DNA of 44,494 bases from the NCBI RefSeq assembly GCF_004010195.1, contig NC_057755.1, forward strand, positions 6,548,184 through 6,592,677, in the 5' to 3' direction. The notes beneath the pieces are model-generated. The model was not told where the DNA came from, did no database searches, and was given only the letters and a program-made list of their open reading frames with translations. Position numbers and translations under genes: made by a program. Source of the stretch: Chiloscyllium plagiosum. Taxonomy: Eukaryota. Shown here in pieces: positions 1 through 44,494 of the stretch (positions are counted from its first letter, which is position 1; every line of letters starts with the position of its first letter).

Positions 1-701
1 GAATTTTCTTTTTTTTTTGCATATTCTCCCTCGTCTCCCCTATCCTTTTGCATGATGTGGAAACCAGAACTGTACTGAGTAACCTTTAGATTACACAGAA
101 ACCAGAACAGACCATGGCAGTTCTCAGTGCAATGTGGGGATGGGAACCATGCACTATCTCCCAGAGTGATGTAGAGACTGGAACTGTGCACAGGAGCTCC
201 CAGGGAGGCCTTGACAAGTTCAGTGTCACTTCCTTGCTCATAGTTCTACTCCTCTAGAAACGACCTCCAGTGCTTTCATTTTTATAACAGCTGTGTTATC
301 CCAAATTACAATCATTAGCAATCTGCATCTCGCTGAGACACAAATAGAAACACTTCAATCTTTACCTCCAGTCCCATTCAAACTGATCGCCCAAACAGAT
401 TCGGCTTCAAAAATACCTCAGCCCCATCACAACGTACTCCTGCCTGGCCAATTGTGACATCAAGACTCCTCGTTCATTTCAAAACACAGTCCCCAGTGGA
501 AGACCATTTCAGGCAGGCAGACAACCCAATAGCTGGCTGAATTGTTGAGCTGTACTAATTGCTGCCTCGCAGAACGTTGATACTGCTGCAGGAAGCAGTG
601 ACTCAGACCCAGGAAACCTCCAGGTAATTCTGACCCTGAACTGAGCCATGCCAGCAGCAGCATCCTTCTCTGTCTCCTCACCTCTCTCTCCGTCTTCACC
701 G

Positions 702-1210
702 AGAGTCAGAGATGTACAGCACGGAAACAGACCTTTCGGTCCAACACGTCCACGCCGACCAGATATCCCAACATAATCTCGTCCCACCTTCCAGCACCTG
801 GCCCAAATCCCTCCAAACCCTTCCTGTTCATATACCCATCCAAATGCCTTTTAAATGTTGCAATTGTACCAGCCCCCACCACTTCCTCTGGCAGCTCATT
901 CCGTACACGTGCCATCCTGTGTGAAAACGTTGCCCCTTAGGTCTCTTTCATATCTTGCCTGCTCTCACCCTAAACCTATGCCCACTAGTTCTGGACTCCC
1001 TGACCCCAGGGAGAAGACTTTGTCTATTTATCCTATCCATGCCCCTTATGATTTTGTAAACTTCTATAAGGTCACCCCTCAGTCTCCGAAACTCCAGGGG
1101 AGACAGCCCTAGCTTATTCAATCTCTCCCTATAGCTCAAACCCTCCAAGCCTGGCAACATCCTTGTACATCTTTTCTGAACCCTTTCAAGTTTCACAACA
1201 TCTTTCCAAT
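702..1210 (-). mobile_element. CR1/HER1-type LINE, 3' fragment (ORF2 C-terminus + 3'UTR)
   Basis: Minus-strand translation 'KDVVKLERVQKRCTRMLPGLEGLSYRERLNKLGL..RRLRGDLIEVYKI' is the CR1 ORF2 C-terminus; the same 3' end recurs at ~12180-12643 and ~22350-22806. Confidence 0.9.
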
Positions 1211-1311
1211 CCTTGCCCCCTCCACCTTCATTGAGCACATACCTACTCTAATCCCATTGCCTTGAGCACAATACTGCCTCCGGTAAACACAGAGATATTT
1301 AAAAGTAGTTC

Positions 1312-1400
1312 AAGTTCTGAGGAGGAGTCACAGGACCCAAAACATGAACGCTGTTTTCTCACTCCACAGATAATGCCAGACCTGCTGAGTTTCTATTTTT
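1312..1400 (+). mobile_element. Old Penelope-like terminal remnant with decayed hammerhead core
   Basis: CTGAGGA-GGAGTC..GACCC-AAAAC followed by 'tccacagataatgccagacctgctgagtttc', similar to other PLE ends in the window. Confidence 0.5.
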
Positions 1401-1834
1401 GCACTTAGCTATTGTGATGGTCCCAAACTACCCTTACAAACAATGAGTTCCAGGTCCTCACCATCCACTGGGTGAAAACAAAACCTTCCTCAAACCAAAT
1501 TTAATCTTACTGCTGTTTATCTGAAACCCATGCCCATTGGTCATCAACTCCTCGACGAAAGGGACATGTTTCTTCTGAAATATTAACTCGGTATGTCTAA
1601 ATACCGCGCCCTCTTTGTCTGCGCAAAGGAAAACAATTGCAACTCATCTAGTCTCTATTCAGCACCAAAATGCTCTGGCTGTGGTCAATCTCCTCTTCAT
1701 TAACACAATCCATCTCATTCTCTTCTCCCACCCCACTCTCCCCAATTCTCCTCTCCACAACATTGATCACTCTTCCCGCCCCCACCACACCTGTCACCTC
1801 CCCTGTCCCTTTCCACACTCTCCTCTCTCCTTTT

Positions 1835-1970
1835 CTGCAGTGACTGTGCAGCACCCCCCTCACCCCCTGGGGTACCTGCAGTGACTGAGCAGCACCCCCC
1901 ACTCCCTGGGGTACCTGCAGTGACTGAGCACCTCTCCCCAAGCCCCAGGGTACCTGCAGTATCTGAGTAG
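1835..1970. repeat. Diverged copies (~4) of the OSBP exon-1/donor-derived repeat
   Basis: Repeated 'ggggtacctgcagtgactgagcagcacccc', homologous to the 57-bp unit core 'gggtacctgtagtaactgagcagcc'. Confidence 0.85.
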
Positions 1971-2172
1971 GAAGTGGCGCATTTGTTTTAATGCAAGTAG
2001 GATAGTAGCTAAGGCAGATGAACTTCGGGCTTGGATTAGTTCCTGGGAGTATGATGTCATGGCTATCACTGCGACTTGGTTAAGGGAAGGGCATGATTGG
2101 CAAATATGTCCCAGGATATCGATGCTTCAAGCGGGATAGTGAGGGAGGTAAAAGGGGTGGAGGAGTTGCATT

Positions 2173-2291
2173 CACTTGGAGGTCGCCACTGATGATGTTA
2201 CCTCGCCAGGTAATGAAACGTCTGGATATCAAACCTACAGCTCAGCGAGCAAACCTACACCCTAAACCTCAACCTGAACTATAAACTTTGC
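2173..2291 (+). mobile_element. Short Penelope-like terminal fragment inserted into the CR1
   Basis: Interrupts CR1 ORF2; flanked by near-identical AG(T/C)TGCATT at 2164-2172 and 2292-2300 (probable TSD); carries a hammerhead motif. Confidence 0.7.
2186..2225 (+). ncRNA. Minimal type-I hammerhead ribozyme motif
   Basis: CCA-CTGATGA-T-GTTACC(tcgcca)GGTAAT-GAAA-CG-TC|TGG: intact core, 6-bp stem II, 3-bp helix I, predicted cleavage after C2222. Confidence 0.8.
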
Positions 2292-4439
2292 AGCTGCATT
2301 ACTGGTCAGTGAGGATATCACAGCTGTGCTGAAAGAAGGCACGATGGAGGACTCGAGCAGTGAGGCAATATGGGCAGAGGTCAGACATAGGAAAGGTGTG
2401 GTAACAATGTTGGGGCTGTACTATAGGCCTCCCAACAGCAAACGTGAGATCGAAGTACAAATATGTAGACAGATCATAGAAAGATGCCGGAGCAACAAGG
2501 TGGTGAAAGGAGATTTTAATTTTCTCAACACTGACTGGGATTCACTTAGTGTTAGAGGATTGGATGGAGCAGAATTTGTAAAGAGCATCCAGGAGGGTTT
2601 TCTGGAGCAGTACGCAAGAAATCCAACTCATGAAGGGGCCATACTGGACCTGGTGTTAGGAACTGAGGCCGGCCAGGCGGTTGAAGCTTCAGTGGGGGAT
2701 TACTTTGGGAATAGTGATCACAATTCCATAAGTTTTAGGATACTCATGGAGAAAGACGAGAGTGGTCCTAAAGGAAGAGTGCTAAATTGGCAGAAGGCCA
2801 ACTATACAAAAATTCAGCAGGAGCTGGGGAATATAGATTTGGGGCAGCTGTTTGAAGGCAATTCACATTCGATATGTTGGAGGCTTTTAAAGAGAGGCTG
2901 ATTAGAGTTCGGAGAGATACGTTCCTGTGAAAATGAGGGATAGAAATGTCAAGACGAGAGAATCATGGATGACAGGTGAAATTCTGAGACTAGCTAACAG
3001 GAAAAAGGACACGTACATAAGGTCTAAGTAACTGAAGTCAGATGAAGCTTTGGAAGAATATCGGGAACGTAGGACCAATCTGAAACGAGGAATTAAGAGG
3101 GCTAAAAGAGGTCATTGACATATCCTTAGCGAGCAGGGTTAAGGAAAACTCCAAAGCCTTTTATTCATATATAAGGAGCAATAGGGTAACGAGGGAAAGG
3201 CTTGGCCCACTCAGGGACAAAGGAGGAAACATATGTGTGGAGTCAGAGAAAATCAGTGAGATTCTTAATGAGTACTTTGCATCGGTATTCACCGAGGAGA
3301 GGGACATGGCGGATGTTGAGGTTAGAGATAAATCTTTGATTACTCTAGGTCAAGTCGACAGGAGGGGGGAGGAAGTGTTGTGTACTCTAAAATACATTAA
3401 GGTGGACAAGTCCCCAGGAGTGGATAGGATCTATCCCAGATTACTGAGGGAGGTGAGGGGAAATAGCTGGGGCTTTAACAGATATCTTTGCAGCATCCTT
3501 GAAGACAGGGGAGCTCCCAGCGGACTGTCGAATTAATAATGCTGTCTCCCTGTTTAAGAAGGATAGCAGGGAATATAATTCAGGTAATTACAAACCTGTG
3601 AGCCTGACATCAGTGGTAGGGAAGCTACTGGAGAAGACACTAAGGGATAGGATATACACCCATTTTCTTCCAAATGGGTGTATCAGTGATAGGCTGCATG
3701 CTTTTGTGCAGGGAAGATCATGTCTTACAAAAGTAATAGAATTCCTTGAAGAGGTGACAAAGTTGATTGATGAGGGAAGGGATGTAGATGTCATATACAT
3801 GGACTTTAGTAAAGCGTTTGATAAGGTTCCCCATGGTAGGTTGAAGAAGAAGAAGTGAAGTTGCATGGGGTCAGGGGGTTCCAGCCAAATGGATGGAGAA
3901 CTGTTAGGCAACAGGAGACAGTAGTGGAAGGGAGCTTCTCAAAACGGAGACCAGTGATGTCCCACAGGGATCCAGGCTAGGACCACTGTTGTTTGTGATA
4001 TACATAAATGATGTGGAGAAAGGTGTAGGTTGCCTCATGAGCAAGTTTGCAGAGGACACCAAGATTGGTGGAGTAGCAGATAGTGAAGGGAACTGTCAGG
4101 GAATATAGCAGAATTTAGATAAATTGGAGAGTTGGGCAGAGAAATGGCAGATGGAGTTCAATCTGGATAAATGCAAGGTGATGCAATTCCAGAGCGAACT
4201 ATACAGTAAATGGAAAAGTCCTGGGGAAAATTGATGTACACAGAGATTTGGGTGTTCAGGTCAATTGTTCCCTGAAGGTGGCAACGCAGATCAGTATAGT
4301 AGTCAAGGAGGCATACGGCATGCTTTCCTTCATCGGATGGGGTATTGAATACAAGAGTTGGCAAGTCATGTTACAAATGTGGGTTCGACCACATTTGGAA
4401 TATTGCGTACAGTTTGGTTGCCACATTAACAAAATAACG

Positions 4440-4752
4440 TGAATGCACCAACCCACTGAAGAGCAACCCACCCAGACCCATTCCCCTACATTTACCCCTT
4501 CACCTGTAACTACGGGCAATTTAGCTTGGCCAATTCACCTAACCTGCACATTTTTGGACTGTGGGAGGAAACCGAAGCACCCGGAGGAAACCCACGCAGA
4601 CACGGGGAGAATGTCTGTGTGGAGTTTGCACAGTCGCCTGAGGTGGGAATTGAACCTGGGTCTCTGGCGCTGTGAGGCAGCAGTGCTAACCACTGTGCCA
4701 CCGTGCTGCCCTCATGTGAGACAGCAGCGCTAACCACTGTGCCACTGTGCTG
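4440..4752 (-). mobile_element. tRNA-derived V-SINE (HE1-like) nested in the CR1, with duplicated head
   Basis: Minus strand 'ggcagcacggtggcacagtggttagcactgctgcctcacagcgccagagacccaggttcaattccc' (A/B boxes) and V-domain 'ctccccgtgtctgcgtgggtttcctccgggtg'; head repeated at ~4715-4752. Confidence 0.88.
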
Positions 4753-5169
4753 ATTATTTTCATTGGAAAGACAACGATTGAGGGGGGGAGGGTATCCTGA
4801 TAGAGGCCGACAAAATCATGAGGTGTAGACAGGGTGGATAGCAAGAAACGTTTTCCCAGACTGGAGGACTCAATTACGAGGAGTCACGAGTTCAAAGTGA
4901 GAGGGGAAAAGTTTAGGGGAGATGTGTGCGCAAAATTGTTTACGCAGAGGGGGTGGGTGCCTGGAATGCATTGCCAGCGGAGGTGGTAGGGATGGGTACG
5001 ATAGCATCATTTAAGACGTATCTAGACAGATCCATGAATGGACAAGGAGCAGAGGGATACAGATCCTTAGAAAATAGACAGCAGATTTAGATAGAGGATA
5101 TGGATTGGTGCGGGCTTGGAGAGCCGAAGGCCCTATTCCTGCACTGTAATGTTCTTTGTTGGTAAGTGA

Positions 5170-5650
5170 GCACTAGGGGTACCCCTAGTAACTGAGCAGC
5201 CTACCCACCCTGAGGTAAACGTAGGAATGAGCAGCCCACCAACTCCAGGGTACCTGCAATAGCCGAGAGGCCTACCAACCCCGAAGTACCCGCAATAACT
5301 GAGCGGCCCCCACCCCGGTACCCGCAAATACGGAGCAGATCCCCATTAACCACAAACCCCTCCTGCTACCTGCAATAACAGAGACCGCCTAATACCACCC
5401 CGCCCCCGGGTGGGGGGGCACCTGCAATAACTGAGGGGCTCCGTAACCCACCCACATCCCGCAGGGATACCTGTAGTAACTGAGGCACCCCCTAACCCGA
5501 GGGGGTACCTGTAATAACTGCGCAGCCACACCACGCCCCCAACACCAGGGGGGGGTACCTGCAGTAACTGAGCAGCCCCCATCCCCAGGGGGTTACCTAT
5601 AGCAACTGAGTAGACGACCCCACCCCCAGGGGGTACCTATAGTAACTGAG
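5170..5650. repeat. Degenerate distal part of the exon/donor-derived array (~11 diverged units)
   Basis: Variants of 'gggtacctg(c/t)a(g/a)taactgagcagcc' about 35-55 bp apart. Confidence 0.85.
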
Positions 5651-8600
5651 CAGCCCTAACCCCCATCCCCGGGGGGGGCGGGTACCTGTAGTAACTGAGC
5701 AGCCCCCTCTCCCTAACCCCCATCCCCGGGGGGGGCGGGTACCTGTAGTAACTGAGCAGCCCCCTCTCCCTAACCCCCATCCCCGGGGGGGGCGGGTACC
5801 TGTAGTAACTGAGCAGCCCCCTCTCCCTAACCCCCATCCCCGGGGGGGGCGGGTACCTGTAGTAACTGAGCAGCCCCCTCTCCCTAACCCCCATCCCCGG
5901 GGGGGGCGGGTACCTGTAGTAACTGAGCAGCCCCCTCTCCCTAACCCCCATCCCCGGGGGGGGCGGGTACCTGTAGTAACTGAGCAGCCCCCTCTCCCTA
6001 ACCCCCATCCCCGGGGGGGGCGGGTACCTGTAGTAACTGAGCAGCCCCCTCTCCCTAACCCCCATCCCCGGGGGGGGCGGGTACCTGTAGTAACTGAGCA
6101 GCCCCCTCTCCCTAACCCCCATCCCCGGGGGGGGCGGGTACCTGTAGTAACTGAGCAGCCCCCTCTCCCTAACCCCCATCCCCGGGGGGGGCGGGTACCT
6201 GTAGTAACTGAGCAGCCCCCTCTCCCTAACCCCCATCCCCGGGGGGGGCGGGTACCTGTAGTAACTGAGCAGCCCCCTCTCCCTAACCCCCATCCCCGGG
6301 GGGGGCGGGTACCTGTAGTAACTGAGCAGCCCCCTCTCCCTAACCCCCATCCCCGGGGGGGGCGGGTACCTGTAGTAACTGAGCAGCCCCCTCTCCCTAA
6401 CCCCCATCCCCGGGGGGGGCGGGTACCTGTAGTAACTGAGCAGCCCCCTCTCCCTAACCCCCATCCCCGGGGGGGGCGGGTACCTGTAGTAACTGAGCAG
6501 CCCCCTCTCCCTAACCCCCATCCCCGGGGGGGGCGGGTACCTGTAGTAACTGAGCAGCCCCCTCTCCCTAACCCCCATCCCCGGGGGGGGCGGGTACCTG
6601 TAGTAACTGAGCAGCCCCCTCTCCCTAACCCCCATCCCCGGGGGGGGCGGGTACCTGTAGTAACTGAGCAGCCCCCTCTCCCTAACCCCCATCCCCGGGG
6701 GGGGCGGGTACCTGTAGTAACTGAGCAGCCCCCTCTCCCTAACCCCCATCCCCGGGGGGGGCGGGTACCTGTAGTAACTGAGCAGCCCCCTCTCCCTAAC
6801 CCCCATCCCCGGGGGGGGCGGGTACCTGTAGTAACTGAGCAGCCCCCTCTCCCTAACCCCCATCCCCGGGGGGGGCGGGTACCTGTAGTAACTGAGCAGC
6901 CCCCTCTCCCTAACCCCCATCCCCGGGGGGGGCGGGTACCTGTAGTAACTGAGCAGCCCCCTCTCCCTAACCCCCATCCCCGGGGGGGGCGGGTACCTGT
7001 AGTAACTGAGCAGCCCCCTCTCCCTAACCCCCATCCCCGGGGGGGGCGGGTACCTGTAGTAACTGAGCAGCCCCCTCTCCCTAACCCCCATCCCCGGGGG
7101 GGGCGGGTACCTGTAGTAACTGAGCAGCCCCCTCTCCCTAACCCCCATCCCCGGGGGGGGCGGGTACCTGTAGTAACTGAGCAGCCCCCTCTCCCTAACC
7201 CCCATCCCCGGGGGGGGCGGGTACCTGTAGTAACTGAGCAGCCCCCTCTCCCTAACCCCCATCCCCGGGGGGGGCGGGTACCTGTAGTAACTGAGCAGCC
7301 CCCTCTCCCTAACCCCCATCCCCGGGGGGGGCGGGTACCTGTAGTAACTGAGCAGCCCCCTCTCCCTAACCCCCATCCCCGGGGGGGGCGGGTACCTGTA
7401 GTAACTGAGCAGCCCCCTCTCCCTAACCCCCATCCCCGGGGGGGGCGGGTACCTGTAGTAACTGAGCAGCCCCCTCTCCCTAACCCCCATCCCCGGGGGG
7501 GGCGGGTACCTGTAGTAACTGAGCAGCCCCCTCTCCCTAACCCCCATCCCCGGGGGGGGCGGGTACCTGTAGTAACTGAGCAGCCCCCTCTCCCTAACCC
7601 CCATCCCCGGGGGGGGCGGGTACCTGTAGTAACTGAGCAGCCCCCTCTCCCTAACCCCCATCCCCGGGGGGGGCGGGTACCTGTAGTAACTGAGCAGCCC
7701 CCTCTCCCTAACCCCCATCCCCGGGGGGGGCGGGTACCTGTAGTAACTGAGCAGCCCCCTCTCCCTAACCCCCATCCCCGGGGGGGGCGGGTACCTGTAG
7801 TAACTGAGCAGCCCCCTCTCCCTAACCCCCATCCCCGGGGGGGGCGGGTACCTGTAGTAACTGAGCAGCCCCCTCTCCCTAACCCCCATCCCCGGGGGGG
7901 GCGGGTACCTGTAGTAACTGAGCAGCCCCCTCTCCCTAACCCCCATCCCCGGGGGGGGCGGGTACCTGTAGTAACTGAGCAGCCCCCTCTCCCTAACCCC
8001 CATCCCCGGGGGGGGCGGGTACCTGTAGTAACTGAGCAGCCCCCTCTCCCTAACCCCCATCCCCGGGGGGGGCGGGTACCTGTAGTAACTGAGCAGCCCC
8101 CTCTCCCTAACCCCCATCCCCGGGGGGGGCGGGTACCTGTAGTAACTGAGCAGCCCCCTCTCCCTAACCCCCATCCCCGGGGGGGGGGGGGCGGGTACCT
8201 GTAGTAACTGAGCAGCCCCCCCCCTCCCTAACCCCCATCCCCGGGGGGGGGGCGGGTACCTGTAGTAACTGAGCAGCCCCCTCTCCCTAACCCCCATCCC
8301 CGGGGGGGGGGCGGGTACCTGTAGTAACTGAGCAGCCCCCTCTCCCTAACCCCCATCCCCGGGGGGGGGGCGGGTACCTGTAGTAACTGAGCAGCCCCCT
8401 CTCCCTAACCCCCATCCCCGGGGGGGGGGCGGGTACCTGTAGTAACTGAGCAGCCCCCTCTCCCTAACCCCCATCCCCGGGGGGGGGGGGGGCGGGTACC
8501 TGTAGTAACTGAGCAGCCCCCCCCCCCTAACCCCCATCCCCGGGGGGGGGGGGGCGGGTACCTGTAGTAACTGAGCAGCCCCCCCCCCCTAACCCCCATC

Positions 8601-8762
8601 CCCGGGGGGGGGGGGGCGGGTACCTGTAGTAACTGAGCAGCCCCCCCTCCCTACCCCCCATCCGGGGGGGGGGCGGGTACCTGTAGTAACTGAGCAGCCC
8701 CCTCTCCCTAACCCCCATCCCCGGGGGGGGGGGGGCGGGTACCTGTAGTAACTGAGCAGCCC
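5630..8762. repeat. 57-bp minisatellite (~54 units) derived from OSBP exon-1 3' end + 5' splice site
   Basis: Unit gggtacctgtagtaactgagcagccccctctccctaacccccatccccggggggggc; 44 donor copies at exact 57-bp spacing (5686-8137), then units of 57-63 bp up to the real donor at 8742/8743. Confidence 0.97.
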
Positions 8763-8864
8763 GTTGCTCAGCACGAACCACCGCCGCTGGTATCCCTTGA
8801 TGTAGTTGGTCCATTTGAAGAGCCAGCCCTTGTAGGTGTCCGACGCCGACTTCAGCTCCGACAT
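8743..8864 (-). CDS. OSBP: Oxysterol-binding protein, coding exon 1 (start of PH domain)
   Basis: [49 protein letters not shown](R) is the OSBP/OSBP2 PH signature; ends AG|GTACCC (phase 2); adjacency to PATL1 favours OSBP over OSBP2. Confidence 0.92.
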
Positions 8865-10140
8865 AGCGGCCCGCGGGCTCTCCGTGTACGCGGGGCCCAC
8901 CGCCAGCACCGGCAGCGACTGCTGGGGTGGGGGGTGAAGCGGGCTGGGCCTAGAGGCCGAGGCCGAGGCCTCACTGTGGGGGGAGGTCGGGGTCTGAGGC
9001 CTTGAGGACGGGGCTGGGGAGGGGAGGGATCAGAGAGAGGGGTGTCACCGCGGTGTGTGTAGGGGGCTACTCCTTCCCGGCCGCCTGACTCCCCGCCTGA
9101 GGCCGAGCGAAGGAAGGAGACGGTGACACGGCCGCCCGGCTCCCGAGCGTCACTCCAGGCCCCGGGCGCCTCCTCCAGCTCCAGCTCCAGCTCCTGCCAC
9201 AACACCCCGCCCCCCCCCTCACACCCCATTGGCGCTTAATGCGGGGCGGGTTTGGGTTAGCGCCCGCTAAACCCCGCCTTTCCCAAGCTCTCATTGGTCC
9301 CAATCGCTGTCGGTCGATGGTCGCTGTGTTTTATTTGTTGGGGCCACTGTCTGTCAGGGCTGTCCCCGCCGTCTATTGGTGCGTCTGGCCGTCCGTCAGG
9401 GCCCAGATCCCGCCTTCATCTTGCGTTTCCCCAAATCCCCACAGCTCCGCCTTCCCGTTGGTTGTAACGGCTGTCCGTCAAGGGTTTCATTGGTGGGGGC
9501 GGGCGAGGGCCATGCTGCGACCGCCGATTGGTCAGCAGGCGGACTCCGGGCGCGTCCCTCAACCTTCATTGGACAAGGCTACTGTCGATCAGTCGACCAT
9601 TTCGTGTTCAACCCACCCACCCCAGCTGTCGTCATGCAAACCTGGCCACTTGTTGGTTGTAACGTCTGTCCATCATTGCGCAGGGCGCCGAGTCGGTCAG
9701 TGAATGGTCGGTCCCGCGGACGGAAGTCGGCCCCTCGACCGCCATTGGCGGGGCGTTGCGTACTTTGGCGGTTTATGCCCCCCACGGTCCTTGGCTTCCT
9801 CCCATTGGCCAGTTCCAGATGTCCATCAAAGGACGAGGGTGAGATCATTGCGTTGTTGAAGGGGAGAGGCGCGCTGGAAAGGGGACGTCACTCGCATCCG
9901 TGGATGGGGAGGCGGGACAGCAGCGCTGCCGTCCTCCCATTGGACAAGCGCTGCGGACGCGCCGGATGTCCATTGGATAGATGTCCCCGTCAGTCACAGC
10001 CGGCGTACTGTGCGTTTCCAGGTGACGTGGCACGGGCTGACCACGCCTCCAGCTGTGTTCCGGGCGCCTGATTGGACCACGTGCGGCAGGGAACAGACTG
10101 TGCTCCGATCGGTCCTGGTGGCTGTCAATCAGATGCGTTT
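8865..10140 (-). promoter_or_regulatory. OSBP: CpG island: OSBP 5'UTR and TATA-less promoter
   Basis: CpG-rich; GC boxes (~9205, ~9243); 11 ATTGG (CCAAT on -) at 9228, 9293, 9375, 9489, 9527, 9568, 9744, 9804, 9939, 9972, 10071; ETS CGGAAGT at 9721; CACGTG ~10078; PBX/PREP-like decamers. Confidence 0.85.
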
Positions 10141-10389
10141 GAAAGGTTGGGTGGGTGTGGTCAGCGGGAGCTAAATTCCTGCAGCAGCTGATATCCTGAA
10201 ATTAAATCAGAGGACCAAGTCCAGGAAGGAGGGATATTCCAGGGATAAGGATTCAAATTGGAAAAATTTGACTTCAGTTTATAAAAACCTGGAGTGTTAC
10301 AGAAAGAATCACAAGATATAGAAAAAATACATTTACATAAGTACATGATTAAGTGTTGCTTGGAGAGGTATGGACCAAGCACAGGCAGA

Positions 10390-11280
10390 GGAGCTTCTTG
10401 CAAGAAGATTCGCAGTAAGGATGCAAGGATGCCTGCCTTGAAGAAGTTCTCCTCTTCTCTCTGCAAGAATCTCAGTGAGTCTCTCTCTCACTGCAACCCC
10501 CAGGTCATCTCCTCTGCCCTTAAGCTCATCAACCATGTCCTGAAACAGACTTGCATCTTCCGCCTCGGAACACTTCAACCCCAGGGCATCAATGTGGACT
10601 TCACCGGTTTCCTCATTTCTCCTCCCCCCCACCTTACCCCAGTTCCAACCTTCCAGCTCAGCACCGTCCCCATCACCTGTCCAACCTGCCAATCTCCTTT
10701 CCCACCTATCCACTCCACCCTCCTCTCTGACCTATCACCTTCATCCCCACCCACATTCACCCATTGTACTCTTTGCTACCTTCCTCCACCCTCCTCTCTG
10801 ACCTATCACCTTCATCCCCACCCACATTCACCCATTGTACTCTTTGCTACCTTCCTCCACCCTCCTCTCTGACCTATCACCTTCATCCCCACCCACATTC
10901 ACCCATTGTACTCTTTGCTACCTTCCTCCACCCTCCTCTCTGACCTATCACCTTCATCCCCACCCACATTCACCCATTGTACTCTTTGCTACCTTCCTCC
11001 ACCCTCCTCTCTGACCTATCACCTTCATCCCCACCCACATTCACCCATTGTACTCTTTGCTACCTTCCTCCACCCTCCTCTCTGACCTATCACCTCCATC
11101 CTCACCCCATTCACTTATTGTACTCTATGCTACTTTCTCCCTCCCCCTCATTTATCTCTCCACCGTGCAGGCTCCCAGCCTCCATTCCTGATTAAGGGCT
11201 TTTGACCAGAATGTCAAATTTACTGCTCCTCGGATGCTGCCTGACCTGCTGTGCTTTTCCAGCACCACTCTAATCCAGAT
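10390..11280 (+). mobile_element. Penelope-like element 3' part (GIY-YIG C-terminus, pLTR end with decayed hammerhead)
   Basis: 'IFRLGTLQPQGINVDFT' at ~10550-10605; end 'cctgattaagggcttttgaccagaatgtc..ggatgctgcctgacctgctgtgcttttccagc'; 5' boundary uncertain. Confidence 0.75.
10712..11135. repeat. 71-bp tandem repeat (~6 copies) within the PLE 3' region
   Basis: 'tcctctctgacctatcacc' starts at 10721, 10792, 10863, 10934, 11005, 11076. Confidence 0.95.
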
Positions 11281-11282
11281 TG

Positions 11283-11600
11283 AGAGTTTTTCCGAGGACT
11301 GAAGTTTCAATTACAAGGGGGTCACAGGTTCAAGGTGAGAGGGGAGCAAGTTTAAGGGAGATGTGCGAGGGAGGTTTTTCCCACAGAGAGAGGTAGGAGC
11401 CTGGAACACACTGTGAGAAGAGGGGGTAGGAGCAGACATGTTGGTGACATTTAAGAGGCATGGACAGATGAATAGGAAGGGAAGAGAGGGTCACGGACCG
11501 AATAAAGGCAGAACGTTTGTGTTTTAGTTTAGTTTGGGCATGGTGATCAGCACAGGATTGGAGGGCCTATTCATGTTCTGTACTTCCCTTTTGTTCTTTT
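11283..11600 (+). mobile_element. CR1 LINE 3' end fragment
   Basis: 'ggtcacaggttcaaggtgaga..tttaagggagatgtgcgagg..tttaagaggc' with a ttgttc-type tail, like 4850-5160. Confidence 0.75.
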
Positions 11601-11785
11601 GATTAAGAACCTTGACTAAAATTCCGACAATACTCTGAAATCCTTTCAAGTCTAAAAAGCCTCACTTTTCTCAACATGATGTTGCACGGGCTATGTCTTG
11701 CTCATTCACTCACTGAACCAGTCAAGAGTCATACAGCATGGAAACAGATCCTTCGGTCCAACCAGTTCATGCTGAACATAATCTC

Positions 11786-12643
11786 AGAGGGAGGTGGTGG
11801 AGGATTGTTTTGCAGACTGGAGGCCTGTGCCCAGTGGAGTGCGCCAAGGATCGGTGCTGGGTTCGCTACTTTTCATCATTTACATAAATGATTTGGATGC
11901 GAGCATAAGAGGTACAGTTAGTTAGTTTGCTGATGACACCAAAATTGGAGGTGTAGTGGACAGCCAAGGAGGTTACCTCAGATTACAACAGGATCTTGAT
12001 CAGATAAGCCAATGGGCTGAGAAGTGTGAGTACAGGAGTTGGGAGATCATGTTGCGGCTGTACAGGACATTGGTTAGGCCACTTATGGAATATTGCGTGT
12101 AATTCTGGTCTCCTTCCTATCGAAAAGAAGTTGTGAAACTTGAAATGGTTCAGAAAAGATTTACAAGGATGGTGCCAGGTTGGAGGATTTGAGCTTCAGG
12201 GAAAGGCTGAACAGGCTGGGGCTGTTTTTCCTGGAGCATCGGAGGCTGAGGGACGAGCTTGTAGAGATTTATAAAATAATGAGGGACACGGATAGGATAA
12301 ATAGACAAAGTTTTTTCCCTAGGATCGGGGAGTCCAGAACTAGAGGGAATAGGTTCAGGGTGAGAGGGAAAAGATATGAGAGAGACCTAAGAGGCAACCT
12401 TTTCACTCAGAGAGTGGTACGTGAATGGAATAAGCTGCCAGAGGAAGTGGTGGAGGCTGATACAATTGCAACATTAAAGAGGCATTTGGATGGGTATATG
12501 AATAGGAAGGGTTTGGAGGAATACAGACTGGGTGCTGGCAGGTGGGACTAGATTGGGTTAGGATATCTGGTCGGCATGGACAGGTTGGACCGAAGGGTCT
12601 GTTTCCGTGCTGTACACCTCGATGATGCTATGACTCTGTGACT
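11786..12643 (+). mobile_element. CR1 LINE 3' fragment with internal deletion near 12025
   Basis: RT motif region (YINDLD..FADDTK) jumps to the C-terminal 'EDLSFRERLNRLGLF' region; tail 'ctatgactctgtgactc'. Confidence 0.88.
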
Positions 12644-12730
12644 CAAACTATACTAGTCCCACCTGCCTGCTCCTGGCCCATCTCCTTCCAAACCTTTCTT
12701 ATTCATATACCTGTCCAAATGTCTTTTAAA

Positions 12731-13497
12731 CATGATCTGGAGGTGCCGGTGTTGGACTGAGGCGTACAAAGTTAAAAATCACACAACATCAGGTTATAAT
12801 CAAACAGGTTTATTCAGAAGCATTAGCTTTCAGGGCGCTGCTCCTTCATTGGGTGGTTGTGGAGTATAAGATCATATGACACAGAATTTATAGCAAAAGC
12901 TTACTGAAATTATATATTGAAAAAGACCTGGATTGTTTGTTAAGTCTCTCATCTTTTGGAATGACCATTTTGGTTTCAATTCTTTCATATGTAAATCACA
13001 GAACTTTTCCAAAGTTACATTCTCAAGTGAACTTTATCAATTGGTGTCATGTTGGTCAGATAATGCATTAAAGCTGTGAGCTGCCCAGTGTGAGGCTGTC
13101 TGTGCCACAATGGTCAGACTGATTTCTAATCTAAACAGCGGATTTACAGAATCTAACATAGATTTGAGCAGTTTTTCAGCAAAATGTAATACTGCATGTT
13201 CAAATTCACCCCACAAACTTACACATGTGTCTGTGTGGGGGTCAGGGGGTGGGGGGAGGGGTTATGTTTGTAATTGTGAGTGTAAAGCAGTCTCAGTCTG
13301 TGAGAGGGTGCAGGTGTAGGTGTAAGTGTATGCGTGAAAGTATGAGAGAGAACATGGGTATGAGAGATGGTCTGCGTGAGTACATTGTATGTGTGTGTGC
13401 ATATATTATATATATCCCAGTTGGGGGCCATCCCCCTAGGTACTGAACTTGGCTATCAACCTCTGCTCGGCCAGTTTGCATTGTTGCCTGTTCTGAA
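12731..13497 (-). mobile_element. Penelope-like element 3' fragment (second family) with decayed hammerhead
   Basis: Minus strand 'QQCKLAEQRLIAKFST' (GIY-YIG end, ~13440-13485); 'cacccaatgaaggagcagcgccctgaaagctaatg' at ~12821-12856, homologous to 29222-29256. Confidence 0.75.
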
Positions 13498-13725
13498 ATC
13501 TTTTCAATATTGAAATTGTACCCACATCCACTACTTCGTCAAAAAGCTCATTCACCACGTGAACCACTCTCTCTGTGAAAAATTTGGCCCCTCATGCCTT
13601 TTTAAAATTTCTCTTCTTTCACCTTAAAAATGTGCCCCCGGTCTTGATATCCTCCATCCTCGGGAAAAGACAACTTCCATTAACCCTATCTATATCCCTC
13701 ATTATTTTATAAACTTCCGTCAGGT

Positions 13726-14110
13726 TTTGATTTGATTTGATTTGATTTACTGTAGCCACATAAACCTAAGTCCATTGAAAAGCCTTGTTTTGTCAGCAGT
13801 CCAGGTAGATTACAGTAAGTGAAAACATACAGATCATAAGGTGCTTAGAACAGAGAAAGACATACAAGGTTTTGGCTGCACAGGAGGGGCAAAAAGCAAG
13901 ATTAACAATGATTTGAAGCTAGGGAGGTCCATTCATCAGTCTAAGAACGGCAGGGAATAAGTTGTTCTTGAACCTGCCCGTGCGTGTGTTCAAGCTTCTG
14001 TACCGTCTGCCTGACGGAAGGGGTCGTAGGAGAGTGGGGAGGTGGGGTCTTTGATGCTGTTGGCAGCTGTTCCGTGGCAATGTGCTGTGTAAATGAACTC
14101 CATGGATGGA
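13726..14110 (-). mobile_element. Rex1/Babar-like LINE 3' end
   Basis: 'LPSGRRYRSLNTRTGRFKNNLFPAVLRLMN' and a (TCAAA)n tail. Confidence 0.7.
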
Positions 14111-14506
14111 TGATTGGCTTCTGTGATGAGCTGGACTGTGCACACAAACTTCAGCATCTATAGAATCCACCTACCAGGCCCGCTGTCAAGGAAAGGCTGC
14201 CAGCATTCTCAAAGATCCATCCCACCCTGGCAATGTTTTTCTACAACCTCTGCCATCGGGGAGAAGGTACAGAAGCCTGAACACATGCTTCAGCCGGTTT
14301 GAAAACAGTTTCTACCCTACTGTTGTTAGAATACCGAATGGATTCTCAAACTCTTAACATTTGCCTGTACCTGTGTTTTTGTTTTTGCCGCTGTTTACCT
14401 ATTATTTACTATGTACGCTACTTAACGTTGTGATCTGCCTGTATTGCTCGCAAGTCAAGGCTTTTCACTGTACCTCGGTACGTGACAATAAATTCAATTC
14501 AATTCA
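14111..14506 (+). mobile_element. Rex1/Babar-like LINE 3' end, opposite orientation
   Basis: Same C-terminal motif (degenerate) and tail 'tttcactgtacctcggtacgtgacaataaattcaattcaattca'. Confidence 0.7.
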
Positions 14507-14511
14507 GTTTC

Positions 14512-17368
14512 TTATGGTCCTGGGCAGGAGGGAGGGATTCGGATACCTGGATAATTGGGGCTCATTCTGGGGTAGGCGGGACCTCTGCAAATGGGATGGT
14601 CTCCACCTGAACCAGAGGGGTACCAAAATCCTTGGGTGGGGGGGGTGGTTGGGGGTGGGGGAAGGTTTGCTAATGCTCTTCGGGAGGATTTAAACTAATT
14701 CAGCAAGGGGATGGGAACGTAAATTGTAGTTCTAGTGCACTGGAGGTTGAGAGTAAAAATTTCATGAATAGGGTTTCAAGGTCGCAGGAGTGCACTGGCA
14801 GGCAGGAAGGTGGTTTGAAGTGTGTCTACTTCAACGCCAGGGGCATCCGGAATAAGATGGGTGAACTCGCAACATGGGTTGGTACCTGGGACTACGATGT
14901 TGTGGCCAATTCTGAGACACGGATAGAGCAGGGACAGGAATGGTTGCTGCAGGTTCTGGGGTTAGAATGTTTCAGTCAGAACAGGGAGGGTGATAAAAAG
15001 CAGGGGTGGGGGGGGGGGCGGTGAGGGTGGTGTGCGGGGAGGTGTGTGGCATTGTCAGTCAGGAGAAAGTGAGGTCTGCAGATGCTGGAGATCAGAGCTG
15101 AAAATGTGTTGCTGGAACAGCGCTGCAGGTCAGGCAGCATCCAGGGAACAGGAGAATCGACGTTTCGGGCATAAGCCCTTCTAGAAGGGTTCCAGCAACA
15201 CATTGTCAGTCAGGGACAGTATTACAGAAAGGGGCAGAAAGGACATAGGCAGCATCCAGGGAACAGGAGAATCGACGTTTCGGGCATAAGCCCTTCTGTT
15301 CCCTGGATGCTGCCTGACCTGCTGCGCTGTTCCAGCAACAGATTGTCAGTCAGGGACAGTATTACAGAAAGGGGCAGAAAGGACATTTGATGATGACTCA
15401 TCTACTGAGGTAGTATAGGCTGTGGTTAGAAACAGGAAAGGAGGGGTGACCCGACTGAGTGTTCTCTATAGGCCTACGAAAAGTTCCAGTGATGTCAAGG
15501 AAAGGATTGCAAAGATGATTGTGGTTCAGAGTGAAAGTAACAGGGTAGTTGTTATGGGGGACTTTATCATTCCCAATATTGACTGGAAATGCTATTGTTC
15601 AACTACCTTAGAAGGGTCAGTTGTTGTCCAATGTGTGTAGGAGGGGTTTCCTGACACAGTAGGCAGACAGGCCAACAAGAGGCAAGGCCACATTAGATTT
15701 GGTACTGGGTAATGAACTTGGCCAGGTGTTAGATTTGGAGGCAGATGAACATGTTGGTGACAGTGACTACAATTCAATTAAGTTTACTAAAGTGATGGAA
15801 AGGGATAGGCATATACTGCAGGGCAGGGGTTATAGCTGGGGAAAGGCAATTATGATGCGATTAGGCAAGACTGAGGATGTACAGGATGGGGAAGGAAACT
15901 CCAGGGGATGGGCACAATTGAAATGTGGAGCTTGCTCAAGGAACAGCTACTATGTGCCCTTGATAAGTATGTACCTGTCAGGCAGGGAGGAAGTGGTCGA
16001 GCACAGGAGCCGTAGTGTACTAAAAAAGTTGAAGCTCTTGTCAAGAGGAAGAAAGAGGCTTTTGTTAGGATGAGACGCAAAGGCTTAGTTGGGGGCGCTT
16101 GAGTTTTACAAGTTAGCCAGGAAGGACCTAAAGAGAGAGCTATGAAGACCCAGGAGGGGACATGAGAAGTCTTTGGCAGGTTGGATCAAGGAAAACCCAA
16201 AAGCTTTCTATTTGTATGTCAGCAATAAAAGAATGATGAGAGTAAAATTAGGGCCTGTCAAGGACAGTAGTGGGAAGGAGTCCGAAAGGATAGGAGAGGC
16301 GTTAAATGAATTTTTTTTTGTCAGTATTCATACCAGAAAAAGACAACGTAGTGAAGGAGAATACTGAGATACAGGCTATTAGACTAGACAGGATTGAGAC
16401 TCATAAGGAGGAAGTGTTAGCAATTCTGGAAAGTGTGAAAATTGATAAGTCCGCTGGGTTGGATGGGATTTATCCTAGGATTCTGTGGGAAGCTAGAGAG
16501 GAGATTGCAGAGCCTTTGGCTTTGATCTTTATGTAGTCACTGTCAACAGAAACAGTGCCAGAAGACTGTTGTCTCCTTTATTCAAGAAGGGGAGTGGCGA
16601 CAACTGTGGTAATTATAGAACTGTTGGAAAGTGTTGGAAAGGATTATAAGAGATCGGATTTATAATAATCTGGAAAGGAATAATTTGATTGGGGATAGTC
16701 AACACGGTTTTGTGAAGGGTAGGTCGTACCTCACAAACCTGAATGAGTTCTCGGAGAAGGTGACCAAACAGGTGGATAACAGTAAAGCGGTTGATGTGGT
16801 GTGTATGGATTTCAGTAAAGTATTTGATAAGCTCCCCCACGGTAACATTTTGAAGAAAATACGGAGGCATGGCATTGAGGGTGATTTAGCATTTTGGATC
16901 TGAGATTGGCAAGCTGAAAGAAGACAGATGGGAAATATTCATCCTGGAGTTCCGTTACTTATGGTGTACCGCAAGGATCAGTTTTGGGGCCACTGCTGTT
17001 TGGCATTTTTATAAATGACTGGATTGAGGGTGTAGAAGGATGAGTTAGTAAATGTGCTGATGACACTAAAATGGGTGGAGTTGTGGACAGTGTGGAAGGA
17101 TATTGCAGGTTACACAGGGACGTAGATAAACTGCAGAGCTGAGCTGGGGGGGGGGGGGTGGCAAATGGAGTTTAATGCGGAAAAGTGAGGTGATTCACTT
17201 TGGAAGGAGCAACAGGAACAAAGAGTACTGGGCTAATTGTAAGATGCTTAGTAGTGTAGATGAGAGAGAGATCTCAGTGTCCGTGTACATAGGTCCCTGA
17301 AAGTTGCGACTCAGGATGATAGGGTTGTTAAGAAGGTGAACAGTGTGTTAACTTTTATTGGAAGAGGT
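14512..17368 (+). mobile_element. CR1 LINE: end of ORF1 (SGNH esterase-like) + degraded ORF2
   Basis: 'DNWGSFWGRRDLCKWDGLHLNQRGTKIL'; ORF2 start 'LKCVYFNARGIRNK'; RT 'SQHGFVKGRS..MDFSKVFDKLPH'. Confidence 0.9.
15064..15341. mobile_element. Two rearranged Penelope-like termini with inverted segments, inside the CR1
   Basis: 'atcgacgtttcgggcataagcccttc' twice; inverted 'ggatgctgcctgacctgctgcgctgttccagc'; host flank attgtcagtcagg at 15051, 15202, 15342. Confidence 0.8.
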
Positions 17369-17423
17369 GAAAATGTGTTGCTGGAAAAGCGCAGCAGGTC
17401 AGGCAGCATCCAAGGAGCAGGAG

Positions 17424-17459
17424 AATCGACGTTTCGGGCATGAGCCCTTCTTCAGGAAT
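17424..17459 (-). ncRNA. Minimal hammerhead ribozyme motif
   Basis: Minus strand attc-CTGAAGA-A-GGGC(TCAT)GCCC-GAAA-CG-TC|gatt; helix I weak. Confidence 0.62.
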
Positions 17460-17635
17460 GAGGAAAGAGTGTCCAGCAGGCTAAGATAAAAGGTAGGGAG
17501 GAGGGACTTGGGGGAGGGGCGTTAGAAATGCGATAGGTGGAAAGAGGTCAGGTGAGGGTGATCGGCTGGAGTGGGGGTGGGGGCGGAGAGGTCAGGAAGA
17601 AGATTGCAGGTTAGGAAGGCGGTGCTGAGTTCGAG

Positions 17636-18458
17636 NNNNNNNNNNNNNNNNNNNNNNNNNNNNNNNNNNNNNNNNNNNNNNNNNNNNNNNNNNNNNNNNN
17701 NNNNNNNNNNNNNNNNNNNNNNNNNNNNNNNNNNNNNNNNNNNNNNNNNNNNNNNNNNNNNNNNNNNNNNNNNNNNNNNNNNNNNNNNNNNNNNNNNNNN
17801 NNNNNNNNNNNNNNNNNNNNNNNNNNNNNNNNNNNNNNNNNNNNNNNNNNNNNNNNNNNNNNNNNNNNNNNNNNNNNNNNNNNNNNNNNNNNNNNNNNNN
17901 NNNNNNNNNNNNNNNNNNNNNNNNNNNNNNNNNNNNNNNNNNNNNNNNNNNNNNNNNNNNNNNNNNNNNNNNNNNNNNNNNNNNNNNNNNNNNNNNNNNN
18001 NNNNNNNNNNNNNNNNNNNNNNNNNNNNNNNNNNNNNNNNNNNNNNNNNNNNNNNNNNNNNNNNNNNNNNNNNNNNNNNNNNNNNNNNNNNNNNNNNNNN
18101 NNNNNNNNNNNNNNNNNNNNNNNNNNNNNNNNNNNNNNNNNNNNNNNNNNNNNNNNNNNNNNNNNNNNNNNNNNNNNNNNNNNNNNNNNNNNNNNNNNNN
18201 NNNNNNNNNNNNNNNNNNNNNNNNNNNNNNNNNNNNNNNNNNNNNNNNNNNNNNNNNNNNNNNNNNNNNNNNNNNNNNNNNNNNNNNNNNNNNNNNNNNN
18301 NNNNNNNNNNNNNNNNNNNNNNNNNNNNNNNNNNNNNNNNNNNNNNNNNNNNNNNNNNNNNNNNNNNNNNNNNNNNNNNNNNNNNNNNNNNNNNNNNNNN
18401 NNNNNNNNNNNNNNNNNNNNNNNNNNNNNNNNNNNNNNNNNNNNNNNNNNNNNNNNNN
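17636..18458. other. Assembly gap (N run)
   Basis: Continuous N. Confidence 1.
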
Positions 18459-18675
18459 TGCGGAAGATGGACTGTTCCACATATCCTACAAAGAGGCAGG
18501 CATAGCTGGGGCCCAAGCGGGTGCCCATGGCTACTCCTTTGGTTTGGAGGAAGTGGGAGGATTGGAAAGAGAAGTCCCCAACGCCTTATCTTCACCATGG
18601 ACATCCAGTCCCTGTACACCTCCATCCCCCATCATGAAGGACTCAAAGCCCTCCGCTTCTTCCTTTCCCGCCGGG

Positions 18676-20237
18676 GAGCATTTTGGGAATAGTGACCATA
18701 ACACCACGAGTTTTAAGATACTTATGAATAGGGATAACAGGTGAAGGTGTTAAACTAGGGGAAGGTGAACTCCAACAACATTAGGCAGGAGGTGGAAATT
18801 TTGATTGGAGGCAGCTATTTTGAGTGTTAATGCACACCGGACATGTGGGGGTATTGCAAGTGGCAGTAGATAAGAGTTCAGGAGTGCCTGGGAGAATGAA
18901 GGATAGGTATGGCAAGATATGTTAACTTTGGATGACCCAGGGACGTTATGACTTTGGTCAAAAAGAAAAAGGAAGCATATGTAAAAAGGAAGAGATGGTA
19001 TCCATCTTGAAAAACATTACGGTAGATAATTCCCTGGGTCCTGGCGGGATCTTTTTCAGAATATCGAGGGAGGCAAGAGAACAAATTGCTGGAGCACTGA
19101 CAGATTTCTTTGCATCGTCTTTGGCCACAGGTGAGGTCCGAGAGGATTGGAGAATAGCCAACATAGCCCCAGTGTTTAAGAAGAGCAGGGATAATCCAGG
19201 AAATTACAGGCCTGAGAGCCTCATGTCGGCGATAGGGAAACTAGATTAGATTAGATTAGATTACTTACAGTATGGAAACAGGCCCTTCGGCCCAACAAGT
19301 CCACACCGCCCCGCCGAAGCGCAACCCACTCATACCCCTGCATTTACCCCTTACCTAAAACTACGAGCAATTTAGCGTGGCCAATTTACCTGACCTGCAC
19401 ATATTTGGACTGTGGGAGGAAACTGAAGCATCCGGAGGAAACCCACGCAGACACGGGGAGAACGTGCAAACTCCACACAGTACGTCGCCTGAGGTGGGAA
19501 TTGAACCCGGGTCTCTGGCGCTGTGAGGCAGCCGTACTAACCACTGTGCCACCGTGCCACCCACTATTGGAAAAGATTCACAGGGACAAGTTATAGGTAA
19601 ATGGACTGATTAGCAAGAGACAGTATGGTTTTGTGTGGAGGAGGACTAATTTGATCATGGCTTTTGAGGAGACAACGAAGATGATTTATGAGGGGAAAGC
19701 GGTAGACACTGTCCACATGGACTTCAATGAAGCTACTGACATGGCACAGACTGGTGCAAAAGGTGAAGTCACATGGTATCAGGGGTGAGTTAGCAACTTG
19801 GACACAGAACGTGCTTAGTCACAGGCAACAGAAGGAATGGAGGTCTGTGACTGGTAGTGTTCCACAGGGATCAGTGCTGGCACCTCTGCTGTTTGGCGTC
19901 GACATAAACAATAGCTGTTCGAATTGGGAAGTTTGCCGACGATACAAAGACTGCTGGAATTGCGGACAATGAGGAGGATTCTCAGAGGATGCAACAGAAT
20001 ATAGATCAATCGAAGGTACCGGGCAGAAAAATGGCAGATGGAGTTTAATCTGGCCAAACGTGAGGTGATGCACCTCGGAAGGTCAAGTACAGGTGGAAAT
20101 TATGCAGTGAGGGGCAAAACCCTTCGCAGTATTGCTATGCACAGGGATGTGAGGACCCAAGTTCACAGATCACTGAAGGTGTCAGCACAGGGTGAGAAAC
20201 TAGTAAAAAAGACCTGTGGCATGTTTGCCTTTGTTGG
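18676..20237 (+). mobile_element. Degraded CR1 ORF2 with internal deletions
   Basis: 'HFGNSDHN', 'EDWRIANIAPVFKK..NYRPESL', 'SVPQGSVLAPLLF'. Confidence 0.85.
19241..19562 (-). mobile_element. HE1-like V-SINE with (TCTAA)n tail, nested in the CR1
   Basis: tRNA head, V-domain and CR1-like 3' tail ending in ttaga repeats at 19241-19262. Confidence 0.9.
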
Positions 20238-20484
20238 AAGTCCCTCCTAGTGGTGTGTTCCTGGCTCCTCCCCCTTAGCTCACCCATTGCCTGACTTAAT
20301 TTTGGAGTTAGGGAATAGTTCAGTTGTTTCTGTGTGAGCTCCTGTGAATGCTCGCATTCTGAGGTCCTACCAGTGACACATACTGTTCAGTGCATGGGAG
20401 CTGCCACTAGATGGAGTCAGTTAGTCCATACAGCACTGTTGGAGCTACATCACACTCTACTGATACATGTTAGTTTGCAAGTTT

Positions 20485-20585
20485 GCGGAAGATGGATTGT
20501 TCCACATACCCTACGAAGAGGCAGGCATAGCTGGGGCCCATGCAGGTGCCCATGGCTACTCGCCTGTGCCCGAAACGTCGAATGC
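20485..20585. mobile_element. Tiny Penelope-like RT fragment (-) joined to a hammerhead 3' half (+)
   Basis: Highly similar to 18460-18536, then 'gcccgaaacgtcgaat'. Confidence 0.65.
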
Positions 20586-21514
20586 ATAGTGCTACACATG
20601 TATGGTACATATTTTAGCTTTGTGCATGGTTTTATTTAGAGTTCAAATTGTCTGCCAACTCTGACTGACCTCACACTAATTCCTATTGTAGGTATTTCTC
20701 GATGAACCTGCAAAAGTGATATACCTCAAGTAACAGTGTTTACCGTATTGCCACTTCCATTATTTCATTTATTGACCTCAATGCAAATTTGTTTGCTGTC
20801 CTATCGAATGGCCACACACAATACCAACAGTTGACAACACACACACACAGGCTCTCACACTCACACAAAGATGTCAAGTCACAGGTCAGTGTGGCATTTC
20901 ATAAATTCCTGCTGTCAGGATAAAACCAGCCTGATTCCCAGGACCAACTTTGATTTGAATTCTGAACAATGCCTCACACGCACAATGCAGCAGCTGATGT
21001 TTTGAAAATTTCTATTGCTCTGCTATCCTGAAGTTTGGAAAGAGAGCCAAACACTGTTAAAATGTAATTAGCTTAGGACAGTAGCTTTCAATAGAGTTTT
21101 GGATTAGCATCTTAATCAATCAAGACTTGCATATCCCTTCGAATAGAGATCTTTATATCCTGCCTCTGTAAAACAAACCTAACATTTCTACACAGCAGGA
21201 ATGGATGAATAAAATCAGCCTTTTAACCCAATTGTCCCTCTGCAACTACCATATTGATTTAACAAGTGTTATGTCTCCAGGATCACTGACAAAACCCATG
21301 TTGGATAGGAGAGAAAACTGTGGGGATAACCAAAGAGGCTGTGACCCGATATGGCCAGCTTCAGAGTGGGCAAGTCATTGGCAGATGGACTATAATGTGG
21401 AGAAATGTCCGTGTGCAGCACAGATTTACAAACTAATTCAGTGACGTCTCTCTCACACAAACTCGCGCGCACACACCCACACACACACACTCTCTTACAC
21501 ACACAAACTTGCAC

Positions 21515-22806
21515 ATATCATCGATAGTCACAGGTGAGGTGCCAGATGACTGGAGGTTGGTTAACGTGGTGCCAATGTTTAAGAAAGGTGGTAAGAACAA
21601 GCCAGGGAACTATAGACTGGTGAGCCTGATGTCGGTAGTGGGCAAGTTGCTGGAGGGAATCCTGAGTGACAGGATTTACATGTATTTGGAAAGGCAAGGA
21701 CTGATTAGAGACAGTCAACATGGTTTTGTGCGTGGGAAATCATGTCTCATGAACTTGATTGAGTTTTATGAAGAAGCAACAAAGAGAATTGATGAGGGCA
21801 GAGCAGTCAAAGTGATCTATATGGACTTCAGTAAGGCGCTCAACAAGGTTCCCGATGGGAGACTGATTAGCAAGGTTAGATCTCATGGAATACAGAGAAC
21901 GAGCTATTTAGATACAGAACTGGATCAAAGGTAGCAGACAGAGGGTGGTGGTGGAGGTTTGTTTTTCAGTCTGGAGGCCTGTCACCAGTGCAGTGTCACC
22001 AGTGGATCGGTGCTGGGTCCAATACTTTTCATCATTTATATAAATGATTTGGATGTGAGCACAAGGGTACAGTTAATAAGTTTGCAGATAACACCAAAAT
22101 TGGAAGTGCAGTGGACAGCAAAAAAGGTTGCCTCAGATTACAACAGGATATTGGTCAGATGAGTCAAGAGGCTGAGGAGTGGCAGATGGAGTTTAATTAA
22201 GACAAAAATTAGGTGATGTATTTTGGGAAAGCAAATCTTAGCAGGACTTATACACTTAATGGTAAGGTACAAGGGAGTGTTGTTGAACAAAAAGACCTTG
22301 GAGTGCAGGTTCAAAGCTCCTTGAAAGTGGAGTAGCAGATAGATAGGATAGTGAAGGCAGCGTTTGGTATGCTTTCCTTTACTGGTCAGAGTATTGAGTA
22401 CAGGAGTTGGGAGGTCATGTTGCGGCTGTACAGGACATTGGTTAGGCCACTGTTGGAATATTGCGTGCAATTCTGGTCTCCTTCCTACCAGAAGAATGTT
22501 GTGAAACTTGAAAGGGTTCAGAAAAGATTTACTAGGATGTTGCCAGGNNNNNNNNNNNNNNNNNNNNNNNNNNNNNNNNNNNNNNNNNNNNNNNNNNNNN
22601 NNNNNNNNNNNNNNNNNNNNNNNNNNGGGGGGGGGGGGGGGGGGGGGGTAAAATTGCAACATTTAAAAGGCATCTAGATGGGTATATGAATCGGAAGGGT
22701 TTGGAGGGATATGGGCCGGGTGCTGGCAAGTGGGACTAGATTGGGTTGGGACATCTGGTCGGCATGGACGAGTTGGAGCGAAGGGTCTGTTTCCGTGCTA
22801 TACATC
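21515..22806 (+). mobile_element. CR1 LINE 3' half (RT), contains N gap 22548-22625
   Basis: 'GEVPDDWRLVNVVPMFKKG..NYRLVSL..SQHGFVRGKSC..MDFSKA'; 'LVRPLLEYCVQFWSP'. Confidence 0.92.
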
Positions 22807-24320
22807 TCTCTCTCCCTCCCTCACACGGACTCGCAGGCTCGAAATCAGCCTGGCTTTTGTATACGGACTCTGGCACACTCTGTCTGTCTCGCACACGGGC
22901 TCGCTCGTGCTCGTTCACTCTCAAACACGGGCTCGCTCAAGCTCTCTCTCTCACGCTCTCGTGCTCGCTCGCGCTCGCACACTCGTGTGCACGCTCTCAC
23001 TCATACACACAGACTCGCACGTGTGCTCTCTCTCTCGCACACAGATTGACACACTGTCTGTCTCTCTCTCGCACATGCACTTGCTCAAACTCACATGCTC
23101 TCTTTCTCGCACATGCACTCTCTTGCACACAGACTCACCCGCTCAGTCTCTCTCACGGACTGGCACGCACTCTCAGATTCGCACGTGCTCTCTCTCTCGC
23201 ACACAGACTCGCACTGGCTCTCTCTTGCACACGGACACGCATGTGATCTCTCTTACACACACTGCCTCTCTCACACACAGACTTGCAAGAGCTGTCGCTC
23301 TCACACTGGCACATGCTCTCACTCTTGCACACGGACTGTCACGCTCTCTCTCTCACACACCGACTGTCACACTGTCTCGCACGTGCACTATCACACTGTC
23401 TCTTGCACACGAACTGGCACACGCTCTCTCTCTCGCACACGGACCTGTTTGCTCTGTGTCTCTCTCACACAGACTCACGTACTCTGTCTGACATGCGCGC
23501 TCTCTCAGACTCGCACACAGACTTGCGACCGCTCTCTCTTCCCCCACACGGGCTCGCGCACACTCTCTCCCTCTCACACGGTCTCGGGCACTTGCGCTCT
23601 CTCTCCCTTACAGAGCCACTCGTGCTTTCTTGCTCACGCACACTGGACTCGCATGCTCTCTCTCTCTCTCTCTCGTACAGAGCCGCACACGGTCTCTCGC
23701 TCACGCACTCTGACTCGCCGGCGCGCTCTCTCTCTTGCCCGCGGAATCCACCGCACGCACTCTCTCGCCCGCGGACTCCACTGCGCGTGCTCTCTCTCGC
23801 ACACGGACTGCACCGCTCGCTCTCTCTGGTACTGGTGGAAATGTGTTGCTGGAAAAGCGAAGCAGGTCAGGCAGCATCCAGGGAACAGGAGAATCGACGT
23901 TTCGGGCATAAGCCCTTCTTCAGGAATCACTGGTACTGGGACTCGCACACGGACCCACTCTCTCACATGTGCTCTCTCTCAGACTCGCACGCGCTCGCTC
24001 TTCCCCACATGGGTTCCCACGTGCTCACATGTACTCTCTCTCGCACACGGTCTTGCATGCGCTCTCTCTCTCTCGTACAGAATCACATGCTCTCTCTCTC
24101 TCTCGTGGACAGACCTGCACGCGCTCTCTCTCACACATGGACTCGCATGCACTCTCGCAAACAGAACCGCACGCGCTCTCTCTTGTACAGACTCACACGC
24201 GCTCTCTCGTACATGAACATGAACACACTCTCTTGCACATGGGCCCGCACGCTCTGTCTCTTTCACACAAGGACTACCACGCTCTCTCTCACACACACAC
24301 ACGCTCTCGACCTCTCACCT
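22806..24320. repeat. Degenerate (CT)n/(CA)n-rich low-complexity tract
   Basis: Recurrent 'ctctctctcgcacacggactcgcac' variants. Confidence 0.9.
23836..23929 (-). mobile_element. ~94-bp Penelope-like terminal insertion carrying a hammerhead, 10-bp TSD
   Basis: CTGGTACTGG at 23826-23835 and 23930-23939; core CTGAAGA-A-GGGC(TTAT)GCCC-GAAA-CG-TC at 23923-23896 (-). Confidence 0.85.
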
Positions 24321-24399
24321 CCCCAGGCTGATGCCTTTAAATATCCCTCAATTTCAGACTACCTGTTCCCCTTTCAGAAATACAACATAGCACGAGTTC

Positions 24400-26104
24400 C
24401 CAAGTCGGATATAGATTTTTATTAATGAAAAAAAAGCAGAAAAACAAAAGTTGAATTTTGGTTTAAAAACATAATTAAACTATATTGTGTAAAAGCGAAA
24501 CGTTTCCCCGGTGTCCATGAGACTGCCAGACCGCACCCGGAAAAAACGACAAGGAAAGGGGGAGAAAAGGAAAAGGAACTAAAAAATAGGGAAGAGAATC
24601 ACAGCCCAGCGTGGTCTGTGTGTGCTTGAGGGCATAGCAAATATCGCCCTAGGTTTAACCAATGTCACCTTCACACACACAGCTTAGAGGTTCAAGGATT
24701 CATTACCAGCTAAACCCTACATCTTTCCAACCCTGTCCGAAAGGGATTTAAAAAGGCAACTTGTTAAAATATATTCAAATGACTTTCCATTTCTTACAAA
24801 GTGAGAATTCACATTCCCGATAAGGAATCGGGTGCCTGGCGAGAGAGGAGGGATTGAGTCTGTTGGGGGTGGGGGGTGGGGGAAGGAGCCAAGAAATTCA
24901 AGTGGATTCCACCACACCCCCAACCCCCCAAATGAGGAAGGTTTGTTCTGAAACTCTTGAGGAGCGCAAGGTCTTCGGCACCAAGTTGGCGGACTCCGAG
25001 CCACGTGGGGAGGAGGGCAAACCGAGAGAGTCAAGAGTAGATGGGTTTTGCATGAAGACCGTGTGGGAGTGTGCGCATTAGGGGGTGCGTGTGTATGCGA
25101 GTGTGCGTGAGAGAGAGGGGGAAAGAGAGACAGAGACTGTGGATGTGTGACTGCGTATGAGTGTTTGTGCGCCTGTGAGTGTGCGAGTGCAAGTGATTGC
25201 GAGAGCACGGGACTGAGGGTGACTGTGTGCATGCGTGAATGTGTGACAGTGTGCAACTGAGCGTTGTGCAAAGCAGCCCCAGTATCATCTGTCTCCTGGA
25301 GACATGGGGCCCATCATAGAGCCGTCCCACCAGGCCATCTCCTCCCGCACCAACTCTGCTCCTTCCAGATCTTCCTACCACAGCCTTAACACCAAATAAA
25401 TGCTGCTCAAAGCAGGTCCCTCCCCTCTCCCTCCCCGGTAGGAAAGGGAGCGGGGAAGGGCAGCCCCTTGGTACAGCGGGTATAAAAACCAGGGTAAGTC
25501 TGGGGTGGAAGCTCAATCGCGGTGGGAGGATGCGCTTCACTTCATCCCCCAAAACCTGCTTACCACACCTTCCCCTTCCCCCTCCCTCCCCAGATGAATT
25601 GCATCCACGAGGGAACCTGACAGACCCACAGTCAGACTGTACCACTGTGAGCCCCGGGGGAGGCCATTGGGATGCCAATTCATTGGGAGATGGGGGAATC
25701 TGGGGATAACCTGGGGGACAGAGGGTGTGAGGGGATGGCACAGGGAGATCCCACAGGATGCTCACTCGGTCTCTGCATGCGGAGACCCGCCCGGGATGGG
25801 TGGGGTGGGGGACTCAAAGTAACCGCCTCTCTGCGCCCCTCCCCCTCCTTTTCCTCCCTCCACGTATCCCCCTCACCCACTCCCACAATTCCCTCCCCAC
25901 CCACCCGGGGCCTCAGAACAATAAAGTTGGAATGTTCCGGATGAGAAGCCACTCGTCAGCTCTTGCCCAACTCCCCCGCCCGCCCACGCCCCCCTTTCCC
26001 CACCCCTTTGGCAGTCACCGGCAACCCATGCCCACCCACGAATGGCAATTGGCCGCCGGCTGGCTGATTGGCGTCGACTCCACGGCGTCCTCCCCCTCCC
26101 TGTT
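24400..26104 (-). other. PATL1: PATL1 3'UTR (~1.7 kb, inferred)
   Basis: No recognisable transposon between the stop codon and AATAAA; AU-rich distal part. Confidence 0.65.
24418..24423 (-). terminator. PATL1: Probable PATL1 polyadenylation signal AATAAA
   Basis: tttatt on +, preceded on the transcript by a U-rich tract and followed by GU/U-rich 'gtgctatgttgtatttc'. Confidence 0.7.
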
Positions 26105-26126
26105 CTACCGCGGTTTCCCGGACAAC
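26105..26126 (-). CDS. PATL1: PATL1 terminal coding exon: (Q)LSGKPR*
   Basis: Long polypyrimidine tract + CAG|G TTG TCC GGG AAA CCG CGG TAG; phase fits the preceding exon (CA|G); same length as the human C-terminus as I recall it (QLVQGIR). Confidence 0.8.
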
Positions 26127-26813
26127 CTGCCATGAGGGAGAGGGGAGGAGGGAGTATGGGGGGAGACAGAGAGAGAGACAGACAGAAGAGAAAGAACGTC
26201 AGTGGCACTGATCGAGGCCGGCCACATGTTTTCAGAACAAACACTAGCTGGGGGCGTGAGGTTGTGAGGAGGGCAGGAGGACAGAGAATTTTGTTTTTGC
26301 AATTCACAGTCCCTGAAGGGGGGGGCCATGTGGACCCCCAGCCGGCCGGGAGTGGGCCCGATGGGATTTTTGGGTTCGGGAGCTTGGCACGTATCGGGTT
26401 GGGGCAGGTAGGCTTCATTTGCGGGTGCTCTTTGTTCTGTCAATGCGACGTGGGCAGTTCCGGCTGTGCCCAAAGTTTCCACCCTCCCCCCAGCAGCTGC
26501 CCCGGATCCAAGTGGCTCGCACGGCCATTACGCACAGCACGGAGAGGTCAGCCACTCGGGGTCCACAGTCACACATCCGATCTCCTTCCTGAAAGGGAAT
26601 CGAGGGACGTGGGGACTGGGTTGTAATGGGCAAGGGGATGCCGATCGGCCATCGCTCCAACCAATGGACAAGCAGGGGCCGAACTGCCTGCCCTCACATC
26701 CCGTTTGTCCACCAACGTTTGCCGTGGAGCTTTGGAACACCCCGAGGTGGGGTGTGTGAAAAGCAGCTTCCTCCTCGCTTCCCGGCACTCCGGTCCCCCC
26801 GTCTGATACTCAC

Positions 26814-26963
26814 TGTAATTTTGACTCCAGCAGGCTCAGCGTCTGCCGGTCAACGTAGTGAGAGAACAGCGTCAGGAGATTTGTGGGCACAAACGACGGT
26901 TTGGCCAGCGAGGCCTGCGGCACCTTCAGCAGCACCCGGATCACGGCAAACACCAGTTCTGTC
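26814..26963 (-). CDS. PATL1: PATL1 exon: (W)TELVFAVIRVLLKVPQASLAKPSFVPTNLLTLFSHYVDRQTLSLLESKL(Q)
   Basis: cag|..|GTGAGT, 150 nt, phase 2-2; Pat1 C-terminal domain. Confidence 0.93.
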
Positions 26964-27165
26964 CTGGACAGGAAGGAAAGCGCATTAGAGGAGGGGAGGG
27001 GGTTGAATCAGACTTACGAAAGTCGGGGGGGGGGGGGGGGGGGGGGGCGGCTGATTCAAACAGGTCCACCACCCACCTCCCAATCCCAATCCCTTTCAAA
27101 CACGACCGAGCGCCTGATTCAGGCCACTGCCAGTTCCTTTGCCCCACTGCCACTCTCTCCTTCCC

Positions 27166-28360
27166 ACAGTCACAGAGGATTACAGCATGGCAATAGGCCC
27201 TTCGGCCCAACTTGCCCATGCTATCCAGTTTTCGCAACTAAACTAGCCTGACCTGTCTGCGTTTGGTCACCACTCTGATCTTGACCCCCATATCCTTCTG
27301 TACCTATCCCATCCATGTGTCTAAACCTTTCTTACATGACAACATTGTTCCAACCTCCATCATTACCTCGAGCAGACCGCTCCAGACACTCACCACCCTC
27401 TGCGTGAAACAACTGTCCCTCTGAACCCTTTTCTGACCCTCCCCTCTCACCTTGAACCTATGCCCTCTGGCTTCAGACTCCCCTCAGCCAGGGAGAAGCT
27501 GTCCGCTATCTACCTTACCAATGCCTCTCACGATTTCATAGACCTCTAATAACAGGGTCACCCCCTCAGAGTCTCCTGTGCTTCAGGGAACAGAGCCCCA
27601 GACTATCCAGCTTCTCCTTCTAACACAAACCTTCCAGTCCAGGTCGCACCCTCGTACAGGTACACATTCCTTTACCTGAAATTCCGAAATCCGAATTTTT
27701 TTTCAAGGAGTGCAAACACGACCCACCACCACACTCACTCGAACCACGTCACTCAGATGTGACGTGACGGCGTGGCCCAGCACCGACAGGTGTCAATTGT
27801 GCCTCAGTGCTCATACTATTTATCCGCGCGCCTGCTGTGAGGAAATTATTATTTTTTTAATTCCTCTGTGAAAACATCATTTATTCTGAACTCCCGAAGA
27901 ACTGCTGGCCCCAAGGATTTCGGATAAAGGTTTGCATACCTGTAAATCTTTTCTGCACTCTTTCCAGTTTAATAACAGCCATCCTACAGCAGGGTGAACA
28001 GGATGTTATGCAGTGCTCCAAATGTGGCCTGACCAATGTCTTCGGCAGCCGTGACACGACGTTCCCAACTCAACGCTCTGACTGATGAAAGCAAGTATGC
28101 CGGAAGCCTTCTTCACCACCCTGCCTGCCTGCGACACCACTTCCATGCAGCTGTGAACCCGTACCTTTCGGTCTCTGTGTTCTATAATACTTCTTGAGGC
28201 CCTCGTGTTGACTGCATAAATCCTGCCCTGGTTTGACCCACCTAAATGCAGCACCTTGCATTTATCCAAATTCAACTCCATCTGTCTTTCCTGAGCCCAC
28301 TAGCCCAGTTGACTGAGATCTCACTACATTTCCAGATAACCTCCTTTACTGTCCACTATA
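27166..28360 (-). mobile_element. CR1 LINE 3' fragment in a PATL1 intron
   Basis: 'MELNLDKCKVLHLG..VVKKASGILAFISQ' and CR1 3'UTR. Confidence 0.85.
27657..27942. mobile_element. Tc1/mariner (pogo/Tigger-like) MITE
   Basis: ~26-bp imperfect TIRs (caggtacacattcctttacctgaaat / atttcggataaaggtttgcatacctg), TA at 27655-56 and 27943-44; removal restores CR1 'ctcgtaaatcttttctgc'. Confidence 0.88.
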
Positions 28361-28439
28361 CCATTCCATAATATTCCAATTCCTGGCTTGGTTGCCCTGG
28401 AGCCACATGTCCACTGTGACAATTGCATCATAGCTGTTT

Positions 28440-28595
28440 ATGGACGGCCCTCGATTATCCGGCATTCGGTCATCCAAATTTCGGATTATCCGAACAAGGT
28501 CCTGATGCTTGGCTAAACCACGTCATCCGGCATTTGATTAACGGAACGAAACACTCGCTGCCTGTGTCGTTTGGATAATCGAGGTTCCTCTTGTA
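28440..28595. mobile_element. Tigger-like MITE remnant
   Basis: 'cctcgattatcc' ... 'ggataatcgagg' inverted ends; same family as 40204-40347. Confidence 0.7.
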
Positions 28596-28749
28596 CATCC
28601 AGTACAGCCATCAATTCACCTTCTCACAGTGCTGCCCGTAGTCAGACTGAGTGCTTTTAGTTCTGCCTCCTTGTTTTGACCCTGGGTGATTCGAGGATTT
28701 GTGTCTGCTGCTCTCCAGTCTGCTTTTCCCAGAAGCAGATTTGCATGCC

Positions 28750-29153
28750 ATTCATACTTGAGTAATAGTTGAATTTTTATGACTACTTTTTACGGTTAAA
28801 TTTATGGGGTCAACTATTTTTGAGGGGCTGAAATTGGTGCCCGTCTAAATTCATACTGTGTCATTAGCAGAAGCCTAACTCATCTCTAAATGAATAATAA
28901 AACAAATAAATTATGGTAACTCTGAAAACCCGGAGCTGAAGACAACAGCTAGAGGACTGGGAGCAGGGCGGAAGAACCGGCAGACTGGAATACTGGAGCG
29001 CAACATGACAGCTGTGCTGACGCATACACGTGCGTCTGTTATCTGTGAAGAACGAGGGTTGAGTTTTACACGAGATGTCTGGGAAATTCCAGGTCATTTG
29101 GCCAAAAATAGAGGGTCGATTTTGACATGAGATCAACTATTACTCAAATATAT
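28750..29153. mobile_element. Non-autonomous DNA transposon remnant
   Basis: Inverted ends 'ttgagtaatagttga' (~28758) / 'tcaactattactcaa' (~29133). Confidence 0.6.
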
Positions 29154-29343
29154 ACAACACCAGGTTATGATCCAACAGGTACATGTGGATGCACTAGCTT
29201 TCGGAGTGCTTCTGCTTCAACCACCTGATGGAGGAGCAGCGCTCCGAAAGCTAGTGCTTCCAAATAAACCTGTTGGGTTATAACCTGGTGTTGTGGGATT
29301 TTTGACTTTGTCCCCCCCAGTCCAATGCTGGCACCTCCAAATC
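29154..29343 (+). mobile_element. Penelope-like terminus with inverted partial duplicate and hammerhead motif
   Basis: CAC-CTGATG(G)A-GGAGC(AGC)GCTCC-GAAA-GC-TA|GTG at 29222-29256; 29154-29210 is an inverted copy of ~29238-29294. Confidence 0.8.
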
Positions 29344-29536
29344 TCAAGTACACAGGATATTCTCCCCTTGGCATCGCGTTCCGTGACATGAATTTAAGAG
29401 CTGGGACACGACACTCTAGGAAGATGGGTGTGACAGCTCCCCGCCAACCCCGGCACGCCGAGACCGCAGCGCAGTCTGGGACGGGAACCGAACCCCTGGC
29501 TGGGTGGGGGCAGGCAATGAAATCCAACGCACTCAC

Positions 29537-29628
29537 CACCGGTTGTCCTGCATGAGTTCGCTCGACGCCTCTGAGCTCTGCAGCCTCTCCCCTTGGCTCA
29601 GGATCATGTAGAACAAGGTCAGGCCGAA
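29537..29628 (-). CDS. PATL1: PATL1 exon: FGLTLFYMILSQGERLQSSEASSELMQDNR(W)
   Basis: cag|..TG|GTGAGT, 92 nt, phase 0-2. Confidence 0.92.
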
Positions 29629-29699
29629 CTGCCGAAACAATTCACAATCGTTCAGACAGGAAACACAGCCCGCGGTCACGTTCCGGCACTCTGAGCACC

Positions 29700-30030
29700 T
29701 CAGCGAGGTGACGGTCAAGCGGTACTCTCACTGGGCTGTTCACTTAGAGACCCAGGGGCCACATCACGGCACACAGCGCAATTTAAATTTAACTTTTAAA
29801 AAATTAAAATGTGGGATTAAGAGTCTCATGATGACCACGGGTCCTTTGCTACAAAATCCCACCAGGCCCTTCAGGGTGGGAAGCTGCCGTCAGTATCTGG
29901 TCTGACCTTCACGTGACTCCAGACCCACAGCAATGTGGTGGGCTCTTAACGGCCCTCTGGGGCAATTAGGGATGGGCAATAATAGCTGGGCCAGCTAGTG
30001 ACGCCCATGTCATGCGGATGAACAAAACTA
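29700..30030 (+). mobile_element. Old SINE with LINE-derived tail
   Basis: 'gtgactccagacccacagcaatgtgg..gggcaattagggatgggcaataa'; related copies at ~42780-43070 and ~43440-43570. Confidence 0.6.
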
Positions 30031-30315
30031 AACAGCCGATGGAATCCTTCAACGTTACCACTGCAGTAACTGACGGCCTGCTACTTAACAAAAAGATTTA
30101 AAGCAGCCAGGTGATCCTCCCACCATGAACCAGGTTAGAGGGAGGCTGAGTGACCAACACTGGCCACGGCACTGCCAATAATGCCCCGACACCTGTCCCC
30201 AGGAGTGGGATATTCCCATCCCTCTGATACAGCAGATCCTTCCTCGGCTTGCCGCCCCTTCACGAACAGACTCCGTCACACGGGATTCACAGACCGGTCG
30301 CCCGCCGACAGAGAG

Positions 30316-30700
30316 CTCCCTTTCACACTGACCCCCTGACGGGGCAGACCCTCCCTCACGTACTGACCCCCTGACGGGGCAGACCCTCCCTCACGTACTG
30401 ACCCCCCAATGGGGCAGACCCTCCCTCACATATTGAACTCTGACTCTGTCGCCCCTCGCTCCAGCCCCTACACACTCTCCCTATCTCTAACTGCCTCCGG
30501 CCCTTATACCCTCTCCCTACCTCCATCACCCCATCCAGCCCCTACACTCCTTCCCTATCTCTGTAACCCCCTCCAGACCCTGTAACCCCTTCCCTACCTC
30601 TGTAACCTCCTCCAGCCTTTGCAACCCTCTGGGATATGTACCTCCAGCCCCTACATCCCCTTCCTAGCTCCGTCACCCCCTCCCTATGCCTTACACCCCC
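30316..30700. repeat. 35-bp tandem repeat (~3.5 copies, to ~30445) followed by a degenerate C-rich minisatellite
   Basis: 'ctccctcacgtactgaccccctgacggggcagacc' at 30351, 30386, 30421; then 'ctccagcccctaca..ctccctatctctgtaacc' variants. Confidence 0.8.
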
Positions 30701-30856
30701 GCGCAGCCTGTCAGATTGTGCCCGTTCCCCATTCTTGTGCCTGTTTACCCCTCCCTCCTCCTCCCCCAATCCGTTTCCGATCAGTGCCAGGTATACCCAC
30801 GCAGCCCCATAGCCACCTGGCACCGCTCCTCCACACCCCTTGCCCGGTGCCGGTAC

Positions 30857-31000
30857 CTTGTTCTGCAGGATGGTGGGGAAGTGGTTCCCGGGTTGTCCGG
30901 ACGGAGTGGATCCTGTCAGCTGCTGGAGCAGCTCAGTCAGGGCGCTGGACGGGAGCCGGCTGACCAGGATGGAGCAGGCCTCAGTCAGACAGGGTAGCAC
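30857..31000 (-). CDS. PATL1: PATL1 exon: VLPCLTEACSILVSRLPSSALTELLQQLTGSTPSGQPGNHFPTILQNK
   Basis: ctccag|..AAG|GTACCG, 144 nt, phase 0-0. Confidence 0.92.
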
Positions 31001-31804
31001 CTGGAGGCAAAGCAAGGCAGCAGCTTGACAGGACGGGGGAGGGCAGGCAGCACAAAGCCTCCCTCAGGCACATGTCGCTGAGATCCGAGATCCAACCCCC
31101 AACCCCCACCCCGCTCTCTCAAACCCGCCACACCCACCTCCGCCCCACCCCCAGCCTAATCCCAGGGCTCTGGGAGTGCAATCCATTGCAAGCCCTCTTT
31201 GCTTAAAGTGAAACACAAGCTGGGGGTGGGAAATGCGAGGTTAAGTGGGTGGTGTGGGGTTGGTGATAGCACACTGCACTCACAGGCTGACTTGACATTA
31301 ACTGAACATGGAACACAGAGGCCATTCCGTCCTCTCCCCCCCCCTGTTCGATACGATCATCCAGCACCGTCTTTTCGTCCCCACGTCGCAGGTCCACCTC
31401 CTGCGCGAAAGCGGACAACCTTCCTGGCCTCAACCCTTCTCCGAGGCACAGAGTTGCCGGGGAAGCCATTTCTCCACATTGCCATCCTCAACGGCCAAGC
31501 CCGGGCCCTTTAACGGTCAGCCCCTGGCTCGCAATGCACGGGACCACCCTTGCAGCGTTGGAACTTATGTGACGCCTTGCAAATCCGATCTTTTAATCTC
31601 TGCTGAATATACGTCATGTCTCGCCCCCCCCCCCCACCCCCCGACACCAAGGGGTACGCTCCTCAGGCCGACCCTTGACCCCTCACCACACCGCCGTCCC
31701 GAGGCGGAGCACCATCGGACACTACAGACTGTTAACCTCACCTCCGGACACGGCAGCCGCACCCTCCCCTACCCCCCACCACCCCCAGGGGGGCGGTCAC
31801 TCAC

Positions 31805-31964
31805 CTCATCCTGGCTGTCCTTCTTGACCAGGTACGGGAGGTTGCGGGCAGTGGCCAACACCACATTGGCAGCCTGCTCCGTGCTCAGGAACAGGAGGAC
31901 CTTGGCAGCCAGGCGCTTGCCCTTACGGATGCACATGACCTGCACAAAATGGTCGTCNNNGGGC
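31805..31964 (-). CDS. PATL1: PATL1 exon: (R)PxDDHFVQVMCIRKGKRLAAKVLLFLSTEQAANVVLATARNLPYLVKKDSQDE
   Basis: Conserved CIRKGK motif; donor GAG|GTGAGT; 160 nt, phase 2-0; acceptor reads CGG next to NNN and a homopolymer. Confidence 0.9.
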
Positions 31965-32130
31965 CCGGGGGGGGGGGGGGGGGGGGGAAGGCACAGGGAG
32001 CAGGTTACAGCAGGACTATAAACAACAACACCCCCTCACAATGCCTCAGTGCCTTCCCACCCCCCTCCCCCCATCCCTCCCCAGTGAACCCACCGCCCAC
32101 GCTCTTGCGCAGACACAGGCAGAGGCCCAC

Positions 32131-32282
32131 CTGTCGGAGCTGGGAGGCTGCTTCCCTCGCAAGTTCTCGTACATCAGCGCGATCTTGGCCTTACGGTGTT
32201 CCAGCACGGCAGGTCGCTCCTCCTCACTCACCTGCAGGAACTTCTTCTCCAAGTCCTGCACCTCCAGCACCAAGCTGTACGT
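32131..32282 (-). CDS. PATL1: PATL1 exon: TYSLVLEVQDLEKKFLQVSEEERPAVLEHRKAKIALMYENLRGKQPPSSD(R)
   Basis: ttcag|..AG|GTGGGC, 152 nt, phase 0-2. Confidence 0.93.
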
Positions 32283-32330
32283 CTGAAGGGAGACAGGTCG
32301 GATCAAAACAGGGAGACGCAGGGAGTGATT

Positions 32331-33500
32331 GAGAGAGAGAGGAGACAGACAGAGAGAGAGAGGAGACAGACAGAGAGAGAGAGGAGACAGACAGAGAGAG
32401 AGAGGAGACAGACAGAGAGAGAGAGGAGACAGACAGAGAGAGAGAGGAGACAGACAGAGAGAGAGAGGAGACAGACAGAGAGAGAGAGGAGACAGACAGA
32501 GAGAGAGAGGAGACAGACAGAGAGAGAGAGACGACAGACAGAGAGAGAGAGACGACAGACAGAGAGAGAGAGACGACAGACAGAGAGAGAGAGACGACAG
32601 ACAGAGAGAGAGAGACGACAGACAGAGAGAGAGAGACGACAGACAGAGAGAGAGAGACGACAGACAGAGAGAGAGAGACGACAGACAGAGAGAGAGAGAC
32701 GACAGACAGAGAGAGAGAGACGACAGACAGAGAGAGAGAGACGACAGACAGAGAGAGAGAGACGACAGACAGAGAGAGAGAGACGACAGACAGAGAGAGA
32801 GAGACGACAGACAGAGAGAGAGAGACGACAGACAGAGAGAGAGAGACGACAGACAGAGAGAGAGAGACGACAGACAGAGAGAGAGAGACGACAGACAGAG
32901 AGAGAGAGACGACAGACAGAGAGAGAGAGACGACAGACAGAGAGAGAGAGACGACAGACAGAGAGAGAGAGACGACAGACAGAGAGAGAGAGACGACAGA
33001 CAGAGAGAGAGAGACGACAGACAGAGAGAGAGAGACGACAGACAGAGAGAGAGAGACGACAGACAGAGAGAGAGAGACGACAGACAGAGAGAGAGAGACG
33101 ACAGACAGAGAGAGAGAGACGACAGACAGAGAGAGAGAGACGACAGACAGAGAGAGAGAGACGACAGACAGAGAGAGAGAGACGACAGACAGAGAGAGAG
33201 AGACGACAGACAGAGAGAGAGAGACGACAGACAGAGAGAGAGAGACGACAGACAGAGAGAGAGAGACGACAGACAGAGAGAGAGAGACGACAGACAGAGA
33301 GAGACAGACAGACAGAGAGAGACAGACAGAGAGCGAGAGAGAGGAGACAGAAAGTGAGAGAGGGGAGACAGACAGACAGTCAGACAGAGACAGTCAGAGA
33401 GACAGACAGAGAGAGGAGACAGAGAGAGGGGAGACAGAGATAGGGAGGAGACAGAGAGGTAGAGAGGAGAGACAGAGAGATAGAGAGGAGAGATAGAGAG

Positions 33501-33548
<48 letters not shown>
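32331..33548. repeat. 21-bp GA-rich minisatellite (~46 units) decaying into (GA)n
   Basis: Period 21; units with 'gagga' up to ~32520, then units with 'gacga'. Confidence 0.95.
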
Positions 33549-33549
<1 letters not shown>

Positions 33550-33995
33550 TCATGTCACAGGGGGTAAGCAAGACCTACACCAGGCTCCCTTATTATGGAT
33601 CAACAGTACCATGCGCCGTGCACAGAGCAGCTTGGGAAAGGGATGGGGGTGTGACGGAGTAGGCGAGAAGGTGGTGAATGGAATGCCACTCACACAAGGT
33701 GCTTGAGGGGTTGACCGAGCAGGAGATGGGGGGCGGGGGGGGGGTTGGGGGGGAGTTCACTGATGGACAAGGTGAGAAAGCTGGATTTACCCATGAGAAG
33801 AGATCCCGTAGTTGAGTGACAGGGAGGCAGCTGGATGAACATCAGTCAAGATATCATCAGTAATATGGGCGGGGGGAGGAAGGGTGCAAGAGACACGGTG
33901 GGAGGCATCAAGTACTGACTCTGGCACGCATGGCATTGATGCCAGTCCCAAAGGCCCACCCAAACCAGATGTCCACTGGGTGGGAGAGCACTTAC

Positions 33996-34055
33996 CCGCT
34001 CGATGGTGAAGAGAGTCTGCCGCCTCTTATCCCTGACTTGCTTCTCTTTTGTCTC
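33996..34055 (-). CDS. PATL1: PATL1 exon: ETKEKQVRDKRRQTLFTIER
   Basis: ttttag|..CGG|GTAAGT, 60 nt, phase 0-0; absent from the ORF track. Confidence 0.93.
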
Positions 34056-34894
34056 CTAAAAGGGCAAGATGTTGAGATGGGGAGAAGGGTCAGAGAAATG
34101 AAATGCATCGTTTGCAGCCCCCCCCCATTCTCCCCCCCCCACCCCGCTGCTCTCACTCCCTGACCCTATCGTACAACGCAGGTCTCACAGGGCGAGCGAA
34201 CTGCAAACCTGCTCCCTCCTCCAACCTGGACGATGTCTGTGCGAGGGTGGTCTCTGAATGGACCTGCCTTCCACCCCCCCCACACCCCTCCACAATGCAC
34301 AGGAGAGGCAAGCTGCCGGGGAAGGGGATAGCTGCAAATCTTCAATACTATCCCCCCTCGCCCTGCCTCGAGAGAAGATCTTCTGCTGCACCCATCCTCC
34401 CGATCCTTCCCAGTGTGACGCTGCCAGCTGGGTGGTCTCTGAGAGACCAGTGACCCTCGGGACAATGCAAGGGAACTCTTCAAATAAAACTACAACCCTC
34501 GAGGCCCAGCCCCTGTCCCTCGCATAGTGTACTCGCGAGGGAGATTTCAAGATAACCACTGATGCGCCTGGCCCCAACACCACCCTCAAGCAGCGCCATC
34601 GGAGGGAGGACTCCAGATATAATGTGCCCTCGCCCACCCTGCAGGGTGACGCCCTTAGACCCTGCTTTCGAACACAGATCTCCAGCAGAATGTAAACACG
34701 CATCCTCCAATGGTTTGATGGTCTTTCACAGCGTCACCCCCACGGAACACCACTCTCAATGCGTGGCCCCCCTCACGGACAATGCCGCCTGATTGGTGGG
34801 AAGTTGAGCAAGGGCTCCACTGATGACGGAGTGTGGAACCGGGGTCAGGGATGGAAAAGCAAAGATGGAGAAAGCAAGACGGGAGTCAACTCAC

Positions 34895-34992
34895 GTCGTC
34901 GTCCGAGCGCGTCGTCACCACGGCATCGATCATCTTGCGAGGGTTGTTCACACTGGACACGGTGAGTTTACCCAGGGAGCCCTCAAACTGCA
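34895..34992 (-). CDS. PATL1: PATL1 exon: (V)[32 protein letters not shown]
   Basis: ttacag|..GAC|GTGAGT, 98 nt, phase 1-0; conserved Pat1 motif. Confidence 0.95.
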
Positions 34993-35855
34993 CTGTAACC
35001 AATGAGATGGCCATTAGCAGCGGCAGCTGGCAGGGCGTGGCACGGACGGGCCGAGCATTCCGTTCCCCGGCCCACACCACCCTGGCGGTGCCGAGAGGCA
35101 ACCTGCCTTCCCCGGCTGAGAGAGTCCCTTGGTCCTGTGGCTAACCAGAAAGTACTGGGCAAGGAGTTTCAGGATTCGCACCCAGGGACAGAGAAGGAAC
35201 GCCGGCAAGATGGGGATTACATCAGGATGAAGGGCTGAGTGCCAGCCATTGACTGTCCACTGATTGACGCACGCGCCCCCAGTCAGGCAGCTCAAGGTTT
35301 TGTCAATTGCAGCTCTTTAATGGTGAAATTATCATTCCACACAAGTGCTCTTCTTGTGAGGACTCTCTCTAAATCCAGAGGCTAAATCCCCAAGGAAACA
35401 GCCATTACAGCCCTCCCTATCTCTGTCACCTTCTCCAGCCCCTACATCCCTCCCTATCTGTCACCTCCTACCGCCCTCCCTATCCATGAATGCCCCGAGT
35501 TTTATTTCCTCCCTTGGCTTCCTGGGTTCTGAACTTATAGAATTCCCAGATGAAACGCCACCGGTCTGCCACTCTGAGGCTGAAAGGCGAGAGGCAAATC
35601 CAAAGCGATTGGCCTAACTTGGGGATGACCTTTCCCATCACCCCTTGAGGCTGGTGCTGGCAGCACTCTGGATGGGTCTTGGTGGGGAGTTGGCAGAGGG
35701 GGTGGCCTCTCCACTCTGGGGTGCTTTCTGAGAGCGAGATGTTGCAGCCAGGGGGCTCGGGGAGAGGGTGCTAAAAGTGCCGCAGGGAATTGACAGAGTG
35801 CAGGAGGGGGTCCACGCGTCCTCCCGACAAACTGAGCTCGGAACGGTCGATTTAC

Positions 35856-35988
35856 CTGGCCGGTAGATGTGCTCCAGCTTGGCGACCTGTGGCGTGATCA
35901 GCTTCATGCGCTCCTTCTTCTCCTTGCGGGGTCCCTCGTTGCTCAGGTCCAGGGCCGCCTGCTTCTTCTCCAGCCTCTCAAAGTAGTT
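35856..35988 (-). CDS. PATL1: PATL1 exon: [44 protein letters not shown]
   Basis: ctgtag|..G|GTAAAT, 133 nt, phase 0-1. Confidence 0.94.
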
Positions 35989-36138
35989 CTACAGCAGGAG
36001 AGAGCAATGCCGGGGCAAGAGGTCAGCACAGAAGGCAGTGGGGATCAAGCCACAGCTGGTGAGAAATACAAACCTGGAACACAAAGCCAGTCTCAGTCAC
36101 GGCTTAAAACAGCAACAATATAGCAACAGGAGGAGGGG

Positions 36139-37013
36139 TGCTATGAAGGTGTAGGGGGTACTGTACCTTTCAGAGAGTTTAAAGCTAGCAGAACTACCAG
36201 ACAACAAGTGTTTGGAACAAGAGACAAGGTAAACCTTTGGTGCAGCAGCTAGAGTAGCTGCTTTCCTGGAGACAAAAACAAATTCAAACTAGAGTCATAG
36301 AGATGTACAGCATGGAAACAGACCCTTCGGTCCAACCCGCCCATGCCAACCAGATATCCCAACCCAATCTATTCCCACCTGCCAGCACCCGGCCCATATC
36401 CCTCCAAACCCTTCCTATTCATATACCCATCCAAATGCCTTTCAATTATACCCCCCACCCCCAAAAAACGTAAACTCCAATCAGCTTTGAATTGAGCATA
36501 TTGACAATGTTAAAAGCAAATGACACAATCCGATGCTTTAGGGGTATACAACTGGGGAAAGTTGAACAGTTGAGAGAGAACTGCCAAAAGACCAACAGAT
36601 GTAGGCTGCCAGTCACAACTCTCTGGGAGGTACCTGTCCAGAGAAGGAGTTTGCACAGAGAGAAAAAAAACATCGATTTGGACCTTGAGAGCAAATCTAC
36701 AGAGGAAGACACAAAGAGAGGATTCGATAGCTGCCTGGTTTTGAAATTTGAATTTTTGGTAAATCTTACTCTGGGGTTTTATCGGTCGAGTATCACTGAA
36801 GGAAAAGTAAAAGCTAGATTCGAGGAAGGAGCTGTAAATAGTTGTTAGTTAATTATTCTCAGTTATACTTTAAGAAACAAAGTTGTTAATTTTTACTTTA
36901 AATAGTTCCCGGCGTTTATCAAATGTTCACAGATTACTACATGGGGTAAATCTTTTCAGTGTTGTTGGTTTAAATTAAACGGGCGAGAGGGGGGTTTACC
37001 CTGTATTGTAACA
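36139..37013. mobile_element. Probable solo LTR (TG...CA), interrupted by a CR1 3' end at ~36291-36445
   Basis: Begins TGCTAT, ends GTAACA; flanks gggg/ggag; appears to split a CR1 tail 'caggaggagg|ccattcagcccctc'. Confidence 0.45.
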
Positions 37014-37274
37014 GGAGGCCATTCAGCCCCTCAAGTCTGCTCCACCATTCAGTAGGATCATGGCTGATCCATGGCCCATCTTGGGCGCAGATACCTTGAT
37101 ACATTAGCTTAATAATAAACACATGCCTCAGATTTAAACGGAACAACACAATTTGCATCGACTGCTGTTCTGAACCTCTCCTAGATTTCACTTGTCTAAG
37201 TGTTTTCTCACCATCTCTTCTGAATGGCCTCGCTGTTCGACCAGACCCCCGACACCTAGAATCTTCAACCAGTG

Positions 37275-37660
37275 TCAGAGTCATACAGCACAAAAACAGG
37301 CCCTTCGGTCCAACTCACCCATGCCGACCAATAACCTAAATTCATCAACTCCGATTTGCAGCATCTGGTCCCTACCCCTTCCAACCTTTCCTAACCATAT
37401 GCCCGTTGAAATGTATTTTAAATGTTGCAATTGTACTCGCCTCCACCACTTCCTCTGGCAGTTCATTCCATACACACACCACCGTGTGTGTGAAAACGTT
37501 GCCCCTTAAGGTCCCTTTCCCCTCTCACCCTATGCCCTAGTTTTGGACTCCCCCAGCCCTTGGCCTATTTACCCTATCCATGCCCCTCATGATTTCATAA
37601 ACCTCTATAAGGTCACCCGTCAGCCTCCGACGCTCCAGGGAAAACAGCCCCAGCCTATTC
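37275..37660 (-). mobile_element. CR1 LINE 3' fragment
   Basis: Collinear with 702-1120. Confidence 0.85.
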
Positions 37661-38254
37661 ATACTTTGTCTTTATCCACCGTGTCTTTCCCAGTTTATAT
37701 CCTGAAGACCTCGAATGAATCATCCCTTAACCATCTATATTCGAGAGTATGAAGGCCTCATCATTGCTCACGAATTTAACCCCCTGATCCTTGTAAAGCT
37801 GTGCTGAGCACCATCCAGGGCCAGCTTCACCCATTCCCCTCCCATCCCCCACATATTTTATCACATAGCACAGGCTTCAGCCTTGGTCATTCGCAGCTCC
37901 TAATCTCCCTATAATCTCTCTATGCACTGTCATTATCACCTCTTTATTGCTACCTTTGCTTCTGGAGCCATGACTCACCTTCTCTTAGCCGAGTATAAAT
38001 ACGTCTCAATTTCTCCCTTTATTAAGATTTGACAAAGGGTCAGTTCGACTCGAAATGTCAGCTCTTTTCTCTCCTTACAGATGCTGCTAGACCTGCTGAG
38101 ATTTTCCAGCACTTTCTCTTTTTGTATCCAGGGCCAGAACATCGCCCCGGTTTACCCTCAAGTCAGAGCTGGATTGATTTCTCATGATTATGTGTATTTA
38201 TGGACTGTAATTTTGGTCTCTCCCCAACTCCAACCCCCTCCTAATGGTGATAGA

Positions 38255-38800
38255 ACCGTAAAAATAGAACAGTACAGCACAGCAACAGGTCGTTCGACCC
38301 ACGATATTGCGCCGAACATGACACCAAACTAAACCAATCCCTTCTGCATGCCATTGGTCCATATCCGTCCATTCCTTGCATATTCATGTGCTAATCTAAA
38401 AGGCCCTTAAATAAGCCTATCATATCTGACTCCACCACCACCTCTGGCAGACTGTTCTCGACCCCTACCACGCTCCGTGTAAAACAAACTTGCCCCTCAC
38501 GCCTCCTTTGCATTCCGCTCACTTAAAGGTCTGCCCCCAAGTATTTGACATCTCAACACTGGTAACAAGACTCTTGACTGTCAATCCTTGTCTATGAATC
38601 TCATAATTTTACATAATTTTCTATCAAGTCCCCCTCAGCCTCCACCGCTCCGGAGAAAGCAACCCGAGATTTTCTCGCCTCTCCTTGTAGCTCTTAGCCT
38701 CTGATCCAGGCAGCATCCTGCTAAACCGCTTCTACGCCCTCTCCAAAGCTGCCACATCCTTCCTGTAATGTGTTGACCAGAACTGAACGCAGTACTCTCA
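38255..38800 (-). mobile_element. CR1 LINE 3' fragment
   Basis: Tail 'atagaacagtacagcacag' through 'ccagaactgaacgcagtactc' (EYCVQFW on -). Confidence 0.85.
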
Positions 38801-38882
38801 GTACTGATGTTCCTTAAGAAGCTAACCTGGCACTGAGCTGGCATCCCCCCAAAGTGCTAATGAGAGCCCCCGCCCTCTGTAC

Positions 38883-39063
38883 CTGATAGTAGTAATCGTC
38901 CAGGTAGGGGTCAGCGCTCTGCAGCTGCATCATTTGGATCTTGCTGACCCATTCCTTCTCACGCTGGGTCATCAGGTTGCTGTAGGGGTCCTTCTTCGCC
39001 TGCTCGTGATAGCTGCCCCTGCTGTGCCTGTCTCCTCCAGAACCATTCTGACCTCTGTGTTGA
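38883..39063 (-). CDS. PATL1: PATL1 exon: (N)[60 protein letters not shown]
   Basis: ctcag|..CAG|GTACAG, 181 nt, phase 2-0; hallmark Pat1 motif LM..REK.WV.KIQ..QL...DPY.DD.YYQ. Confidence 0.96.
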
Positions 39064-39065
39064 CT

Positions 39066-39980
39066 GAGAGAGAGCGAGAGGCAGAGAGAGCGAGAGGCAG
39101 AGAGAGCGAGAGGCAGAGAGAGCGAGAGGCAGAGAGAGCGAGAGGCAGAGAGAGCGGGAGGGCGCGAGGGGCGGAGGGCGCGAGGGGCGGAGGGCGCGAG
39201 GGGCGGAGAGCGCGAGGGGCGGAGAGCGCGAGGGGCGGAGAGCGCGAGGGGCGGAGGGCGCGAGGGGCGGAGAGCGCGAGGGGCACAGAGACAGACAGAA
39301 CGAGAGGCAGAGAGAGAGCAAGCGAGAGGCAGAGAGTGCGAGCGAGAGGCAGAGACAGAGAGAGCGAGAGGCAGAGACAGAGAGAGCGAGAGGCAGAGAC
39401 AGAGAGAGCGAGAGGCAGAGACAGAGAGAGCGAGAGGCAGAGACAGAGAGAGCGAGAGGCAGAGACAGAGAGAGCGAGAGGCAGAGACAGAGAGAGCGAG
39501 AGGCAGAGACAGAGAGAGCGAGAGGCAGAGACAGAGAGAGCGAGAGGCAGAGACAGAGAGAGCGAGAGGCAGAGACAGAGAGAGCGAGAGGCAGAGACAG
39601 AGAGAGCGAGAGGCAGAGACAGAGAGAGCGAGAGGCAGAGACAGAGAGAGCGAGAGGCAGAGACAGAGAGAGCGAGAGGCAGAGACAGAGAGAGCGAGAG
39701 GCAGAGACAGAGAGAGCGAGAGGCAGAGACAGAGAGAGCGAGAGGCAGAGACAGAGAGAGCGAGAGGCAGAGACAGAGAGAGCGAGAGGCAGAGACAGAG
39801 AGAGCGAGAGGCAGAGACAGAGAGAGCGAGAGGCAGAGACAGAGAGAGCGAGAGGCAGAGACAGAGAGAGCGAGAGGCAGAGACAGAGAGAGCGAGAGGC
39901 AGAGACAGAGAGAGCGAGAGGCAGAGACAGAGAGAGCGAGAGACAGAGACAGAGAGAGGCAGAGGCAGAGAGAGCAAGAG
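39066..39980. repeat. Compound GA-rich minisatellite (16-bp and 22-bp units) abutting the PATL1 acceptor
   Basis: 16-mers gagagagcgagaggca and agcgcgaggggcggag, then ~27 copies of agagcgagaggcagagacagag; one T (39337) in the tract. Confidence 0.95.
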
Positions 39981-40006
39981 GTAGACACCGAGAAAAAAAC
40001 ATAAGG

Positions 40007-40349
40007 TGCGAAGTGTGCGTGAGACAGACAGAGGTGAAACAATCGCTCTGTGGATTGTGAACTTGACATCCAGGATGACACCATACCGAGGAACCTCGAT
40101 TATCTGAACGACACGGCGGGGAAATGCGAAGTGTGCGTGAGACAGACAGAGGTGAAACAATCGCTCTGTGGATTGTGAACTTGACATCCGGGATGACACC
40201 ATACCGAGGAACCTCGATTATCTGAACGACACGGCGGGGAATATTTTCTTCGGACAAACAAATGCCGGATAACACAGTTTAGCTAAGTATGGGGTTTTTG
40301 GAATCTTGTCCGGATAATCCGAAATTCAGATAATCGAGGTTCCTCTGTA
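40007..40349. mobile_element. Tigger-like MITE (40204-40347) with a 118-bp tandem duplication covering its left end
   Basis: TA-c(c/a)gaggaacctcgattatctgaa inverted termini; 40007-40124 repeated at 40125-40241. Confidence 0.8.
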
Positions 40350-40679
40350 TTCAGTGAATTGATTGGACTTGCAGCTGGTTCTGCATTCCCACGTCCCCTT
40401 GGTGCTTCGGACCAGGCATTGATATGGCCACTCCACCTGCCCTGCTTTCTGAAAGAGGCAACAAATCCAGCAACATTCTCACTGATTGGGAACAAAGTTG
40501 CAGGAAGACCGGTTTATCCGTTCACTTGCAGAGTGCAAACTTTGGCATTGCTGATAAGTGAGGGATGGTAAGTCCAAGTCGGTCCCTATCGATAACAGTG
40601 AGGGGCCTTGCCTTAATGTCTCAATAGCTAGTACATTATCCCCAAGGATGGGTTTGTGGTCCAAGGTGGGGGGTAAAAT

Positions 40680-40985
40680 CCCCCCAAGGCAGGTCTAGCA
40701 TGGGGTGAGATTGAGAGCCAAGCTCCTTCTGCACTGTGTGATCAAACCCTCCCAAGACAGTTCTAGCATGGGGTGAGGCAGAGAGCCCTGTTCTCTCTCC
40801 ACCATATAATCAAACCATCCTAAAGCAGGGGCAATGGGGGATGAGATAGAGAGCCATGCTACCTCTACACTCTGTAATCAAACATTCCCAAGACAGGTCG
40901 AGCATGGGATGAGACAGACAGCCAAGGTCCTCCTACACTGTGTCATCACACACTCCCAAGGCAGGGACAGTGTGGAGTTAGATAC
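40680..40985. repeat. Degenerate ~70-75-bp tandem repeat (~4 copies)
   Basis: 'agcatggggtgaga..gagagccaagctcc..cactgt..atcaaac.ctcccaag' recurs. Confidence 0.7.
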
Positions 40986-41459
40986 AAGGTCGTGTTTAGC
41001 GCCACACACTTCCCTCAATGTGCATTCAGAGAAATCTCAACCACTCCTCACGTCATTCAAGTCAACACTCCTGTTTTCTGATCAGTACAAACATACTCAG
41101 CCCTTCTGTCTGTGGCTGGACTGGACCCAGCATGCTCGAGGGAGAGGGATTAAGTTTCTGACCTCATCACCCCTTGCTCTTTTCACCTTGCAAGGGTTCT
41201 TTGAACTTCCGTTTGAACTTCCTTTTCAGACAGGGCAATCTGGACCCAGAACTCTTAAACCTGTGAGGTCCAGTTTCCAATCCTCTGCCCAATAGGAAAC
41301 AAGTTCTCATTACTTAATCAAAACTCTTCTTGAATTTTAATGCATCAAACAAATCTGCCTTTTAATCCTCACTGTCACGAACATGCCATACCACACCAAG
41401 AGCTGCACATGAACTGAAACCCTTCGAGCCGCACACCATTGGGGTCAATCTCCTCCTCA

Positions 41460-41590
41460 CATCCTGATGAAGGGCTTCTAACTGAAACGTCGACTCTCCT
41501 GCTCTTCAGACGCTGCCTGACCTGTTGCGTTTTTTTCAGCATCACACTTTTCAACTGACACTCAAGCATCTGCAGTCCTCACTTTCGCCT
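41460..41590 (+). mobile_element. Penelope-like terminus; hammerhead core with damaged stem II
   Basis: CTGATGA-agggcttctaact-GAAACGTC|gactc at 41464-41491, then 'gctgcctgacctg..catctgcagtcctcactttc'. Confidence 0.72.
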
Positions 41591-41732
41591 TCCCACACCC
41601 TGTCAAAGCATTCAAAATCCCACTCAGATTCTGGTCCTGACGACTACTGGAGAATCTGAAATCCCTCACCACTCGGTGCTGTTCCGGTAACTTCCTATCT
41701 CGCCTTTGCTGAAGTCTGGAACCAGGAGGAAA

Positions 41733-42180
41733 GAATCATAGAATCGCTACAGCGTGGAAGCAGGCCATCGAGTCAACAGTGACCCTCTGAAAAACATCCC
41801 ATTCAGACCCACCTCCCGACGTTGTAACCCTGCATTTCGCATGACTAACCCACCAAGCCTGTACATCCCTGGACACTATGGGACAATTTAGCACGGCCAA
41901 TCCACCCTAACCTGCACATCCCTGGGCACTATGGGACAATTTAGCATAGCCAATCCCACCCTAACCTGCACATCCCTGGGCACTATGGGACAATTTAGCA
42001 TGGCCAATTCGCCTAACCTGCCCATCTTTGGACTGTGGGAGGAAGCTGGAGGACCTGGAGGAAACCCATGCAGACACGGGGAGAACACGCAAACCCCACA
42101 CCAACAGTCACCCGAGGGTGGGATCGAACCCGGGTCCCTGGCGCTGGGAGGCAGCGGCGCCAACCACTGAGCCGCCACTT
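41733..42180 (-). mobile_element. HE1-like V-SINE with internal ~52-bp triplication; head ~20 nt from a PATL1 donor
   Basis: tRNA head 'gtggcggctcagtggttggcgccgctgcctcccagcgccagggacccgggttcgatccc'; 'cacatccctgggcactatgggacaatttagca' three times. Confidence 0.88.
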
Positions 42181-42199
42181 CCTTCCGAGAGTCACTTAC

Positions 42200-42295
42200 T
42201 TCCTGGAGTTCTGCAGCTGCAGGCGTTGGTTGAGGAGCCGTCGGTGCTGGGGGTGAAGGTGGGTGGTGTCCGGCCGGAACATGGACTGGGAAGAC
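42200..42295 (-). CDS. PATL1: PATL1 exon: [31 protein letters not shown](N)
   Basis: ttccag|G..AA|GTAAGT, 96 nt, phase 2-2; matches vertebrate PATL1 [17 protein letters not shown]. Confidence 0.93.
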
Positions 42296-42779
42296 CTGGA
42301 AACGTCAGAGAACCAAGGAAACGGTCACTTGCGAACACATCCTTGATCGCGGCCAAACACAGACATTTCACAAGCAGTAAGGTGTCAAACTGGAGAGAAC
42401 TTTGAAGAAGATTCCCACTACCCCTGAGTGTTCCCAACCAGCGAAGGAAACACATTTCAAGTTTGGTCAGTGACGTAACGCGGCAGACAATGCAATGCTC
42501 GAAGTTCCCAGACACAGGGAAATGAGGTTTTCCACTGGGGGATTTGCTGGGGCAAAACCTTAATAATGATGTCCGGGCGAGTCTCCTATACTTTCTCCTG
42601 GAGAGACTGTGGGATTTTTTTTTTAAAATTGACGGGATACATATCTTGGAAGCTGCACGGATTTATAGACACAGACTCATCTGGAATGCACCTTTCTCTC
42701 TTGCTCAGATTGGGTCAGTAAGCACTGCCTGCCCCTATCTGCTCTCGGTGAGGTTGAGGCAAGCTGTTTCCATGGCCAG

Positions 42780-43075
42780 CTGTCGTGGTGTCATTGCTGG
42801 ACCGTCGTCATCCAAAACCCGAAAGGTAATGCTCTGGAGGTGAGAGTGCGAATCCCATCCCCAGCAGATCGGAACGCGAGCCCATGAGTGGGAAACCATT
42901 GTCGACAATTCGAAATAAAACCCGCTTGGTTCACTGATGCCCTTTCGGGAAGGAGACTGCCGTCCTTACCTGGTCTGGCCTACCTATGACTCCAGATCCA
43001 CGACAATGTGCTCTCTGGGTAATAAAACCGAGCTAACCAGCGATGCTCACATTCCCATGAACGAATGGTAAAAGT
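42780..43075 (+). mobile_element. Old tRNA-derived SINE (same family as 29700-30030)
   Basis: 'gccctttcgggaaggagactgccgtccttacctggtctggcctacctatgactccagatccac' and tail 'cattcccatgaacgaat'. Confidence 0.6.
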
Positions 43076-44421
43076 GGCCCAAAAAAACAGGCACAAACAG
43101 TGACACAGGCTTTCCCCGCTATCCGAAAGGACAGCGTTCCACAGAAACTTTTCTTAAGCCGAAATGGTATGAAGGGAAGCAGCATTAATTTATGTGGGAA
43201 AAAATTTGCCTTTCTTTGTAAAAGCGAAAATACTCTGGATTTCGTTCGGTCAGCGAAAACAGATACTGATGTCGGTCTTTCGGAAAAGCCAAGTGGCGCA
43301 AAGTGAGCTTTTGAAAAGCGGGGGATCCCTGCAGTGAAAGGACAGTGGAGGTAATTTCCTGCATTAGTAGCTCAAAGGCCTAAAGCACAGCTTTGGGAAC
43401 AAGGCTTCAACAGCAACCATGGAGCGAAGGTTGAATATTGTTAAAAGCCCACCTGGTCGACTTCGGGAAGGGAAACCTCCCACTCTTCCCCGGATGGGCC
43501 TACACGTGAATCCAGTCTCGCTGTAATGAGGTGGACTCCTTCGGGCCCTCTGAAACAGGCCTGACGAACCTTCCGTAGGGAGTGGGGCTACAACCCAGCC
43601 AGTCACCTCTCAGAAACTTGGCGGGAAGTCAAAATTCCCAGTCAGGATGGCGAGGGCCTTGGAGAGCAACTTGCAGGCTCAAGCTCTGAGGTTCCCAAGT
43701 ATTGTCCTCGGTGACAGAAAGGACATGGGAATGTCACGAGCTGAATTCACCATCTGAACTTAAAAATAAGTGGCCGCACCCTGTGTTGGGTGGGTCAAAA
43801 TTTTGGAACTCTCTCAAATGTGTTTGATATTTGCTTCAACATTTATTAGCTCAACACAGATGGTGGGTGAAATTGCCCTCGCTGTCTCACTGGAAACGAT
43901 TCCATTCTGAAATATTCCCTTAAACATCCGCTCAGTCTCCACTAATCTATCCCACTGATCCAGTTTGCCAGCATGTCTTCCTATCCCCTCATTAAGTTTA
44001 CAATATTTGTCTTGGACTCCCCCTTCCTCCATCCAAACGCAATGCATTTTACGGTTGCTGACACACAGGGGTGACGCCAAATGAGTTAATTAATTCGCCC
44101 TTTCATTTTGCACAATACCACGTTGAGGAAAATTTGCTCTTTGCTTGGCTCCAAAATTAAAAACCATCCTGGAAACAGTCATGAACTTGTCATCTGGCTC
44201 GATTTTCCTGCCTTGCTTCATGATGGCTGCTTTCTAACAAGGTGCCATTTTGTCTTCTTTGGTAATCCATCCGTCCGCGTGGTCACTGCTTAAAGGCGTG
44301 TACACCACTCCCACAAACGTTGCTAGCCTTCACTATTTCTCATCTCCACCTGAACCATGAGCAAGTCTGTCACTCTGTATTTGGCTCAGACTCTTATTAA
44401 CTAAAAGAGCCTCCTATTTAC

Positions 44422-44430
44422 CGGGGACAA
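44422..44430 (-). CDS. PATL1: Candidate 9-nt PATL1 microexon (TTGTCCCCG)
   Basis: CTCAT branch-like motif (A at 44472), ~38-nt pyrimidine tract, CAG|TTGTCCCCG|GTAAAT; frame-preserving. Confidence 0.55.
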
Positions 44431-44494
44431 CTGAGGGAAAGAGAGGGAGGGAGAGGGGGAACAGCAGGGAATGAGAAAAGGCGGACAGCGGGGG

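What the first reader, a model, noticed from the sequence alone, without database searches (positions are those of the whole stretch)
39064..40047. PATL1 acceptor with a ~980-nt AG-exclusion zone and no nearby branch-point adenosine
Seen: the minisatellite starts right at the acceptor of the most conserved PATL1 exon (CAG, AG at 39065-39064). On the pre-mRNA the nearest upstream adenosines are 39337 (~270 nt away, CGCAC, poor), 39982 (UCUAC) and 40002 (CUUAU, fits yUnAy, ~940 nt away). The next upstream AG is at 40047-40046. Established: branch points normally lie ~18-40 nt from the AG, and distant branch points usually lie within a few hundred nt. Inference: this exon needs an extremely distant branch point with long scanning, a non-A branch nucleotide, or looping-out of the repeat.
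Basis: partly seen in the sequence, partly recalled or inferred. Interest (0 to 1): 0.72.

Follow-up and report, generated by a model that had tools for sequence, protein, structure and literature searches.

The report
Adenosine-free repeat before shark PATL1 exon
A length-variable CT-rich repeat leaves no adenosine in the roughly 270 bases before an exon of the mRNA-decay gene PATL1, yet assembled RNA joins the exon at its normal site, so the intron likely branches at a cytosine close to the exon or, nearly as likely, at an adenosine hundreds of bases away.

Summary
Observation confirmed: the minus-strand acceptor at 39064 has a 980-nt AG-free zone; its nearest adenosines lie at -274, -919 and -939. 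The acceptor is used: spliced contigs of two studies join exon end 42200 to 39063 letter for letter, and a third stops there. Independent contigs support a repeat abutting the AG: no difference over -1..-33 in one sample. A related species also carries an array of at least 208 nt. Length is the weak point: one individual has about 2 proximal units, not 5, and the 27 perfect 22-mers could not be checked; collapsed, the -939 A would sit near -340, inside the known range. No lariat was seen, so the branch site is unmapped. Best guess: a cytosine branch in CUG[C]C at -34/-18 (0.45); next the displaced, ancestral-looking CUUAU/U7 site (0.30) or an A inside the array (0.15). Looping by RNA structure is unsupported. 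The scan noted this layout before on other DNA (GGCX in this genome, tract re-measured here; ZNF608 in another genome). An extreme variant of known long-AG-zone introns.

The parts
42200..42295 (-). Upstream PATL1 exon; its last 30 nt are joined to 39063 in spliced contigs
39064..42199 (-). Intron, 3136 nt, GT..AG; donor GTAAGT at 42199
40046..40047 (-). Last AG upstream of the acceptor (sets the 980-nt AG-free zone)
39986..40007 (-). Candidate ancestral branch site CUUAU (A at 40002, -939) followed by U7; also present, 28 of 30 letters alike, at the upstream edge of the array in organism B
   Evidence: role inferred
39343..39936 (-). 27 perfect copies of an A-less 22-nt unit; copy number unverified
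39337..39337 (-). Lone A at -274 in a poor context (2 of 6 U2 pairs)
39165..39276 (-). GC-rich sub-array, 7 units; its proximal end also seen in contig X1
39075..39154 (-). 5 copies of a 16-nt unit, each with CUG[C]C (candidate C branches at -18, -34, -50, -66, -82); about 2 copies in X1, 3 or more in X6
39064..39066 (-). Acceptor CAG, used
38883..39063 (-). 181-nt exon, included and joined to the next exon at 35988; skipping would shift the frame

Best explanation
An A-less repeat that likely grew out of the intron's own polypyrimidine tract now separates the acceptor from every adenosine, the exon is still joined at its normal AG, and the spliceosome likely branches at a cytosine in CUG[C]C 34 or 18 bases upstream. 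Shown: the repeat, the missing A, the junction, and copy-number differences between samples. Inferred: (1) origin, because removing the array would leave CUUAU-G-U7 followed by 22 nt of tract, with the A at -39, an ordinary acceptor; (2) U2AF bound at the AG-proximal tract would place U2 at about -18 to -40, where the only sites that pair all four core positions have C as the bulged base; (3) splicing would be slower or weaker than at an A, and the lariat could resist debranching. The distant A may be used as well; this is close to a toss-up.
For: Junction 42200|39063 in 2 of 2 spliced runs (X9, X6; 30 of 30 loose letters match). No A in -3..-33 of X6 (0 differences), none in the letters shown for X1. 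CUG[C]C pairs at -3, -2, -1 and +1 (score 9); 0 of the 9 adenosines in the zone has all four core pairs, best score 8 (my simple pairing score). Human lariat data: a TRYTR^C^Y class exists, C makes up 31-33% of lariat reads, and the motif goes with the strongest tracts (PMC5378181 section 4); A 78.4%, C 8.4%, U 8.4%, and 90% of sites at 19-37 nt (PMC4315302 passages). Distant sites are described only up to about 400 nt (PMC2991248 passages). A proximal branch is indifferent to the copy-number changes seen between samples.
Against: No lariat seen. CUG[C]C occurs 36 times in the zone, so finding it in the right window follows from the repeat period and is not evidence. The two 5' positions of TRYTR^C^Y do not pair, and that motif was clearly weaker in both reporters; C is only 4.25% in an integrated set of mapped and predicted sites (PMC9636908 passages). 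In mapped long-AG-zone introns (HTR4, CLK1, MBNL1) the branch is mostly at the 5' edge of the tract, where a candidate A with U7 sits here too. The GGCX acceptor of this genome has a 547-nt A-free tract with no CUG[C]C near the AG, so this motif is not a general solution. 16 letters of X1 and 1 substitution in the last 37 nt of organism B were not displayed and could be A.
Confidence: 0.45

Rival explanations
1. The displaced ancestral site (CUUAU at 40002, with U7) still branches; step one happens without the AG and the unstructured, AG-free tract is scanned or looped to the first AG. The distance is 939 nt in this assembly, about 340 nt if the perfect blocks are really short.
For: Textbook distant-branch layout: candidate at the 5' end of the AG-free zone with a tract behind it (PMC1431707 passages; PMC2991248). 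It has the only U-run of the zone. Same site at the array edge in organism B. Tract is unstructured, so nothing blocks scanning. Gradual expansion would never have broken this route. GGCX has an A cluster at the upstream edge of its tract too (-550 and -577 to -587).
Against: The site pairs only 3 of 6 U2 positions. Verified distances reach about 400 nt, with -566 only predicted. Identity of the 20-nt site with organism B is uninformative at the 3-5% intron divergence of most X12 pieces. No skipping seen, but contigs drop rare forms.
Confidence: 0.3
2. An adenosine inside the array is used: the A at -274, or variant units with A that the assembly smoothed out or that other alleles carry.
For: -274 is inside the known range. 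Organism B has one A-bearing unit in its array (table 5c). 27 perfect copies in a gapped assembly of 101,977 contigs may be idealised. Shorter alleles bring the A closer (X1).
Against: The -274 A has the poorest context (2 of 6 pairs, no U at -2). The organism-B variant lies near the far edge. The proximal 270 nt are mixed in sequence and partly confirmed by contigs.
Confidence: 0.15
3. Artefact: the assembly lost an ordinary A at -18 to -45, or another acceptor is used.
For: The window has 905 N, and a neighbouring acceptor (31958-31960) is itself N. Some letters of X1 and X12 are unseen. An in-frame AG lies 9 nt inside the exon.
Against: X6 matches -1..-33 with 0 differences; X12 matches -1..-37 with one substitution; spliced contigs of three studies end exactly at 39063.
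Confidence: 0.05
4. RNA structure loops the repeat out and brings an upstream A close to the AG.
For: A 7-nt purine stretch at 40049-40043 can pair with the repeat unit and appears in the centroid fold.
Against: It has 32 equal partners, none above probability 0.07; the tract folds worse than all 20 shuffles (z +3.4); longest complement in the upstream exon and intron is 10 nt. Protein-bridged looping was not testable.
Confidence: 0.03

Closest known systems
Distant-branch-point exons with long AG-exclusion zones (PTB exon 11, GABBR1 exon 23, HTR4, CLK1, MBNL1; PMC1431707, PMC2991248; passages read)
   Same: Long AG-free pyrimidine zone; candidate yUnAy plus U-run at its 5' end; no conventional A.
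   Different: Zone of 980 nt against 381-590 nt for the longest in the passages read; made of a variable tandem repeat, not conserved regulatory sequence; no skipping seen; branch not mapped.
Cytosine branch points, TRYTR^C^Y class (PMC5378181 section 4; PMC4315302 and PMC6112733 passages)
   Same: YUR[C]Y core at the usual distance, C-rich tract.
   Different: 5' part of the motif does not pair; known stable C-branched lariats come mostly from 100-500-nt introns, this one is 3.1 kb; here no A is available at all.
Structure-bridged (AC)m-(GT)n introns of fish and lamprey (PMC4691745 passages)
   Same: Simple repeat right at the 3' splice site of a fish-like vertebrate.
   Different: No complementary repeat at the donor end, so not this class.

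Membership tests
Distant-branch-point exon | AG-exclusion zone of 150 nt or more | tested here: met
   980 nt in the assembly; still above 300 nt if perfect blocks are collapsed (arithmetic)
Distant-branch-point exon | Candidate A motif with adjacent pyrimidine tract at the 5' end of the zone | tested here: met
   CUUAU at -939 then U7; weak U2 pairing, 3 of 6
Distant-branch-point exon | Branch experimentally mapped at the distant A | not testable with these tools
Distant-branch-point exon | Exon alternatively spliced | tested here: inconclusive
   Only inclusion seen in X9, X17, X6; contigs drop rare forms
Distant-branch-point exon | Long zone kept in orthologues | tested here: inconclusive
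   Organism B has at least 208 nt between edge site and AG, but most letters were not displayed; no distant species seen
Cytosine branch point (TRYTR^C^Y) | YUR[C]Y core 19-37 nt from the 3' splice site | tested here: met
   CUG[C]C at -34 (and -18); expected from the repeat period
Cytosine branch point (TRYTR^C^Y) | 5' TR positions pair with U2 | tested here: not met
   4 of 6 positions pair; -4 and -5 do not
Cytosine branch point (TRYTR^C^Y) | Strong polypyrimidine tract and 3' splice site | tested here: inconclusive
   34 of the last 40 nt are pyrimidines but there is no U-run; no splice-site score was run
Cytosine branch point (TRYTR^C^Y) | Lariat mapped at C | not testable with these tools
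   No raw total-RNA reads laid
Structure-bridged repeat intron | Complementary repeat at the opposite intron end | tested here: not met
   Longest complement 10 nt, at 41113
PATL1 orthologue | PAT1-family sequence and gene neighbourhood | tested here: inconclusive
   A later exon matches human PAT1 homolog 1 at E 4e-11; an OSBP-family gene follows on the same strand; that human PATL1 neighbours OSBP is recalled; PATL2 was not compared

The most novel reading that the evidence does not exclude
The ~900-nt array is real and the spliceosome still branches at the ancestral A 939 nt from the AG in an included exon of a housekeeping gene: more than twice the longest mapped distance in the papers read, with natural alleles forming a distance series, and GGCX a second case in the same genome.
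Probability: 0.17. Interest if true: 0.75.

Novelty: new variant of a known kind. Interest (0 to 1): 0.45.

Why it matters
It is a natural test of two open limits of the major spliceosome: how far a branch point can lie from its AG, and what happens when no adenosine is on offer. The acceptor works, alleles differ in length, a relative shares the layout and a second gene shows it, so one lariat RT-PCR would decide. If the branch is a nearby C or U, it is a neat but known workaround.

Tried and rejected
Lariat or alternative-acceptor joints: none; the joint and loose-end tables were swamped by interspersed repeats (1369 joints and 4363 loose ends not shown). Contigs show presence, not absence, so this is no evidence. 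No RNA holder was on record as RNA; X9, X6 and X17 are called RNA here only because their contigs are spliced. 5 of 24 listed runs were laid (X1, X6, X9, X12, X17); the two raw single-cell runs (X21, X22) and organism C were not. X6 has unspliced pieces at both exon edges (depth 25.5 and 15.1); contig depth cannot rank, so no claim of retention. Pfam gave 0 hits for both exons at the junction. Selection against AG inside the tract: too few A to test. Conservation of the edge site: no power. Reading X12's loose end as an array-free allele was considered and thought less likely: a flank contig ending after one unit would give about 20 alignable letters, every piece listed has 31 or more, and a joint with 27 extra letters at depth 15.9 fits one contig entering an array; the tool does not link these rows, so this is inference. 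Literature searches for a repeat-filled or shark acceptor of this kind listed 1, 0, 2 and 1 papers, none on this by title or abstract start; the library lacks most subscription papers and no supplements were read.

Full report
Observation. On the minus strand the acceptor CAG has its AG at 39065-39064. With that G as -1, the next AG upstream is at 40047-40046, leaving 980 AG-free bases with nine A; the nearest are -274, -919 and -939, and six more lie at 40007-40043. The zone is a composite repeat: 27 perfect 22-mers (39936-39343), a GC-rich block of 7 units (39276-39165) and 5 copies of a 16-mer (39154-39075). The exact 32-nt two-unit word occurs only here in the genome (4 overlapping matches), and the exon is single copy. 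All 6 other acceptors of the gene that I examined have an A at -16 to -30. One of them (32283) has an even longer AG-free zone, 1290 nt, but a normal A-bearing stretch after its repeat, which shows that a long AG-free zone alone needs no unusual branch. In 400 kb of flanks only 2 A-free runs reach 100 nt and neither ends at an AG.

Gene. A later exon matches human PAT1 homolog 1 (E 4e-11), the two exons at this intron join in one open frame, and an OSBP-family gene follows on the same strand. That human PATL1 neighbours OSBP is recalled; PATL2 was not compared.

The acceptor is used. I laid 5 of 24 listed runs, all contigs. In one search the spliced contigs of X9 and X17 match 38883-39063 with 0 differences and stop at 39063. 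In one search the loose ends of X9 and X6 behind 39063 equal the last 30 nt of the upstream exon, and those before 38883 lead into the next exon. So two studies show the junction letters and a third the boundary. No other acceptor, skipping or lariat joint appeared, which is no evidence of absence.

The repeat at the AG is real but variable. X6 has an unspliced piece with 0 differences over 39034-39096 that breaks at -33, where a 31-mer graph must break for 3 or more units. X1 reaches the GC-rich block after 34 aligned letters plus a 16-letter gap, which fits 2 units exactly (reach -75); at depth 3.4 this may be a short allele or a collapsed path, 1 unit with the gap elsewhere also fits, and the 16 letters were not displayed. 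X12 (organism B) matches the last 37 nt with one undisplayed substitution and runs on for 171 letters. Another X12 piece shows the upstream flank (28 of 30 letters like 39986-40015) joined to a unit like the last one before the AG, and a joint with a 22-mer-type unit bearing one A. I read these as one contig entering an array, so that organism B has at least 208 nt between the edge site and the AG; the link is inferred. The 594-nt perfect block was not checked; the assembly has 101,977 contigs and this window 905 N. With 2 copies of each perfect unit the -939 A would be near -340.

Origin (inferred). The bases after the edge site resemble the last unit before the AG. Taking the array out leaves CUUAU-G-U7, 7 nt, and 22 nt of tract, with the A at -39: an ordinary acceptor. 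The array therefore looks like an expansion of the tract that pushed the old branch site away, begun before organisms A and B split.

Mechanism. Structure does not rescue it: the zone folds worse than 20 of 20 shuffles, the one long-range 7-bp helix has 32 partners and no register above 0.07, and the longest complement upstream is 10 nt. Two routes remain. (a) Near branch at C: each unit holds CUG[C]C, at -18, -34 and onward; it pairs the four core U2 positions, which 0 of 9 A in the zone do (my own score, U2 letters recalled). Human data hold a TRYTR^C^Y class, weak in reporters and tied to strong tracts (PMC5378181, section 4 read whole; other passages); C is 8.4% and U 8.4% of mapped sites, 90% of all at 19-37 nt (PMC4315302 passages), 4.25% in an integrated set (PMC9636908 passages); C lariats resist debranching (PMC6112733 passages). 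Against: the motif occurs 36 times, so its position proves nothing, and its 5' positions do not pair. (b) Distant A: the layout is that of distant-branch exons, whose mapped sites mostly lie at the 5' edge of the tract, up to about 400 nt, with -566 predicted in one fish (PMC1431707 passages; PMC2991248 passages). Against: weak pairing and, if the assembly is right, more than double the known distance. I put (a) at 0.45, (b) at 0.30, an A inside the array at 0.15, artefact at 0.05, looping at 0.03. Both (a) and (b) may operate.

Recurrence. I did not check its RNA. It shows the layout recurs and counts against the C motif as a general answer. A note on ZNF608 in another genome (1,085 nt) was not tested.

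Comparison and verdict. It meets the sequence criteria of distant-branch exons and the core of the C-branch class, but the defining test of each, a mapped lariat, could not be run. It is not a structure-bridged repeat intron (PMC4691745 passages). Four searches found nothing on this layout in sharks (listings only, no supplements). A real, used, extreme acceptor of a known kind with the mechanism undecided: interest 0.45; 0.75 if a 939-nt branch distance is shown (probability about 0.17).

Noticed in passing
window 32283-33574 (minus): Second PATL1 intron with a 1290-nt AG-free zone and a 1024-nt A-free TC repeat (21-nt unit), but with A at -16 to -48 after the repeat: an internal control.
   Followed up: partly
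L042:1004-1552 (G000:C42, GGCX-type gene): 547-nt A-free 8-mer array ending at an acceptor; AG-free gap 573 nt. RNA not checked.
   Followed up: partly
window 40007-40241: 118-nt tandem duplication, 99% alike, right at the upstream edge of the zone; it copies the A cluster and supplies the zone-defining AG. Real or assembly-made is unknown.
   Followed up: no
window 39056-39055 (minus): In-frame AG 9 nt inside the exon; no use seen in contigs.
   Followed up: partly
window 31958-31960: NNN falls on the acceptor of another PATL1 exon, after a C-run; that splice site is missing from the assembly.
   Followed up: no
window 35932: T>C difference in an exon shared by X9, X17 and X12 but not X1; likely an allele.
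   Followed up: no
window 42180-41850: SINE-like sequence (label by eye) starts about 20 nt after the donor of this intron, which will hamper mapping of lariat reads.
   Followed up: no
   Followed up: no
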